A stretch of 61,054 nt of DNA, from NCBI RefSeq assembly GCF_017307565.1, contig NZ_JAFKHD010000070.1, positions 1-61,054 of the forward strand. The letters run 5' to 3'. This DNA is from Devosia sp. (lineage in GTDB: Bacteria; Pseudomonadota; Alphaproteobacteria; Rhizobiales; Devosiaceae). The notes beneath the pieces are model-generated. The model ran no database searches, was not told where the DNA came from, and saw only the letters and a program-made list of their open reading frames with translations. The translations under genes and the position numbers were made by a program. This document shows, in pieces, positions 1 to 61,054 of this stretch. How positions within the stretch are numbered: position 1 is the first letter of the stretch; each line of letters begins with the position of its first letter.

Positions 1-132
1 GGCGAGCTTGTCGGGGTCGAGCCCGGCATGCTGCATGAAAGCAAGCAGTTCATCGGGGTTTTCGGCAAGGTAACCGAGGCAAGCCTCGGCGACTTCGGCA
101 AGGTCCAGCGATGACGGTTTCGCGAGCGGCAA
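1..132 (-). CDS. DUF3572-family protein (partial, runs off window edge)
   Basis: Manual translation from TTG at 132 (GAGG upstream): MPLAKPSSLDLAEVAEACLGYLAENPDELLAFMQHAGLDPDKLA; divergent from divK, as is typical for DUF3572. Confidence 0.6.
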   Translation of the reverse strand, partial: MPLAKPSSLDLAEVAEACLGYLAENPDELLAFMQHAGLDPDKLA

Positions 133-255
133 GTCTTGGCCTCATTTGAGGTTTTGTAACAGATTGAATGATACCCCAAGGGGACGGGGAAGCGAAGGGC
201 CGCAGTGCTGGGACAGGGGAAACCACCGGTGCCGCAGGCTTTTAAGTGAGGACCA

Positions 256-627
256 ATGTCCAAGACAGTGATGATCGTGGAAGACAACGAGCTCAATATG
301 AAGCTCTTCAACGATCTGCTCGAATCGCGCGGCTATCGGGTCATCCAGACCCGCAACGGTCTGGAGGCGCTGGATTTGGCGCGGGCTCACATGCCCGACC
401 TGATCCTGATGGATATCCAATTGCCCGAAGTGTCGGGGCTCGTGGTCACCAAGTGGCTCAAGGATGACGAACAACTCGCCCATATCCCCGTCATCGCTGT
501 CACCGCTTTCGCGATGAAGGGTGACGAAGAGCGAATTTTGCAAGGCGGCTGCGAAGGTTACATCTCTAAACCTATCTCCGTGTCTCACTTTCTGGAAACC
601 ATTGCCCATTACATTGGGCCTGCCTGA
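256..627 (+). CDS. divK: Single-domain cell-cycle response regulator DivK
   Basis: [18 protein letters not shown]...[14 protein letters not shown]...[11 protein letters not shown]; directly upstream of pleD. Confidence 0.95.
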
Positions 628-713
628 ATAAGCAGGGAGCGGTTGACGCTTCTGTGGGTCTCGACGGCCGGTGCGGCCGCCGGGCCAGTTTGTTTTGACT
701 TGGGGGATATGCC

Positions 714-2084
714 GTGACTGCGCGCGTTCTGATTGTCGACGACATTCCAACGAATGTCCGGTTGCTCGAAGCGCGGCTGTCGGCTGAGTATTTTGACGTG
801 CTCACCGCCAGTTCCGGCCCCGAAGCCCTTGAAATCTGTGACAATAACGAAGTCGACATCATCCTGCTCGATGTGATGATGCCGGTGATGGACGGCTTCG
901 AAGTCTGCCGGCGCCTGAAGTCCAACCCCAGGACGCACCACGTTCCGGTGCTGATGATCACCGCCCTTGACCAGCCTTCGGACCGGGTCAAAGGCCTCGA
1001 AGCCGGCGCCGATGACTTCCTGACCAAGCCCGTCGACGACACCCAGCTCATGGCCCGCGTGAAGAGTCTGGCGCGTTTGAAATCGCTGACCGACGAATTG
1101 CGGGCTCGCGCCCTGACCGGCCAGCAGATCGCTATCGAAGACGCCCTTCGCGCCATGGATACGATCTCGGCCAGTGGTGGCTCGGTGCTGATCATCGACA
1201 ACGACAAGCGCCATGCCGAGCGGGTGCAGGGGTATCTGAGCGAAGAGCACAAGGTCGACATCCTGCTCGACCCGGCCGACGCCGTCTTCCATGTGTCTGG
1301 CGCACAATACGAATTGGTACTGGTGAGCATGTCGCTGGGCGATTTTGACCCGCTGCGCGTGGCCTCCCAGATTCGCACCGTAGAGCAATCCCGCAACCTG
1401 CCGATTATCCTGATGGCCGACGACGGCGACAAGCCGCGCGTGGTGCGGGCGCTTGATCTCGGGGTTAACGATTTCATCAGCCGACCGATCGAGCGGAACG
1501 AATTGAAGGCGCGGGTGCGGACTCAAATCCGCCGTCACCGCTACGCCATGGAACTGCGCCAGAGCGTCAACAACACCATCGCGCTGGCCGTTACGGACGA
1601 TCTGACCGGGCTCTACAATCGCCGCTATTTTGATAGACATCTCAGTGTCTTGCTGGGCAAAGCTCAAGCCCAGGAACGCAATATGGCGGTGATGATCCTC
1701 GATATCGACCACTTCAAATCGGTCAATGACACCTACGGCCACGACGCTGGCGACATGGTGCTTAGAGAGTTTTCGGCGCGGGTGAAGCGCAATATCCGCG
1801 GTGTCGACCTGGCCTGCCGTTTTGGTGGTGAGGAGTTCGTCGTGCTCATGCCCGACACCGATGTTCTCAATGCCGAACTCGTGGCTGAGCGGGTGCGGCA
1901 GGCGATTGCCGAGAAGGCCTTTGACGTGAATTCGTCCCGGCCACTGGTCGTGACCGTGTCGGTGGGCGTGTCGTTCATCGAGAGCCAGGCGGATACGCCC
2001 GAAACCCTCATCAAGCGTGCCGACCTGGCCCTTTACCGGGCCAAGCGCGAGGGCCGGAACCGGGTTATTCTCGACGCAGCTTGA
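714..2084 (+). CDS. pleD: PleD diguanylate cyclase (REC-REC-GGDEF)
   Basis: Two receiver domains, GGEEF active site, RGVD I-site upstream; GTG start; follows divK. Confidence 0.95.
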   Translation: MTARVLIVDDIPTNVRLLEARLSAEYFDVLTASSGPEALEICDNNEVDIILLDVMMPVMDGFEVCRRLKSNPRTHHVPVLMITALDQPSDRVKGLEAGADDFLTKPVDDTQLMARVKSLARLKSLTDELRARALTGQQIAIEDALRAMDTISASGGSVLIIDNDKRHAERVQGYLSEEHKVDILLDPADAVFHVSGAQYELVLVSMSLGDFDPLRVASQIRTVEQSRNLPIILMADDGDKPRVVRALDLGVNDFISRPIERNELKARVRTQIRRHRYAMELRQSVNNTIALAVTDDLTGLYNRRYFDRHLSVLLGKAQAQERNMAVMILDIDHFKSVNDTYGHDAGDMVLREFSARVKRNIRGVDLACRFGGEEFVVLMPDTDVLNAELVAERVRQAIAEKAFDVNSSRPLVVTVSVGVSFIESQADTPETLIKRADLALYRAKREGRNRVILDAA

Positions 2085-2117
2085 TAAAATGCCGCCTATT
2101 AGGGTTATCTGTTATAA

Positions 2118-2132
2118 TTAACAGATGGTTAT
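2118..2132 (+). promoter_or_regulatory. CtrA-like box (TTAA-N7-TTAT)
   Basis: ttaa-cagatgg-ttat, one mismatch to TTAA-N7-TTAA; overlaps the perfect palindrome atctgtta-taat-taacagat in an AT-rich patch. Confidence 0.5.
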
Positions 2133-2134
2133 CG

Positions 2135-2392
2135 CCAGTATTCGACTGGATTTCCTTGAGTTTCGGCGGGCCCATTGTAGGGTGGTCTCCAGAAGGCGAT
2201 GGTCGCAAACGACTGATGCCTCAGAGCTCCCTACGGCTTATCTCAGGTCCGCCGCAACTCCTGAGTCCCGTAGGGCGGTTGGTCCGGACGCGGTGAGAGT
2301 GGCCTCTTCGACGTACCGCTCCGGACCAGCCACTCTCACTCCTGAAATCGTTATGGAAATGCGCCCCGGTGCTGACAGACTGTTAGCATCGG
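2135..2392 (+). ncRNA. Candidate structured non-coding RNA (family unknown)
   Basis: Multiple long stems with G-U pairs on the + strand, a closing stem (2150-2166 with 2342-2360) and alternative pairings; no credible CDS. Confidence 0.5.
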
Positions 2393-2427
2393 CAATAGCC
2401 GTTTCGAGAATTGGTTAGTCCAAATGC

Positions 2428-2460
2428 GAAAAGGCCCCGCACGATTGTGCAGGGCCTTTC
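2428..2460. terminator. Intrinsic terminator (probably bidirectional) downstream of rpmG
   Basis: gaaaaggccc-c-gcac gatt gtgc-a-gggcctttc hairpin flanked by A/T runs. Confidence 0.75.
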
Positions 2461-2484
2461 AAACGCTTAGAAGGTCAGATCAGA

Positions 2485-2652
2485 TTACTTGATCTTGGCT
2501 TCCTTGAATTCGACGTGCTTGCGAGCAACGGGATCGTACTTCTTGAATGCCAGCTTTTCAGTCTGGGTACGGGCGTTCTTCTTGGTCACGTAGAAATAGC
2601 CGGTATCGGCGGTCGACACGAGCTTGATCTTGATGGTGGCGGCTTTTGCCAT
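2485..2652 (-). CDS. rpmG: 50S ribosomal protein L33 (zinc-free form)
   Basis: Manual translation [55 protein letters not shown] (55 aa, below the ORF-track cutoff). Confidence 0.97.
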
Positions 2653-2768
2653 TTTCGTAGTCCTTCAAACGAAAAGGCGCCGCGAGCCAGGGCAGCGCCG
2701 GAATTTGGGCGCAACCTACGGATTTGCGGGAAGTTGTCAAGCATATAGAGCCAGATGGAGACAGAGAG

Positions 2769-3185
2769 ATGACCACACCGACCGAATTGCTGCACCGCCT
2801 GCAGATCAAGGCTGGCACCAAGCTCTGGCTGATCAACGTGCCCCAGGAAATCGCCGAGGAAATCACCGCCGGCGCCGAGGTGGAGCCGGTGCATGGCGAT
2901 TCCTATTATGACGGGGTTTTGGCGTGTTTTGCCGGCCCCGGGGAGGTGGAGGCCATGACGCCGCGAATCCTGGCCGAGTTGCCTCCGGACGGGCTTCTAT
3001 GGGTTGCCTATAGGAAGGGCGAGATCGGCAAGGCCGCCGGCCTGACCCGCGACACCGGCTGGGCGCCGCTGGAGGCGCAGGGGCTGCGCCCGGTGCGGGC
3101 GGTCGCGCTCAATGGGGAATGGTCGGCGCTGCGGTTCCGGCCGAGGGAGAAGGTCAAGGCGCGGGCAGGGTCGCAGTTTGCCTGA
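2769..3185 (+). CDS. Conserved hypothetical protein (DUF3052-like)
   Basis: DGLLWVAYRKG...LTRDTGW...WSALRFRP motif; GGAC/AGAG-rich RBS before ATG. Confidence 0.65.
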   Translation: MTTPTELLHRLQIKAGTKLWLINVPQEIAEEITAGAEVEPVHGDSYYDGVLACFAGPGEVEAMTPRILAELPPDGLLWVAYRKGEIGKAAGLTRDTGWAPLEAQGLRPVRAVALNGEWSALRFRPREKVKARAGSQFA

Positions 3186-3307
3186 GGGCCGGTCGTCGGT
3201 GCGGAGGGGGTAGGGCGGCGCCGTAGTGCCGCTCTCAAAATGCAGTGATATGGGAAAGTGCCGACGACTACGGCACTCTCACTGGAGCGCGGTGACCGAT
3301 CGAAACG

Positions 3308-3703
3308 TCAGTCCCGCTGGCCGGTACCGAATCCATACATGCGCGTGGCCCATTGCAGGCCGACGATGGAGCCCTTGATCGAGGGCAGCATGGCCAGCGG
3401 CAGCACGATGGCCAGCGGGATCATGGAGATCATGTAGGTGATCGGCTGGATATGATAGGTCATGTCCAGGTGCAGCATCAGGAAGATGATGATGTGGCCG
3501 ACAATGGTGATGGCGATATAGGGCGGGAAATCATCGGCACGGTGGTGCTTGAGTTCTTCGCCGCAAACGTCGCACTGGTCGACGACCTTGAGATAGGCGC
3601 GGAACATCTTGCCCTGGCCGCAATGGGGGCACTTGCAAAGAGTGCCGCGCCACATGGCCTGGCCGACGCTGCGCTGGTCGAGAGTGGTGGTGTCCTGATC
3701 CAT
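3308..3703 (-). CDS. DUF983 family membrane protein
   Basis: CKCPHCGQGKMF...CDVCG...HRADDFPPY plus two TM segments; usual neighbour of rnr. Confidence 0.85.
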   Translation of the reverse strand: MDQDTTTLDQRSVGQAMWRGTLCKCPHCGQGKMFRAYLKVVDQCDVCGEELKHHRADDFPPYIAITIVGHIIIFLMLHLDMTYHIQPITYMISMIPLAIVLPLAMLPSIKGSIVGLQWATRMYGFGTGQRD

Positions 3704-3707
3704 CAAA

Positions 3708-5990
3708 CTATCGCTTTCTCCGGCCCTTTGGACCGAAGCTCCTAGATGGTGCCTTTCGAGGGCGGCGGCCAGATGGCGGATTGCCGCGGCTTCCCTCCGA
3801 GAGAAGTTCGAAGCGTAGCGCGCCGGCTACCGGTGCCGCTTCGACCAGGCGGACCGAGACGCGGTCGCCCAGCGTAAACGTCTCGCCGCTGCGCTCCCCG
3901 ATCATCGCCTGCCGCTCTTCGACAAAGCGATAATAGTCCTGACCCAGGGTCGACGCCGGAATGAACCCGTCGGCGCCGGTTTCGATCAGGCGAATGAAGA
4001 GTCCGGAACGGGTAATGCCGGAAATGCGGCCTTCAAAACGCGCGCCGATGCGCTGCGCGAGGAACTGCGCCAGCAGGCGATCCGACGTCTCGCGCTCGGC
4101 CAGCATGGCCCGGCGCTCGGTGGCCGAGATGTGCTGGGCGATGCCCTGGAGCTTGGTCGCTTCCTGCTCGGTGAGACCATCGTCGCCGAGGCCCAAGGCA
4201 CGCACCAGAGCGCGGTGCACGATGAGGTCGGCGTAGCGGCGGATGGGCGAGGTGAAGTGGGCGTAGCGGTCGAGGTTCAGACCGAAATGGCCGTAATTCT
4301 CGGCGGAATATTCGGCCTGCGCCTGGCTGCGCAGCACCATTTCGCTGACCTGTTCCACATTGCCGGCCTTGCGGGCCTGGCCGAGGATGCCATTGAAATC
4401 GGACGCGCGGACGGAATCGGATTTTTTGACCGCGATGTCGAGGCTGCCGAGGAAGTCCCGAAGACTCTGCAGCTTCTCCGAACTCGGCTCGTCATGGACG
4501 CGATAGAGCAGCTCACTCCGCTTTTGTTCCAGCGTTTCGGCGGCGGCGACGTTGGCCGCGATCATCATCTCTTCGATGAGGCGATGGGCTTCGAGGCGCT
4601 CCGGAATGCGGATATCGGCGACCATGCCTTTGTCGTCGAGGATGATTTTCCGCTCGGGTAGGTCGAGGTCGAGCGGGCCGCGTTTGTCGCGGGCCGAGGC
4701 CATGGCGGCATAGGCGTCCCACAGGGGGCGCAGGATGGGCTCGAGCAGAGGGCCCGTCTTGTCGTCGGCATTGCCGTCGATGGCGGCCTGGGCCTGCTGA
4801 TAGCTGAGCTTGGCTGCCGAGCGCATCAGGATGCGATGGAAGCTGTGGCTGATCTTGTGGCCATCGGCATTGAGCACCATGCGCACGGCGAGAGCGGCGC
4901 GCGCCTCGCCTTCCTTCAGCGAGCACAGCTCGTTGGAAATGCGCTCGGGCAGCATGGGCACGACGCGGTCGGGGAAATAGACCGAGTTGCCGCGGAGATA
5001 CGCTTCGCGATCGAGCGAGGTGCCGGGGCGGACATAGGCGGCGACGTCGGCGATGGCCACGGTGACCACATGGCCGCCGGCGTTCTTCGGATCCTCGTCG
5101 GGCGCGGCGTGGACTGCGTCGTCATGATCCTTGGCGTCGGGCGGGTCGATGGTGACGAGCGGCAGGTCGCGCCAGTCTTCGCGGCCTTTGAGCGTCGCTT
5201 CCTTGGCCTCTTCGGCGTCGCGAATGACGCTGGTCGGGAATTTGTAGGGGATTTCGAGATTGTGGATCGCGATCATGGAAACCGCGCCTTCGGAGGCGGG
5301 GTTGCCGATGACGGAGGTCACCCGGGCGCGCGGAATCATCAGGCGGCCGGAAAGCTTTACTTCCACCTCGACGAGATCGCCGTCCTGGGCTTCGCCGAGA
5401 TCGCCGAGCGGAATGCGCATTTCCTTCTGCTTGCGATCGACCGGGATCAGGCGGGCGCCTTCATTGTCCATGCGGACAATGCCGATCTGGCCGCGACGGG
5501 GCTTGTCCAGCACCTTCATCGGCTTGGCGGTATAGTGGGGGATTTCGTCTTCGCCGGCATCGATGCGAGCGAGGATGCGATCGCCCGGAGCCGGGACGAC
5601 GCGCGAATCCTTGGCAAGGAGCACTTCGACGCGCGGCTTCTCACCTTCTTCCGGGTTCCACTGGGCCGGGAAGGCGTGGAGCGCGTCGGGATCGGCGTCG
5701 GACGGAATATCGAGGACGGTCACATGGGGCAGGGCGGCGGTGCGACGCAGCGCCTTGCGGGTGCGTGTGATGATGCCTTCGCCTTCAAGCTCGGCCAGCA
5801 TTGCCTTGAACGGCCGGCGCATATCGCCGCGAATGCCGAAGATTTTTGCGAGGTCGCGCTTGCCCTTGATGTCGGCGTCCTGCTTCAGGGCCTCCAGCAA
5901 TTGTTCGCGCGTGGGCAATTCACCGGCGCGCTGTTGAACGCTGCGCTTCGGGCCCGAGGTGTTTTTTGGTTTTGGTTTTTTGGTGGTCAT
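3708..5990 (-). CDS. rnr: Ribonuclease R
   Basis: TIDPPDAKDHDDA RNB motif, YAHFTSPIRRYADL, C-terminal S1 domain and basic tail. Confidence 0.95.
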   Translation of the reverse strand: MTTKKPKPKNTSGPKRSVQQRAGELPTREQLLEALKQDADIKGKRDLAKIFGIRGDMRRPFKAMLAELEGEGIITRTRKALRRTAALPHVTVLDIPSDADPDALHAFPAQWNPEEGEKPRVEVLLAKDSRVVPAPGDRILARIDAGEDEIPHYTAKPMKVLDKPRRGQIGIVRMDNEGARLIPVDRKQKEMRIPLGDLGEAQDGDLVEVEVKLSGRLMIPRARVTSVIGNPASEGAVSMIAIHNLEIPYKFPTSVIRDAEEAKEATLKGREDWRDLPLVTIDPPDAKDHDDAVHAAPDEDPKNAGGHVVTVAIADVAAYVRPGTSLDREAYLRGNSVYFPDRVVPMLPERISNELCSLKEGEARAALAVRMVLNADGHKISHSFHRILMRSAAKLSYQQAQAAIDGNADDKTGPLLEPILRPLWDAYAAMASARDKRGPLDLDLPERKIILDDKGMVADIRIPERLEAHRLIEEMMIAANVAAAETLEQKRSELLYRVHDEPSSEKLQSLRDFLGSLDIAVKKSDSVRASDFNGILGQARKAGNVEQVSEMVLRSQAQAEYSAENYGHFGLNLDRYAHFTSPIRRYADLIVHRALVRALGLGDDGLTEQEATKLQGIAQHISATERRAMLAERETSDRLLAQFLAQRIGARFEGRISGITRSGLFIRLIETGADGFIPASTLGQDYYRFVEERQAMIGERSGETFTLGDRVSVRLVEAAPVAGALRFELLSEGSRGNPPSGRRPRKAPSRSFGPKGRRKR

Positions 5991-6088
5991 GTTGCCCGAT
6001 ATGTAGGGGATTGCTGGGCTTTTGCCAAATTGGCTCGCCATGCCGGGCAAAGGCCGCTTGAATGGGTGCTTCAACCCAAGGCGATTCC

Positions 6089-7135
6089 ATGACGATTCCA
6101 TTCTTCGACGGACACAATGACACGCTGTTGCGGATGCTGGATGACCCGCGGCCCAACAAGGTGGAATTGTTCACGAACGGCATGGCCGAGGCGCAGATCG
6201 ACCTGCCGCGGGCCAAGGAAGCCGGGATGGCTGGCGGGTTCTTCGCCATGTTCCCGCCGCCGCTGAAGACAAATTTGAATGCCGTGGCGGCGAGCCCGAC
6301 GACTTCGGGCGGGCAATTGCCGCCGGAGCTGGATATCGCCGAGGCGCAGCGCTCGACCAATGCCATGGCGGCGCTGATGTTCCGGCTGGAAAAGGCCGGC
6401 GCTCTGGCTGTGTGTAGGACGGAAGCGGAGCTGCGGGCGGCGATTGCGGCGGGAAAGCTGGCGGCGATCTATCACCATGAGGGCGCCGAGGCGATCGACA
6501 CAGACTTCAATTCGCTCGAAGTGCTTTACGCGGCGGGATTCCGCTCGCTGGGGATCACCTGGAGCCGCGCCAATGCCTTTGGGACCGGCGTTCCCTTCAA
6601 GCACAATGCCGATCCCGATATCGGGCCGGGGCTGAGCGATTCCGGCAAGGAGCTGGTGCGGGTGTGCGACCAGATGGGGATCATGATTGATCTCTCGCAC
6701 CTCAATGCCGCTGGTTTCCGCGATGTCGCTGCCATTTCGACCAAGCCGCTGGTGGCGACGCATTCCAATGTTTTTGCGATTTGCCCATCGACGCGAAACC
6801 TGACCGACTGGCAGTTGGCGGCGATCCGCGAGAGTGGCGGCGTGGTTGGGCTCAACTATGCGACGGGCTTTTTGCGGCCCGATGGCAAGATGGAGCCGGA
6901 CATGGAGATCGACCTGATGGTCCGCCATGTCGATGCGCTGGTGGAAGCGCTGGGCGAGGACGGCGTGGCGCTCGGGAGCGACTTTGACGGGGCGGTGATG
7001 CCGGCGCCGATCAAGGACGTTACCGGCGTGCCCAAGCTGCTGCAGGCGCTGCTCGACAAGGGCTATGGCGAAACGCTGGTGCGCAAGATCGCGCTGGAGA
7101 ACTGGCTGAGCCTTGTCGGAAGGACGATGGGCTGA
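6089..7135 (+). CDS. Membrane dipeptidase (peptidase M19)
   Basis: DGHND, EGAE, IDLSH, THSN and GSDFDG motifs. Confidence 0.9.
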   Translation: MTIPFFDGHNDTLLRMLDDPRPNKVELFTNGMAEAQIDLPRAKEAGMAGGFFAMFPPPLKTNLNAVAASPTTSGGQLPPELDIAEAQRSTNAMAALMFRLEKAGALAVCRTEAELRAAIAAGKLAAIYHHEGAEAIDTDFNSLEVLYAAGFRSLGITWSRANAFGTGVPFKHNADPDIGPGLSDSGKELVRVCDQMGIMIDLSHLNAAGFRDVAAISTKPLVATHSNVFAICPSTRNLTDWQLAAIRESGGVVGLNYATGFLRPDGKMEPDMEIDLMVRHVDALVEALGEDGVALGSDFDGAVMPAPIKDVTGVPKLLQALLDKGYGETLVRKIALENWLSLVGRTMG

Positions 7136-7138
7136 GTT

Positions 7139-7840
7139 TCAGGGCAGCTGGTCGAGGCGCAGGAAGGTGTAGCCTTTCTGCTTGAGGGTTAGCAGGCCCC
7201 TGGCGATGCCTTCGCCTGCGGCGCGGCTCGGTTGGTTGATATGGGCGATGATGACATCGCCGTCTTTTGCGCCTTCGATGCGAGACTGGGCCACCTTGGC
7301 CGTGGCGCTGGCGCCGAAATCGGCGTTCAGCGAAAAGCCGGCGACGCGATAGCCGAGTTTAGCGATCTCTTCCATCGCATCGGGCGTGTAGAGCGCCGTG
7401 GCGCCGCGAAACCAGGTGGGCTGGCGGCCAAAGCCGGCGATGATCGCCTCGGCCCCGCCGAGCACCTCGTCATCCACTGCCGCGAGCGTGCCGGCAGGAG
7501 TAATGCCATAGGGCTTTTCGCTGCCGGTGACGGCGGGCACGTGATTGCGACCGTGATCCTCGATTTCGAAGAGATCGGGATGGGCGGCGAGGACTGCGGT
7601 GGTCTCGGCATTGTTCTTCATCCACCTTGCGGTGACGAAGAGAGTCGCCGGGATGCGCTCGCGCACCAGGACGTCGAGAATGCGGTGATCGATGCCGCCC
7701 ATGCAGGCGTCGAGCGTAACGGCGACGCGCGGCGTGCCGGTGCCGGGTGCAAAGCTCAGCGGGGGCTCGAGAAGGCCATTGGCGTGGGCCGTGGGCGTGA
7801 GTGCCAGGGCAAAGGCAAAGGCGGATAGCAGGCGGCGCAC
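7139..7840 (-). CDS. Polysaccharide deacetylase family protein, exported
   Basis: Signal peptide; VTLDAC, PATLFVTARW, EDHGRNH, VIIAHIN; start codon (GTG) inferred. Confidence 0.8.
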   Translation of the reverse strand: MRRLLSAFAFALALTPTAHANGLLEPPLSFAPGTGTPRVAVTLDACMGGIDHRILDVLVRERIPATLFVTARWMKNNAETTAVLAAHPDLFEIEDHGRNHVPAVTGSEKPYGITPAGTLAAVDDEVLGGAEAIIAGFGRQPTWFRGATALYTPDAMEEIAKLGYRVAGFSLNADFGASATAKVAQSRIEGAKDGDVIIAHINQPSRAAGEGIARGLLTLKQKGYTFLRLDQLP

Positions 7841-7894
7841 GGTCGATCTCCGGAACGCCGCGAGAATGGCGTTTCCGGAGATTTCAGGCAAGCC

Positions 7895-10525
7895 TCAGAA
7901 CGGCGGATCTTCTTCGGTCGTTGCGGCGACCTTCTTCTTGGCTGGTGCCTTTTTGGCGGCCGGCTTCTTTTCAGCTGTGGCCTTGGCGGCAGGCCTTTTG
8001 GCAGCGGCCTTTTTCGCCGGAGCCTTTTTCACCTTGGTGCCGGTCGCGGCCGCGCGGGCGGCGATCCATTCGACGGCCTGTTCGACGGTGACGTCCTCGG
8101 GCTTTACGTCCTTGGGGATGGTCGCGTTAACCTTGCCCTGGTTCACGTATGGCCCATAGCGGCCGGCGCGGACGGTGATCGGGCCGCCATCGTGCTCGAA
8201 AGTCTGGATGGCTGCGACCGCAGTGCCGCCGCCGCGCTTGAAGCCACCGGCGGCTTTTTGGGCGAGGAGGTCGACGGCGCGGTTGAGGCCGACGGTGAAG
8301 ACTTCTTCCACGTCCGGCAGGTTGGCATATTTGCCATCGTGCAGGATGAAGGGGCCGTAGCGGCCAAGGCCGGCGGAGATGGGCAGGCCGGATTCGGGAT
8401 GGAGGCCGACTTCACGCGGCAGCGAGAGCAGCTGTAGCGCTTTTTCGAGCGTGAGCGAGCCCGGCTCCCAGCCCTTGGGCAGGGACGAGCGCTTGGGCTC
8501 CTTGCCTTCGCCGAGCTGGACATAGGGGCCGAAGCGGCCAGATTTGAGGTGGACTTCTTCGCCCGATTCCGGATCGGTGCCGAGGACGCCATCACCGGCC
8601 GCCGCTTCCGAGGACTGGCCGGAGGCCGCGTCGGAGAGCTGCATCGTGTGCTTGCACTCGGGATAGTTCGAGCAGCCGATGAAGGCGCCGAATTTGCCGA
8701 GTTTCAGCGACAGCGTGCCTGTGCCGCAGGTTGGGCAGCGGCGTGGATCGGAACCGTCTTCCTTGGGCGGAAAGATACGGCTGGCAAGCAGGTCATTGAG
8801 CGCGTCGAGGACTTCGGAAACGCGGAGATCCTTGATCTCTTCGACGTTGCCGGTGAAATCCTTCCAGAAATCGCGGAGCACCTGCTTGTAGTCGAGCTTG
8901 CCATCCGAAATTTCGTCGAGCTGCTCTTCGAGGCCGGCCGTAAAGCCGTATTCGACATAGCGGGTAAAGAAGCTTTCGAGGAAGGCGGTGACGATGCGGC
9001 CGCGATCTTCGGGGTGCAGCGCCTTGCCTTCGAGGCGGACATAGTCGCGGTCCTTGAGGGTCGAGAGCGTTGCCGCATAGGTGGAAGGGCGGCCGATGCC
9101 GAGCTCTTCCATCTTCTTGATCAGGCTCGCTTCGGTATACCGGCTCGGCGGCTGGGTGAAGTGCTGCTCGATGTCGACCTTTTCAAGGTTCGGCTTGTCG
9201 CCGACCTTGAGCGGGGGCAGTTCGCGGCTATCTTCGTCTTCCGTGTCCTCGTCGGATTTGACCTCGACGCCGTAGAGCTTGAGGAAGCCCGGGAAGGTGA
9301 CGACGGAGCCGACGGCGCGCAGCTCGACCGAGCGACCGGGCACGTTGACGGCGATGTCCACCGTGGTGCGGTCGATTTCAGCCGACTTCATCTGCGAGGC
9401 GAGGGTGCGGCGCCAGATCAGGCCATAGAGCTTTGCCTGATCGGCGTCGAGGCTGAGCTGCTCGGGGCGCTTGAACATATCCGTCGGTCGGATCGCTTCG
9501 TGCGCTTCCTGGGCGTTCTTGGCCTTGGACTGATAGATGCGTGCCTTTTCCGGCAGATATTCGTCGCCGTAATATTTGCCAATGACCGAGCGGGCCATGG
9601 CGATGCCTTCCGGCGCCATCTGCACGGCGTCGGTACGCATATAGGTGATGAGGCCGTCTTCGTAGAGGCGCTGGGCGATCTGCATGGTGCGCGAGGGCGA
9701 GAGGCCAAGGCGCGACGACGCATCCTGCTGCAGGGAAGACGTGGTGAAGGGCGCGTATGGGTTACGCTTGGTCGGCTTCTTTTCGACGTTGGAAACGTTG
9801 AACTGGCCAGCTTCAATGAGCCTTTTCAGCGCGGCGGCGTCTTCACCGGTCTTGATGTCGAGCTTGTCGGTCTTCTTGCCATCGACGGAGAAGAGGCGCG
9901 CAACAAAGCCCTTGCCGTTCTGCGAGAGCGCGGCTTCGACGGACCAGTATTCTTCCGCCTTGAACTTTTCGATCTCGGCTTCACGGTCGGAGACGAGGCG
10001 CAGGGCCACGGACTGAACGCGGCCGGCCGAGCGCGAGCCCGGCAGCTTGCGCCAGAGGATCGGAGATAGGGTGAAGCCCACGAGATAGTCGAGGGCGCGG
10101 CGGGCGAGATAGGCGTCCACGAGCGGCATATCGACATCGCGCGGATGCGCCATGGCCGTGGTCACGGCATCTTTGGTGATGGCGTTAAAGACCACGCGCT
10201 GGACCGGCGTATCTTTCTTCAGCGCCTTCTTCTGCCGGAGCACGTCGAGAATGTGCCAGGAAATGGCCTCGCCTTCGCGATCAGGGTCGGTTGCGAGGAT
10301 CAGGCCATCGGCCCCCTTGAGGGCATTGGCAATGTCGGCAACGCGCTTCTTGGAGGCCGTATCGACCTCCCAGGACATGGCGAAATCTTCATCGGGACGG
10401 ACCGAACCGTCCTTGGCAGGCAAGTCACGGATGTGGCCGAACGAAGCCAGGACCTCATAGTCCTTGCCCAAATACTTGTTGATTGTCTTGGCCTTAGCCG
10501 GACTTTCAACGACGACGACCTTCAT
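7895..10525 (-). CDS. topA: DNA topoisomerase I
   Basis: VVESPAKAKTI, ATDPDREGEAI, SAGRVQS, LITYMRTD, zinc ribbon, Lys/Ala-rich tail. Confidence 0.97.
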   Translation of the reverse strand: MKVVVVESPAKAKTINKYLGKDYEVLASFGHIRDLPAKDGSVRPDEDFAMSWEVDTASKKRVADIANALKGADGLILATDPDREGEAISWHILDVLRQKKALKKDTPVQRVVFNAITKDAVTTAMAHPRDVDMPLVDAYLARRALDYLVGFTLSPILWRKLPGSRSAGRVQSVALRLVSDREAEIEKFKAEEYWSVEAALSQNGKGFVARLFSVDGKKTDKLDIKTGEDAAALKRLIEAGQFNVSNVEKKPTKRNPYAPFTTSSLQQDASSRLGLSPSRTMQIAQRLYEDGLITYMRTDAVQMAPEGIAMARSVIGKYYGDEYLPEKARIYQSKAKNAQEAHEAIRPTDMFKRPEQLSLDADQAKLYGLIWRRTLASQMKSAEIDRTTVDIAVNVPGRSVELRAVGSVVTFPGFLKLYGVEVKSDEDTEDEDSRELPPLKVGDKPNLEKVDIEQHFTQPPSRYTEASLIKKMEELGIGRPSTYAATLSTLKDRDYVRLEGKALHPEDRGRIVTAFLESFFTRYVEYGFTAGLEEQLDEISDGKLDYKQVLRDFWKDFTGNVEEIKDLRVSEVLDALNDLLASRIFPPKEDGSDPRRCPTCGTGTLSLKLGKFGAFIGCSNYPECKHTMQLSDAASGQSSEAAAGDGVLGTDPESGEEVHLKSGRFGPYVQLGEGKEPKRSSLPKGWEPGSLTLEKALQLLSLPREVGLHPESGLPISAGLGRYGPFILHDGKYANLPDVEEVFTVGLNRAVDLLAQKAAGGFKRGGGTAVAAIQTFEHDGGPITVRAGRYGPYVNQGKVNATIPKDVKPEDVTVEQAVEWIAARAAATGTKVKKAPAKKAAAKRPAAKATAEKKPAAKKAPAKKKVAATTEEDPPF

Positions 10526-10609
10526 GGAGTACCCGTTCCGCAACGCTGTTACCGAGGAGGCGCAACATGGTGAACCGAGGGGGCGGTGTCAACGGGGGGC
10601 TGATTTTGC

Positions 10610-11734
10610 TCAAGCGCCCCGCAAAGCGACGAGCTGGCCAGACGACCATTCGATCTGTCCGGCGAGGTCGAGCTCAAGCAGCAAAATCTGCATGGCCTGC
10701 GGTGTGATAGTCGTCTGGGCCAGCAATTCTTCTATGTCGGTCGGGGTCGTAGACAGCGCTGTGAGCAGGCGCGAACGTTCATCGGCGCCGGGTGGCGGCT
10801 CAGGCACCATATCGGTCCCGGGGTGCCATTCGGCCTCGAACAGCATCGAGCGCGCCGGGTCCGCACCGCCAATGGTTTCGAGAATGTCGGCAGCACAGGT
10901 GATGAGGCGCGCGCCTTGCTGAATGAGGGCATTGCCGCCTTCGGCCCGTGGATCGAGCGGCGAGCCTGGAACTGCGAAGACGTCGCGATTTTGCTCCAGC
11001 GCGAGGCGCGCCGTGATCAGCGAACCCGAGCGTTTGGCCGCTTCCACGACGACGGTGCCGAGCGACAGACCGGAAACGATACGGTTACGCCTCGGGAAGT
11101 CGCGAGCGCGCGGCTCCCAGCCAAGCGGCATTTCGGTGACGAGAGCGCCGCCATAGCCGAGGATTTCTGAGGCGAGCGGAATGTTTTCGTCTGGGTAGAT
11201 GCAGTCGAGCCCGCCGGCGAGAACGGCGATGGTGCCGGTGGTCAGGCTGGCGCGATGGGCTGAGGTGTCGATGCCACGTGCCAGGCCAGAGACGACGACA
11301 TAGCCGGCTTCGCCGAGATCGGTGGTCAGGAGGCGCGTCATCTTGGCGCCGGCGGCCGACGCATTGCGCGCGCCGACGATAGCGACCGTTCGATGCCAGT
11401 CGAGGTTTTCGCCGCCCGCGACCGTAAGGACGGGCGGCGCGCCCGGAATGTGCATGAGGTGTTCGGGATAATCCGCCTCGCCCATGGCGATGACGCGGGC
11501 ACCGAGGCCCTGGAGCGCGCTGATCTCGTCTTCAGCCTGGCTCGTAGAGGTGATGCGGAAGGGACGCCCAGCGCTGCGCATCAGGGCGGGCAGGGCGTCG
11601 AGCGCAGCATCGACCGAGCCGAAGCGGTTGACGAGCTGGCGGAAGGTGATGGGGCCGACATTGTCGCTGCGCGCCAGACGCAGCCAGGCCGTGCGTTGGG
11701 CCGGCGTGAGCTTTTGCGTCACGCGGGCCCGCAT
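10610..11734 (-). CDS. dprA: DNA-processing protein DprA
   Basis: AIVGARNAS, VSGLARGID, FPRRNRIVSG, VEAAKRSGSLITA. Confidence 0.95.
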   Translation of the reverse strand: MRARVTQKLTPAQRTAWLRLARSDNVGPITFRQLVNRFGSVDAALDALPALMRSAGRPFRITSTSQAEDEISALQGLGARVIAMGEADYPEHLMHIPGAPPVLTVAGGENLDWHRTVAIVGARNASAAGAKMTRLLTTDLGEAGYVVVSGLARGIDTSAHRASLTTGTIAVLAGGLDCIYPDENIPLASEILGYGGALVTEMPLGWEPRARDFPRRNRIVSGLSLGTVVVEAAKRSGSLITARLALEQNRDVFAVPGSPLDPRAEGGNALIQQGARLITCAADILETIGGADPARSMLFEAEWHPGTDMVPEPPPGADERSRLLTALSTTPTDIEELLAQTTITPQAMQILLLELDLAGQIEWSSGQLVALRGA

Positions 11735-11736
11735 GG

Positions 11737-12345
11737 TCAGCTCGCCTTCTTGCCGCCGCCGATAGTCGACTCGGTGCCATTGAGCAGGCGTGCGATGTTT
11801 TCGCGGTGCTGGAAGAACAGCAGCAGGGCAAGGCCAAGCACGGTCAATGACAGCCGCTCGTTGCCGAGCACATAGGCAAAGATCGGTGCCGTTGCTGCGG
11901 CGGTGAGCGCTGCAAGCGAGGAAATCTTGCGCGTGAAGGCGATGAGCAGCCAGACGGCGCAGAAGATCAGGCCCACCGGCCAGGCGAGCGAGAGGAGCGA
12001 GCCGATCATCACGGCGACGCCCTTGCCACCTTTGAAGCCGAGCCAGACCGGGAAGCAGTGCCCCAGGAAGGCGCCGACGGCGGCGAGCATGGCGGCTTCC
12101 TCGCCCCAGAAATAGCGGCAGACAAGAACCGGGATGGCAGCCTTGAGCGCATCGAGCACGAGCGTAGCGGCGGCAACCTGCTTGTTACCGGTGCGCAGCA
12201 CATTGGTCGCCCCAATATTGCCCGAGCCGATCTTGCGAATATCGCCGAGGCCGGCCGCCTGCGTCAGAATCAGGCCGAAAGGAATGGATCCGGCGAGATA
12301 GCCAATGGCCACAGCCAGAATGAGCGGCAGAAAATCGGTCGGCAT
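11737..12345 (-). CDS. plsY: Glycerol-3-phosphate acyltransferase PlsY
   Basis: [37 protein letters not shown]. Confidence 0.95.
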
Positions 12346-12438
12346 GGCTACTCCCTTATTAATGAGAGAAGTAGCGCCGGGCCGGACAAGGCACAAGGGG
12401 AGGAGGCCGAGGACTTGAGGAAAGCCTCGGCCCGATTG

Positions 12439-13506
12439 TCATTCTGCTGGCGCGGCCACGGTCTTGACCGGTCGTGTGCCGGGCAGGTGGGCCCAGGCGG
12501 GGCGCGCGAAGAGGAACTTGCCAAACCCGATCTTCTCGGTGATCCACCACAGAACCAGCGGCGACACGATCGCAACGACCATGACGACGAGGCTGACGAG
12601 GTTGGGCTCGTGGATGCCTGCAGCGAGCAGCAGCGTGCGGGCAATGCCCATGGGCAGCACGAAGGCGACGTAGACGACCAGCGACTTGCCACCCATCCAG
12701 CGCAGCCAGTTCATCCAGGGCAGGTGAACCAGCAGCGCGGAGGCGACACAGATCGCCAGAGCCCCTGCAAGCGCGGCCAGCAGGTGGACGCCGGGAAGCG
12801 CGGCCCAACCCATCTGGATATGGACGGGATCGAGCCGGAAGCCGGGCGTGAACACCAGCACCGCGTTGATGACTGCCCAGCCGGCGAGCAGGCCGAGTGC
12901 GGCGGCGACATTGTCGCTGGCCCAATCGGCTAGGCGAAAGATCATCGGGGCAAATACATAGCCGGCATAGAAATAGACGAAATAGGCGCAGAACTGGTCG
13001 ATGAGGTAGCTTCCGGTATGCACCGAGGCCATCTGCAGGGCCGCGCCGACGATAAGGACGCCCCAGAACGGCGCTTTGATCTGGTGCAGGAGCTTGCTGG
13101 TCAGCCCGAAGATGCCGAGCATGTAGATGAACCACAGTACGCCATAGGGTTCGACCACGGCCCAGGCGAGATAGGTCAGCGCGCCCCCGGGATCGCGGCC
13201 GACAAGGGCGACCTTGAAGACGATGTGGATCACCGCCCAGAGCGCATAGAAATAGAAATAGTGAACGATGCGCCGGTCGGCATAGGCCCGCCAGGGACGA
13301 TCGATGACCTGGGAGAGGAACAGGCCCGAGATCAGGAAGAATTCGGGCATGCGGAAGGGCATGGCAAAGGCGATGGTCCAATGCAGGAAGCCGGTCTGCC
13401 CGGTATCCTCGCCCACGCTCGATGCGCAATACATGATTACGACGAGAAAGATCGACAGGCCCTTGGCCATATCAACCCAATCAAGTCTTTGCTTGGCCTC
13501 TGCCAT
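12439..13506 (-). CDS. Acyltransferase-3 family membrane protein
   Basis: RLDWVDMAKG, FRMPEFFLISG, LWFIY; about 10 TM segments. Confidence 0.85.
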   Translation of the reverse strand: MAEAKQRLDWVDMAKGLSIFLVVIMYCASSVGEDTGQTGFLHWTIAFAMPFRMPEFFLISGLFLSQVIDRPWRAYADRRIVHYFYFYALWAVIHIVFKVALVGRDPGGALTYLAWAVVEPYGVLWFIYMLGIFGLTSKLLHQIKAPFWGVLIVGAALQMASVHTGSYLIDQFCAYFVYFYAGYVFAPMIFRLADWASDNVAAALGLLAGWAVINAVLVFTPGFRLDPVHIQMGWAALPGVHLLAALAGALAICVASALLVHLPWMNWLRWMGGKSLVVYVAFVLPMGIARTLLLAAGIHEPNLVSLVVMVVAIVSPLVLWWITEKIGFGKFLFARPAWAHLPGTRPVKTVAAPAE

Positions 13507-13623
13507 TGTCGCGCTCCCATGCGATTTTACACGCACGGTAGCGAAAGCCCGACACCAGCCGGTTAAAGCAGGCGGTCAGCTTCTAGACAATTGCTGCAGT
13601 GGTAAGAAATGCCCTAAGGCCGG

Positions 13624-13716
13624 TCAGACCGGCACAGAGGCATATGCTGCGAAAAGCAGGCCAAGCGAGGCGAAAAACATTACTGAGAGAGCAATCTGGG
13701 TTTTACGCATGTGCAT
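13624..13716 (-). CDS. Putative 30-aa single-TM small protein
   Basis: MHMRKTQIALSVMFFASLGLLFAAYASVPV; AGGA four nt before ATG; not in the ORF track. Confidence 0.5.
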   Translation of the reverse strand: MHMRKTQIALSVMFFASLGLLFAAYASVPV

Positions 13717-13757
13717 ACAGTCCTACGCCAAGCTCGGCGCGTCATCAGTTATCGCAA

Positions 13758-13772
13758 TTAAGCGTTAATTAG
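13758..13772. promoter_or_regulatory. CtrA-like box (TTAA-N7-TTAG)
   Basis: ttaa-gcgttaa-ttag, overlapping the purS stop, about 40 bp upstream of the small ORF. Confidence 0.4.
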
Positions 13773-14007
13773 AGATTTCGATCTGGTAGTTTTCGATCAC
13801 AGTATTCGCCAGCAGCTTTTCGCACATGCCGGTCAACTGTGTCCGCGCGGCTTCCACATCGGTGCCGTCGAGAACCAGGTCAAAAACCTTGCCCTGGCGG
13901 ACGCCCTTGACGCCGCCAAAGCCGAGGGAGGCCAGGGAGCCTTCGATGGCCTGGCCCTGGGGGTCGAGAACGCCAGCCTTGAGGGTGACGGTAACGCGCG
14001 CCTTCAT
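13765..14007 (-). CDS. purS: FGAM synthase subunit PurS
   Basis: VLDPQG, VRQGKVF, MCEKLLANTVIENY. Confidence 0.97.
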   Translation of the reverse strand: MKARVTVTLKAGVLDPQGQAIEGSLASLGFGGVKGVRQGKVFDLVLDGTDVEAARTQLTGMCEKLLANTVIENYQIEISN

Positions 14008-14023
14008 GGTGTCTTCCCGAAAT

Positions 14024-14788
14024 TTACTGGACGAGACGCGGACCGGTGGTCAGCGCATTGTCGTTTTCAACGAGGATGCCGAGGCGCTGGGCCACTTCGC
14101 GATAGCTCTCGACGAGACCGCCGAGGTTTTCGCGGAAACGGTCCTTGTCGAGCTTGTTGCGGGTTTTGATGTCCCACAGGCGGCAATTGTCCGGGCTGAT
14201 TTCGTCAGCCAGCACGATGCGCATCAGATCGCCTTCATAGAGGCGGCCGCACTCGATCTTGAAATCGACGAGCTGGATGCCGACGCCCATGAAGAGGCCG
14301 GTCAGGAAGTCGTTGACGCGGATGGCAAGGCTCATGATGTCGTCGAGCTCGGCCGGGGTGGCCCAGCCGAAGGCCGTAATGTGCTCTTCCGACACCATCG
14401 GGTCGTTGAGGGCATCGTCCTTGTAGTAGAACTCGATGATCGAGCGGGGCAGCTGCGTGCCGGGCTCGAGGCCGAGGCGCTTGCAGAGCGAGCCGGCGGC
14501 ATAGTTGCGCACGACCACTTCAAGCGGGATGATCTCGACTTCCTTGATCAACTGCTCGCGCATGTTGATGCGACGCAGGAAGTGGGTCGGGATGCCCATG
14601 GAATTGAGCTTGGTGAACACGAATTCGGAGATTCGGTTGTTCAGCACGCCCTTGCCGTCGAGGACTTCATGACGGGCGCCGTTTCCGGCGGTCGTGTCGT
14701 CCTTGAAATACTGGACCAGAGTGCCCGGTTCAGGACCCTCGAAAAGGATCTTGCCCTTGCCCTCATAGATTTTGCGTCGACGATTCAT
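14024..14788 (-). CDS. purC: SAICAR synthase
   Basis: [46 protein letters not shown]. Confidence 0.97.
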
Positions 14789-15018
14789 GGGGGTATCCGC
14801 TGCCGTGAAAAAGCGCACCGTTTAGGCGCGCTTCATGCGCCAGAATGGCACGGAATTGCAAGCTCTTTCGTGTCGTCCACAAGCGCCGTCGCCGCTGACT
14901 GTGGCTGGCTGCACACAAGGTCGCATGCTGCGGCTCGCCGTTGATTTGCTGCCTGCAACCGCCTATGTCGGTTGTGAACCGGCCGGGCATCCGGCACATG
15001 AGCCATATGGGAGAGACC

Positions 15019-15342
15019 ATGAGCGCGTTCGACGAGCGTCAGAAGGGCCAGGAAGCAAAGTTCGCTTTCGATGCCGAGAAGAAATTCAAGGCCGAAGCAC
15101 GGCGCAACAAGCTGCTGGGTATCTGGGCCGCCGAGCTGATGAGCCTTTCGGGCGATGAAGCCAAGGCCTATGCCGCCGAAGTGGTTGCCGCCGATTTCGA
15201 AGAAGCCGGCGACGGGGACGTGTTCCGCAAGGTTTCGTCCGATCTCAAGGCCAAGGGCATCACCATCGGCGACGACGTGATTCGTCAGAAGATGGATACC
15301 CTGGCTGGCGTCGCCAACGAGCAGATCGCCTCCGAAGGCTGA
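15019..15342 (+). CDS. DUF1476 / F1Fo ATPase inhibitor zeta subunit
   Basis: MSAFDERQKGQEAKFAFD...ARRNKLLGIWAA...EEAGD; divergent from purC. Confidence 0.85.
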   Translation: MSAFDERQKGQEAKFAFDAEKKFKAEARRNKLLGIWAAELMSLSGDEAKAYAAEVVAADFEEAGDGDVFRKVSSDLKAKGITIGDDVIRQKMDTLAGVANEQIASEG

Positions 15343-15366
15343 TCTGCCCGACAGCGCAGAAACGAG

Positions 15367-15397
15367 AGGGAGCCGGTTGTTGCCGGCTCCCTTTTTT
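15367..15397 (+). terminator. Intrinsic terminator
   Basis: agggagccgg-ttgttg-ccggctccct followed by a T run. Confidence 0.85.
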
Positions 15398-15703
15398 CTA
15401 TCCGATGATAACGCTGGTGGCGTCGTAGGCTGTCCCGTTCATCTTCCAGTGCACGGTGACCTTTTCGCCGGCCTTCAGGCCCGGGTCCTTAAAGGTGGTG
15501 GGCAGCTGATAAATCTTCCCATCCGCCAGGGTAAGGGTGTGAGCCTTGAGGTCAAAGGCCTTCACCGTGCCCGAGGTGGACTGGTCCATCGGCGCGGTCA
15601 CTGCGGGCTTTGCCGCAGGTGCTGCCGCAGTGCCTGCGGCAAATGCTGCGCCGGGTGCGACTGCCACCAGAGCCACGAGGAGGGGGGTAACGAATTTACG
15701 CAT
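15398..15703 (-). CDS. DUF1344-like exported protein
   Basis: Signal peptide; GTVKAFD...LTLADGKIYQLP...LKAGEKVTV. Confidence 0.7.
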   Translation of the reverse strand: MRKFVTPLLVALVAVAPGAAFAAGTAAAPAAKPAVTAPMDQSTSGTVKAFDLKAHTLTLADGKIYQLPTTFKDPGLKAGEKVTVHWKMNGTAYDATSVIIG

Positions 15704-15939
15704 GATCATCTCCATGCGAGCTGGGCGTGGTGCCCAATTGGCTGGTTTTCAGGACCCGTCGCGTCGCGAATGCCTTCGTCATTCACCGGCGTTTCCAAAC
15801 CAGCGGCAATGGTTTAGGCCCGCGTTTTTGCCTTCTCAAGTTAACAAGAATTAATTCTGCGAGGCGCTTTTAAGCCCCAATTTCAGGCAGTTAGGCGAAA
15901 TGGAGGCGGCATGTCGGCGCCGTTGCCAAACTTGTGTCG

Positions 15940-16359
15940 TCAAGCTTTCGTTACGCGTCTCGCCATGCCGATTGAGGCAGGCATGACCGGTTCGAAGCCA
16001 TATTTGGCATAAAGGTGTTTGGCCTCGCCGTCGGCAATAAGGCTGACATAAGCGCCCTCGGGTGCTTCGGCGGCCAATTTGTCCATCAGCGCGGTCATGA
16101 TGCGCTTGCCGAGCCCCTTGCCCTGATGGGCAGGCTCCACCGCAATATCGACGATCTGGAAGGCCGTGCCGCCATCGCCGATGACCCGGCCCATGCCGAT
16201 GGCCTGACCTTCGAAGAAGACCGTGACGCCAAACCAGCTGTTGGGGAGGCCAATGGAGGCCCCCTCGCGGGTCTTGGGGCTGAGGCCGGCAACGACGCGC
16301 AGGCGCAGATAGTCGTCGACGGACGGAACGTCGGGCACCAGGCGATAAGCGTCGGTCAT
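15940..16359 (-). CDS. GNAT acetyltransferase (AttT-like)
   Basis: GMGRVIGDGG, DIAVEPAHQGKGLG, LYAKYGF. Confidence 0.85.
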   Translation of the reverse strand: MTDAYRLVPDVPSVDDYLRLRVVAGLSPKTREGASIGLPNSWFGVTVFFEGQAIGMGRVIGDGGTAFQIVDIAVEPAHQGKGLGKRIMTALMDKLAAEAPEGAYVSLIADGEAKHLYAKYGFEPVMPASIGMARRVTKA

Positions 16360-16907
16360 AGGCGCTGCATCAGCCGTGTGAACATCATCAGGCCCTCAGG
16401 CCAGGGTCCGTGACCGGACTGGGCATTGATATGCCCTGCGTCGCCCGCCTGATGAAAGTCCGAACCCCAGGCGCCGGCATAGTCAGCGGCCCGCTCGAGC
16501 GAGCAGAAAGGGTCGGTTGAGGAAATCACCAGGAGCGAGGGAAAGGGCAGGGGATCGCGCGAAACCGGCCCAAAGCACTTTGCTTCCTCGGGCACATCCG
16601 GATTGAGCTCGACATCGGGTGGCGAGACCAGCAGGGCGCCTCGCACCACCCCTTCGGGGAAGCGCGATGCAGCCTGCACCAAGGCGATGCAGGCGAGCGA
16701 GTGAGCGACCAGCACAACCGGCCGCTTGGCCAGCTTGACGGCCTCGATGATGGTGTCGATCCAGTCTTCCGGATCGGGCTCGTCCCAGTCGGCCTGCTCC
16801 ACGATGGCGGCGGTCGACATCTTCTCCGCCCAGCGCACCTGCCAGTGGCCGGGGCCCGAACTGCCGAGGCCCGGCAGGATCAGGATGTCGGTATCGGCGA
16901 TTCTCAT
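16356..16907 (-). CDS. RBBP9/YdeN alpha/beta hydrolase
   Basis: PGLGSSGPGHWQ, AHSLAC, AGHIN...GHGPWPEG. Confidence 0.9.
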   Translation of the reverse strand: MRIADTDILILPGLGSSGPGHWQVRWAEKMSTAAIVEQADWDEPDPEDWIDTIIEAVKLAKRPVVLVAHSLACIALVQAASRFPEGVVRGALLVSPPDVELNPDVPEEAKCFGPVSRDPLPFPSLLVISSTDPFCSLERAADYAGAWGSDFHQAGDAGHINAQSGHGPWPEGLMMFTRLMQRL

Positions 16908-18238
16908 GCGCCGAAAACCCGCGAGAAGATCGTATCGACATGCTTGAGGTGGTAGCCGTCGTCGAACATGGCGTCGATCTGCGCGTCGCTCAGCGTCACA
17001 TCGGGATCGGCCTTGAGGTTCTGGGCGAAGAGGCCGGCGCGGTCGCCGCGGTGTTCCCAGACCTTCATGGCGTTGCGCTGCACGGCGGCATAGGAGTCTT
17101 CGCGGCTATAGCCGGCCTGGGTGAGCGCCAGCAGTACGCGCTGCGAATTGTGCAGACCGCCGAGGAGGTCGAGGTTCTTCCGCATGTTTTCCGGATAGAC
17201 GACGAGCTTGTCGATAACGCCGGTGAGGCGCGCAAGGGCGAAGTCGAGGGTCACGGTGGCGTCCGGTCCGATCATGCGCTCTACCGAGGAGTGCGAAATA
17301 TCGCGCTCGTGCCAGAGCGCCACGTTTTCGAGCGCCGGAGTCACCATGCCGCGCACGAGGCGGGCAAGGCCGGTGAGGTTTTCGGTCAACACCGGGTTAC
17401 GCTTGTGCGGCATGGCCGACGAGCCCTTCTGGCCCGGCGAGAAGAACTCTTCGGCTTCCAGAACTTCGGTGCGCTGCAGGTGGCGAATTTCGACGGCGAC
17501 GCGCTCGACCGACGAGGCGATCACGCCGAGCGTGGCGAAGAACATGGCGTGGCGATCGCGCGGAATCACCTGGGTGGACACGGGCTCGATCGAGAGGCCG
17601 AGCTTTTCGGCGACATATTCTTCGACCTGCGGATCGATATTGGCAAAGGTGCCGATGGCGCCGGAAATGGCTGCCGTGGCGATCTCGTCGCGGGCAGCAA
17701 CGAGGCGGGCGCGGTTGCGGCTGAACTCGGCATAGGCTTCGGCGAGCTTGACGCCAAAGGTCGTCGGCTCTGCGTGGATGCCGTGGCTGCGGCCGATGGT
17801 GATGGTGTGCTTGTGCTCCATGGCGCGGCGCTTGAGCGCGGCGAGCAGGGCATCGATATCGGCCAACAGAATATCGGCGGCGCGCTTCATCTGCACCGAC
17901 AGGGTCGTGTCCAGAATATCGGACGAGGTCATGCCCTGGTGCACGAAGCGGGCATCGGGACCGACGATTTCGGAAAGGTGCGTCAGAAAGGCAATGACGT
18001 CGTGCTTGGTGGTGCGTTCGATCTCGTCGATGCGTTCGACGTCAAAACCATAGTCACCCAGCTCGGCCTTGCGCGCGTTCATGACTTCCCAGATCTTGTC
18101 GGCGCCTTCCTTGGGCACGACGCCCACCTCGGCCAGTTGCTTCTCGGTCGCATGGGCTTCGATTTCGAACCAGATCGCGAAGCGGGTCTCGGCCGACCAG
18201 TTGGCCACCATTTCGGGACGGGAATAGCGCGGAATCAT
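16904..18238 (-). CDS. purB: Adenylosuccinate lyase
   Basis: MIPRYSR, GRSHGIHAEP, GSSAMPHKRNP. Confidence 0.97.
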   Translation of the reverse strand: MIPRYSRPEMVANWSAETRFAIWFEIEAHATEKQLAEVGVVPKEGADKIWEVMNARKAELGDYGFDVERIDEIERTTKHDVIAFLTHLSEIVGPDARFVHQGMTSSDILDTTLSVQMKRAADILLADIDALLAALKRRAMEHKHTITIGRSHGIHAEPTTFGVKLAEAYAEFSRNRARLVAARDEIATAAISGAIGTFANIDPQVEEYVAEKLGLSIEPVSTQVIPRDRHAMFFATLGVIASSVERVAVEIRHLQRTEVLEAEEFFSPGQKGSSAMPHKRNPVLTENLTGLARLVRGMVTPALENVALWHERDISHSSVERMIGPDATVTLDFALARLTGVIDKLVVYPENMRKNLDLLGGLHNSQRVLLALTQAGYSREDSYAAVQRNAMKVWEHRGDRAGLFAQNLKADPDVTLSDAQIDAMFDDGYHLKHVDTIFSRVFGA

Positions 18239-18268
18239 GGGCTTTGCCTTATGAGGTCAGAATTGGAT

Positions 18269-18949
18269 TCAGGCGATGCGGCCGGTGGCCGCCTCGCGAA
18301 TGGCCGCAATGCGACCGGCATAAGTCTTGGGATCGTTGCCGCCATAGACGGCCGAACCGGCCACCAGCACGTTGGCGCCGGCATCGACAATCGCCCGGGC
18401 ATTCTCGGCGGTAACGCCGCCATCGACCTCCAGATCGATATCGCGGCCGCCGATCAGCGCCTTGGCCTGGCGGATCTTGGTGATCGCCTCGGGAATAAAG
18501 CTCTGGCCGCCGAAGCCCGGATTGACGCTCATGACGAGGATCAAATCGACATTGTCGATCACGTGCTGGATCGTGGAAACCGGCGTTGCCGGATTGAGCG
18601 CCACGCCGGCCTTCTTGCCGAGACCGCGAATGGCCTGCAGCGACCGGTGGAGGTGCGGGCCGGCCTCGGCGTGGACGGTAATGATGTCGGCGCCGCCATG
18701 GGCGAAATCAGCGAGATAGGCATCGGTCGGCGCAATCATCAGATGCGCGTCGAAAACCTTGTCGGTGACGCCGCGGATCGACTTCATGATCGGTGCGCCA
18801 AAGCTGATATTGGGCACGAAATGTCCGTCCATCACGTCGATATGGATATAGTCCGCACCGCCGGCGACGATGGCGGAAACCTCGTCTCCGAGCCGCGAAA
18901 AATCGGCGGAAAGGATCGACGGGGCGATACGCAGGGGGCGGGTCGACAT
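18269..18949 (-). CDS. rpe: Ribulose-phosphate 3-epimerase
   Basis: [35 protein letters not shown]. Confidence 0.97.
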
Positions 18950-19080
18950 GAAGGGGGCACCTCAGTTCCAGGCGATGGTCTGGCTATAGGGCGACCGGCG
19001 CGCCGGGGCAAGCCTAGCCTTTGGTTGGCATGGCCGAAACCGGACCCTAGACTGGCCCCATCCGCAAAGGGGAAAAACAC

Positions 19081-19485
19081 ATGGCGACCCACCGCAGTTC
19101 GACGCTGGCCGTGACCATCAATCGTCCCTGGCGCGAGGTCTACGAATTCGCCGCCGAGCCCGCCAATATGGTTCAATGGGCTGCGGGCCTGGGCAATGGT
19201 TTTGAAGGCGCGGGCCTAAAATGGATCGCTCGCGATCCCGGCGGCAATCCGATCCGCATCACCTTCAGCGAGAAGAATGCTTTTGGCGTGCTGGACCATG
19301 ATGTGCACCTTGATGACCGGGTGGTCCATGTGGCCCTGCGCGTCATGCCCAATGGCGACGGCGCCGAGGTGACCTTCCTGCTGCTGCAGGAGAACGGCAT
19401 GAGCGAAGCGGAGTATCAGCGCGATGCGGCCGCGGTGCGAAAAGACCTCGAAACCCTGAAGGCCCTGATGGAAAAGGGCGCATAG
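19081..19485 (+). CDS. SRPBCC / polyketide cyclase-like protein
   Basis: VYEFAAEPANMVQWAAGLG, FGVLDHDV, DLETLKALME. Confidence 0.75.
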   Translation: MATHRSSTLAVTINRPWREVYEFAAEPANMVQWAAGLGNGFEGAGLKWIARDPGGNPIRITFSEKNAFGVLDHDVHLDDRVVHVALRVMPNGDGAEVTFLLLQENGMSEAEYQRDAAAVRKDLETLKALMEKGA

Positions 19486-19568
19486 CTGTTGAAAAGGCAG
19501 ACCGCCGCGGGACTCCGTCACCTTGGGCGGGTCATATCCTCAAAAGCCCGCTCGCGTGAGGATCTGCC

Positions 19569-20912
19569 ATGGACTGGAACCGCCTTCTTTCCGAAGAGCG
19601 TCTCGGCGACAAGAAATATGTCCCGCAGGCCAGCCGGTCGATCTTCGTGCAGGATCACGACCGCATCATTTTCTCCGCGCCCTTCCGCCGCCTTGCCAAC
19701 AAGACACAGGTGCAGCCGCTCTATGAGCACGATCACGTCCATCACCGACTGATCCACTCGATCGAGGTCAGCAGCGTCGGGCGCTCGCTGGCCATGCGCA
19801 TCGGCCATTGGCTGGCTGAGCAAAATCACATCGAGGCCGGGGGCGAACATAGCCTTGCCAATATCGTTCAGGCGGCGTGCGTCGCCCACGACATCGGCAA
19901 TCCGCCCTTCGGCCATTCCGGCGAAGACGCCATGGGCGCCTGGTTTGCCGAGCAGTTTTCCGAGGGCAGGGGCCTTGCAGGCGATCTCGATCCCAGCCTG
20001 CGCCCCGAATTCACTGCCTTCGAGGGCAATGCGCAGGGTTTTCGCATCCTGACGCGGCTTGAAATGTACCGCAATGACGGCGGCATGCGGCTTTCCAAGG
20101 CGACGCTCGGCGCCTTCATGAAATACCCCGTCACTGCGAAAACCCGCGCAGCCGTTAAGGCGAGTGGCGATGCAAGCTATGTCGGCCTCAAGAAGTTCGG
20201 TGTCTTCAGCAGCGAGACGGCGCTCTTCGAAGACGTCGCGGCCTCGCTTGGCCTGCCCGAAGAGCGCATCGGCGATCAGACATGGTGGCGGCGCCATCCG
20301 CTGGTCTTCGTCGTCGAGGCGGCGGATGACATTTGCTACAATATCGTCGACATCGAAGACGCCTTCACCACCGGCGAGCTCTCCTATGAGGCGGTGGTGA
20401 AAATCCTCGTCGAAGCGGCTAAGCCGCGCGATGCCGGCGCCGGTGACAGAAACCAGGCCGAACACGTCGCCATGCTGCGCGCCATGGCCATAGGCAAGGC
20501 CATCGACAGCTGCGTCGAAGCCTTCAAGGCCCACTACGAGCCGATCATGGCCGGCACCTTTTCGGGCGCACTGACGGAGGTCGGCGAAATGGCGCCGATC
20601 TTTGAAAACATGCGCAAGCTCTCATCCGACCACATCTTTACCGCAAGGCGGAAGACCGAGCTTGAAATCTCGGGCCGCCGCATCATCGGCAATGTGATGT
20701 CGGGCATCCTGCCGGTCTTTGAAGACCTGGCTTCGGTCAACTGGCAGGCCGAACGGATCGGAGCCCGCTCCCAGCAGCTGGTGCGTGCGCTCGATCTCGA
20801 CCTGCGCGACCTGACGACACCCGCCAGCGCGCTGCACGCACTGGCCGACTACACGTCGGGCATGACGGATCGCTACGCGCTGCGCATATCCAAGATGCTC
20901 TCAGGCCACTAG
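19569..20912 (+). CDS. dgt: dGTP triphosphohydrolase (HD family)
   Basis: FRRLANKTQV, HRLIHSIEV, AHDIGNPPFGHSGE, FEGNAQ, EAADDICY, DYTSGMTDRYA. Confidence 0.9.
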   Translation: MDWNRLLSEERLGDKKYVPQASRSIFVQDHDRIIFSAPFRRLANKTQVQPLYEHDHVHHRLIHSIEVSSVGRSLAMRIGHWLAEQNHIEAGGEHSLANIVQAACVAHDIGNPPFGHSGEDAMGAWFAEQFSEGRGLAGDLDPSLRPEFTAFEGNAQGFRILTRLEMYRNDGGMRLSKATLGAFMKYPVTAKTRAAVKASGDASYVGLKKFGVFSSETALFEDVAASLGLPEERIGDQTWWRRHPLVFVVEAADDICYNIVDIEDAFTTGELSYEAVVKILVEAAKPRDAGAGDRNQAEHVAMLRAMAIGKAIDSCVEAFKAHYEPIMAGTFSGALTEVGEMAPIFENMRKLSSDHIFTARRKTELEISGRRIIGNVMSGILPVFEDLASVNWQAERIGARSQQLVRALDLDLRDLTTPASALHALADYTSGMTDRYALRISKMLSGH

Positions 20913-20916
20913 CTGA

Positions 20917-21138
20917 TCACAGCATTGGCGCGAGTTCGTCGGGCTCGTCGATGCTGCCTGGGGTTGCGCCCAGGGACTGCGCCGGGGCAAAGCCCGTTTC
21001 GCTGCCCTGCCAGCGCGCAACTTCGCGCCCGCAATGGGAACACCCAAGAAGCGTACCGAGGGGCAAGTTACCCGTAGTAATGGAGTTCTTTTGACCGCAA
21101 TGCGGACAACTGATCGTCAAGACTGAAAACGGACTCAT
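20917..21138 (-). CDS. Small zinc-ribbon protein
   Basis: CPHC...CSHC pair in a 73-aa ORF. Confidence 0.5.
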   Translation of the reverse strand: MSPFSVLTISCPHCGQKNSITTGNLPLGTLLGCSHCGREVARWQGSETGFAPAQSLGATPGSIDEPDELAPML

Positions 21139-21373
21139 GACGCCACCTTTGTTTTGTGGCGGCAGCTTGAACCTCTTGCAGGGCATTTGACTGTCGTCGC
21201 TGAAGCCACGGCAAGGGCAGCGACGGGTGAAGTCTATGCCCTCGAACGTGGCATGTCACCCTTATTATCGGACAGCGGGGGATGCGCGCTCACTTCGCCG
21301 CGATGCGACCCTTAGGCCGATTGCTTTATATGTCCGTCGCGCTACACAAGGCCCCGAAACGGGGAGCGTCGCC

Positions 21374-22111
21374 TTGGAATTTTCTCTGCCTCTGGTGATT
21401 GGTGCGGGTATCCTGAGCTTTCTCAGCCCCTGCGTCCTGCCACTTGTGCCGCCATATCTCACCTATATGAGCGGCGCGAGTTTTGATCAGCTGCGCGCCG
21501 AGGCCGATACGGGCGCCGGCAAACTGACCTTCAAGGTCGCGATCACTTCGCTCTTCTTCATCCTGGGCTTTTCGGTCGTCTTCATTGCGCTCGGCGCGAC
21601 GGCGACTGCTTTCGGCCAGGTGTTCCGCCAGCTGCTGCCGATCATGACGCCGGTTGCCGGCATCGTCATCATCGCCATGGGCCTGCATTTCCTGGGCATC
21701 TATCGCATTTCCTTCCTCGACCGGCAGATCCGCCACAACGGTCCGGGCGCCGCCTCGGGTCCGGCCGGCGGGTTCCTGCTGGGTCTGGCCTTTGCCATCG
21801 GCTGGACGCCGTGCATCGGTCCGGTGCTGGCCGCGATCCTCTCCGTGGCCGCCAGCCGCGAAACCGCCTGGGAAGGCGCCTCGCTGCTCGGGCTCTATTC
21901 GCTGGGCCTCGGCATTCCCTTCTTCCTTGCCGGCATCGCCATCGGTCCGTTCCTGACCTTCTTCCAGACGTTCAAGCGCCACCTGCACACGGTCGAACGC
22001 ATCATGGGCGGCCTGCTGGTGGTTACCGGGCTACTGTTCCTCACCGGCAATTTCACCCGCATCTCGTTCTGGTTTCTCGAAACCTTTCCGGTGCTGGCCA
22101 ATTTCGGTTAA
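21374..22111 (+). CDS. ccdA: Cytochrome c biogenesis protein CcdA
   Basis: SFLSPCVLPLVP and GWTPCIGPVL; TTG start after GGGGAG. Confidence 0.9.
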   Translation: MEFSLPLVIGAGILSFLSPCVLPLVPPYLTYMSGASFDQLRAEADTGAGKLTFKVAITSLFFILGFSVVFIALGATATAFGQVFRQLLPIMTPVAGIVIIAMGLHFLGIYRISFLDRQIRHNGPGAASGPAGGFLLGLAFAIGWTPCIGPVLAAILSVAASRETAWEGASLLGLYSLGLGIPFFLAGIAIGPFLTFFQTFKRHLHTVERIMGGLLVVTGLLFLTGNFTRISFWFLETFPVLANFG

Positions 22112-22216
22112 GGCGCAGGAGTTTCTTAACCCTCCCACGTTTTCCGCTCTGCGCAGAACAATTGCTGCGTGATCTTCAGGCCCGATTTACTCGAATGCGC
22201 CAAGACTGGCGCAGTC

Positions 22217-23482
22217 ATGTGGACGGGAAAGATGGACACGGCCAACGCGAATAGCCAGCCTGTGTTGCGCGCACTTGCCGAGAGCGGCGGGGATATCGGC
22301 CGGTCGGCCGACGCTTCCGCGCGTCCGCTCGCGCCCATGACTGCCCGTCGCGTCAACGATATCGCCTCTGTCGAGACCGTCTGGCGGGCGCTTACGGCCG
22401 ATGGCGTCGAGTCGCCCGGCCAGAGTTTCGATTTCATCCGTCTCTGGATCGCCGATCGCGGCATTGCCCCGGAACACCAGTGCTTCGTCGTCGGCGAGGT
22501 TGACGGAGAGCCGGTGGCGCTATTGCCGCTCCATCGCCGCAGCCAGATGGGCGTGACGGTATACACCTGGTTCCCGCGCTCGCAGGTCGGCTGCTACGCG
22601 CCTATTTCCGACTATCGCCGGTTGGCGCAGCTTGGCCCCGAGGGCCGCGCGCAGCTCTGGCAGACCATGCTCGCCCAGTTGGACGACGCCGATGCCGTCT
22701 ATCTCCGCGCCATTCCGGGCGAGATCGCCGGCTTCGGCGGCCTTTTCGACGAATTGGGCGGCCCTCTCGCGGTGGATACGCTCTACCGCTCCGAATTCGC
22801 CTCCTGGGAAGAGTGCGACCGTCTGCAACGCAGCCGCAGCCGCCGCAAGCACGACCGCCAGCAGGGCGACCGCCTCGCGGCTTTGGGCGAGATCGGTTTT
22901 GAGTTGGTTACCGATCCTGCGGCGGGCAGGGCGGCCATTGAGGTCATGTTCCGCCAGCGCTCGGCCCGGTTCCGCGCCCAGGGCATTCGCGACACCTTCG
23001 TCTGCGACAACCTCGTCGATTTCTATCAGCGCGCCATGGAGCCCGGTTCGGGGCTCGATATCCGGCTGCACGTGCTCCGCCTCAACGGCGAGATCGTCGC
23101 CGTGCGCTACAATGTCGTCCACGGCACGCGCATGTTCTGCCTCATCTCCTCGATGAGCGACGATCCGGCTATCCAAGTGGGTTCGCCGGGCAAGCAATGC
23201 CTGCTGCGCGTCATGCAGACCGTTTTCGATAGCGGCTTTTCCATGTTCGACATGGGCTCGGGCTTTACTGACGAAAAGCGGCACTGGTGCAATGTGCAGA
23301 CCCCGCTCCGCCAGCACTATGTCGGCCTGACGCTCAAGGGACGTCTCTCGGTGGGCTGCCATCAGCAGTTCCAGAAGCTGCGGGCGCAGGCCAAGGCCAA
23401 CCCCCGCGTCAAGTCGGCGCTGCGCCACCTCCAACAGTTCAGCGACCGGCTGTTCGGCCGCCGCCAGCAGCCGTCAGATTAG
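22217..23482 (+). CDS. CelD/BcsL-like GNAT acetyltransferase
   Basis: [34 protein letters not shown]; start uncertain. Confidence 0.75.
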
Positions 23483-24166
23483 CTTCAGCCCGCGCATCGA
23501 GGCGTGCCCGGCACGGCCGATGATGATGTGGTCATGGAGGGTAATGCCCATCTGCTTGGCGATCTCGGCGATTTCGCGCGTCATCCGCACGTCGGCTGCT
23601 GATGGAGAGGGATCGCCCGATGGGTGGTTGTGGACGAGGATCAGGGCGGACGCTGAAAGCTCCAGCGTGCGGCGGATCACCTCGCGCGGATAGACCGGGG
23701 TATGGTCCACCGTGCCCACCTGCTGCACCTCGTCGGCGATCAGCCTGTTCTTCTTGTCGAGGAAGAGAATGCGGAACTGCTCGACGCTCTCATAGGCCAT
23801 GGCCCCACGACAGTAATCGATGAGCTGTGACCAGGAGGAGAGGATCGGCTTTTCGACGTCGATCTTGTCGCGGCCAAAGCGCTGCGCCACGGCCTGCACC
23901 ACTTTGAGATGGGTGATGGACGTTTCGCCCAGCCCCTTGACCTCGGCGAGCCGGGCAGGGGGCGCGCCCAGCACTTCGGACACCGAGCCGAAGCGGGTGA
24001 GGAGATCTTTCGCCAGTGCCTTGGTGTCGCGCTGCGGCAGGATCATGTGCAGCAGCAGCTCGAGCAGTTCATAATCGGCCAGCGCGTCGCCGCCCACGGT
24101 GTTGAACCGCTCGCGGGCCCGTTCCCGGTGCCCGAGATAATGCGGCTTTACCGCCGCTTCAGCCAT
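23474..24166 (-). CDS. radC: RadC / JAB-domain protein
   Basis: [39 protein letters not shown]. Confidence 0.92.
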
Positions 24167-24183
24167 GCCGTCTGGCTTGTCGC

Positions 24184-25020
24184 TCAAGACCGCTTCCGCG
24201 CTTCGAGTGGATTGAAAAGGCCGCCGGGCGAGAGCGTGAAAATCTCGTGCCCCGTTTCCGTGATGCCGATCGAATGCTCGCACTGCGCCGAGAGCGTTCG
24301 GTCGCGCGTCACTGCGGTCCAGCCATCGGAGAGGATTTTGACGTGCGGCTTACCAAGGTTGATCATCGGCTCGATGGTGAAGATCATGCCCGGCTTCAGC
24401 GGAACGCCCGTTCCGGGCGTGCCGAAGTGCAGGATGTTCGGTTCATCGTGGAAGAGCCGGCCGACGCCGTGGCCGACGAAGTCGCGCACGACGCTCATGC
24501 GCTCACCTTCCGCCACCGCCTGGATGGCGGCGCCGATATCACCCGTGGTGTTGCCCGGCTTGGCCGCAGCAAGACCAGCTTCGAGCCCGGCATAGGTCAC
24601 TTCGATCAGCCGCTCGGCTTTTCGCGAGATTTCGCCCACCGGATACATGCGGCTCGAGTCGCCATACCAGCCGTCGACGATCAGCGTCAGGTCCACATTG
24701 ACGATATCGCCCTCGCGCAGCCCGCGATCATCTGGAATGCCGTGGCACACCACGTGGTTGATCGAGGTACAGACCGAGTGGCGATAGCCCTTGTAGAAGA
24801 GCGTCGCCGGCACCGCGTCATTGTCGCGGGCGAATTCATAGGCGATCTGGTCGAGCTTGGAGGTCGGCACGCCTGGCTCGACATACTCGGTCAAAATATC
24901 GAGAGCCTGGGCCGTCAGCGCCCCGGCTTTGCGCATGCCTTCAAAACCCTCCGCGCCATGCAGCGGGATGACACCGGGAGTCCGGCGGGATTTGGCGGAT
25001 GCGTCGACGTAGGTAACCAT
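24184..25020 (-). CDS. map: Methionine aminopeptidase type I
   Basis: [31 protein letters not shown]. Confidence 0.95.
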
Positions 25021-25142
25021 TGAGAACTCCAGGGGATGACACAAACCTAGTCAGTTGCACCGCCGATTGAAAGTCCCCCGCCAGCTTGACGGCAGCCTAA
25101 GGCAGGGGCATTGCTCTTGGGCTTAGTGAAGCGGAAAAATCC

Positions 25143-25913
25143 ATGTCGACCCAAACTCGTGTGACCGCCGGCCTTCTGGTAATCGGCGACGAAATCCTTT
25201 CCGGCCGGACCAAGGACGTGAATATCGGCGCTGTCGCCGATTTCTGTACCGATCTCGGCATCGATCTCACCGAAGTGCGCGTCGTCAGCGACGTCGAAGA
25301 GTCGATCGTCGAAGCGGTCAATGCCCTCCGCCAGCGCTACACCTATGTCTTCACCACTGGCGGCATCGGGCCGACGCATGACGACATCACCGCCGACGCC
25401 ATCGCCAAGGCCTTCGGCGTCGCCCTGCCGATCAATGCCCAGGCCCGCGCCATGCTCGAAGCGCGCTGGAAGGAAACCGGCACCGAGGTCAACGAAGCCC
25501 GCCTCCGCATGGCCCGCATTCCCGAAGGCGCCGATCTCATCGTCAATTCGGTCAGCGCCGCCCCCGGCTTCCGCATCGGCAATGTGCACGTCATGGCCGG
25601 CGTGCCCGTCATCATGCGCGCCATGCTCGAAGCCCTGACGCCCACGCTAAAGGGCAGCAAGAAGGTGCAGTCCATCACCGTGAAGGCTGCCGTCGGCGAA
25701 GGCACGCTCGGCGGTCCGCTGGCCGCGCTGCAGAATGAATATCCCGATGTGAAGATGGGCTCCTACCCCCAGATGGGAAAAGACCGGGTCATGACCGAGC
25801 TGGTCCTGCGTTCCTCCGACGAGGCATTGCTGGCCGAGGCTGGGGAAAAGGTGCGCGCCATGGTCGCTGCGGCCCATGCAAAGGCCGGAATACAGCCTCC
25901 CGACGGGGAATGA
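25143..25913 (+). CDS. CinA-like molybdopterin-binding protein
   Basis: IGDEILSGRTKD, TTGGIGPTHDDIT, MAGVP. Confidence 0.9.
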   Translation: MSTQTRVTAGLLVIGDEILSGRTKDVNIGAVADFCTDLGIDLTEVRVVSDVEESIVEAVNALRQRYTYVFTTGGIGPTHDDITADAIAKAFGVALPINAQARAMLEARWKETGTEVNEARLRMARIPEGADLIVNSVSAAPGFRIGNVHVMAGVPVIMRAMLEALTPTLKGSKKVQSITVKAAVGEGTLGGPLAALQNEYPDVKMGSYPQMGKDRVMTELVLRSSDEALLAEAGEKVRAMVAAAHAKAGIQPPDGE

Positions 25914-25993
25914 TTGGCGTCGGGCCCGTCCTTTGATAAGGACGGTGCCTCACAAAGAATTCGGCGCCCGCCGCCCCTCCGGAGATCAATGCG

Positions 25994-26491
25994 TTGAGCA
26001 ATCCCAACCAGAAGTCGTTTCCCGTCACTTGGGACCAGTTTCACCGCGATAGCCGCGCTCTCGCCTGGCGCCTCGCCGGCCTCGGCACCTTTGACGCCGT
26101 CGTCGCCATCGCCCGTGGCGGCCTCGTTCCGGCAGCCATCGTCGCCCGCGAACTGAATATCCGCACCGTCGAAACCGTGGCCGCCAAGAGCTACGACCAC
26201 CAGAACCAGGCCGGCATCAAGATCCTCAAGGAAATCAGCCAGCCGATCCTCGACCTCGCCAAGAACGGCGGCAATATCCTGATCGTCGACGACCTCGTGG
26301 ACACCGGCAACACCGCCCGCGTCGTCCGCGAAATGCTCCCCGGCGCCCATTTCGCTACCGTCTACGCCAAGCCCAAAGGCCGCGAAATGGTCGACACCTT
26401 CATTACTGAAGTCAGCCAGGACACCTGGATTTTCTTCCCCTGGGACCTCGACGTCGCCTACGTCGCCCCCATCTCCGGCGGCACCGACTGA
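25994..26491 (+). CDS. gpt: Xanthine phosphoribosyltransferase
   Basis: [36 protein letters not shown]; TTG start. Confidence 0.93.
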
Positions 26492-26559
26492 TCTATCCCG
26501 CTTATCCCCGCCCCAAGCGCCCATGACACCCTGCCTCCGCATCAAAGCGGGGGTGGGAA

Positions 26560-27915
26560 ATGGCGAGACTATCGAAGAAGCTTGAAGAGAAGCGAGCCGA
26601 GCTCGCCAGACTGATCGAACGCAAGGCGTTCGACGCCTATGTCAGGTATGGCGCCGTACCCGACGATTTCCATCGGCTCGCCGAGACCGCAGCCGACGGC
26701 CAGAAATTCCTCGACCTCTGCGCCGGCCTGTCCACCAAGGCTCTCCCAGAAGGCCGTCCTACCACCCACTACACCTGGCGCACAGCTGGCGACGATCGCG
26801 TCCGCCACGCGCACGCCGCCCTCGAAGGGCGGGTATTCGCTTGGACCAACGCTCCATCAGAAGGCCACCCCGGCACCGCGCCCTACTGCCGCTGCTGGGC
26901 TGAGCCGTACTATGGCAATCCCGCGCTCCCGGACGCTTCTCTCCAACTCGGGTCCGAACGACAGGTTGCCACTGATCCGTCTGAACTTTGGGCAAGTGTC
27001 GAAACACTCACGCGGCCGGATGGGAGCATAGCCGCCTCGGAGGTCATCATGACCGATGGCGCCTCCGTTCGATCGACCTTTGCCGGTCAAAGCGTTTCGC
27101 AGGTCGTGGTCATGCCAAACGCCACGTTTCTGGAGGCTCATCGAAACGCGCAGGGTGAGCATATCTCTCTCGGCCGCGACGGCGAGGTGCTCGCGCGGGT
27201 CGCTTGGCTCCGCAGCGCGCTTACGCGCGGCCCTCTTGTCGCCCCACCGGCCGTGCTGGCGATGCCGAAACCTCCCGCCGTACCGAGCGATGCGCTGGCG
27301 GACACCTGGCTCGCATCGCCTTTTGCCATAATGGTTCGGGGCGCCCTTACGCTCTACAACGCCGCTGTGGCGCAACCTGGGCCGATGGGCATAGGCGACA
27401 CCGGGCTCGTCGCGCTCGCCTTCAAGGTTTGGGACGGCAGCAGAACTGGAAACTCTGTAACGGTCACGCAAGTCGCGCTCACTGCCGAACAAGTCGCGCA
27501 AACCTGCAAGCTGTTACCGGAGGTGCAGGCTCTAACCAACGAAGCAGCCGCAAAAATGAGTGCCATGCGACTCACCGCAACACCTCAGAATTTTGGGATT
27601 GCCGTTCATACCGAAGTTCACCGACAGATCACCATGCGGAAATTATTGTCTCCGGTTCAGTACGGCAACGTTCATCCCGAAATGTCGATCACGGGCGGAG
27701 GATTAACTAGCATAGATGGTGACGTATACTATGGGCAGGCTGAGACATCACGCCTAGATGTCTACGAGAGAGTGAATGCAACCACGGCTTGCATATACGA
27801 TGTGAAAACTGGACGGAGAGGTCTTTCGCTCACCCGCACGACAGATTTGGTCAGCCGAACTACGAAAATCCCAGGGGTAACTAACGTGATCGTTCTTCAA
27901 GTCGGCATTCAATGA
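26560..27915 (+). CDS. MuF (phage Mu gpF-like) domain protein with C-terminal putative PD-(D/E)xK nuclease toxin
   Basis: YTWRTAGDDRVRHAH..L.G..F.W...HPG...CRCWAEP is the Phage_Mu_F signature; the C-terminus has FGIAVH...HPEMS...RLDVYE...IYDVKTG; GC drops in the 3' third. Confidence 0.75.
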   Translation: MARLSKKLEEKRAELARLIERKAFDAYVRYGAVPDDFHRLAETAADGQKFLDLCAGLSTKALPEGRPTTHYTWRTAGDDRVRHAHAALEGRVFAWTNAPSEGHPGTAPYCRCWAEPYYGNPALPDASLQLGSERQVATDPSELWASVETLTRPDGSIAASEVIMTDGASVRSTFAGQSVSQVVVMPNATFLEAHRNAQGEHISLGRDGEVLARVAWLRSALTRGPLVAPPAVLAMPKPPAVPSDALADTWLASPFAIMVRGALTLYNAAVAQPGPMGIGDTGLVALAFKVWDGSRTGNSVTVTQVALTAEQVAQTCKLLPEVQALTNEAAAKMSAMRLTATPQNFGIAVHTEVHRQITMRKLLSPVQYGNVHPEMSITGGGLTSIDGDVYYGQAETSRLDVYERVNATTACIYDVKTGRRGLSLTRTTDLVSRTTKIPGVTNVIVLQVGIQ

Positions 27916-28649
27916 CAACCATTACAGAAGTCGCCCAGTTAGCCTCGCCGTTTCTCCGGGACTACCCTGATTTTGTTATGGAGAAGCGGGAGATTTTTCG
28001 GACGCCGGTTCGTCACCTCGTGGTGGGCTTCTCGTTTGGCCCGCCCCACTACAAGGGCGAAGTTGACCTCTATTGGCGAGTCGAATTCCTATTCTCGCCG
28101 CCAAATTTTTCGGTCGGGATCGGCAGGCAGATCGATGGGGCACACGGTTTTCTCGGGGAGGATCCGACTTTGCCAGCCAGGGTGCGCGCAGAGATGGAGC
28201 GCGCTGCGAGCGAAGTTATCGTATCAGGTACGTCGCTCGACAATATGCTGTCGGTCCAGCAGCACATGAACCCCTATGCGGGGATGTCCTACCCGAGCCA
28301 GGCACTTCTACACGCTGCGCTTGGCAGATTCCCAGAAGCCCGCGCTGTTCTGGAAAAGTACCTCGACCTGAATTGGGCGGATGCCAATGCCTACGGTGCC
28401 TCTCCATCGGTGGTCATCGGTTCCAAAAAGTCGGAAAGACGGCAGAGGTTCAAGGTCCAATGGCTTGAGAACCTCGGAAACCTCGATGCCCTCCGTATAA
28501 TGCTCGCGGAGGAAGACCCGGCCCCTGTCGCGGCGCTCTTGCATGAATGGGAAGCGATGAACGTCCAGGTCCGAAAACTTGAACGCTTCTGGCGACCTTC
28601 GCCGTTTCCGTTCGAGAGCAAAGTAGCCAGCGCGAACGGTCCGTCATGA
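27912..28649 (+). CDS. Putative cognate immunity protein
   Basis: ATGA overlap with the toxin stop; 245 aa; no recognised family; paralogous to the next gene. Confidence 0.6.
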   Translation: MTTITEVAQLASPFLRDYPDFVMEKREIFRTPVRHLVVGFSFGPPHYKGEVDLYWRVEFLFSPPNFSVGIGRQIDGAHGFLGEDPTLPARVRAEMERAASEVIVSGTSLDNMLSVQQHMNPYAGMSYPSQALLHAALGRFPEARAVLEKYLDLNWADANAYGASPSVVIGSKKSERRQRFKVQWLENLGNLDALRIMLAEEDPAPVAALLHEWEAMNVQVRKLERFWRPSPFPFESKVASANGPS

Positions 28650-29371
28650 CTACTGCGGCGGAAGTAAAAAGACGGCTGAAGCCGCTCCTAAAGCATCGTC
28701 CCGATCTGGTCCTGGTCGGTCGCAATCTGGTCATTCCACCCGTCCATCATGTCCTGCGGGGTATCTTTTTTGATGCGTCTTGGGACAAACATCTGTGCCG
28801 GCCAATCTGGTACGCCGGTGCAATGTTCATGTACAATCTTGAGAACGACTCCCCGCCGTTCGACATTCATGAGCAATATTCTCTGCAACGGTCCAATGAA
28901 GAGGACTTTTCCTCACTGTGATGGCCAAGACCGAGGCAGTTCTCCAATTCGATTTCTCGCGGGTTTATACGGTTGAGCAGTACATCAACTTTGGCAAAGA
29001 CGCTGAAGTGGAAAACGATGGTAGAGATAGCCGCATCATTCCCCATCGGCCCTTTCACTATGCCGTCGCTCTCTCGGCGCTGAGCGATCTGGACGATGCC
29101 GAGCATAAGATGGTCGCGGCGGCAGCTTGGTGGGAGAGGGGCTCGATTGCGGCCGCACGGCGTGCGGAAGAGTGGCGTGCCAAAGGAGCCGTGGCCATCG
29201 CTGAGCGATGGCGTAATGGCGCGCCGTCTGGGGGCCTTGCGAGACCTCGTTCAACGCCGGGGCCGCGCCGATATAGGAGACCTTTTGCGGTCTTGGGAGC
29301 TCGACCGGGCAAAAGCGCTCAAAATCGACCATCCTTGGGAGCCTACGGCGTTTCCCGTCGAGATGAGTTAA
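28646..29371 (+). pseudogene. Frameshifted paralogue of the putative immunity protein
   Basis: N-terminus (MTTAAEVKRRLKPLL...PVHHVLRGIFF) and C-terminus (LLRSWE...WEPTAFPVE) match 27912-28649; split over ORFs 28646, 28918 and 29096 by two frame changes (about 28917 and about 29200). Confidence 0.7.
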
Positions 29372-30045
29372 CCCCGCTTCACGCCCAGCCAAATGACATG
29401 CCGCGCGCCCTTGCCGCCGCTGCGTGCGCGCACCTTCACTTCATCTACCACAAAACCCGCAGCAGCCAGTCGCTTGGCGAACGGCTCGCTAGGATGCGCC
29501 GACCAAACCGCCAGCACGCCACCCGGCCGTAGCGCCGCCCATGATTTCCTGAGCGCCGCCGTGCCATAGAGCTGATCGTTTTGCTCCCGGCTCACCCCAT
29601 CTGGCCCGTTGTCGACATCGAGCATGATGGCGTCGTAGGCCCCTTTGCCCGCCGCGATCACCTTGCCGACGTCGTCATTGATAATCCTCACCCGCGGATC
29701 ATCGAGACAAGTGCCAAAAACCGGGGTCAGTGGCCCGCGCGCCCAGGTGATGATCTCGGGCACCAGTTCGGCAACGACAAGCTCGCTGTCCGCCCCAAAA
29801 CACCCCTGCGCCGCGCGGAGGGTAAAACCCATGCCGAGCCCGCCAATAAGAACCCGCGCCTTCGCGCGTCCGCCGATGCGTTCGGCGCTGAGCGTTGCGA
29901 GGGCCTCTTCCGAGCCACTGAGGCGACTGTTCATCAGCTCATTGGTGCCGAGCATGATGGAGAATTCATCCCCGCGCTGCATCAGTTTGAGCTGCGTCTT
30001 GTCGCCCGGCACATTCGCCGTATCGAGATGGATCCAGGGTCTCAT
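29368..30045 (-). CDS. Spermidine-synthase-like SAM-dependent methyltransferase
   Basis: ELMNSR.SGSEEALA, LIGGLGMGFT, DAIMLDVDNGPDG. Confidence 0.85.
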   Translation of the reverse strand: MRPWIHLDTANVPGDKTQLKLMQRGDEFSIMLGTNELMNSRLSGSEEALATLSAERIGGRAKARVLIGGLGMGFTLRAAQGCFGADSELVVAELVPEIITWARGPLTPVFGTCLDDPRVRIINDDVGKVIAAGKGAYDAIMLDVDNGPDGVSREQNDQLYGTAALRKSWAALRPGGVLAVWSAHPSEPFAKRLAAAGFVVDEVKVRARSGGKGARHVIWLGVKRG

Positions 30046-30062
30046 GAGCTCTCGCAGGGGAT

Positions 30063-30147
30063 TGGTGCGGGCGACGGGAATCGAACCCGTACAGCGTTAG
30101 CCGAGGGATTTTAAGTCCCTTGTGTCTACCAGTTTCACCACGCCCGC
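30063..30147 (-). tRNA. tRNA-Leu (anticodon TAA)
   Basis: GCGGGCG...TGGTAGAC, anticodon arm AGGGA-CTTAAAA-TCCCT, long variable arm, GGTTCGATTCC, encoded CCA; 85 nt. Confidence 0.97.
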
Positions 30148-30226
30148 TTGGCTCGGTGGCCCGTGTTTGTCACAAGGCGGTGCGCAAGACAATTGCGCTT
30201 GGACGATTCTCAACTCAGGAGACGAG

Positions 30227-30607
30227 ATGATCGAACGCATCGAAACCGGCATCGCGCCATCCTCTGCGCCCATCAACGACGCCGTCCGCGCGGGCAAGCA
30301 TGTCTGGCTTGTCGCGGTCGCCGAAGACCCGGCCAGCGGCGATATCGTCGAGGGGGGCATCGAGGCCCAGGCGCATCGCTGCATTCAGAACCTCGAGATC
30401 GGCATCAAGGCCGCCGGCGGCACGCTCGCCAATCTCGTCATGGTGCAGATTTTCCTAGTCGACAGCGCCGACGCGGCCGGCATGAATGCTGTCTACCGCC
30501 AGTATTTCACCCAGCAGCCATATCCGGTTCGCGCCACGGTGGTGGTCAAGGAACTGCTGGCCAAGGGGCTCAGGATCGAAATGACCGCTACGGGGGTACT
30601 GGACTGA
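30227..30607 (+). CDS. RidA/YjgF family protein
   Basis: IEAQAHRCIQN, MNAVYRQYF..PYPVRATV, IEM. Confidence 0.9.
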   Translation: MIERIETGIAPSSAPINDAVRAGKHVWLVAVAEDPASGDIVEGGIEAQAHRCIQNLEIGIKAAGGTLANLVMVQIFLVDSADAAGMNAVYRQYFTQQPYPVRATVVVKELLAKGLRIEMTATGVLD

Positions 30608-30891
30608 TGCTGCTCAAGCTCGCGCTGCTGGAAGATATCAAGGCCGGCAAGGTGGATGTGATTTTCCGCCGCTGGAATCGCCCCACGGTCAAATCGGGCG
30701 GCACGCTCAAGACCAAGCTCGGTCTGCTCTCGATCAAGTCGGTCGTCGACATGAGTGCCGATGAGGTTACCGATGCCGACGCCAAGCGGGCCGGTTTCAA
30801 GGACGTCGCCGATTTCCGCAAGTGGCTCGATACGATGAAAGGGGGGAGCCTCTTCCAGCGTATCGAAGTGGGTTTTGCCGACGAGGCCTAG
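30607..30891 (+). CDS. ASCH-like (PUA fold) protein
   Basis: IKAGKV...FRRWNRPTVKSG...VTDADAKRAGF; TGATG overlap with the ridA-like gene. Confidence 0.7.
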   Translation: MLLKLALLEDIKAGKVDVIFRRWNRPTVKSGGTLKTKLGLLSIKSVVDMSADEVTDADAKRAGFKDVADFRKWLDTMKGGSLFQRIEVGFADEA

Positions 30892-31949
30892 AGGCTCGAC
30901 ATCAGCGGGCTGAAGCTGCGCTGATAGATGGCGCCCAGCCACCGACCATAAAGCGCCTGCAGGCCAGCAACCTCGCCTGCAGGCGTTTCCACGCTCAGAA
31001 CCATCACGGGCACCGAACCGGCAACATCGCGCGGCGCAGCCACTGTGACTTGCGGCTGGCCAACGCCTTCGGGCAGCCCCTCGAGACGCGCGGCAATGGT
31101 TTCGCCCGCCGCTTGGGCCATGGCCGTATCCGGATAGGGGATGGCGATGTGCAGCGCCGCGGTTTCGGCACCGCGCGTCTCGGCAATGAGGGCGAACGGA
31201 AAGACCAGCGCGGCATCCACGTCGGGGGATTTGATCTTGGCACCCTGCGCCGTGCTGCGGTCTACCGTGGGGCCGGCAGAAAAGGCGTCCATGGTCCAGC
31301 CGGAGGCCATCTCCAGTTGCGCACCGTCGCCCGCTACTTGCTTGAGGGCGCTGATGGCATCAACCCACATGCCGTCGGCCGGTGGCGGCGCGGACAATTG
31401 CTGCAGGGTTGATTCCATTTCCGGCCAGCCGGCGGTGCGGATCAGAAATTCGTCGCCGGGCACGATGCGCTGGGCCTTGCCCATGCCCGAGCCGAGTGGG
31501 TCCGGATCGCGGACTGCGGCCAGGTCGATCGCATAGTCCTCGCCACGGTAATAGACCGTGATGTCGCCGATGGCCCGATCGGCAAAGTCGCGCGAGAGCA
31601 GGGCCTGCGGTGTCTCCGAGACAAAGCCCTGGCTGCCCAGCAGCACGGTGATTGTTTTGGGCGGCGCGCCAAGGGAGAGGACGCCCTCGACCGCGCTGAA
31701 GTCGATGCCGGTGACCGGATCCTTGCCGCCCGCAGCCAGAGCCTGCGCCAGCTGCATGTCTTCGATCATCGGCGGGGTCTTGCTCCTGGCAAAGCCGCCA
31801 AGGGGCGCGGCATAGGTGAAGACCTGCGGCTGCGCCATGGCGGCCGGCAGCAGGCCAGCCGCGTCGAGCAGGTCGTCGAAAGCCTGGACCGGAACGGCGA
31901 GGGCAAGCCCGACAAGAATGGTCAGGCAGGGCAGGGAGTGAAGGCGCAT
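30888..31949 (-). CDS. Hypothetical exported protein
   Basis: Signal peptide (VQA-F), 353 aa, RBS GGAG, host-like codon use. Confidence 0.6.
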   Translation of the reverse strand: MRLHSLPCLTILVGLALAVPVQAFDDLLDAAGLLPAAMAQPQVFTYAAPLGGFARSKTPPMIEDMQLAQALAAGGKDPVTGIDFSAVEGVLSLGAPPKTITVLLGSQGFVSETPQALLSRDFADRAIGDITVYYRGEDYAIDLAAVRDPDPLGSGMGKAQRIVPGDEFLIRTAGWPEMESTLQQLSAPPPADGMWVDAISALKQVAGDGAQLEMASGWTMDAFSAGPTVDRSTAQGAKIKSPDVDAALVFPFALIAETRGAETAALHIAIPYPDTAMAQAAGETIAARLEGLPEGVGQPQVTVAAPRDVAGSVPVMVLSVETPAGEVAGLQALYGRWLGAIYQRSFSPLMSSL

Positions 31950-32006
31950 GCCGATGTCTCTCCAGATCGCAAAGTCAGCTGAAGCTTTATGCCGGCAATC
32001 GTGTCG

Positions 32007-32678
32007 CTAAAACGGCGTGGGCGCTACGAAAATCATGAATTCGCCCGTCGTCGGATGGGTAAACCCCAATTCGGCGGCGTGCAGCTGCAGCCGATCGGCC
32101 GCGGTGAAGTCGTCGCCCTCTGCATAGAAGGCGTCGCCGAGGATGACATGGCCCAGCGCCTTCATATGGACACGCAGCTGATGCGTCCGCCCGGTGAGCG
32201 GCACGAGCTTTACGCGGGTTGCGTTCGCCTCGCGCTCGATCACTTCCCACTCGGTCTTGGCGTGGCGGCCGTTCTCATAGTCGACGCGCTGGCGCGGCTT
32301 GTTTTCCCAGTCGGTCGCCAGCGGCAGGTCGATGACGCCGCTGTCTTCGGCAATGATGCCGGAAACGCGCGCGATGTAGCTCTTGGTCGTCTGCCGGTGC
32401 TCGAACTGGCTGCCGATGCGGCCATGAGCGCGCTTGTTGAGCGCCAGCGTCAGAACCCCGGACGTATCCTTGTCGAGCCGGTGGCACATGCCGGCGGTCG
32501 GCCAGGTCTGCCGCGCGCGATATTCGATGCAGTCCCAAAGGCTCGGGTCTTTGCCGGGTACGCTGAGAAGCCCGCTCTGCTTGTCGACAACCAGAATGTC
32601 ATCGTCCACATGGAGGACGTTGAGATAGGGATCGGTGGGCGGGAAATAATCGAGCAATGTGGGCATGGGACCGGGCAT
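32007..32678 (-). CDS. rluA: RluA-family pseudouridine synthase
   Basis: GLLSVPG, HRLDKDTSG, TGRTHQLRVH, LQLHA. Confidence 0.9.
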   Translation of the reverse strand: MPGPMPTLLDYFPPTDPYLNVLHVDDDILVVDKQSGLLSVPGKDPSLWDCIEYRARQTWPTAGMCHRLDKDTSGVLTLALNKRAHGRIGSQFEHRQTTKSYIARVSGIIAEDSGVIDLPLATDWENKPRQRVDYENGRHAKTEWEVIEREANATRVKLVPLTGRTHQLRVHMKALGHVILGDAFYAEGDDFTAADRLQLHAAELGFTHPTTGEFMIFVAPTPF

Positions 32679-32754
32679 GGCCAGCCCTCTAGCAGAGGTT
32701 GGCACATTTGACCAAGCGTTTGCCGCCGTGGCCCCGGCGCGCTAAAGTGACGGC

Positions 32755-33291
32755 ATGTACAGCACCACCTTTGCAACGGCGCTCGGAGAGTTCGCCCTGG
32801 TCTGGACCGACCGCGGCGTGCGCCGGGTCTATTTGCCCGGAGGCGACAGCGCCGAGGTCGCAGAGAAGATGGCCAAGCTCGGTGCCGCCCCCGGCGAACC
32901 CGATCGCGCCATCTCGGCCATTGTCGATCTCATCGAAGACTATGCCGAGGGCGAGAATGTCGATTTCTCCGCCGTGCCGCTCGATCTCGAAAACGTGCCC
33001 GACTTTCATCGGCGCTGCTACGACATTTTGCTCACCTTCGGCTGGGGCATGACCACGACCTATGGTGACATTGCCCGGCAGTTGGGTGACGTCGGTCTGT
33101 CGCGAGCGGTGGGACAAGCCATGGGGGCCAATCCCATTCCGTTGATCATTCCATGTCACCGCGTTCTGGCTGCTGGCGGCGGGGCAGGTGGGTTCTCCGC
33201 ACCCGGCGGCACCACGTCCAAGCGTGCCATGCTGGCTCTCGAAGGCGTCACCATGGGTGCACCGCCCGGCCAGATGCAGTTTGCGTTCTAG
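32755..33291 (+). CDS. ogt: Methylated-DNA-protein-cysteine methyltransferase
   Basis: TYGDIA, RAVGQAMGANP, IPCHRV. Confidence 0.9.
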   Translation: MYSTTFATALGEFALVWTDRGVRRVYLPGGDSAEVAEKMAKLGAAPGEPDRAISAIVDLIEDYAEGENVDFSAVPLDLENVPDFHRRCYDILLTFGWGMTTTYGDIARQLGDVGLSRAVGQAMGANPIPLIIPCHRVLAAGGGAGGFSAPGGTTSKRAMLALEGVTMGAPPGQMQFAF

Positions 33292-33299
33292 AGCGCCAG

Positions 33300-34169
33300 A
33301 TGGGCTTCTCGTTCAGTCGATCCGGCAAGGTTGGCAGTCAGGTCCGCAGGATAGCGGCAGAGCAGATCGATGCCGCGCTGGCCGATTGCCGGTCTGGCGA
33401 TGATTTCGACAAGACGGTCCATGAGTTGCGCCGGCGCTGCAAGCGGATCAGGGGCCTCCTGCGCCTCGTGCGCCCCAAATTTCCGGGCTTCGACAGAGAA
33501 AATGCTGCCTTCCGCAACGCTGCCGATGCACTGGCCTCGGCTCGCGATGCTGCCGTCATGCTCGAAACGCTCGAAGAGGTTCTAGGAGAGGCTAGCGTCG
33601 GGCAGGGGGCAAGACTGCGGGAGGTACTCGCCGAGAACATTCGGTGCGTGTCCGAAAGGCAGGATCGTCGGGCCCTGCTTGAGGTTTTTGCGGAAGAGAT
33701 GCTCATAGCGCGGAAGCGGGTCGATTACTGGACGTTCGAAGACCGCGGCTTTGACCTCCTCGCCCCGGGGCTGGGCCACACCTATGCCCGCATGCGAAAG
33801 CGCCTTGGGGAGGCCGAGAAGACCAGCCATGACGAGGCCTTCCACGATTGGCGCAAGGAAGCAAAGAGCCACTGGTTCCACGTCACCCTGTTCAAGGACT
33901 GCGCACCCGATCGGCTCGGGGCGCGGCGCGATCAGCTCGATACGCTCGGCGAGTATCTTGGCGATCATCACAACCTCGCCGTTCTGGCCGAGGGGCTTGA
34001 GACCTTGGCGGGCCCGCTCGATGCGGACTTGACCCAGGCCATTTCAGCCCGCAAGAGCGCATTGGCGGGTAAGGCGCTGGCCTTGGGCCGGCAGCTAACG
34101 GCTGAAAGCTCCGATGCTCTCGTCTCCCGCTTCGAAAAATTCTGGAAACTGCTTCCAAAGGACGACTGA
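33300..34169 (+). CDS. CHAD domain protein
   Basis: VHELRRRCKRIR, ARDAAV, FHDWRK, LGDHHNLAV. Confidence 0.85.
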   Translation: MGFSFSRSGKVGSQVRRIAAEQIDAALADCRSGDDFDKTVHELRRRCKRIRGLLRLVRPKFPGFDRENAAFRNAADALASARDAAVMLETLEEVLGEASVGQGARLREVLAENIRCVSERQDRRALLEVFAEEMLIARKRVDYWTFEDRGFDLLAPGLGHTYARMRKRLGEAEKTSHDEAFHDWRKEAKSHWFHVTLFKDCAPDRLGARRDQLDTLGEYLGDHHNLAVLAEGLETLAGPLDADLTQAISARKSALAGKALALGRQLTAESSDALVSRFEKFWKLLPKDD

Positions 34170-34170
34170 T

Positions 34171-34638
34171 ATGGCTCAGGAAATCGAGCGCAAATTCCTG
34201 GTTTCCGGCGATGGCTGGAAAGCGGGCGTCGAAAGCTCGGCCCGTCTGCAGCAGGGTTATCTGTCGACCAGCGCCAAGGCGACCGTGCGGGTGCGCATCT
34301 ATGATGATCGGGAAGCCGTGCTGACGCTCAAGGGCAAGCCGCAGGGCCTTGCGCGCGCCGAGTTCGAATATCCCTTGCCGCTCGAAGACGCACGCGAGCT
34401 GATGGAAATCGCCCAGCCCAACGTCATCGAAAAGCGTCGCTACAACGTGCCCCATGGCGCCCATATGTGGGAGGTCGATGTCTTCGAGGGCCACCATGAA
34501 GGGCTGATCATGGCCGAGGTCGAAATGAGCTCGGTCGATGAAGAAGTCGTGCTGCCGTCCTGGGTGGGCCGCGAGGTTAGCGACGACGATCGCTACGCCA
34601 ATGCCAGCCTCTCACGTACCCCGGGCGTTCCCGATTAA
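34171..34638 (+). CDS. CYTH domain protein
   Basis: EIERKFLV, QGY, VRVRI, EFEY, WEVDVF, AEVE. Confidence 0.9.
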   Translation: MAQEIERKFLVSGDGWKAGVESSARLQQGYLSTSAKATVRVRIYDDREAVLTLKGKPQGLARAEFEYPLPLEDARELMEIAQPNVIEKRRYNVPHGAHMWEVDVFEGHHEGLIMAEVEMSSVDEEVVLPSWVGREVSDDDRYANASLSRTPGVPD

Positions 34639-34742
34639 GTGCGGATTGCGCTCGAACAGATTGTTCGCACCGGTTTGATCTCGGTCATGGTTGTCTCGTT
34701 TCGAGGGGCGCATATCTTCTGAGGAACCAACAGGAGATTGCC

Positions 34743-35495
34743 ATGTCCAAGGATTTTGCAGGCAAGGTCGCATTCGTTACGGGCGGTGCTTCGGGTATCG
34801 GCGAAGCGGTGGTGAAGCAGCTCGCCGCGCGCGGTGCCAAAGTCGTCGTTGCCGACCTCAAGCTTGAAGGCGCGCAGGCGGTGGTCGATGCGGTCAAGGC
34901 TGCTGGTGGAGAAGCTGCTGCCGTAGCCGCCGACGTGTCCAAGATCGATCAGGTCGAAAAGGCTGTCCAGTTCGCCGTCGACACCTATGGCGCCCTGCAC
35001 CTTGCGGTGAACAATGCCGGCATTGGCGGCGCTTCCGCGCCCCTGGGCGACTATTCCTTCGATGACTGGCACAAGGTGATCGACGTCAATCTCAACTCCG
35101 TCTTCTATTCGATGAAGTATGAGCTTGCTGCCATGCTCAAGGCCGGCGGTGGTGCCATCGTCAACATGGCGTCTATCCTTGGCTCCGTGACTTTCCCCAA
35201 TGCCCCGGCCTATGTCACTGCCAAGCACGGCGTCGTCGGCATGACCAAGTCTGCCGCGGTGGACTACGCCAAGAAGGGCATTCGCGTCACTGCGGTGGGG
35301 CCGGGCTTCATCGAAACGCCGCTGCTTTCCGCGCTGCCCAAGGAAACGTTGGATTACCTCAAGGCCGTCCACCCCATTGGGCGCCTCGGCACGTCCGAGG
35401 AAGTAGCCGCGCTGACGCTTTTCCTGCTTTCCGACGCCGCCTCCAACATCACAGGGTCCTACCACCTGGTCGATGGCGGCTACGTCGCGCAATAG
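34743..35495 (+). CDS. SDR oxidoreductase
   Basis: TGGASGIG, NNAG, YVTAK, VDGGY. Confidence 0.9.
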   Translation: MSKDFAGKVAFVTGGASGIGEAVVKQLAARGAKVVVADLKLEGAQAVVDAVKAAGGEAAAVAADVSKIDQVEKAVQFAVDTYGALHLAVNNAGIGGASAPLGDYSFDDWHKVIDVNLNSVFYSMKYELAAMLKAGGGAIVNMASILGSVTFPNAPAYVTAKHGVVGMTKSAAVDYAKKGIRVTAVGPGFIETPLLSALPKETLDYLKAVHPIGRLGTSEEVAALTLFLLSDAASNITGSYHLVDGGYVAQ

Positions 35496-35548
35496 AGCGT
35501 TTGCTGAACTCCCGCGCCCGGCTAGTATGTCGGGTGCGGGAGGGTTTG

Positions 35549-36097
35549 ATGCTCATCAAGATCGTCGATCTCGAAGCCATTGCCGACGGCAGGATAGACA
35601 CGCAGTTTCGCCGCTGGCGGCGGCCAACCGTCAAGGCCGGTGGCACGATGCTTACTGCCCTCGGCATTCTCTCCATCGACGCCGTCGAGCCCGTCACTGA
35701 AGATATCTCCGACGAAGACGCCCATCGCGCCGGCTTTGCGGATGCGAAAGGGCTTGTCGCGTCCCTCGCAACCCGTGGAGAGGGCCAACTCTACCGCATC
35801 CGGCTTCATCATATGGGAGCGGATCCCCGTATCGCCCTGCGGACCTCGCTAGACGATCTTGCCGAAGTCGAGGTCAAGCTGGCGCGCATGGACGGTGATG
35901 TTCCATGGACGAGGGCAGTCCTTGCCTCCATTGCAGAAAACCCGGGTCTCTCCGCTCAACAACTCGCGGACAGCTTGGGGCTTGAAAGACAGGCATTCAA
36001 AACCCGCGTTCGTCGCCTGAAGGCCCTCGGTCTCACCGAAAGCCTCGAAACCGGCTATCGAATCTCGCCGAGGGGGACGGCTATTCTGGGACGCTAG
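35549..36097 (+). CDS. ASCH-like domain fused to winged HTH
   Basis: FRRWRRPTVKAG...DAHRAGF, then IAENPG...LA...FKTRVRRLKALGLTESLETGYRISPRG. Confidence 0.7.
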   Translation: MLIKIVDLEAIADGRIDTQFRRWRRPTVKAGGTMLTALGILSIDAVEPVTEDISDEDAHRAGFADAKGLVASLATRGEGQLYRIRLHHMGADPRIALRTSLDDLAEVEVKLARMDGDVPWTRAVLASIAENPGLSAQQLADSLGLERQAFKTRVRRLKALGLTESLETGYRISPRGTAILGR

Positions 36098-36170
36098 TCG
36101 GCTCAATGACTTGCAGGGCAGGGCGGTCCCCACTAAAGCTTGGCCCGTCCCCGCCTTGCGACCTTCCTCT

Positions 36171-37064
36171 ATGCCCAAACAAAACATTGTCGCCGCTCTG
36201 TGGCTTTCCACCGGAGGCCTTGCCGTCATGTCCGCGATGTCCGCGGCCATTCACGAAGTGGCGCCGCTCGTGCCCACCGGCCAGATCATTTTCTGGCGCA
36301 GTTTTGTCGCGCTGCTGCCCACGCTGATCTATCTGGCGGTTCGCCGTGAATTGGGGCAGGCAGTGCGCACGCGCTACCCGCATAAGCACCTGGTGCGTGG
36401 CCTCCTCGGCTGTGCCGTGATGTTCTTTTCCTTCGTCTCGCTGCGCTATCTGTCGGTGGGGCTGGCAACCGCACTCACCTATCTCGCTCCCATCCTCTCC
36501 ATTGCCGCCGCCATGCTCTTCCTCCGCGAGCGGCCGGGCGCGACGATTTTCGTCGGCGTGGTGCTCGGTTTTGCTGGCATTCTGCTCATGCTCTTTCCAA
36601 CCCTCGTGGGGGCGGAACTGCGCGATGGCACCTTGATCGGCGTCGGTGCGGGCGTCGCCATGGCCGCCACCAACGCCCTTTCTCGCGTGCAGGTGAAGGA
36701 TTTGACCCGCACCGAACCGCCAGCCGCAATCGCACTTTCCTTCGCTTTGATCTGCTCGCTGGCCGGGCTGGCTTCGGCGTTTTTCGGCTGGGTCGACCTC
36801 GGCGCCCGTGAATTCGCTCTCCTGGCTGGGGCGGGGCTGCTCGGCGGGTTGGGCCATGTCCTGCTGATGGAGTCGGTGGCCCGTGCCCCCGTCTCGGTGC
36901 TTGCGCCCTACGAATATACCGGGATCATCTGGGCTTTCGGTTTTGACCTGCTGCTGCTCGGTATCGTCCCCACGACATGGGCGCTGGCCGGGGCGATGCT
37001 TGTCGTCGCCGCTGCCGCTCTTGTCGCCTACGGGCAGGGGCGGTTTGCCCGCAAGCCTGCCTAG
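36171..37064 (+). CDS. DMT/EamA transporter
   Basis: About 10 TM segments, FLRERPG, LAPYEYTG. Confidence 0.85.
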   Translation: MPKQNIVAALWLSTGGLAVMSAMSAAIHEVAPLVPTGQIIFWRSFVALLPTLIYLAVRRELGQAVRTRYPHKHLVRGLLGCAVMFFSFVSLRYLSVGLATALTYLAPILSIAAAMLFLRERPGATIFVGVVLGFAGILLMLFPTLVGAELRDGTLIGVGAGVAMAATNALSRVQVKDLTRTEPPAAIALSFALICSLAGLASAFFGWVDLGAREFALLAGAGLLGGLGHVLLMESVARAPVSVLAPYEYTGIIWAFGFDLLLLGIVPTTWALAGAMLVVAAAALVAYGQGRFARKPA

Positions 37065-38074
37065 ATCCCGCCTTCCGGCCGAAGGTCGGAAAATTGCACC
37101 CGTCCATGCCCAAGCCGTTCGAGGGCCGTAAATATCGCTTGCCCGTCGAGCACCTGATGGCTGTGGTGAATGCCGGGTGGTACGCGTCCTGCGAGCACGT
37201 CTTCCGCGGCCAGTGCCGCAACCGCTGCCGTTACAGCAGCCTCGCGCCGTCCGAAGAAGAAGGCATCCTGCGCCACGGGGCGGCTCGCGCGCTTGCCATG
37301 GGCCGTTACCGACAGCACGCATTTGTCCGAGCCGAGCGTCGGCATGTGGCTGATGCGCTCGACGAGCGCTTGCATCGTGGCATTGCCGGCAAATGTCCTG
37401 CCCAGCCAGAATAGCAGTCCTGAAAGCATTGCGGAGTCGTAAGTCACGCGCGTCACAGTCCGCACGCCTGGCATGGTCCGGGCCAATACATGCTGGTCCG
37501 CAAAATCCATGAAATGAGCCTGCCTCATCCCAAAGTCCGGCCCAAAACTGATCCGCGCATCGTCGCGTGGCGCCTTCGGATCGAACATGTTGCGCGTCGA
37601 CCACGCAATGGCTGCGGAGCCATGGTCGTCGCCGGTGCCCATCAGGATACCGATCTCTATGCTCTCGACCACATCGAGCTGTTTCGCAGCGGCCGCCGAC
37701 AATAGGTTTGAGAGGCCCGGTGCGAGGCCCAGCGACAGCACGACAGGCGTCCTGACCTCCAGCGCCTCGACGTGTCGGAAGAAGTCATCCCCAGCGGTAA
37801 CGTCGATGTAACCGATCCCGCGCCGCGTGACTTCCGATACAAAGGCGGTGTCTTTCTGGTCGATCGAAGCCACGACCAGGTCAATACCCTCCAGCGCATC
37901 GGCCCATGTGGGCGGCGCGCCGAGGTCAATCCTGCGAGCCCCAAACCCGATAGCCGCGGCTTTGGTCAGATTCCGTCCGGCAACGATGACGTGGTTTTCC
38001 GGCTTGGACGCAAGCGTGCGGGCGATCTGGCTGCCAACGGCGCCATAGCCGCCGACTAAGAGGGTGCTGGGCAT
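37061..38074 (-). CDS. Saccharopine-dehydrogenase-like oxidoreductase
   Basis: GGYGAVG, AGRN, YIDVTA, GLAPGLSNL. Confidence 0.75.
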   Translation of the reverse strand: MPSTLLVGGYGAVGSQIARTLASKPENHVIVAGRNLTKAAAIGFGARRIDLGAPPTWADALEGIDLVVASIDQKDTAFVSEVTRRGIGYIDVTAGDDFFRHVEALEVRTPVVLSLGLAPGLSNLLSAAAAKQLDVVESIEIGILMGTGDDHGSAAIAWSTRNMFDPKAPRDDARISFGPDFGMRQAHFMDFADQHVLARTMPGVRTVTRVTYDSAMLSGLLFWLGRTFAGNATMQALVERISHMPTLGSDKCVLSVTAHGKRASRPVAQDAFFFGRREAAVTAAVAALAAEDVLAGRVPPGIHHSHQVLDGQAIFTALERLGHGRVQFSDLRPEGGI

Positions 38075-38178
38075 TTCCTGTAACTATTCCAGTGCGTTGA
38101 CTGCACCGAGACAGGTAACCGAAAGCCCCGGCAACAGCCGATGCTACGAAACGCCGCTCCAACGTGGGAAGGTTGGTT

Positions 38179-38739
38179 TTATTGCCAGCGTTTGAAGCTT
38201 TTGAGGTGCGTGAGTGATCCAGTCACGGTCGTGACGATACGGTTGACCGGGTCCGTCACCGGTACGACAATCACATTTTCGACCGCCGGATCGGGCACCT
38301 CCAGAGTGGCGAACTGGCTGTCGAGCAGGCTTGTCGGCATGTATTCATGATCGCGCTTGGCCATCCGCTCGCCGATCACTTCCCGGCTGCCATCGAGATA
38401 GACGAAGAGCACGGGTTCGCCGGCCTTTTCGGTGATGAAGTCGCGATAGGCCTTCTTGAGCGCGGAACATGCACTCACGGCGACGCCCTTCTTCTTTTCC
38501 GCCGCTTCCTTGAGGGCCGCTGTCAGCGCTTCAAGCCAGGGCCAGCGATCATCGTCCGTCAGAGGTGTGCCGGCGCGCATTTTCTCGACATTGGCCTCGG
38601 GGTGGTAGCGGTCGCCATCAAGAAACGGGGCATGCAAGGCCCGCCCCAAGGCCGCCCCCACCGTCGACTTGCCGGACGAGCTGACGCCCATGACAATGAT
38701 GATACGGGCCGGTTCAAACGACTGCGGTGAAGGCGCCAT
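38179..38739 (-). CDS. Gluconokinase (GntK/IdnK type)
   Basis: MGVSSSGKST, PLTDDDRWPWL, CSALK, LLDSQFATLE; start uncertain. Confidence 0.9.
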   Translation of the reverse strand: MAPSPQSFEPARIIIVMGVSSSGKSTVGAALGRALHAPFLDGDRYHPEANVEKMRAGTPLTDDDRWPWLEALTAALKEAAEKKKGVAVSACSALKKAYRDFITEKAGEPVLFVYLDGSREVIGERMAKRDHEYMPTSLLDSQFATLEVPDPAVENVIVVPVTDPVNRIVTTVTGSLTHLKSFKRWQ

Positions 38740-39484
38740 CGACATAGAGAATGTGTCCATTTACAAAACTTGCGGCATCGGATGCCAGAAAGACGGCCAC
38801 GGGCCCCAACTCTCCGACTTCCCCCCAGCGCCCCATCGGCGTGCGCTGTTCCACCCAGGCATTGAATGCCGGGTCGGTGATCAAGGCCTCGTTGAGGTCA
38901 GTCTTGAAGTAGCCCGGAGCGATGGCGTTGACGTTGAGCCCCTTGCGGGCCCAGTCGGCTGCCATGCCACGTGTGAGATTGGCGATGGCGGCCTTGGCCG
39001 CCCCATAGGCAGCCGCAGTGGGCCGCGCATGGTCGGTCAGGATCGAGCAGATATTGATGATCTTGCCGCGCCCGCGTTCGATCATGCCCTGGGCGACTGC
39101 CTGGCTGACCGAGAAGGTCGCCGTGACATGGGTCGCCATGATCTTTTCGAAATCGTCGTGCCGATAGGTTTCGAGCGGCCCGCGGATCTGCATCCCGGCA
39201 TTGTTTATGAGGATATCGATCGGGCCGATTTCCGCTTCGCAGTGGCGGATCGCTTCGCCAACACTTTCCGGGCTCGTAACGTCAAAGGCCAGGGCGGCCA
39301 CGTCGGCGCCGGCTTCAGCGAGGTCAGCTGCCGCAGCACCCAGCGCGACATTGTCCCGGGCGTTGAGCACAATCTTTGCACCGGCACCGGCAAGGGCACG
39401 GGCCATGGCAAAACCAAGGCCGCGGCTCGATCCGGTGACCAAGGCCCTGCGGCCCGTCAGGTCAAATGGCGAACGCTCGCCCAT
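38714..39484 (-). CDS. Gluconate 5-dehydrogenase-like SDR
   Basis: FDLTGRRALVTGSSRGLG, GKIINICS, YGAAK, IAPGYFKT; between gluconokinase and gndA. Confidence 0.8.
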   Translation of the reverse strand: MGERSPFDLTGRRALVTGSSRGLGFAMARALAGAGAKIVLNARDNVALGAAAADLAEAGADVAALAFDVTSPESVGEAIRHCEAEIGPIDILINNAGMQIRGPLETYRHDDFEKIMATHVTATFSVSQAVAQGMIERGRGKIINICSILTDHARPTAAAYGAAKAAIANLTRGMAADWARKGLNVNAIAPGYFKTDLNEALITDPAFNAWVEQRTPMGRWGEVGELGPVAVFLASDAASFVNGHILYVDGAFTAVV

Positions 39485-39704
39485 GGTTGATGGTCCTCCA
39501 CTTCGCGCCTTCTTAGTCAGCCAGGACCTGATAGCGCAAGTCGAACGAATACTTCCATACAAGTGTTGGGAGTGGTCGAAATTTGCGCGATCCGTACTTT
39601 CATCAGCAGCCGGTTTGTGGTCATTGTCACGGCCGCGTGCTATGCACCCTGCGCATGGCCCGACACGACCTGGACGGCGACGAATACCTTGGAAGGATAG
39701 CTTC

Positions 39705-41123
39705 ATGGCGACTGCGGATATCGGGCTGATCGGCCTAGCGGTAATGGGTTCAAACCTGGCGCTCAACATCGCCGAAAAAGGCTACACCGTTGCCGTGCAC
39801 AACCGCTCGGCCGGCCGCATCGACGAGTTCGTCGCCGAGGCCAAGGCGCAGGGTCTCGACCAGAATACCATTCCGAAATACGACCTCGCCGAATTCGTGC
39901 AGGCGGTTAAGGCTCCGCGCTCGATCATCATCATGGTCAAGGCCGGCCAGCCGGTCGACGACATGATCGAGCAGCTCCTGCCGCACCTGTCGCCGGGCGA
40001 CGCGATCATCGAGTGCGGCAACTCGCTCTATACCGATACGCAGCGCCGCTTCGACTACCTCAAGCCCAAGAACATCGGCTATCTCGGCGTCGGCGTTTCC
40101 GGCGGTGAAGAAGGCGCCCGCCACGGCCCGTCGATCATGGTCGGCGGCTCCAAGGAACAGTGGCACAATGCCGAGGCGGTTCTCACTGCCATCGCCGCCA
40201 AGTTCAATGGCGAAAGCTGCTGCGCATATCTGGGCGAAGGTGGCGCTGGCCACTTCGTCAAGATGATCCACAACGGCATCGAATATGGCGACATGCAGAT
40301 GATCGCCGAAATCTACGGCGTGATGCGCGACGGTCTGGGCATGTCGGCCAAGGAATGCGCTGACGTCTTCAAGGAATGGAACAAGGGTCCGCTCAATTCC
40401 TACCTGATCGAAATCACCGGCCACGTTCTGGACGCCGTCGATGACCAGACTGGCAAGCCGCTGGTTGACCTGATCCTCGACAAGGCCGGCCAGAAGGGCA
40501 CCGGCATGTGGTCCGCCGTCGTTGCTCAGCAGATGGGTGTCCCGGCAACCGCCATCGAAGGCGCCGTCGCAGCCCGTTCGCTGTCTTCGCGCAAGTCCGA
40601 GCGCGTCGCCGCCGAAGCCATCTATGGCAAGCCGAACCGCGCCAAGACCGACGTCACCCTGGCCGATCTCGAAAAGGCGCTGCTCGCCGGCAAGATCGTT
40701 TCCTATGCTCAGGGCTTTGCCGTGATCAACAAGGCCTCGGAAGAGTTCGGCTGGTCGCTGCCCCTCGCAACGATCGCCAAGATCTGGCGCGCCGGCTGCA
40801 TCATCCGCTCGCGTTTCCTCGATCAGATGTCGTCGGCCTATGCCAAGGGCGAAGCCACTAATCTTCTCGTCGTGCCCGACTTCGTCGGCATCATGAAGGA
40901 CAGCCACCCGAGCCTGCGCAAGGTTGTGGCGGCCGCGTCCGTCGGCGAATTCCCGATGATCTGTCTCTCGGCCTCGCTGAGCTATTTCGACAGCTACCGT
41001 CAGGCTCAGGGCACCGCCAACCTGACCCAGGGCCAGCGCGACTTCTTCGGCGCCCATGGCTTTGAAATCGAAGGCCGCGGCAGCGACCTGCACGGCACCT
41101 GGCCGTCGACCCTCGGCAAGTAA
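39705..41123 (+). CDS. gndA: NADP-dependent 6-phosphogluconate dehydrogenase
   Basis: GLAVMG, SGGEEGA, VKMIHNGIEYGDMQ, QKGTG, QRDFFGAH. Confidence 0.97.
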   Translation: MATADIGLIGLAVMGSNLALNIAEKGYTVAVHNRSAGRIDEFVAEAKAQGLDQNTIPKYDLAEFVQAVKAPRSIIIMVKAGQPVDDMIEQLLPHLSPGDAIIECGNSLYTDTQRRFDYLKPKNIGYLGVGVSGGEEGARHGPSIMVGGSKEQWHNAEAVLTAIAAKFNGESCCAYLGEGGAGHFVKMIHNGIEYGDMQMIAEIYGVMRDGLGMSAKECADVFKEWNKGPLNSYLIEITGHVLDAVDDQTGKPLVDLILDKAGQKGTGMWSAVVAQQMGVPATAIEGAVAARSLSSRKSERVAAEAIYGKPNRAKTDVTLADLEKALLAGKIVSYAQGFAVINKASEEFGWSLPLATIAKIWRAGCIIRSRFLDQMSSAYAKGEATNLLVVPDFVGIMKDSHPSLRKVVAAASVGEFPMICLSASLSYFDSYRQAQGTANLTQGQRDFFGAHGFEIEGRGSDLHGTWPSTLGK

Positions 41124-41133
41124 GCCAAAAAAG

Positions 41134-41160
41134 AAAAGCCCCGCTTCGGCGGGGCTTTTT
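41134..41160 (+). terminator. Intrinsic terminator after gndA
   Basis: aaaagccccgc-ttcg-gcggggcttttt. Confidence 0.9.
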
Positions 41161-41214
41161 GTATTTTAGAGCCGGTCATACGTCGGGGCCGGTATCAAGA
41201 ACGCCTACCTCTCC

Positions 41215-41293
41215 CCGTCGTCACCACCGGGCTCGTCCCGGTGGTCCATGGCGCCCCAAGCTGGATTGCATGGACAGGCCCGGCAATGACGAC
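41215..41293. repeat. REP-like palindromic intergenic repeat
   Basis: gtcgtca...tgacgac ends with internal hairpin accaccggg/cccggtggt; 41278-41293 is the exact reverse complement of 61039-61054. Confidence 0.75.
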
Positions 41294-41325
41294 TGCGGAT
41301 GTCTCTGCGCTCTTGGCGTTAAATC

Positions 41326-41817
41326 CTAAACCAGCGCCTTGAACATCACATAACTGTCCACATAGCCGTAGACCGGATGCCGAAACGCCAGCGGCAATGT
41401 ACCGACGATCTCAAAGCCCAGCTTCTGCCATAGCGCCACGGCGCGCGTATTCTTCGACACTACGTGGTTGAACTGCATCGCGCGAAAACCGCGCTCTTTC
41501 GCGATCACCTGCGAATGCTCGCACATGCGCCCGGCAATGCCTTTGCCCTGAGCCAGGGGTGAAACCATATAGCCGCAATTGGCGACATGCGCCCCGCCGC
41601 CGCGCTGGTTGGCCTGGAGGTAATAGGTACCGAGAATCCGGCCTTCCTCCTCTGCCACAAACACTTCATGCGCGGGCAAGAACCAATAGTCGAGCATCTG
41701 CGCGTCGGTGAGATCGGTGTCGATCGCATAGGTTTCGCCGGCCCGCAGCACCGGGCCGATAATCTCTAGAACCGCGGCCCTGTCAGCGCCGGTTGCGGGT
41801 CTGATGATCATTTTCAT
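41326..41817 (-). CDS. GNAT acetyltransferase
   Basis: HVANCGYMV, QGKGIA, AMQFNHVVS.N..AVALW. Confidence 0.88.
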   Translation of the reverse strand: MKMIIRPATGADRAAVLEIIGPVLRAGETYAIDTDLTDAQMLDYWFLPAHEVFVAEEEGRILGTYYLQANQRGGGAHVANCGYMVSPLAQGKGIAGRMCEHSQVIAKERGFRAMQFNHVVSKNTRAVALWQKLGFEIVGTLPLAFRHPVYGYVDSYVMFKALV

Positions 41818-43117
41818 CCTCGATTGGAGCGACGCGCAGCTGTCCGGGTGGCGGCAGGTCGGGAACATGCGGGTGATCGGCGACGCTCGGGCGGTGCGTC
41901 AGCTCGAACCGCCACGCCGCAATGCCGAAAATGACGAGCGAGATCACGACAGCTGCCGCGCAGGCGACGAAGGGAGCGCCAGGAAAATAGTGCGTCGAAT
42001 CCACTGCGCTGTAGTAGGAAAAAATCTGCGTTGCCGCGAGCGGGCCGATGATGGTCGCGAGCGAGCTCGCCGCATTCACCGCGCCCTGCAATTCGCCCTG
42101 GCTATTGTCGGGCACCTGCCGCGACAGCACGCCATTGATGGCGGGCGGCGCAAGACCGCTGACCGTGCCGACCGCGATGAAGAGGTAGAGGTGATAGACC
42201 TCCGCCGAAAAGGCGATGCCGGCAAAGGCGGTCGCCGCGAACAGCAGGCCCACGATGCCCACGGCTGGCTCGCCTAGTCCCTTCGACAGCGGCCCCGCGA
42301 GCACGGCCTGGCTGAAGGCGAAGCCGATGCCGAAGGCACCCAGCGTGCGGCCGATGGTGGAGGAGGTGAAGTGGAACACTTCCACCGTGAAATAGCTGAA
42401 GATCGTCGGTAGGGCCTGCGTCGCCAGCTGCAGGAAGAACAGCACGGCCAGCAGCCACAGTACCGAAGGATAGCGCTTGAGCGCCATGACGGCGCCGAGT
42501 GGATTGGCGCGCTTGATGTTGAACTTGCGCCGATTGGCCTTGGGGAGGCTTTCCGGCAGCACCAGGAGGCCGAAGAGGAAATTGGCAAAGGCAAGGCCCG
42601 CAGCGGCATAGAACGGCACACGCGGGCCCAGTTCACCGAGTTCGCCGCCGATCACCGGCCCGATGATGAAGCCCAGCCCGAACGCCGCGCCGATGAGGCC
42701 GAAGCGATGGGTGCGCTTATGCGGCGGGGTGATGTCGGCCATATAGGCCGTCGCCGTCGCCAGCGCCGCCCCGGCAATGCCCGCGATGATGCGGCCGATG
42801 AAGAGGTACCAGACGAAGGGCGCAATCGACATCATCAGGTAGTCGAAGGTCAGCCCCAAAAGCGAGGCAAGCAGCACCGGGCGCCGGCCGAACCGGTCCG
42901 AGAGGTTGCCCAAGACCGGCGAAAACAGGAACTGCATCGAGGCATAGGCGAAAACGAGATAGCCACCGATCACGGCCGCATCCGCAACGCCGCCGCCGGT
43001 AAGCTCTTCGAGCAGTTCGGGCAGCACCGGCACGATGATGCCCACACCGATCATGTCGAGCAGAATGGTCAGGAGAATGCAGGCAAGGGTCAGTCGGGAG
43101 CGTGTCGCAGCTTGCAT
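41783..43117 (-). CDS. TetA/DHA1-like MFS transporter
   Basis: LDMIGVGIIVPVLP, GNLSDRFGRRPVLL, GFIIGPVIGG, QGELQG. Confidence 0.88.
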   Translation of the reverse strand: MQAATRSRLTLACILLTILLDMIGVGIIVPVLPELLEELTGGGVADAAVIGGYLVFAYASMQFLFSPVLGNLSDRFGRRPVLLASLLGLTFDYLMMSIAPFVWYLFIGRIIAGIAGAALATATAYMADITPPHKRTHRFGLIGAAFGLGFIIGPVIGGELGELGPRVPFYAAAGLAFANFLFGLLVLPESLPKANRRKFNIKRANPLGAVMALKRYPSVLWLLAVLFFLQLATQALPTIFSYFTVEVFHFTSSTIGRTLGAFGIGFAFSQAVLAGPLSKGLGEPAVGIVGLLFAATAFAGIAFSAEVYHLYLFIAVGTVSGLAPPAINGVLSRQVPDNSQGELQGAVNAASSLATIIGPLAATQIFSYYSAVDSTHYFPGAPFVACAAAVVISLVIFGIAAWRFELTHRPSVADHPHVPDLPPPGQLRVAPIEDENDHQTRNRR

Positions 43118-43199
43118 GCGGAATTCGTTCCCTTTCAACCATCTAACCCGTGAGCAGCGCAATTGACACGGGCGGGCCGCGCAACGCAAGGCCGTTGGA

Positions 43200-44378
43200 T
43201 TATTGCGTTTGCTCCGCGGGCGCGACGTCATACCCGTAGATCCAGCCGAGCCGCTTGAGATGGGCACGAGGCCCCTGCAACTGCATCACGGTGTCGCGGG
43301 CGACCGACAGCGGCCACCTCATATGAAAAATGCGGCCATTGCTTGCCGACAGACGCGCAACGCGCCCGACTCGCGATTGCCTTATGGCCGCGTAACGCGC
43401 AAAGGCCGCTTCGGGTTCGGTGTGCTCAACCAGAAGCGGGCCAAGCGTCGCCGCATCCTCGATGCCCATGGCCGCGCCCTGGGCCTGAAACGGCACCATG
43501 GCATGGGCGGCATCGCCGATGAGCCCGATATTGTCGCGGTGCCAGACCGGGGTCGTCACCGTATAGAGCGGCCACGGCGTCCAGCTCTCGCCGGCGGCCG
43601 CCAGAATCACACCCAGCGAACCTTTGCCTTTGAGGCTTGGCTTCCTGGGATTGTCCTCGGGCTTGCCCGGCAGGAAGAGGGCGAGATTGACCTGTCCCCG
43701 ATGCGGCAGCGGGTAGCACACAAGATGGTGGCCGGAGCCGAAGAAGACCGAAACCCGGTCCATGGCGATCACGCTCGAAACCGCTTCCGCCGGCACCAGC
43801 GTGCGCCAGGCAACGCGCCCGCCAAACTGGGCGTCAGGCCCTTCGAGCACGTGGCGTCTTGTGTGCGAATGCACGCCATCTGCACCGATAAAGGCATTGG
43901 CGCGCGTGGTCCGGCTCTGGCCATCGGCTTCGTCGACCACAACCGTCACCCCGCGCGCATGGGAAACGACATCCCAGCCGCGCACACCGAAAATGATGTC
44001 GATATTGGCGAAGCGCCTCGTGGCTCTGTAGAGGGCCTCGGCGAGATCAGCGCGGTGCATCACGGCATAGGGCGCGCCGAAGCGCTCCGCCATGATCGGC
44101 CCGAATTCCATGCTGAAAAAGGGCGTCGAACGCCCGTTCTGGTAGGTGTCGAGCGCCGCCGGCTCGAGCGCAACATGCGTCAGCGCGTCGGAAAGGCCCA
44201 GGCGATCGAGAATGCGGCGCGCATTGGGGCTGATCTGGAGGCCGGCCCCGGCCTCCTGGATGGTTGCGTTGCGCTCAAGCACCACCACCGTCGCCCCGAA
44301 CTTGGCGAGGGTCAGCGCCAGCGTAAGCCCGGAGATACCCGCTCCGGCTATGACATAGTTGCGGCCCATTGCGGGCAT
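43200..44378 (-). CDS. FAD-dependent monooxygenase (salicylate-hydroxylase-like)
   Basis: GAGISG, GAGLQISPN, IGADG, GDAAHAMVPFQAQGAAMGIED. Confidence 0.88.
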   Translation of the reverse strand: MPAMGRNYVIAGAGISGLTLALTLAKFGATVVVLERNATIQEAGAGLQISPNARRILDRLGLSDALTHVALEPAALDTYQNGRSTPFFSMEFGPIMAERFGAPYAVMHRADLAEALYRATRRFANIDIIFGVRGWDVVSHARGVTVVVDEADGQSRTTRANAFIGADGVHSHTRRHVLEGPDAQFGGRVAWRTLVPAEAVSSVIAMDRVSVFFGSGHHLVCYPLPHRGQVNLALFLPGKPEDNPRKPSLKGKGSLGVILAAAGESWTPWPLYTVTTPVWHRDNIGLIGDAAHAMVPFQAQGAAMGIEDAATLGPLLVEHTEPEAAFARYAAIRQSRVGRVARLSASNGRIFHMRWPLSVARDTVMQLQGPRAHLKRLGWIYGYDVAPAEQTQ

Positions 44379-44387
44379 GGTCTCAAC

Positions 44388-44633
44388 TCAGGCGGCGTAT
44401 GCCTTGAAGATCGCGGAAGCGGGGTTGGCGTTACCTTCGCCAAGCTCGGGCTTGTAGATATAGAGCGTCGAGCAATAGGGGCAGACCGCTTCGTTGTCCT
44501 TGCCCATATCGATGAAGATATGCGGGTGATCGAACGGGGGCAGGGCGCCGACGCACTGGAACTCCTTGGAGCCAACCTCGATGCTGCGGAGGCCTTCGGT
44601 GTTGTGGAAATGGGGCGTGGTGCCGTGTGCCAT
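44388..44633 (-). CDS. zf-CHCC zinc-finger protein
   Basis: EFQCVGALPPFDHPHIFIDMG...CPYCST. Confidence 0.88.
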   Translation of the reverse strand: MAHGTTPHFHNTEGLRSIEVGSKEFQCVGALPPFDHPHIFIDMGKDNEAVCPYCSTLYIYKPELGEGNANPASAIFKAYAA

Positions 44634-44729
44634 GGTCAAACCTGTGGGGTCGGTATTTTGCGCCGGACCATAGCCAAGTGGAGCCGGGAAGAAAAGAGTT
44701 AGAACCCGCGTGTTTGACGCTTCCACGGC

Positions 44730-44754
44730 GTCATTCCCGCGAAAGCGGGAATCC
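44730..44754. repeat. dRS3-like palindromic repeat
   Basis: gtc-ATTCCC-gcgaaagc-GGGAAT-cc; related hairpin at 53273-53294. Confidence 0.7.
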
Positions 44755-44841
44755 GGCGCAAGGGGCGGGGCGCTTCCCACCTATCTTGCCCTTGGCACAA
44801 GGCGCCCCCCGCGGCTAAACACTCCTCAAAAGGAATTCGCC

Positions 44842-45612
44842 ATGCCCATGTTTCAGTCCAGTGGATATTCGCTCGCCTATGAGACCGCGGGCGATGGGCC
44901 GGCGGTGCTCTGCATTCACGGCTTTGCCTCGAGCGGCAAGGTCAACTGGATCGAGACCGGCTGGGTCGAGACGTTGGTCGGGGCCGGGTACAAGGCCATC
45001 ACCTTCGATCACCGCGGCCATGGCCAATCAGCTAAGCCGCATGACCCGGAAGCCTATTTCCCCGAGCGCATGGTCGACGATAGCCTCGCTCTCCTCGATC
45101 ATCTAGGCGAAAAGCGCGTCGCCGTACTCGGTTATTCCATGGGCGCCCGCGTCGCCGCGTTTCTGTCCTTCCTTTATCCGGAGCGAGTCGCGGCCGCGAT
45201 TTTCGGCGGCATGGGCATGAACCTCATCAACGGCCTGACCGACGGCAATGACATCATCGCCGGCCTCCGCGCCCCGAGCCTTGCCGATCTCAGCCACCCC
45301 ACGGCGCGCCAGTTCCGCATCTTCGCCGATCACACCGGTTCCGACCGTGAGGCGCTGGCGGCTTGCATGGAAACGTCCCGCCAGCCCATGGCGCGCGCCG
45401 ACGTCCGGCGAATCGAGGTCCCGGTGCTTGTCGCCGTGGGCGAGGCCGACGAAATGGCCGGCGCGCCGGAGCCGCTGGCCGAACTGCTGCCCCATGGCGA
45501 AGCCTTCGTCATCCCGCGCCGCGACCATATGCGTGCCACCGGCGACACCAAGTTCAAGGCCGCCGCGCTCGAATTCCTGAGCAGGACTTTCCCCATTCCC
45601 TCGAAGGCGTGA
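44842..45612 (+). CDS. Alpha/beta hydrolase
   Basis: HGFASS, DHRGHG, GYSMGAR, RDHM. Confidence 0.9.
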   Translation: MPMFQSSGYSLAYETAGDGPAVLCIHGFASSGKVNWIETGWVETLVGAGYKAITFDHRGHGQSAKPHDPEAYFPERMVDDSLALLDHLGEKRVAVLGYSMGARVAAFLSFLYPERVAAAIFGGMGMNLINGLTDGNDIIAGLRAPSLADLSHPTARQFRIFADHTGSDREALAACMETSRQPMARADVRRIEVPVLVAVGEADEMAGAPEPLAELLPHGEAFVIPRRDHMRATGDTKFKAAALEFLSRTFPIPSKA

Positions 45613-45693
45613 ACCAATCCATGCGCGAGGGCTTTGTGTTGGACAACCAAATGTCTTATATCGGTAAGTCTCGATAAAGCGGAGTTGGCCCCC

Positions 45694-46518
45694 ATGAGCG
45701 GCAATGCCCAGAAATCGGCGCTGATCAAATCGGTCGATCCGGTATGGGAGGCGGTGCGTGTCGGCGCCCGCCAGATTCTCGATTCTGACCCGGCTCTTGG
45801 GCAGATGGCGCTGACCACGGTGCTCAACCACGATTCCTTTGAGGAAGCGCTGGCCCATCGTCTGGCCTCGCGCCTCGATCACGAAGACGTTTCGGCCGAC
45901 ATCATTCGCCAGACCTTCGCAGAGGTGCTGCGCGACGATCCGACCATCGGCGAAGCGGCACGCGTCGACCTCGCCGCCACGCTCGAGCGCGATCCTGCCT
46001 GCCATCGGGCCATCGAGCCCTTGCTCTATTTCAAGGGCTACCAGGCCATCCAGACGCATCGCTTCGCCAATGCTCTCTTCAAGGCCGGTCGTCGCGATTT
46101 CGCGCTCTATCTTCAGAGCCGCGCCAGCCAGGTGTTCCAGGTCGATATCAACCCGGCCGTTCCCATGGGCAAGGGCATCATGCTCGACCATGGCACCGGC
46201 CTCGTCATCGGCGAGACCGCGGTTGTTGGCGACAATGTCTCGATGCTGCAGAACGTGACCCTCGGCGGTACCGGCAAGGCCGATCAGGATCGCCATCCTA
46301 AGATCGGTAATGGCGTGCTTATCGGCGCTGGCGCCAAGGTTCTGGGCAATATCCGGGTCGGCGATTGCTCGCGCATCGGCGCCGGTTCGGTTGTCCTCAA
46401 GGAAGTGCCGCCGCGCACCACCGTCGCCGGTGTTCCGGCCAAGGTGATCGGCGAAGCCGGCTGCGCCCAGCCCGCCTTGGTCATGGACCAGATGGTGCTT
46501 GTGCACGACAACACCTGA
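45694..46518 (+). CDS. cysE: Serine O-acetyltransferase
   Basis: RDPAC, FKGYQAIQ, LDHGTG, TLGGTGK..DRHPK. Confidence 0.95.
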   Translation: MSGNAQKSALIKSVDPVWEAVRVGARQILDSDPALGQMALTTVLNHDSFEEALAHRLASRLDHEDVSADIIRQTFAEVLRDDPTIGEAARVDLAATLERDPACHRAIEPLLYFKGYQAIQTHRFANALFKAGRRDFALYLQSRASQVFQVDINPAVPMGKGIMLDHGTGLVIGETAVVGDNVSMLQNVTLGGTGKADQDRHPKIGNGVLIGAGAKVLGNIRVGDCSRIGAGSVVLKEVPPRTTVAGVPAKVIGEAGCAQPALVMDQMVLVHDNT

Positions 46519-46631
46519 GTGGTGGAGCAAGTCTCCGTCACAGGTTGTCACCGCTAAAATGCCGACCTCAGGGGTTGTCAGCGCTTCGTGAGGTACTAGA
46601 TTGCGCCAACCCCAACCGCAGGACGATTGCC

Positions 46632-46850
46632 GTGAACCATCCAGAGATCATCAAGCTGCAGAAATTCTTGCAGCGGACGTTCAACAACAAGAACATCGAC
46701 GTTCGCCCGCGCGCCAAGCTCAACGACTCGGTTGAAGTGTTCATCGGCGAAGAGTCGATCGGCCTCATCCACGTTGACGATGAAGACGGCGACAAATCCT
46801 ACATGTTCTCGATGTCGATCCTCGATATCGACCTTGACGATATCGAATAA
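46632..46850 (+). CDS. DUF3126 family protein
   Basis: GTG start; KLQKFLQRTFNN...DSVEVFIGEE.IG...DEDGDKSY.F.MSILD; usual neighbour of cysE. Confidence 0.85.
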   Translation: MNHPEIIKLQKFLQRTFNNKNIDVRPRAKLNDSVEVFIGEESIGLIHVDDEDGDKSYMFSMSILDIDLDDIE

Positions 46851-46870
46851 CGAATTCTGATCGGCGCCAA

Positions 46871-47527
46871 TCAGTTGGCGCCGATTTTTTCTAGCCAGCG
46901 GTTCATTTCGGCGTCGAAATCGCGCCAGCCCGGCAGCAAACTCTCTTCAAAGCTGTAGATGGCGGCGAGGCCGCTCGTCAGATGCACGGTGCGCACGCAT
47001 TTGTCTGGCGCGCCGGTCTCGATCGCGTCGATGCACTTGGCCACGAATGGCTTCGGCGCCAGCGCGTCATACCAGATCGTTTCCCCGCCGTAGCCGTTGC
47101 CCTCGAGCTTTTGCCCGATCAGTCCGGGCACGCCCGTCTCCGTTCCCTTGGCGAACTGATGCACATAGACGCTGTCGAGCAGTTCGCTGCTCGATTTTGC
47201 GCGGGAGCGCGGCAGCAGCGTCACATCGACCGATCCGAGCGGCAATTGCACCGAAAGGTCGATCTGGCTGACAAAGCCGGCCTGCATCTGCTCGCCGAAG
47301 CGGAACCAGTTCTCCGGAATCGTCAGCTCGCGCCCACTGACAGTCTGCTCCAGCATGTTGCCGTCGCTCAGCGACGGTACTTTTCGGCCCTCGGAGCGCC
47401 CGGCCTGATCCACGAGATAGGCGACGCCAAGCGCAGCCAGCATTACGGCAAGGGCAATGCCAGCAAGATTATGCACAAGGCCATGAGACCCGTAAGCGGC
47501 CGGAGCGGGGTGCTGCGAGGCGGACAT
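46871..47527 (-). CDS. Conserved hypothetical membrane-anchored protein
   Basis: N-terminal TM helix; C-terminal FVAKC...C.R...L...Y.F...L..WR pattern. Confidence 0.65.
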   Translation of the reverse strand: MSASQHPAPAAYGSHGLVHNLAGIALAVMLAALGVAYLVDQAGRSEGRKVPSLSDGNMLEQTVSGRELTIPENWFRFGEQMQAGFVSQIDLSVQLPLGSVDVTLLPRSRAKSSSELLDSVYVHQFAKGTETGVPGLIGQKLEGNGYGGETIWYDALAPKPFVAKCIDAIETGAPDKCVRTVHLTSGLAAIYSFEESLLPGWRDFDAEMNRWLEKIGAN

Positions 47528-47586
47528 GGCCAGCGTTAACCAGTTTTCTCGTGCGAAGGTGACAGTTCACTTCAGCCGGAATATGG

Positions 47587-47602
47587 TTACCAAACTATTA
47601 AC
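47587..47602 (+). promoter_or_regulatory. CtrA-like box (TTAC-N7-TTAAC)
   Basis: ttac-caaacta-ttaac in a divergent intergenic region, with a further half-site gttaac near 47536. Confidence 0.55.
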
Positions 47603-47642
47603 ACTTGGGCTTGCCGTGGATCGGCGGTTGAGGAGGGCAGGG

Positions 47643-47963
47643 ATGTCGCGCGAACTTCTGCTTGCGGCGTTCATCATGGGCGTGGGTCTGTGCGTTGCTG
47701 GGGCGGGGACGCATCTCTATCAGGCGCTGGCACGCCAGCAGGCCATGCTGCGCATGGATGGGCGAAACCTCGTCGGCTCCATCGGCCACCTGATGATGAG
47801 CATTGTCTGCGGCCCCTACATCATGCTGCACATGGGCTGGCAGCACGAAGACGATGGCACCCTGTCGATGACCTCGGCGCTGATTGGCGCATTGGTCGCC
47901 TTCACCTGGGCCTTCGTCACCGGGCTCTTCTTCATGAGCATCTACGTCGTCGCCATTCGCTGA
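47643..47963 (+). CDS. Small membrane protein (DUF6949-like)
   Basis: Three TM segments, GPYIM, WAFVTG; RBS GAGGAGGG. Confidence 0.6.
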   Translation: MSRELLLAAFIMGVGLCVAGAGTHLYQALARQQAMLRMDGRNLVGSIGHLMMSIVCGPYIMLHMGWQHEDDGTLSMTSALIGALVAFTWAFVTGLFFMSIYVVAIR

Positions 47964-47982
47964 GTTTTTCAGCACTGGACGT

Positions 47983-48021
47983 AACAAGGCCGGCTTCGCT
48001 GCAGCGAGAGCCGGCCTTGTT
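47983..48021. terminator. Hairpin / bidirectional terminator between convergent genes
   Basis: aacaaggccggct...agccggccttgtt. Confidence 0.7.
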
Positions 48022-48068
48022 CATCAGGTCCCTATCAGGGATTGGGGCGGGACCCGGAAAACGATGCG

Positions 48069-48692
48069 TTAGCGCGCAGCGATCACCGTCGTACGGTCAT
48101 CGAACATATCGACCCACTGGCCGGCATGAGCCTGCGACTGGCGCTTGAGATACTGATAGGGCGTCTCGTTCCAGACGAGGATGGCGCTCTCCTGATTGTC
48201 GAGCACGAGATCGCCGCGGTCGGTCCGCACCATCAGCACGGCGTGGCCGCTGCCATCGCGCTGGCGCACCACGGCGATCAGCAGAGTGCTCGGCGACCAG
48301 CCGGCCTCGATCAGCGCGCGGCGCTTGGCGAGCACGAAGTCTTCGCAGTCGCCATAGCCATTGGTGGGATAGGTCCAGAATTCTTCGACCTGGTAGAGTT
48401 CCTGGTCGGTAACCGGAATGATGGTCTGGTTGTAATGAGCGTTGATGGAAACGAGCTGCTGCCAGTTTCCTTCGGTCAGGGTAGCAGCGTCTTCCACGAC
48501 GCTATTGGCCTGACATTCGGCGGGACGCGAACGGGAGAAATCCAGGTGCCCGACCGGAATGGACGTGTTGGTGCTTGCCACCCGAACGAAGGCTGCATTG
48601 GTGAAGTCGACTGCCGCACTGGGCTGGGCCCACATTGCGAGCACCGCTGCAGCCATACCCGCTGCCATAAGGCGCATATTCTTGATTGCCAT
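48069..48692 (-). CDS. Transglutaminase-like cysteine peptidase (BTLCP, LapG-like)
   Basis: Signal peptide; EFWTYP, GDCEDF, GHAVL, LVLDN catalytic triad. Confidence 0.9.
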   Translation of the reverse strand: MAIKNMRLMAAGMAAAVLAMWAQPSAAVDFTNAAFVRVASTNTSIPVGHLDFSRSRPAECQANSVVEDAATLTEGNWQQLVSINAHYNQTIIPVTDQELYQVEEFWTYPTNGYGDCEDFVLAKRRALIEAGWSPSTLLIAVVRQRDGSGHAVLMVRTDRGDLVLDNQESAILVWNETPYQYLKRQSQAHAGQWVDMFDDRTTVIAAR

Positions 48693-48879
48693 AACGCGAT
48701 CTCCCTGATGGAGACCACGCTAAGGGCGGCCACTTGCCTCGGTCCGAAAACTACCAGCGAGTTTTTATGCGTGTTTTAAGCGATCAGGTAAGATCGCGTT
48801 TACCCTGCGCCTGGCTACAGCCAAAAGCCGGCTCATGGAGCGGTGACGCAGCTATAGTTGAAAAATCCGAGCCCGGGGC

Positions 48880-49515
48880 TCAGTTCATGATGCGCAGGTT
48901 CTGCTGCACGACGTTGAGCATTTCCTGCGCCGCCGCAAATTCGACGGCCACCCCATTCTGGAAGTGACGCACGACGCGCGCCCGCATGCGGCCGAGCGTG
49001 ATCGGCGTGCCCATGGCCGGACGGACATCGAGCTCGATGGCTGCGCCCGAAAGCGAAATGTCGATGATCTTGCAGTTGTAACGCCGGCCATCGTCGAGAA
49101 CGACCGTCGAATGGCGAATATCGGGGACCACACGCTCGTGCCGGCGGTCTTCCGGCAGGTTGAGGATGTCCTTGTTGGCAAGCCAGGTGAGCTGCGCTGC
49201 CATCTTGTCGCGCTTGCGCGGAGTTGCGGCGATATCCATCAGGAACCCGCCATCCACCTGCTTGAGAAGCGTGCCTTCGATGCGGCCGATATGATCGAGA
49301 TAGGCAATGATCCGCTCGCCCTCGATTCCTGCCACTGGCGCAATCACCACGGCATCGCCGGGCGACATTTCGAGAACCTGGCAGGGAAACTCGCGACGGT
49401 CGGCAAGCATGTAACGGCCAAGGATGGAAACCTTGACGCGCTGGAATCGTCCTTCGGTGGCCTTGGGCTGCGAAGACGAGAAGGTGCGTGCTGAATCGAG
49501 ATCGTCACTGAGCAT
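48880..49515 (-). CDS. Tandem PilZ domain protein
   Basis: GRFQR...EMSPGD and DRRHER...DISLSGA motifs. Confidence 0.88.
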   Translation of the reverse strand: MLSDDLDSARTFSSSQPKATEGRFQRVKVSILGRYMLADRREFPCQVLEMSPGDAVVIAPVAGIEGERIIAYLDHIGRIEGTLLKQVDGGFLMDIAATPRKRDKMAAQLTWLANKDILNLPEDRRHERVVPDIRHSTVVLDDGRRYNCKIIDISLSGAAIELDVRPAMGTPITLGRMRARVVRHFQNGVAVEFAAAQEMLNVVQQNLRIMN

Positions 49516-49689
49516 GCGTTCACCGGTCCTCGCCCGCACATGGAAGTGCAAGCAGGTTAGCGAGGTTTGGTTAATGCATGGTTTTTGTGGCAGCCCTGTC
49601 GGGGTGCGAGAATTCCCGAAAGAGTCCGGGAAGTGCTGGCATGACAGGGGGATGGACGCGATCCGATGCGGAACCGGATCGCCAGTAGA

Positions 49690-50343
49690 CTAGTTGCGGC
49701 CGCCGTCGATCACGGCGAGATGGGCGTAGCGGCGGGCGCTGCGGCCATAAAGAGTCGTGGGCATGGCCATGGACGGCACTGCCGGGGCAAAGCCGATATC
49801 GTTGACGACGCTGGCAGCAACGTCGCGCACCGATTCCTCGCGCGGCATTTCATCGGGCCAGATCAGGCGAAGGCCGGTGATACGCTGTTCGGCCACCGGC
49901 TGCACGCCGAGCCAATAGGGCTCTTCCGCAGCAGTCATGCCGCCGAGAATGCGGGTGTGGCTGGAGCCGTTGTGACGCAGCGGCATCAGGATCATCTCGA
50001 AGGATGCCTTGGTATGCAGCGCGGTCGAACCCTGGAAGGTGACGAGAGCCACTGCGTGATCTTCGGTCACGGCGCGGATCAGCGTTTCCATGGCGTCCTG
50101 ATCGCGATCATGCCAGAGCGCGGAGAAGGAGCGGCCCTTCAGTTCCCGGCAATAGCTGGTGCACAGATGCGAACCGGCAAGGCGGAAGGAGAACTTGTCG
50201 TCCTCGTTGAGTTCGAGAATGAAGGTGTTGGCCAGGGCCTCGCGGATGCGGGTCGGATCGATGTCCTTGCGGTCGGGCGCGCTACGGGCGCCACGAATCG
50301 TATTCCAATAGGTATAGAGCGTATTGGTGCTCGGCATCTGCAT
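49690..50343 (-). CDS. PAS_5 (DUF1457) domain protein
   Basis: LYTYWNTIRG..APDR.DIDP, FRLAGS, RELKG, EMILMPL. Confidence 0.85.
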   Translation of the reverse strand: MQMPSTNTLYTYWNTIRGARSAPDRKDIDPTRIREALANTFILELNEDDKFSFRLAGSHLCTSYCRELKGRSFSALWHDRDQDAMETLIRAVTEDHAVALVTFQGSTALHTKASFEMILMPLRHNGSSHTRILGGMTAAEEPYWLGVQPVAEQRITGLRLIWPDEMPREESVRDVAASVVNDIGFAPAVPSMAMPTTLYGRSARRYAHLAVIDGGRN

Positions 50344-50438
50344 GGTTAGGACCCGCTTGTTCATAGGCGGCACCATCTCTCCCCGAGAGAGTCCCGCCGC
50401 GCAGATGACAATGGCAAATCGACAGGGTGATTGCCCGC

Positions 50439-50453
50439 TTAAACATTAATTAA
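50439..50453. promoter_or_regulatory. CtrA binding site (perfect TTAA-N7-TTAA)
   Basis: ttaa-acattaa-ttaa, plus an adjacent gttaac, between the divergent PAS and rhomboid genes. Confidence 0.7.
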
Positions 50454-50526
50454 GGTTAACGCCGCCGTCCCAATGTGGAAAAGGTTGCTGTAAGCCGCGG
50501 AACAAAGGGTTTTGGGGAGAAAAACG

Positions 50527-51264
50527 ATGACTGAGCCCGAGCAAATGCCCGGTTCCCAAGGCCGCCCGCCGCGCGAGCCGATCTTTCTTTTGCCCAATTC
50601 GGTGACGGCTCTCGTCGGTATTCTCGTCGCGATTCACCTGGCAGCAACCATGGTGCTTAACGAGGCGGGGCAGACTCAGCTCTATTTCTGGTTCGCCTTC
50701 CAGCCTCTGCGTATCGTATTGGCACCACAAGACATAACCGTGGCGATACCGCTTTTGTGGACGCCTTTTTCACACGCTTTCCTGCATGGCGGTTGGGAGC
50801 ACCTGCTGGTCAATGTGGCCTGGCTCGTGATTTTCGCGAGCCCCGTGACCCGGCGTTATGGGGCAGGGCCCATGCTCGCCATTTTCCTCGTTTCGGCCGC
50901 CGCGGGCGCCGCGTTCTTTGCCGTAACCTCGCTCTATGCCGGCGCTTATCTCATCGGCGCCTCCGGCGGCATCGCCGGCCTCACGGGCGCCGCTGTGCGC
51001 TTCATCTTCCAGCCGGTGCTCTACGCCCAGCATCCGGAAACCGGCCAGCGCATCGTGCTGGGCCGCCGACTCGCGACGCTTCGTGAGGTGTTCATCAATC
51101 CGCGCTCGCGATTCTTCACGCTGATCTGGCTGGTCCTCAATGCGGCCGTGCCCCTTGCGCCTTTGCTGATGGGTGCTAGCCTCGGCGTTGCCTGGCAGGC
51201 TCATCTTGGCGGCTTCGTTGCCGGGCTCCTGATGGTTGGGCTGTTCGAGCGCAAGCCGCAGTAA
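50527..51264 (+). CDS. Rhomboid intramembrane protease
   Basis: FLHGGWEHLLVN, IGASGG, AWQAHLGG. Confidence 0.92.
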   Translation: MTEPEQMPGSQGRPPREPIFLLPNSVTALVGILVAIHLAATMVLNEAGQTQLYFWFAFQPLRIVLAPQDITVAIPLLWTPFSHAFLHGGWEHLLVNVAWLVIFASPVTRRYGAGPMLAIFLVSAAAGAAFFAVTSLYAGAYLIGASGGIAGLTGAAVRFIFQPVLYAQHPETGQRIVLGRRLATLREVFINPRSRFFTLIWLVLNAAVPLAPLLMGASLGVAWQAHLGGFVAGLLMVGLFERKPQ

Positions 51265-51445
51265 TCGTCGCGCGGCAGGCTGTTTCCAAGGACGGGCAGG
51301 GCTTTGCAGGGTGGCGCTCGCGCACACTTCAAAAGCCGGCCGTCACACCACTTGCATTTGCGTGCCCGAAGATAGGCCTATATTCCTTGTCGCCAAGACT
51401 GTTGGGCGGAGTGGTGCAATCTCCGCCACCTAACGGGAGAAAAGC

Positions 51446-53224
51446 ATGTCATTGAACGTCACGAAGCGCGGCCTGGCAGGGATTGCGGCAGCATGTCTGG
51501 CCAGCGTCGCCCTGCCTGTTGCTCCCGCCATGGCGCAGAAGGTGAAAACCAAGCCTGCCGAACAGTCGGCCCCGGCCGAGTTCGCCATTTCCATCCCCAC
51601 CGTCGATGCGGTTGGTTCCAGCATCGATGCGGACACCATCAAGTCGATTCTCAGCGGCGCGATCATCGAGAATGTTGACGCCCTGGCTGGCCTTAATGCC
51701 ACCAGCATCACCGTTCCGGAGATCGTGTTGACGGTTACCTCGACCGTCGATGGCCAGAAGCAGGAAGGTGTTCTCACCTTCAACAATCTGGTGCTTGAAG
51801 ACGTCGTGGGTGGCGTTGCTGCCAGCGCAAGCATCGAAAGCTCGAGCTTCGATGTCGAAGATGGCCATGCCGAAATGGGCAGCACCTCGGCCACACACTT
51901 CAATATCGGCGGCATGCTCGGCGTCTATGGCCTCGTGAACGCCGGCTCCACGGAAATGGCAACACTCTACGCCGATTTCCTGATGGAAGGCGGCACGTTC
52001 GAGACCGACGAGGTCGCCTGCGAATTCGGCCCGATCAGTGGCGCCGAAGTGCGCGGGCGCCCGATCGGGACCTCGTTCGTCGAGATCATGACGCTCGCCC
52101 AGCAGATGGAAGCCAATCCGGACGTGGAAGATCCGGCCATGGTTGGCAAGATCATGCGGATGTATGCGGATATCCTGACCGCATTCGAAAGCTCCGAATT
52201 CACCTTCGACGGTTTCTCGTGCTCGGGCACCGATGACGATGGTCGTCCGATGACCTTCGAAATCGGCAACATGACCATGGCCGGCATGTCGCCGGGCATC
52301 TATCCGCAGATTTCCATGAATGACTTCCGCGTCAATGTGGAAGGCGATGGCTCCGTTACTCTGGGCAACTTCACCCTCAAGCAGTTCGACCTCTCCTCGA
52401 CCATAGCCGCAATGGCCGGCGCCCCCGCCGAAGTCACCGAGGCCTGGCTCGAAGCCAATGCCCGCGCGCTGATCCCGGCCTTTGAAGGGTTCTCCTTCTC
52501 CGGCCTTGGCATCGACATTCCCGATCCGGATGCGGATGGCGAGCGCATCGTTGCTGACATCGACAATTTCGACCTGACGCTGGCCAGCTATATCAATGGC
52601 ATTCCCAGCAACATCGACACCTCGGCTTCCGGCATCCGCGCCGATCTGCCCAAGGACAGCGAAGACGAGCAGCTCCAGCAGCTGATCGATCTCGGCATCA
52701 CCAAGATCGATGCCGGATTCCGGCTGGCCGCAGCCTGGAACGCCGAGAAGAACAGCATCGATATCAAGGAAGTCTCGGTTTCTGGCGTCGATCTCGCCAC
52801 CATCGTGCTCTCGGGCACCATCGCCAACGCCACCGAAGCCCTGTTCTCGATGGACGAGAACGAAGCCCTGATGGCCGGCATGGGCGTTGCCATCAAGGCG
52901 CTTAAGCTCGACGTGACCGATGCCGGTCTCTCCGACATCGTCCTCGCCGTTGCGGCGGCTGATCAGGGCGCCGATCCGGCCACGCTCCGCCCGGTCTTCG
53001 CGGGCCTCGCCGAAGGCACGATCATCGGCATGATGGCCGGCGCCGCCGATGCGGCCAAGCCCGGCTCGGCGATCAACCAGTTCGTCAGCGGCAAGGCGAA
53101 GTCGCTCAATATCGGCATCGAAGCCAAGGAAGATCCCGGTCTCTCCATGGTCGACTTCATGACCGCCGAAGACGATCCGGCCAGCCTGATCGGCAAGGTG
53201 AACATCTCCGCCTCGGCGAAGTAA
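51446..53224 (+). CDS. Large acidic exported hypothetical protein
   Basis: Signal peptide (AMA-Q), 592 aa, very D/E-rich, host-like codon usage, own terminator. Confidence 0.75.
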   Translation: MSLNVTKRGLAGIAAACLASVALPVAPAMAQKVKTKPAEQSAPAEFAISIPTVDAVGSSIDADTIKSILSGAIIENVDALAGLNATSITVPEIVLTVTSTVDGQKQEGVLTFNNLVLEDVVGGVAASASIESSSFDVEDGHAEMGSTSATHFNIGGMLGVYGLVNAGSTEMATLYADFLMEGGTFETDEVACEFGPISGAEVRGRPIGTSFVEIMTLAQQMEANPDVEDPAMVGKIMRMYADILTAFESSEFTFDGFSCSGTDDDGRPMTFEIGNMTMAGMSPGIYPQISMNDFRVNVEGDGSVTLGNFTLKQFDLSSTIAAMAGAPAEVTEAWLEANARALIPAFEGFSFSGLGIDIPDPDADGERIVADIDNFDLTLASYINGIPSNIDTSASGIRADLPKDSEDEQLQQLIDLGITKIDAGFRLAAAWNAEKNSIDIKEVSVSGVDLATIVLSGTIANATEALFSMDENEALMAGMGVAIKALKLDVTDAGLSDIVLAVAAADQGADPATLRPVFAGLAEGTIIGMMAGAADAAKPGSAINQFVSGKAKSLNIGIEAKEDPGLSMVDFMTAEDDPASLIGKVNISASAK

Positions 53225-53231
53225 TCAAACT

Positions 53232-53259
53232 AAAGGGGCGGCCAGTGGCCGCCCCTTTT
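53232..53259 (+). terminator. Intrinsic terminator
   Basis: aaaggggcggcc-agt-ggccgcccctttt. Confidence 0.85.
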
Positions 53260-53272
53260 CCATTCACGGTGT

Positions 53273-53294
53273 GCTCCCCGCGAAAGCGGGGAGC
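53273..53294. repeat. dRS3-like GAAA-loop hairpin
   Basis: gctccccgc-gaaa-gcggggagc. Confidence 0.55.
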
Positions 53295-53300
53295 TGTATT

Positions 53301-54677
53301 TCAGCGTACGGCCTTCTCCAGCGCAGCCATCGACCACGCCAGCAGGTCCTTCGCCCGCGCCTCGGTCCCAGCCTCGACATAGGAGCGTAGCTCCGGCGCA
53401 TTCCCCGATGCGCGGAAATGCACGGTCTCGCCGCCCTTCAGGTGAAACTGCAACCCATCGATCGCATTCACACTTGCGATCTCATTGGGCGCGAAGACTT
53501 CGGCGGCGTAGGCCTCATCCTTCTGCAACCGCTCCAGGAACGGACCACTCCGCTCCGCCGGCACGTTCTGCAGCCGATCCGCCACCGCCACCTGCAGCGG
53601 CAGGCGCGACACGAGTTCAGCTACCGTAATCTTCTCCTTTGCAGCCAGCCCCAGCACCGCAACAACGGGCAGGATGGCATCGCGCGTTGGCAGCGCCGTC
53701 AGGTCAAACCCATTGCCCACAAACGTGCCGCCATTGGCCTCAAAGCCAACGACCTTCTCCGCCTTTTCCATTTCGGCAACGACGAAAGGCGATCCCACGC
53801 GGGTCCGGACGACCTGGTCAAAATATCCGGTACGCTCGATCGCCGAATTCGACGTCACCGGCGTCACCACCGTCTTGGCATTCAGGAACTGCGCCGCCAG
53901 CAATCCCAGTGCGTCGCCGCGCACGAAATTGCCGCTGCCATCCATCACCAGCGGCCGATCCGCATCGCCGTCAGAAGAAACGATGGCATCAAGGCCATGC
54001 TCCCGAACCCAACCGGGCAGGGGGGCGAACAGGGCATCCGAAAACGCCTCGGTATCCACCGGCACAAAGACGTCGCTGCGTCCCAGCGACACGACCTGAG
54101 CGCCGAGGGCCGCCAGCACCTCGCCCATCAGTTCCCGCGACACTGTAGAGTGCTCGAAAACCCCGACCTTGACGCCTTCGAGCGCACCGACCGGCAGCAG
54201 ATCCACGCATCGATCGCGATAGGCCTCGATGGTTTCCTCATTTTCGTCGAGCACCGATTCATCGTAGTCCGGCACGTCGACATCCGACAGCGCTGCGACG
54301 ATTCCCTGCTCATCCGATTTGCTGACCTCACCGGCCGGCTTGTAAAATTTCAGCCCATTACGGTCCGCCGGAATATGGCTCCCCGTGATCATCACAGCCG
54401 CGCTCTGTGTCGTCATCGCCTGCAACGCCAAAGCCGGCGTCGGCACCGCGCCGCAATCCACTGGCTCGAACCCGGCATGCGCAATCGCAGCAAGGCAATC
54501 CTCGGCAATGGCCGGACTCGACGGCCTGAGATCATACCCGACCAGCACGCGTCCGCCGGACATCTGCCCCGAAGCCTGCAAATGCTTCAGGAACGCCGCC
54601 ACATAGCGCCGCGCCGGCTGTCCCTCCAGGTCGGTGACAAGCCCGCGCACGCCACTGGTTCCAAATTTGAGGCTCAT
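53301..54677 (-). CDS. Phosphomannomutase
   Basis: FGTSGVRG, ITGSHIP, DGDADRP, GFEANGG, RASGNAPE. Confidence 0.92.
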   Translation of the reverse strand: MSLKFGTSGVRGLVTDLEGQPARRYVAAFLKHLQASGQMSGGRVLVGYDLRPSSPAIAEDCLAAIAHAGFEPVDCGAVPTPALALQAMTTQSAAVMITGSHIPADRNGLKFYKPAGEVSKSDEQGIVAALSDVDVPDYDESVLDENEETIEAYRDRCVDLLPVGALEGVKVGVFEHSTVSRELMGEVLAALGAQVVSLGRSDVFVPVDTEAFSDALFAPLPGWVREHGLDAIVSSDGDADRPLVMDGSGNFVRGDALGLLAAQFLNAKTVVTPVTSNSAIERTGYFDQVVRTRVGSPFVVAEMEKAEKVVGFEANGGTFVGNGFDLTALPTRDAILPVVAVLGLAAKEKITVAELVSRLPLQVAVADRLQNVPAERSGPFLERLQKDEAYAAEVFAPNEIASVNAIDGLQFHLKGGETVHFRASGNAPELRSYVEAGTEARAKDLLAWSMAALEKAVR

Positions 54678-54687
54678 GAAAATGGTC

Positions 54688-55119
54688 CTATTCGTCAACG
54701 CGAGGCCGCCCGCGGCCCTGCTTGATTCCCGATCGATTGGTTTTGGCGTCCAGCCGCCGCGTTTTGGAGGCAAGGGTAGGGCGCGTCGCAATTCGCGGCT
54801 TGGGCGGATAGGCGCCTTCACGCAACAGGGCGACAAGGCGCGCCTGTGCTTCCGCCCGGTTCAGCGGCTGGTCGCGATGAATATTGGCCAGGATGACAAT
54901 GACGCCATCCTTGGTCAGCCGGCTACCCGCCAGCGCCGCCACGCGCCGCTTCATCGGCTCAGGAATGTTGGGAGAATTTTCGAGGTCAAAGCGCAACTGC
55001 ACCGCGCTTGCGACCTTGTTGACGTTCTGCCCGCCCGGCCCAGAGCCGCGCACAAAAGTCTCTTCGTTCTCGCTGGGGTCGATCGAAACGGAGCGGGTTA
55101 TGGCAATGCGGTCAGCCAC
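54688..55119 (-). CDS. arfB: Alternative ribosome-rescue factor B
   Basis: SGPGGQNVNKV, basic tail RIATRPT...RRLDAK; GTG start with GAGGAG. Confidence 0.9.
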   Translation of the reverse strand: MADRIAITRSVSIDPSENEETFVRGSGPGGQNVNKVASAVQLRFDLENSPNIPEPMKRRVAALAGSRLTKDGVIVILANIHRDQPLNRAEAQARLVALLREGAYPPKPRIATRPTLASKTRRLDAKTNRSGIKQGRGRPRVDE

Positions 55120-55138
55120 AGGCCCGCTCCTCAGGTTG

Positions 55139-55363
55139 TCAGCGCTTCCAGCGCCCGGTGAAATAGACCTCTTCATCGTGGATGATGCGGCCTTTTTCGG
55201 TCGTCCGGAATTTGCCCGGCCCGACCTCTTCCACCCATTTCTTCTTCAGCATGCCGGCAAAGGTCTTTTCGCCGATATCCTTGAAGTCATCGGGGCCGAG
55301 GACATTGTCCTCGCCCAGATGATAGAGCGCCTTCATTTCGCGATTGGACGGACGCTGCGGCAT
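55139..55363 (-). CDS. Small hypothetical protein (winged-helix-like)
   Basis: 74 aa, 2 nt after the thrS stop, host codon usage; KKKWVE...FRTTEKG wing-like pattern. Confidence 0.7.
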   Translation of the reverse strand: MPQRPSNREMKALYHLGEDNVLGPDDFKDIGEKTFAGMLKKKWVEEVGPGKFRTTEKGRIIHDEEVYFTGRWKR

Positions 55364-55365
55364 TC

Positions 55366-57354
55366 TTAAGCTGCCTGCCCCTTGTCCTTGAGATCCGGCG
55401 GGGTCGCCTCAGCCAGAAGCGAAACGATCGCTTCCATCGATGGCAGAACCTGTTGGCCCTCGGTGCCGAGACGACGCACGGAAACCGTGCCTTCCTCGGC
55501 CTCGCGCTTGCCCACCACGAACATCAGCGGCACCTTCTGCACCGAGTGCTCGCGCACCTTGTAGTTGATCTTCTCGTTGCGGGTATCGAGCTCGGCGCGA
55601 ATGCCGACCGCCTTGAGCTGGTTCACCAGCTTCTGGCCATATTCATCCGCTTCCGAAACGATGGTCGCCACGACAACCTGGGTCGGCGCCAGCCACATCG
55701 GCATCTTGCCGGCATGGTTCTCGATCAGAATGCCGATGAAGCGCTCGAGCGATCCGAGAATCGCGCGGTGCAGCATCACGGCAAACTGCCGGCTACCGTC
55801 CTCGGCCACATAGGTCGCGCCAAGACGTTCGGGCAGCACATAATCGAGCTGCAGCGTACCAACCTGCCAGGAACGACCGATCGCGTCCTTGAGATGGAAT
55901 TCGAGCTTCGGCGCATAGAACGCGCCTTCGCCTTCGGCGATCTCGAAGTCATAGCCGGTCGCGCGCAGGGCATCGCCCAGCGCCTTCTCGGCCGCATCCC
56001 AACGCTCGATCGTACCGCCGAACTTTTCGGGGCGCGTCGCGAGCTTGATGACGACATTGTCGAACCCGAGGTGCCCGTAAACCGAGTAGAGCAGGTGCAC
56101 GAAGTGCTCCGTCTCGCTCTGGATCTGGTCCTCGCGGCAGAAGATGTGCGCGTCGTCCTGGGTCATCTGTCGCACGCGCATCAGGCCATGGAGCGCGCCA
56201 TGGGCCTCATTGCGGTGACAGCAGCCGAACTCGGCCATCCTAAGCGGCAGGTCGCGATAGCTCTTGATGCCCTGATTGAAGATCTGCACGTGAGCCGGGC
56301 AGTTCATCGGCTTCAATGCCAGAAGATCGCCGCCGCTCTCAAAGATCGGCTTGTCGTCTTCCGTGTTCGGCACCTGGTCGGGCACCACGAACATGTTTTC
56401 GCGGTACTTGCCCCAGTGGCCGGACTGCTCCCAGAACTTGGCATGCATCAGCTGCGGCGTCTTCACTTCCACATAGCCTGAGGAATTGAGACGACGGCGG
56501 ATATAGGCTTCCATCTGGTTGTAGATGACGAAACCACGTGGGTGCCAGAAGACCGACCCCTGCGCCTCGGCCTGGAAGTGGAACAGATCCAGGTCCTGGC
56601 CGATCTTGCGATGGTCGCGCTTTTCCGCCTCTTCCATCATCAGGAGATAGGCGTCGAGCTCTTCCTTGGTGGCAAAAGCCGTGCCGTAAATGCGGCTCAG
56701 CACTTCGCGATTGCTATCGCCACGCCAATAGGCACCGGCCACCTTGGTCAGCTTGAACGCCTGGCCGACATCCTTCACGGTCCGCATGTGCGGGCCGCGG
56801 CAAAGGTCTTTCCACTGACCCTGGGCATACATCTTGATCGACTGGTCCGCCGGAATGGCGTCGACCAGCTCGACCTTGAAGGCTTCGCCCTTGGCTTCGA
56901 ACCAGTCCTTGGCCTGGTCGCGCGTCCAGACTTCCTTGGTGAAGGCCGCACCACGATCGATGATTTCGCTCATCTTCTTTTCGATGACGCGCAGCTCATC
57001 TTCCGTGAACGGACCGGCCGGACGGTAGAAGTCGTAGTAGAAGCCGTTCTCGATCACCGGACCAATGGTCACCTGCGTATCGGGCCACAGCTCCTGCACG
57101 GCCTCGGCCAATACGTGGGCTGCGTCATGGCGAATGAGTTCGAGCGCATCCTTGGACCCGGAGTCGCGCGTCACGAACTCGATCTTGCCATCGGCGTCGA
57201 GCGTATCCGAAAGATCGGAGAGCACGCCGTTCCAGCGCATGGCGATGGTCTTCTTGGCCAGAGACTTGGAGATGCCTTCGACCACGGTGGTGCCGGTGGT
57301 GCCGCGCGGAAATTCGCGAGCTGCACCATCGGGGAACGTCACCTTGATCGACAT
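55366..57354 (-). CDS. thrS: Threonyl-tRNA synthetase
   Basis: TGS domain, [29 protein letters not shown]. Confidence 0.98.
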
Positions 57355-57491
57355 TTTCAGTCTCCAGAAATTGGGATTATGCAGCGCCAATCGCTGCAAG
57401 GGGGCCTGAATAGCATGCTTTTCGCGTCGTGCCAGCCCTTAGGACATGCCGCAGCGGTCAATCGCTCAGCGCAATACTTGCCAGGACCTTG

Positions 57492-57803
57492 TTACTTCCA
57501 CCGCCCATAAGTCCACGGCAGATACCACCGGGCCGCGGCCGGAATTGCCTCCGGCACCGGGTCATATCCATGCGTCCCGCCGGGCCGGCAGCGGACGAAC
57601 CGCGAAAATCCCATCCAGCCGCCGGGCCAGAAGCCGAACTGCCAGATGGCATCCCGGGTATACTCCGAGCACGTCGGCAGATGTCGGCAGGTACGCCCGG
57701 CAAAGGCCGAAAGGGTATAGCGATAGATCGTGATAAGAAGGATGGCCGCGACCTTGAACGGAAAATCGACGGCGCGGAGCAGCAGGGCGATGAAGTTCTG
57801 CAT
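57492..57803 (-). CDS. yidD: Membrane protein insertion efficiency factor YidD
   Basis: CRHLPTCSEY, RCRPGG..GYDPVP. Confidence 0.9.
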   Translation of the reverse strand: MQNFIALLLRAVDFPFKVAAILLITIYRYTLSAFAGRTCRHLPTCSEYTRDAIWQFGFWPGGWMGFSRFVRCRPGGTHGYDPVPEAIPAAARWYLPWTYGRWK

Positions 57804-58255
57804 CAGTTTGCGTCTTCAGGATTCGGCTTCGCCCGCGCTTTTTCTATCGCCTCGGTGACCGCATCGAACACCAGCATCGTCGATGCATGCCGCGCCGGAT
57901 ATTCCCGCACGACTTCGAGATAGCCGAGATCGGACCATTTTCCATCCGGCGGCGAACCTGCCGCCTTCAGCATGTCGCGCATCTGCTGGGCGAGGCGCAA
58001 AAAATCCTCGGCCCGCGTCCCCACGATTTCGCGGGCCACGATGGCGGCCGAAGTCTGCCCCAGGGCACAGGCGGAAATCTCGTGGCCATAAGCCGAAATC
58101 ACGCCGTCGGTAAGCGCAATATCCACCTCGATGACCGAGCCACAGACCCGGCTCACCTTGCGCGCAGAGGCGCCCGGCGCGGCCAGCCGCCCCGGTTGCA
58201 AAGCGTTTCCAGCTATGTCCAGGATCTTGTCCGAATAAAGCTCAATCAGCGCCAT
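57803..58255 (-). CDS. NifU/IscU-like Fe-S scaffold protein
   Basis: SRVCGS, ACALGQTSA, YPARHAS; conserved position between folE and yidD. Confidence 0.85.
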   Translation of the reverse strand: MALIELYSDKILDIAGNALQPGRLAAPGASARKVSRVCGSVIEVDIALTDGVISAYGHEISACALGQTSAAIVAREIVGTRAEDFLRLAQQMRDMLKAAGSPPDGKWSDLGYLEVVREYPARHASTMLVFDAVTEAIEKARAKPNPEDAN

Positions 58256-58403
58256 CGAGGAAATCTGACTTCTTGTTCTCGTCTTGTACCCCTTCTATAT
58301 AGAGGGACCGATGCGGACTGCCAGAAGCAAAAGTGATCCGGCTGCATCCAAATCGGCGGTATGAACGTACTGACTTCGGTTCCCGAGTTTTAGGAGTGAT
58401 CCA

Positions 58404-59027
58404 GTGGACGCGTCTGCAAAGCTGCCTTTCGCTGTGCCTGCCACCTCCACGGCATTGCCGCGGCCGACCCGTGAAGAAGCCGAAGCGGCTGTTCGCACCC
58501 TGATCGCCTGGGCGGGCGATGACCCGACTCGCGAAGGCCTGCTGGAGACGCCCGCGCGCGTCGCCAAGGCCTATGAGGAGCTGTTCGCCGGCTACGGCCA
58601 GGACGACAAGGAAGTCCTCTCCAAGATGTTCCGCGAAGTCGGCGGCTACGATGACATCGTCTTCGTGCGCGACATTCCGTTCTATGCCCATTGCGAGCAC
58701 CACATGGTGCCGTTCTACGGCAAGGCCCACATTGCCTATCTGCCACATGATGGCGTTGTCGGCCTCTCCAAGCTCGCGCGCCTGGTCGAAGTCTTTGCCC
58801 GTCGCCTGCAGACGCAGGAAACCATGACCGCGCAGATCATCGACTCCATCAATGAAAATCTTGGGCCGCGCGGCGCTGCCGTCATGCTCGAAGCCGAACA
58901 CATGTGCATGACCATGCGCGGTGTGCGTGCCCACGGCGTGATGACCATCACCCACCGGTTCACCGGCGTTTTCGCCGAAGACCGCGTCGAGCAGGATCGC
59001 TTCCTCGCAATGATCGCCCGCCGCTAG
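58404..59027 (+). CDS. folE: GTP cyclohydrolase I
   Basis: [33 protein letters not shown]. Confidence 0.96.
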
Positions 59028-59125
59028 GCGCCGGGCAGGAGGCTTCGGCCCGACAATGACAAGCGCGATCAAATGCGCTTGTCCCCGATATGGCATAGAA
59101 TACCCGTCTCAAGCGAGTTCGTGCC

Positions 59126-59959
59126 ATGTCAGTCGTCTCCAAAATGCTCTGGGTTCTCGAAAGCCGCTCACGCGAGCCGCTGGGGCTCGACGAGCTGGCG
59201 GAGGTGACGGGGCGTTCCAAAAGCTATCTTTCGCGCGTCTTCCCCCTGGTGACCGGCTATTCGGTCACGGCCTATCTGCGGGCGAGGCGCCTGAGCGATG
59301 CGGCGCGTCAATTGGCTGACGGCGCACCCGATATCCTCTCGGTGGCGCTCGACGCCGGCTATGGCTCGCATGAGGCATTCACCCGCGCTTTTCGCGATCA
59401 GTTCGGCGTCACGCCGCAAGCTGTCCGCCAGAGGCGCGACCTTGAAGGGATTACCCTCGTGGAGCCTCACAGAATGGATATTCAAGCCCAAGTCACAGTC
59501 GAACCGCCCCGGTTCGAAAATCGTCCCGCCATGTATTTCGCCGGCATTGCCGAGCGTCACAACATGAACAATCCGGCGGGCCTGCCTGCCCAGTGGCAGC
59601 GCTTCCAGCCCCATATCGGTCATATCGACGGGGCCATTGTCGGTGCGGCCTATGGCATTGTCGGCGAGATTGCCGACGATCGTTTCGAGTATGTCGCCGC
59701 CATGGAAATGCGGGCCGGCGCCGAAGCCCCATCCGATCTGGAACTGGTTTCAGTGCCGGCCCTCAAATGGGCACGTTTCCCGCACAAGGGCGATCTCTCC
59801 ACCATCCGCCAGACGATCGGCGCCGGAGAGAAATGGCTGACAGCCAATGGCTATGAAGCGAGCGAAGCGCCATACAGCTTCCTCGAATATTATGGGCCAG
59901 CCTTCGATGGACGCAGCGGCAGCGGCGATATCGAAATCTGGTTCGGCCTCAAGAACTGA
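59126..59959 (+). CDS. AraC-family regulator with GyrI-like effector domain
   Basis: YLRARRL..AA, GYGSHEAFTRAF; C-terminal EYYGPAFD...DIEIW. Confidence 0.9.
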   Translation: MSVVSKMLWVLESRSREPLGLDELAEVTGRSKSYLSRVFPLVTGYSVTAYLRARRLSDAARQLADGAPDILSVALDAGYGSHEAFTRAFRDQFGVTPQAVRQRRDLEGITLVEPHRMDIQAQVTVEPPRFENRPAMYFAGIAERHNMNNPAGLPAQWQRFQPHIGHIDGAIVGAAYGIVGEIADDRFEYVAAMEMRAGAEAPSDLELVSVPALKWARFPHKGDLSTIRQTIGAGEKWLTANGYEASEAPYSFLEYYGPAFDGRSGSGDIEIWFGLKN

Positions 59960-60075
59960 AGCACTGGCGCCCGGTCATGATGCGCACCTCGGCCTCCGAG
60001 CCAGAATTGCGCATCATGACCACTGTTTTCGCCGCTCTCAAACGGCCGAGCCAAGTCCGGCGGCCGGAGCGGCGT

Positions 60076-60442
60076 TCAGATGTCGGCCTGCATGGCGGCG
60101 GCGATGGCCCGAAAATCGTGCTCTGAAATCTCGAACAGACCAAATCGCATCTGGTAGCCCCAGTTGCGGTTGCCGCGCGTAGTCGACATTGCGGCGCCAG
60201 GGCGTGAAGTCACCCCCCATCTCGCCCTGGTATAGATCTTCGTCCCGTACCCGGCCGATTGTCGTAAAACTTTGCAGTCGATCCTTGCCACGGATGGTTT
60301 CGGCCGGCGAATAATAGGTCACGCCGTCACCGGCCCGAATACGCTGGAGAGGCGTTTTCTTTCCGTGATTGACCTGCATGAATCCGACCTTGCCGCGCCG
60401 CGCATGCTCTGCTGAAGCCACTGCTACCCAATATTTCGTCAT
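60076..60442 (-). pseudogene. EVE-domain protein disrupted by internal deletion/frameshift
   Basis: [13 protein letters not shown]...QVNHGK...YSP...WRRNVDY in one frame; [22 protein letters not shown] continues in another frame from about 60178. Confidence 0.75.
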
Positions 60443-60550
60443 GATCGGTCTCCGTTCGGCGGAATATATACGTCCCCGACCTGCCAGTTTTCGGCAGTGG
60501 TATTTGATGGCGATGCGCGCTAGAGCCTCGAAACACTTTTAAGGTGCCGC

Positions 60551-61000
60551 ATGACCACATTTGCCGATCCGACGATGCTAGACCACGATCAACTCGAAGA
60601 AGGCACGGTCTTCGCGCCGCGCTTCGACGCGCATGGCCTCATCACCGTCGTGACGATCGAAGAGGGCAGCAAGGACGTCCTCATGGTCGCACACATGAAC
60701 GCCGAGACCCTTGGCCTGACGCTGGACACCGGCATCGCCCACTATTGGTCGCGTTCCCGTAAAGCCATCTGGAAGAAGGGTGAAACGTCAGGCGAACTGC
60801 AGGAAGTTGTCGAGCTACGCACGGACTGCGATCAGGACTGCCTCGTCATGACCGTCCGCCAGACCGGCCGCGGAGCCGCCTGCCATACGGGCCGCAAGAG
60901 CTGCTTCTACCGCAGCGTCGAAACCGAGAACGGTATCGCCAAGCTCGAAGACACGGGTCTGCCGAAGCTGTTTGATCCGAAGGATGTCTACGGGAAGTAG
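60551..61000 (+). CDS. hisI: Phosphoribosyl-AMP cyclohydrolase
   Basis: [28 protein letters not shown]. Confidence 0.96.
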
Positions 61001-61038
61001 CGTCGCGGACTTTACGTCGCCCTGAAATTTCTCCCTCC

Positions 61039-61054
61039 GTCGTCATTGCCGGGC
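61039..61054. repeat. Start of a REP-like repeat (truncated by window edge)
   Basis: gtcgtcattgccgggc, exact reverse complement of 41278-41293. Confidence 0.65.

What the first reader, a model, noticed from the sequence alone, without database searches (positions are those of the whole stretch)
2107..2460. Candidate cell-cycle-linked structured RNA between pleD and rpmG with switch-like alternative stems
Seen: almost every base of the intergenic region can pair. Stems: ccagt/actgg hairpin (2135-2149); closing stem atttcc..gtttcgg (2150-2166) with ctgaaat..ggaaat (2342-2360); gtaggg (2177-2182) with ccctac (2229-2234) enclosing ggc.at.ggtcg-caaa-cgact.gat.gcc; a competing ccctacgg (2229-2236) with ccgtaggg (2268-2275) around ctcagg/cctgag; a 12-bp ggttggtccgga (2277-2288) with tccggaccagcc (2320-2331), competing or pseudoknotted with a perfect 11-bp gtgagagtggc (2293-2303) with gccactctcac (2329-2339); and a 12-bp hairpin at 2366-2392. 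The wobble positions read as G-U on the + strand, which favours + strand transcription. A CtrA-like box lies just upstream and a terminator downstream. I do not recognise it as tmRNA, RNase P, SRP, 6S or a c-di-GMP riboswitch. Inference: a CtrA-regulated sRNA, or a structured pleD 3' element/ribozyme.
Basis: partly seen in the sequence, partly recalled or inferred. Interest (0 to 1): 0.75.

Follow-up and report, generated by a model that had tools for sequence, protein, structure and literature searches.

The report
EcpR1 cell-cycle small RNA in Devosia
The structured stretch between pleD and rpmG is a copy of EcpR1, a known bacterial small RNA that likely slows the cell cycle by pairing with the gcrA message; the proposed folding switch is not conserved, though conserved upstream sites hint that the master regulator CtrA may control it.

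Summary
The stems are real, but the RNA is known. Window 2227-2336 (+) matches EcpR1 (Rfam RF02500; 84.8 bits, cut-off 60, full length) at its usual divK-pleD/rpmG locus, single copy, with homologues in 34 of 36 same-genus genomes (genus likely Devosia). Its two stems, SL1 and SL2, covary across 60 homologues. The 2366-2392 hairpin is one of about 36 copies of a genus-limited DNA motif. The gcrA leader site validated in Sinorhizobium meliloti is kept in 22 of 25 family genomes, so antisense repression of gcrA is likely. One lead remains. CtrA-like sites sit upstream in two distant genera, and a published S. meliloti CtrA ChIP peak lies about 111 nt upstream of ecpR1, assigned to no gene. CtrA control of EcpR1 is untested. 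No usable RNA data were found. The scan found EcpR1 before on two other genomes.

The parts
256..627 (+). divK (single-domain response regulator), first gene of the divK-pleD operon
   Evidence: ORF; receiver-domain hits without a curated cut-off met; named from its position and by-eye likeness to the S. meliloti DivK sequence printed
714..2084 (+). pleD diguanylate cyclase
   Evidence: NF007135, 658.6 bits, cut-off 474
2099..2122 (.). conserved AT-rich DNA block (TTA-N3-TTA-N4-TT), a likely regulator site made of CtrA-like half-sites
   Evidence: 22 of 22 genus rows, 25 of 70 other homologues (shuffled mean 0.9), 1 of 3140 gene-upstream windows of this genome; pattern chosen after seeing the data
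2118..2132 (.). CtrA-like box TTAA-N7-TTAT
   Evidence: TTAA-N7-TT at the same place in 20 of 22 genus rows; binding untested
2135..2158 (+). small hairpin plus U-rich tract; possible weak terminator of divK-pleD
   Evidence: flagged by the terminator scan; relatives mostly fold a hairpin here but weakly, z<-1.5 in 7 of 22
   Evidence: pattern in 22 of 25 family loci; looser pattern in 74 of 120 loci against 1.0 in shuffles; not found by the E. coli consensus scan; start not mapped
2190..2227 (+). predicted 5' leader with a hairpin (2195-2220) kept in shape, not sequence; outside the Rfam model
   Evidence: z<-1.5 in 20 of 22 genus rows, against 1 of 22 and 0 of 22 for two neighbouring control stretches
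2227..2336 (+). EcpR1 core (RF02500)
   Evidence: 84.8 bits, E 1.7e-11, model 1-113
2229..2275 (+). SL1; loop UCCGCCGCAACU at 2248-2259, the predicted mRNA-pairing seed
   Evidence: all pairs kept in 21 of 21 relatives; two-sided changes at 9 of 14 pairs across 60 homologues; loop 0.97-0.98 unpaired from the predicted start in 25 of 25
2277..2331 (+). SL2 with the GAGUGGCCUCUUCG loop motif
   Evidence: two-sided changes at 12 of 12 outer pairs; probability 0.998 in the ensemble
   Evidence: probability 0.000 and 9.2 kcal/mol worse; no covariation
   Evidence: 37 profile hits at 36 places against 2 in a shuffled genome; pattern in 14 of 21 same-genus and 0 of 9 other genomes
2430..2459 (-). intrinsic terminator of rpmG, possibly bidirectional
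   Evidence: z -6.12; a similar hairpin follows rpmG in most rows of the genus alignment
2485..2652 (-). rpmG, ribosomal protein L33
   Evidence: NF001860 and TIGR01023 above cut-off

Best explanation
This is the ecpR1 gene: a two-hairpin small RNA, likely transcribed from its own sigma70-type promoter just after pleD, whose exposed GC-rich first loop is predicted to pair with the gcrA mRNA leader and so lower GcrA and slow cell-cycle progression under stress. Shown here: the family match, synteny, single copy, covariation of SL1 and SL2, a conserved promoter-like pattern and a conserved complementary site in the gcrA leader. Inferred from S. meliloti: transcription, trimming of the 5' leader to a core of about 100 nt, induction by stress and ppGpp, Hfq independence and translational repression. 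dnaA is a weaker candidate target here, through a different, genus-conserved leader site. The extra stems are promoter DNA, a possible pleD terminator, a leader hairpin and an unrelated repeat, not a switch.
For: Rfam RF02500 full-length, 84.8 bits against a cut-off of 60. One match in this genome; 34 of 36 same-genus genomes; 104 of 151 order genomes; 0 of 14 control genomes. pleD and/or rpmG beside 55 of 55 loci, both beside 47, as published for S. meliloti (PMC4414408). SL1+SL2 over 60 homologues: 92.0% of cells paired against 83.4% shuffled, 23 of 30 pairs with two-sided changes, 0 of 500 shuffles as high, slid controls at most 54.9%; RNAalifold returns the same two stems unprompted. The gcrA leader holds an 11-nt complement of the loop (G000:C37:17306-17316), rank 93 of 3198 gene starts by duplex energy, aligned with the site about 110 nt before the start in an outgroup, where S. 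meliloti's validated site lies. The full complement, G-U allowed, is kept in 22 of 25 family genomes.
Against: No transcript shown: the four RNA runs laid gave flat, low-depth contigs that could be DNA. The loop differs from S. meliloti at one base, although the paper calls that stretch identical in the species it analysed. No canonical terminator follows SL2. dnaA ranks only 654 of 3198. 92 gene starts pair better than gcrA by raw duplex energy, computed without accessibility on crude gene calls. Conservation of the gcrA site could have another cause, since its flanks are conserved too. The 60-row alignment left out 33 of 93 anchored homologues, six of them strongly divergent.
Confidence: 0.9

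Rival explanations
1. EcpR1 that is also a conformational switch in this lineage: the SL2 loop motif pairs with the 3' tail, or the upstream gtaggg pairs with SL1 in pleD read-through RNA and hides the seed loop.
For: A helix of 7 bp or more between the loop motif and downstream sequence exists in 22 of 23 genus rows. In this genome a fold starting at 2107 breaks SL1 and buries the loop (unpaired 0.09).
Against: Alternative helix: probability above 0.1 in 0 of 92 homologues and at least 4.5 kcal/mol worse in all; 78.5% paired against 78.3% shuffled, 213 of 500 shuffles as high. Its genus-level retention follows from a nearly invariant core. Read-through occlusion in only 2 of 25; gtaggg/ccctac complete in 1 of 21 relatives. 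As a pseudoknot with the full SL2, a 4-nt linker would have to span about 20 bp (geometric inference).
Confidence: 0.05
2. A cis-acting pleD 3' element, c-di-GMP riboswitch or ribozyme.
For: It lies directly after a diguanylate cyclase gene and is highly structured.
Against: No riboswitch or ribozyme family matched at E up to 5 over 1-6000. No downstream gene on the + strand to control; rpmG converges. An own promoter-like pattern is conserved. The S. meliloti homologue is an independent transcript. No covarying pseudoknot.
Confidence: 0.03
3. A mobile-element remnant (MITE or IS) or a small protein gene (97-codon ORF, 2125-2418).
For: A 97-codon frame spans the region; a 21-nt piece of the region is multicopy.
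Against: The core is single-copy and syntenic across the order. A start codon stands at the aligned place in 4 of 22 rows and the long frame survives in 1 of 22, the window itself. The multicopy piece lies outside the core.
Confidence: 0.02

Closest known systems
EcpR1 of Sinorhizobium meliloti (SmelC291 / SmrC10 / Sra33; Rfam RF02500 Atu_C6; PMC4414408)
   Same: Locus between divK-pleD and convergent rpmG; two stem-loops; GC-rich SL1 loop; SL2 loop motif; a sigma70-type promoter pattern with a short 5' leader; complementary site in the gcrA leader at the aligned place; single copy.
   Different: Loop UCCGCCGCAACU instead of UCCGCCGCAUCU, a change found mainly in Devosiaceae; UCUUCG instead of UCCUCG in SL2; predicted leader about 38 nt against 29; no obvious terminator right after SL2; the dnaA complement, if used, lies 35-45 nt before the first ATG and not over the ribosome site. 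Expression and function untested here.
EcpR1 of Methylosinus sporium (PMC12403871)
   Same: Homologue beside rpmG with SL1 and SL2, found outside the Rhizobiaceae.
   Different: Its ends were mapped by dRNA-seq and Term-seq; no target agreed between prediction tools there.
GspR (SmelC775) of S. meliloti (PMC5928217)
   Same: Works alike: a stress-induced trans-sRNA that pairs with a cell-cycle regulator's leader.
   Different: Different family, targets ctrA and cspA5, limited to Sinorhizobium; not matched here.

Membership tests
EcpR1 (RF02500) | Covariance-model score above the gathering cut-off | tested here: met
   84.8 against 60 bits, model 1-113
EcpR1 (RF02500) | Position between divK-pleD and rpmG, sense to pleD | tested here: met
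   47 of 55 homologous loci have both neighbours
EcpR1 (RF02500) | Two stem-loops SL1 and SL2 | tested here: met
   ensemble probabilities 0.99 and 0.998; covariation
EcpR1 (RF02500) | Unpaired GC-rich SL1 loop motif UCCGCCGCAUCU | tested here: met
   11 of 12 bases identical; the one change is shared by 23 of 23 genus rows; loop 0.98 unpaired
EcpR1 (RF02500) | SL2 loop motif UCCUCG | tested here: met
   present as UCUUCG, one change; the published motif is described as less conserved
EcpR1 (RF02500) | Complementary site in the gcrA 5' leader | tested here: met
   11-nt complement, kept in 22 of 25 family genomes; pairing in vivo untested
EcpR1 (RF02500) | Complementary sites at the dnaA ribosome site and start codon | tested here: inconclusive
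   rank 654 of 3198; a different 7-bp complement is conserved in 18 of 20 genus rows
EcpR1 (RF02500) | Own sigma70-type promoter | tested here: inconclusive
   conserved -35/-10-like pattern; start site not mapped; E. coli-consensus scan found none
EcpR1 (RF02500) | Expression as a discrete, stress-induced, processed RNA | tested here: inconclusive
   only assembled contigs of low, flat depth were available
EcpR1 (RF02500) | ppGpp dependence, Hfq independence, repression of targets | not testable with these tools
   shown only in S. meliloti
c-di-GMP riboswitch, ribozyme, tmRNA, RNase P, SRP, 6S | Match to the family's model | tested here: not met
   none among the 3 Rfam matches at E up to 5 over 1-6000; no tmRNA in the window
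CtrA regulon member | CtrA consensus (TAA-N7-TTAAC, PMC3616915) in the promoter region | tested here: inconclusive
   one-mismatch matches in 12 of 22 genus rows (shuffled 2.5) and 29 of 70 others (shuffled 14.1), against 130 of 1280 AT-matched windows; binding and regulation untested in this genus

The most novel reading that the evidence does not exclude
CtrA directly controls ecpR1 across the Hyphomicrobiales. With CtrA sites at the gcrA promoter and EcpR1 pairing with the gcrA leader, this would form a feed-forward loop that ties the sRNA to cell-cycle phase and not only to stress. Support: conserved CtrA-like sites upstream of ecpR1 in two distant genera, an order-wide AT-rich block almost unique to this locus, and an S. 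meliloti CtrA ChIP peak about 111 nt upstream of the ecpR1 start that was assigned to no gene.
Probability: 0.4. Interest if true: 0.45.

Novelty: new member of a known kind. Interest (0 to 1): 0.18.

Why it matters
As found, little: EcpR1 has been characterised since 2015 and Rfam annotates it. The copy extends the family and its gcrA site to Devosia, with a family-specific loop base and a structured leader that the Rfam model omits. The useful by-product is a cheap, testable question for Alphaproteobacterial cell-cycle work: whether CtrA regulates ecpR1. A published ChIP peak and the conservation found here both point that way, and I did not find the link stated in the papers searched.

Tried and rejected
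Switch by gtaggg/ccctac: rejected. The 5' arm overlaps the -10 box; in alignment A1 five rows are shifted by one column there, so the 71% figure depends on the alignment, but the complete helix is in 1 of 21 either way. Alternative 11-bp helix or pseudoknot: rejected. Long closing stem 2150-2166/2342-2360: 43% paired in relatives. The 97-codon ORF: not conserved. MITE or IS: core single-copy. RNA evidence: 24 runs listed, 4 laid; contigs of depth about 4-5 covered pleD, the gap and rpmG alike, one spanning 2146-2799 across both strands' genes, so DNA cannot be excluded and nothing is concluded. A weight matrix of the Devosia upstream block scored only 8 of 70 other homologues at p up to 0.05; the simpler pattern was picked after reading that output. 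ctrA as a target: duplex only -15.9 kcal/mol, in line with the negative S. meliloti result. An independent ChIP replicate was sought in the supplements of PMC4083442: only Caulobacter rows matched. The S. meliloti sequence under the ChIP peak could not be checked, because none of 30 loci from genus g71 carried the published promoter. The gene context of the 21-nt motif was unclear with my crude gene caller (12 of 36 called inside ORFs, probably from over-long starts). A search for Devosia with small RNA and CtrA found 0 papers.

Full report
OBSERVATION. The interval lies between pleD (714-2084, +) and rpmG (2485-2652, -). The 354 nt fold at z -7.60 on + and -6.57 on -. The structure is more than chance, but strand cannot be read from wobbles alone.

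IDENTITY. Rfam places EcpR1 (RF02500, Atu_C6) at 2227-2336 on +, 84.8 bits against a cut-off of 60, full model length; the two other matches at E up to 5 are far below their cut-offs. The model finds one copy in this genome, 34 of 36 same-genus genomes and 50 of 61 overall, 104 of 151 genomes across the order, and 0 of 14 controls. Of 55 loci with long flanks, 53 carry pleD, 49 rpmG, 47 both and none neither. The exact loop variant of this window occurs in 120 fetched loci; the 80 listed are mostly titled Devosia or other Devosiaceae, with some unclassified records and one Roseibium and one Rhodoblastus title. The closest named locus is Devosia riboflavina, so the genus is inferred to be Devosia. 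Robledo et al. 2015 (PMC4414408; I read parts 1-7 of 12, covering introduction, results and discussion, plus passages; figures and supplements not seen) describe EcpR1 at this same locus. It is a sigma70-driven, ppGpp-stimulated, Hfq-independent RNA with a dominant 101-nt processed form, and its SL1 loop pairs with gcrA and dnaA mRNAs.

WHICH STEMS ARE REAL. In 21 same-genus relatives SL1 (168 of 168 and 126 of 126 cells) and the SL2 outer stem (252 of 252) are fully kept. For covariation I aligned 60 of 93 anchored homologues; I left out 18 of 23 genus rows, 9 near-duplicates and 6 strongly divergent rows. SL1+SL2 pair in 92.0% of cells against 83.4% shuffled, 23 of 30 pairs show two-sided changes, and all 12 SL2 outer pairs do. 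RNAalifold returns the same stems. The tool warns that kinship inflates the shuffle test, but the slid controls (at most 54.9%) and the contrast with the rival helix on the same alignment agree. The 7-bp core of the alternative helix pairs in 78.5% against 78.3% shuffled, with no excess covariation. It has probability 0.000 and costs 9.2 kcal/mol here, and exceeds probability 0.1 in 0 of 92 homologues. In its favour, a helix of 7 bp or more is possible in 22 of 23 genus rows, which follows from a nearly invariant core.

The other 'switch' arm, gtaggg (2177-2182), overlaps the TAGGGT of a conserved CTTGAG-N17-TAGG(G/T)T pattern: 22 of 25 family loci, and a looser form in 74 of 120 loci against 1.0 in shuffles. 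I read this as the -35/-10 of ecpR1 with a start near 2190 (inference; the E. coli-consensus scan found nothing). An RNA starting there forms SL1 with an open loop in 25 of 25. A read-through RNA buries the loop in only 2 of 25, this genome being one. The 2195-2220 hairpin is a leader hairpin kept in shape but not sequence (z<-1.5 in 20 of 22; control stretches 1 and 0 of 22). The 2135-2149 hairpin with its U-rich tail may end the divK-pleD transcript, but support is weak (7 of 22). The 2366-2392 hairpin is centred on a 21-nt motif found at 36 places in this genome (2 hits in a shuffled genome; the profile was built from 10 of them) and in 14 of 21 same-genus but 0 of 9 other genomes. It is not part of the conserved RNA.

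TARGETS. The gcrA leader carries an 11-nt complement of the loop and adjoining stem, rank 93 of 3198 crude gene starts. It aligns with the site about 110 nt before the start in an outgroup; S. meliloti's validated site is at -109 to -95. The full complement, G-U allowed, is kept in 22 of 25 family genomes, and three carry one mismatch. Flanking leader sequence is conserved too, so this is consistent with pairing and not proof. dnaA ranks 654. A TGCGG(A/G)CC-type block 35-45 nt before its first ATG is kept in 18 of 20 genus rows and 0 of 9 others (2 of 30 loci dropped at contig starts), a 7-bp complement and a weak candidate.

MECHANISM. Shown: family, locus, two covarying stems, promoter-like pattern, gcrA complement. 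Inferred from S. meliloti: transcription from about 2190, removal of the leader, accumulation in stress and stationary phase, translational repression of gcrA through the SL1 loop, slower cell-cycle progression. No RNA evidence could be had here.

CTRA LEAD. TTAA-N7-TT stands at 2118-2130 and at the same place in 20 of 22 genus rows. The block before it (TTA-N3-TTA-N4-TT) is in 22 of 22 genus rows, 25 of 70 other homologues (shuffled 0.9) and 1 of 3140 gene-upstream windows of this genome; the pattern was chosen, where a matrix test gave only 8 of 70. In a distant genus (g71), 30 of 30 fetched loci, out of 41 hits, have a one-mismatch TTAA-N7-TTAA box over the -35 and a TTTTAACCA invariant in the alignment (reading the latter as a CtrA half-site is recalled). 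Pini et al. 2015 (PMC4433202; passages and S4 Table read whole, supplements 13-16 not searched) list a CtrA ChIP-seq peak at 1,411,567, one of 198, marked opposite to both flanking genes. pleD ends at 1,411,474 and the sRNA starts map at 1,411,680 and 1,411,707 (PMC3616915, passages and supplement rows), with 1,411,678 in a review table (PMC7143759, passages). The peak therefore lies about 111-113 nt upstream of ecpR1. Against regulation: fragments averaged 300 bp; overproducing DivK or PleD did not change ecpR1 promoter reporters, and reporters of different extent behaved alike in stationary phase; CtrA-like matches occur in 10% of AT-matched upstream windows. Searches for ecpR1 with CtrA and ChIP returned only the 2015 paper and the review, and the passages shown do not make the link. 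Searches returned nothing. Subscription papers and bioRxiv supplements are outside these searches.

OTHER PAPERS SEEN. Passages only: PMC12403871, PMC3927594, PMC8244774, PMC5928217. Supplement search only: PMC4083442.

VERDICT. A new member of a known family; the switch, riboswitch and ribozyme readings are not supported. Interest 0.18. The boldest reading still open, a CtrA-EcpR1-gcrA feed-forward loop, I put at 0.4. Two earlier notes of this scan reached the same family call on other genomes; I saw them after my own tests and they are not independent evidence.

Noticed in passing
window 2370-2390; also G000:C64:2929(-), C501:419(-), C111:3388(+) and others: Genus-limited multicopy 21-nt motif with a GTTA(A/G) direct repeat at 11-bp period and a fixed spacer; it reads like a CtrA-type TAA-N7-YTAAC site on the other strand. 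36 places here, up to 31 per genome in relatives, none in 9 genomes of other genera. A response-regulator site or a mini-repeat; several copies lie about 50-65 nt from a divergent start codon.
   Followed up: partly
window 2099-2122: AT-rich block nearly invariant in the genus and recognisable upstream of ecpR1 across the order, yet almost absent before other genes of this genome; the binding protein is unknown.
   Followed up: partly
L056:1278-1297 (G000:C37, gcrA promoter): A TTAG-N7-TTAAC CtrA-like box upstream of gcrA, seen in most genus rows of the alignment, as reported for S. meliloti gcrA.
   Followed up: no
L058, about 166 nt before the DnaA domain match (G000:C369): Conserved TGCGG(A/G)CC block in an otherwise variable dnaA leader, 18 of 20 genus rows; complementary to the start of the EcpR1 loop.
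   Followed up: partly
window 2195-2220: 5' leader hairpin kept in shape across the genus and three family members (z<-1 in 24 of 25) but outside the Rfam model; may guide processing.
   Followed up: partly
G000:C125:3514-4041 (L057): A second, weaker GcrA-family gene (69.1 bits).
   Followed up: no
G124:C34:753-864 and G124:C241:5778-5883: The only genome of 151 with two EcpR1 matches.
   Followed up: no
L088, L092: In these AT-rich genomes ecpR1 seems to follow the end of divK directly, without pleD (read by eye).
   Followed up: no
window 2769-3185 (+): 138-residue ORF divergent from rpmG with no NCBIfam match.
   Followed up: no
window 30063-30147 (-): tRNA-Leu(TAA), the only tRNA in the window.
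   Followed up: no

Follow-up and report, generated by a model that had tools for sequence, protein, structure and literature searches.

A chromosomal, allele-swapping short-MuF cassette encoding a predicted nuclease toxin and a probable immunity protein in Devosia

The window, the whole 61,054-nucleotide stretch of Devosia DNA analysed here, contains a cassette of three genes in which ATGA overlaps join gene 1 to gene 2 and gene 2 to gene 3. Gene 1 (26560-27915, +) encodes a putative toxin of 451 aa, gene 2 (27912-28649, +) encodes a 245-aa protein of an unnamed family, and gene 3 (28646-29371, +) is a frameshifted orphan immunity allele. The first-pass annotation had placed the cassette between gpt and a methyltransferase gene beside tRNA-Leu, and this was borne out: gpt (25994-26491, +; PF00156) borders the main Devosia locus upstream, and a spermidine-synthase-like methyltransferase gene with tRNA-Leu(TAA) borders it downstream (29368-30147, −). 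The three-gene unit that it described stands as regards the overlaps, but not as regards an intact third gene. Likewise, its statement that there is no prophage is correct for the window but not for the genome. The window contig gave no match to portal (PF04860), capsid (PF05065), or tyrosine integrase (PF00589), and 134 GTA (gene transfer agent) or phage-head queries gave no tblastn match in the window. Other contigs of the source genome hold four portal, six capsid, and two further MuF matches as well as an RcGTA-like cluster. The cassette was absent after gpt in all five non-carrier genomes examined, where tRNA-Leu lies within 0.02-0.8 kb, indicating empty sites. Contigs from RNA libraries extend over cassette and flanks without distinction, which does not show expression.

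A conserved promoter-like element, CTTATCCCC (26501-26533, +; ~17-nt spacing), lies upstream of gene 1 and reads TGAGAnnnT in relatives. It was found upstream of 20/20 aligned cassettes and accompanies the cassette at both of its Devosia loci, and we infer that it is a promoter. The window copy carries one change at an otherwise nearly invariant position, and an exact-pattern motif search therefore misses it. The core of the element is shared with GTA and DUF2793 promoters, but it also precedes housekeeping genes and is thus not GTA-specific. Co-regulation with the GTA was considered and dropped, as the genome contains 22 core matches (~5 expected), many of them before housekeeping genes. We take the genes behind the core to include ilvD, phoH, trmFO, and lpdA, names read from their translations. 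Downstream of the element, a hairpin covers the ribosome-binding site of gene 1 (26530-26557, +). In per-sequence folding, a hairpin forms in 20/20 Devosia leaders even as its sequence varies (z of -2.8 to -6.0 against dinucleotide shuffles). RNAalifold, in place of which per-sequence folding was used, gave no consensus hairpin, probably due to misaligned arms. The short leader made from the putative promoter of gene 1 itself is unable to form the hairpin. The hairpin is likely to block translation of gene 1 from transcripts that read through from gpt.

The N-terminal domain of gene 1 (residues 1-121; 26560-26922, +) is a short MuF domain of roughly the extent of PF04233. The Phage_Mu_F signature noticed after ~70 residues was confirmed by an HMM check, in which PF04233 covers residues 64-113 with a score of 39.2 bits (cut-off 29.6, E 1.3e-9). 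A phrog_324 match covers residues 69-130, and residues 3-121 align with head-morphogenesis proteins of phages at 32%. D78, H85, C110, and C112 are conserved. Phage MuF proteins have ~150 residues ahead of the motif that are missing from this domain; the median start of the motif is residue 73 in short MuF proteins versus residue 223 in IMG/VR. A quick tree on 100 columns gave a 36-row group devoid of canonical phage MuF proteins with an SH-aLRT of 86, which is only a hint. Sequence comparison indicates purifying selection on the N-domain and its inheritance with the chromosome. Its dN/dS in the four closest relatives is 0.10-0.18, with a dS of 0.41-0.49, similar to gpt (0.17-0.45).

The C-terminal extension of gene 1, 339 residues long, has no Pfam match above cut-off. 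The region after the MuF domain had been regarded as a mere linker. In the AlphaFold model, it is instead mostly folded as a single-sheet beta-meander (residues ~126-234; 26935-27261, +) with a short disordered stretch at residues 219-250. This stalk matched only generic meanders (Z≤7.1), and an Atlas search with stalk and tip together gave only leads under 0.9. The tip (residues 305-451; 27472-27915, +) is a predicted PD-(D/E)xK nuclease with a full catalytic set (H350, E374, D400, D414, and K416). Its GC content is 0.51 compared to 0.62 for the window. The suggestion that its H...E...LD...DVKTG pattern resembles that of restriction-endonuclease-fold toxins fared well. H350, E374, D400, and K416 are invariant across 47 homologues; E374, D400, and K416 are also invariant in a set of 26 sequences, and position 414 is D or E. 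The fold itself comes from the model (pLDDT 94.3), whose ten best matches in a VIA structure search were all restriction-endonuclease-fold chains. The best one is Cas4 (4r5q; rmsd 3.1 over 103 residues), and since its Z of 6.0 falls below the tool's warning line of 8, the match is moderate. Further neighbours are ACE1, AddA, BglII, and McrC. Foldseek returned no match at E≤0.001 for the tip or the full gene 1 model, with the same fold class leading for the tip, and a sequence profile search of the PDB returned nothing relevant. Weak PDDEXK_1 matches occurred in 6/26 tips (best E 0.05). The tip shares a G-x-x-x-H helix, an acidic motif I, and a D...D/E-x-K core with RecB/AddAB/Cas4-type nucleases and Tox-REase tips, but unlike them it reaches no Pfam family threshold, and its substrate may be DNA or RNA.

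Gene 2 is the probable cognate immunity protein, which would neutralise the tip in an allele-specific manner. Throughout the Devosia loci a partner gene lies directly 3' of the toxin gene, and partners are 217-254 aa long among the 34 copies listed. The fold of gene 2 is distantly DUF4304-like with TPR-like helices (Atlas TM 0.54 to DUF4304 clusters). It has no Pfam match above cut-off and none in PHROG, PADLOC, or NCBIfam, and a literature search on DUF4304 gave no lead. A predicted complex of tip and gene 2 scored 0.17 (mark 0.32) and is not used as evidence. Compared with an intact allele to which it is 86% identical, gene 3 has lost 1 nt near 28916 and 23 nt near 29201. Contigs of two further samples from the same study show both breaks as well, and the 23-nt deletion is absent from an independent strain. 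The pieces of gene 3 are 83-88% identical in amino-acid sequence to the gene after the toxin at two other loci (L036 and L013), and in a relative (G050) the gene that it matches is the cognate partner of another tip allele. Besides its own partner, another genome (G083) has orphans resembling gene 2 (81%) and gene 3 (83-89%). Partner genes are also kept in the absence of an intact toxin in G041, G045, G088, and G089 and at a second site in G104, and a partner persists in 6/7 genomes with a broken toxin.

The toxin gene is present in ~30 of 109 Devosia genomes, as single long matches in 23 (one cut by a contig end) and as broken or partial copies in seven. The gpt-tRNA-Leu interval holds 22 copies and a second fixed chromosomal site holds eight. 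The flanks scanned are housekeeping or cargo genes, and no head gene was found near the Devosia loci tested. Homologues do not always lie in intact prophage head operons, as they would if the cassette were a simple remnant. The tips of three of the four closest relatives are just 37-43% identical, and DNA identity to three close relatives stops within the stalk at 27026-27128, placing recombination breakpoints there. Mantel correlations over 15 genomes, in which kin are not independent, were 0.45 for gpt and N-domain, -0.07 for gpt and tip, and 0.65 (rho) for tip and partner. These comparisons indicate that tip and partner are exchanged together between close relatives by recombination in the stalk. 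Of the proposed pattern of a conserved N-terminus with swapped C-termini, the conserved N-domain and the co-swapped tip and partner were found; the Devosia tips are, on the other hand, diverged alleles of one fold. The description of a host-domesticated, minimal MuF cassette of putative nuclease toxin and putative immunity protein stands, as one kept by selection and allele-swapped rather than as a remnant.

Short-MuF toxins also occur in several other alphaproteobacterial families. There the same N-domain carries recognizable pairs, namely a CDI EC869-like nuclease with a downstream CdiI and a colicin D with a colicin immunity gene, and further tips such as GH108, phage lysozyme, pesticin-like, Tlde1, and colicin E3-like domains. 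Many relatives have wall-hydrolysing tips or peptidoglycan (PG)-binding domains. A set of 101 C-terminal extensions fell into 26 clusters, a few of which are frameshift junk. Conversely, the stalk and tip are found on a different N-terminus in three proteins (P0067, P0224, and P0226; Bosea and others). Left out of 18 class-scan matches were a spurious one (G224), an ordinary short phage MuF (G313), and four genomes in which the MuF motif is C-terminal. Among 129 loci tested, with unequal flank lengths, head or GTA genes were near the locus in six genomes, none of them Devosia. In family f145, a copy directly follows the GTA megatron gene in 7/10 carrier genomes (two genera), and the same genomes also hold stand-alone copies. 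One genome (G452) has a copy after a solitary GTA-like capsid gene, and some relatives lie in prophage late regions. Two loci (L056 and L261) were rejected as GTA-linked, as they look like prophage regions (DUF6456 and terminase). A literature search found no description of the short-MuF class, although the large supplement of Zhang 2012 may list members. Two Micavibrio short-MuF proteins are listed outside prophages in Tables S5-S6 of Jamet et al. 2017 (PMC5576092), namely MICA_1514, which has an ADP-ribosyltransferase tip, and MICA_1769, which has a PG-binding domain; they go unmentioned in the accessible text of its Results and Discussion.

How does the cassette compare with known systems? 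Like the MuF toxins of temperate phages (PMC5576092, PMC3482391, and PMC11699363 for Bxa/Apk2), it has an N-terminal PF04233 domain (MuF1), a C-terminal toxin-type extension, and a partner directly downstream. PMC5576092 assigns 96% of the muf genes of bacteria to prophages or their remnants and finds 87% close to a portal or terminase gene. The Devosia cassette instead lies outside any prophage or head module, has an N-terminus ~150 residues shorter, and is inherited with the chromosome. Its partner is 245 aa rather than <150 aa (a typical, not absolute, feature), and it has orphan partners of multiple alleles. With CDI, Rhs, MafB, and polyimmunity loci (Zhang et al. 2012), it shares a fixed locus, a conserved N-terminus, a tip and immunity gene swapped as a unit, homogeneous orphan immunity arrays, and a tip found in another carrier family. 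However, no export gene (T5SS, T6SS, or MafA) accompanies the Devosia loci, a phage head protein serves as the carrier domain, and all Devosia tips are alleles of one fold. The genomic pattern shows the features by which polymorphic toxins are recognized (Zhang 2012): a conserved N-terminus, a co-varying partner, orphans, and the tip on other carriers. The cluster of RcGTA-like GTAs (CcGTA of Caulobacter, PMC11150451; symbiont GTAs, PMC9254644) is present in Devosia and harbours toxin relatives in f145, but unlike the components of such particles, the Devosia toxin is encoded outside the structural cluster.

The fixed locus, the lack of linked phage or integrase genes, the purifying selection on the N-domain, the co-replacement of tip and partner, and the kept orphan partners are shown by the sequence comparisons. 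We favour a model, to which we assign an even balance of belief and doubt, in which this chromosomal toxin, with its predicted DNA-cutting tip, is loaded in trans into heads and injected into neighbouring Devosia cells without the matching immunity allele. The toxin would enter portal-bearing heads encoded elsewhere, most likely those of the cell's own GTA and otherwise those of induced prophages. The N-domain would dock on the portal or on DNA during head filling and be ejected with the DNA. This step is modelled on MuF proteins of phages, namely SPP1 gp7, which binds the portal at 1-2 copies per head, and 80alpha gp44, which is ejected and binds DNA, and on the relatives in GTA operons. Gene 2 would neutralise the matching tip allele, and the leader hairpin would limit translation. 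Recipients lacking the matching allele would be killed or stalled, while kin would survive and could use the transferred DNA. As a consequence, GTA release would be a kin-discriminating weapon. A broader version, that alphaproteobacterial GTAs double as toxin vehicles in which a short MuF tag loads polymorphic toxins, with non-kin killed and only immune kin transformed, is a tentative proposal that may well prove wrong.

Since a GTA is encoded elsewhere in the genomes of most Devosia, and T6SS and T4SS are missing from most carriers, the heads of GTAs or prophages are our best candidates for loading. Relatives located in GTA operons and prophage late regions lend this idea contextual support. 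GTA_TIM is found in 81/109 Devosia genomes, and the Devosia cluster comprises terminase, portal, protease, capsid, tube, DUF2460, hub, and GTA_TIM megatron genes. The cluster contigs of the source genome carry no MuF, and the toxin is unlinked to the cluster in Devosia. Carriers are not GTA-enriched, GTA_TIM being present in 18/23 genomes with an intact toxin. Counter-examples to GTA loading are two Devosia genomes (G023 and G037, 99% complete) that have an intact toxin and neither a PF05065 capsid nor GTA_TIM, and 3/12 sampled non-Devosia genomes with N-terminal short-MuF toxins have neither HK97 portal nor capsid. According to passages of PMC7290940, 80alpha gp44 loses function on truncations beyond a few residues, and this sensitivity implies that a short MuF may not load. 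To our knowledge, no protein-toxin cargo is known for RcGTA-like GTAs, and a literature search returned no paper on toxin cargo in them.

A different, rather unlikely, possibility is that MuF, in the same toxin-immunity system, has been co-opted as a trafficking tag for delivery by other means than phage heads, such as vesicles, release by lysis, or lineage-specific secretion. The GTA-less G023 and G037 keep an intact toxin. VirB4 is present in 10/17 non-Devosia carriers compared to 2/17 controls, and the MuF motif is C-terminal to Ntox44 and LysM in three genomes that encode VirB4 but lack HK97 head genes. The wall-hydrolysing and PG-binding relatives, together with the C-terminal motifs, suit an envelope route. 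Partners have hydrophobic N-terminal stretches at 18/43 loci in a crude scan in which 14 loci had no downstream ORF. Most toxins, however, lack a signal-like hydrophobic N-terminus, the loci scanned have no linked transporter gene, and copies recur in GTA and prophage late operons. A T6SS or T4SS as the carrier common to Devosia was rejected, with T6SS in 1/18 and strong VirB4 in 2/18 Devosia carriers; an HK97 portal is encoded in 16/18.

It is improbable that the cassette serves anti-phage defence, with MuF sensing the portal or packaging of an infecting phage and unleashing the nuclease in the infected cell, or with the toxin packed into progeny virions. MuF proteins bind portal and DNA (PMC5576092 and PMC7290940), the hairpin appears to block translation tightly, and the GTA is dispensable in some carriers. 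Against this, the three proteins have no PADLOC match at E≤0.1 (2023 library), and the flanks are housekeeping genes with no defence island. Furthermore, the domain that would sense phages is the conserved part rather than the fast-evolving one, a Trojan toxin would be neutralised by immune kin, and the orphan partner arrays and toxin-less partners point to attack by other cells. Of the two roles suggested in the first-pass annotation, a competition weapon agrees better with the orphan immunity alleles, and no evidence was found for an anti-phage Trojan horse. A prophage remnant or a selfish toxin-antitoxin addiction module without delivery is very improbable, since, despite the patchy distribution, seven broken copies, decayed gene 3, and nearby tRNA gene, the N-domain is under purifying selection, distant Devosia share the site with no other phage gene or integrase, IMG/VR, 50,697 phages, and 72,556 plasmids hold no full-length match to the toxin, and delivered toxins show just this combination of a leading toxin gene and allele swapping.

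MuF toxins have been described as exclusive to temperate phages, and the short-MuF class is chromosomal, allele-swapping, and in most Devosia carriers accompanied by no known export machine. If loading into GTAs occurs, it would provide a testable answer to why costly lytic GTAs persist, combining kin discrimination with competition and offsetting the cost of suicidal release. It would also provide a portable tag of ~120 residues for loading protein cargo into GTAs.

Cultured carriers of the toxin gene are Devosia sp. Root685, D. subaequoris, D. marina, D. sediminis, and Afifella pfennigii, and two of them, D. marina and D. sediminis, are natural GTA-less carriers.

In the window, which is from a Devosia genome, the cassette begins with two intact genes joined by an ATGA overlap: gene 1 spans 26560-27915 (451 aa), and gene 2 spans 27912-28649 (245 aa). 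The first-pass annotation described a three-gene unit, but the third member, a gene 2 paralogue (gene 3, 28646-29371), is broken by 1-nt and 23-nt deletions. Both breaks recur in contigs of two other samples from the same study, and an independent 97%-identical strain carries the 1-nt break without the 23-nt one. The MuF signature reported in gene 1 was confirmed by a PF04233 match above the curated cut-off at residues 64-113, and residues 3-121 align with phage head-morphogenesis proteins at ~32% identity. The reported lack of a prophage holds for the window's contig, where no portal, capsid, or integrase match was found, but prophage heads and an RcGTA-like cluster (structural genes of a gene transfer agent, GTA) are present elsewhere in the genome.

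The AlphaFold model of gene 1 (pLDDT 81.5) proceeds from N-terminal helices through the MuF motif, a beta-meander stalk, and a disordered stretch to a compact tip, which modelled alone has a pLDDT of 94.3. Support for the proposed nuclease fold of the tip comes from its ten top structural neighbours, all of which are restriction-endonuclease-fold chains (including Cas4, ACE1, BglII, AddA, and McrC), and from residues H350, E374, D400, and K416, which are invariant across 47 homologues. However, the best structural Z is only 6.0 and Foldseek returned no significant match for the tip. For gene 2, the partner and probable immunity gene, no named family was found, and its fold is distantly DUF4304-like. 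A hairpin that hides the RBS is present in 20 of 20 Devosia leaders although their sequence varies, and we infer that it stops translation of read-through transcripts.

Toxin matches were found in 38 of 109 Devosia genomes; 30 were strong, 23 of them single and long and the other 7 broken or partial. The gpt to tRNA-Leu interval holds 22 cassettes and a second site holds 8, the latter flanked by the pfkB and pyrF regions in the two genomes scanned. Five non-carriers examined lack the cassette at the site. The interval is a local hotspot that also takes unrelated cargo, namely pantothenate genes, a bacteriophytochrome, a caspase-like protein, and an autotransporter (loci L044, L047, L204). In Devosia riboflavina IFO13584 (L041:10001), a ~240 bp deletion removes most of the MuF domain and the partner gene is intact.

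As the first-pass annotation had anticipated, relatives at the gpt to tRNA-Leu locus share a conserved N-domain and have C-terminal tips swapped together with the partner. In the four closest relatives, N-domain dN/dS is 0.10-0.18 with dS like that of gpt, and tip identity is only 37-43% in three of them. DNA identity to relatives stops within the stalk and returns past the cassette or at a common partner gene. Across 15 genomes, whose kinship makes the values non-independent, rho was 0.45 for N-domain and gpt, -0.07 for tip and gpt, and 0.65 for tip and partner. Another genome (G050) has the gene 3 allele as its cognate partner, and a further one (G083) has its own partner plus orphans matching genes 2 and 3. 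The partner family is present in 37 of 109 genomes, several of them without an intact toxin. Purifying selection, stalk breakpoints, tip-partner covariation, and orphan partners make up the genomic pattern that marks delivered toxins and their allele-specific immunity; toxicity and protection are predicted.

How would such a toxin be delivered? The chances are about even that it is loaded into GTA or prophage heads; loading into GTA specifically is a bold, testable reading that we hold only tentatively. An HK97 portal is present in 16 of 18 Devosia carriers, and in the genomes inspected the conserved portal is part of the RcGTA-like cluster. In bacterial family f145, the short-MuF toxin immediately follows the GTA megatron (GTA_TIM) gene in 7 of 10 carriers, and the genomes with GTA-linked toxins also hold stand-alone copies. 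One copy (G452) follows a solitary GTA-like capsid gene, and at four other loci (L056, L261, L109, L157) the surroundings resemble prophage late regions. Several findings count against head loading: GTA is not enriched among carriers (18/23 vs 81/109 overall), the GTA capsid is absent from two 99%-complete carriers, HK97 head genes are absent from 3 of 12 other carriers, and the promoter motif common to cassette and GTA is generic. A non-phage delivery route is unlikely; T6SS occurs in 1 of 18 Devosia carriers, and VirB4 is strong in two and weak in two more. Anti-phage action, including the Trojan-horse role initially proposed, is less probable still. That the cassette is a remnant or addiction module is very improbable: gene 3 is broken, but the N-domain is constrained and, judged from sequence, the cassette is not a remnant.

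The f145 insertion point lies between the megatron and the DUF2793 region of the GTA operon (L244, L255, L349-L351, L355), and the insert consists of the short-MuF toxin and a membrane-anchored partner. In one case only (G252; L244, G252:C35:37000-46000), an orphan CdiA-type RNase tip follows the toxin. The motif CT(T/A)ATCCCCG, likely a Devosia promoter element, occurs at 26501-26510 and at 21 other sites in the window's genome (~fourfold over-represented), and stands before the GTA cluster, DUF2793, ilvD, phoH, trmFO, lpdA, and dnaB.

Many other alphaproteobacterial proteins begin with the same short MuF, that is, an N-domain without the ~150 residues that precede the motif in phage MuFs. 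Across 62 chromosomal ORFs the median start of the motif is residue 71-73, vs 223 across 74 IMG/VR ORFs, 4 of them with a short MuF. Searches of IMG/VR and of the phage and plasmid collections gave no full-length match. Of the best 150 cluster representatives, 139 bear the CRC motif; in 98 of these it falls inside the initial 150 residues and is accompanied by an extension of at least 100. A profile search matched 18 of 400 sampled alphaproteobacterial genomes, giving 12 N-terminal short-MuF toxins, 4 proteins with a C-terminal motif, and 2 that were dropped. The first-pass annotation stated that its reading would fail if homologues always lay inside intact prophage head operons; they do not, as no head gene was found near the 16 of 55 non-Devosia loci scanned (135 ORFs). 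These 16 include a CDI EC869-like nuclease tip with CdiI downstream and a colicin D tip with its immunity gene. Short MuFs also carry GH108, lysozyme, pesticin-like, Tlde1, and colicin E3-like tips.

Jamet 2017 (PMC5576092) describes MuF toxins as exclusive to temperate phages and prophages, yet its Tables S5-S6 include two Micavibrio short-MuF proteins outside prophage. The cassette is like MuF polymorphic toxins in its workings but lacks their prophage setting, and is therefore set apart as a chromosomal short-MuF toxin system, a departure from those described. Related work covers polymorphic toxins (Zhang 2012, PMC3482391), the MuF-type proteins gp44 (PMC7290940) and Bxa (PMC11699363), and GTAs (CcGTA, PMC11150451; PMC9254644); see also Iyer 2017 (PMC5512222) and PMC11077975. 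In literature listings that leave most subscription papers outside their coverage, nothing was found on GTA together with MuF, on GTA together with toxin, immunity, and Devosia, or on minor head protein together with GTA, and no title concerned the short-MuF class.

Among 101 extensions, the most frequent short-MuF tip accounts for 50 (L053, L057, L059, L062, L067, L072, L103; P0070 cluster) and matches no Pfam family. The gene downstream usually has an N-terminal hydrophobic anchor, which suggests an uncharacterised envelope-acting toxin. In Bosea and metagenomic proteins (P0067, P0224, P0226), the same stalk and predicted nuclease tip recur behind a different N-terminus, a second carrier of an unnamed family marked by the motif QPRVP-G-G-G-W-T. 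The order is reversed in L256:7340-8593, L259:7499-8641, and L230:1399-2532 (G391, G124, G403), where the MuF motif is C-terminal and the N-terminal part is an Ntox44 (with LysM) or lysozyme-like domain; genomes with Ntox44-first proteins have VirB4 and lack HK97 head genes. A serum-amyloid-A-like domain (PF00277, E 4e-17) is fused to a short MuF in L262:7210-7929 (G259). In alphaproteobacterial prophages, HK97-type portals are fused to a full MuF domain (G000:C35:17979-19910, in the window's genome; L056:8119-10158).
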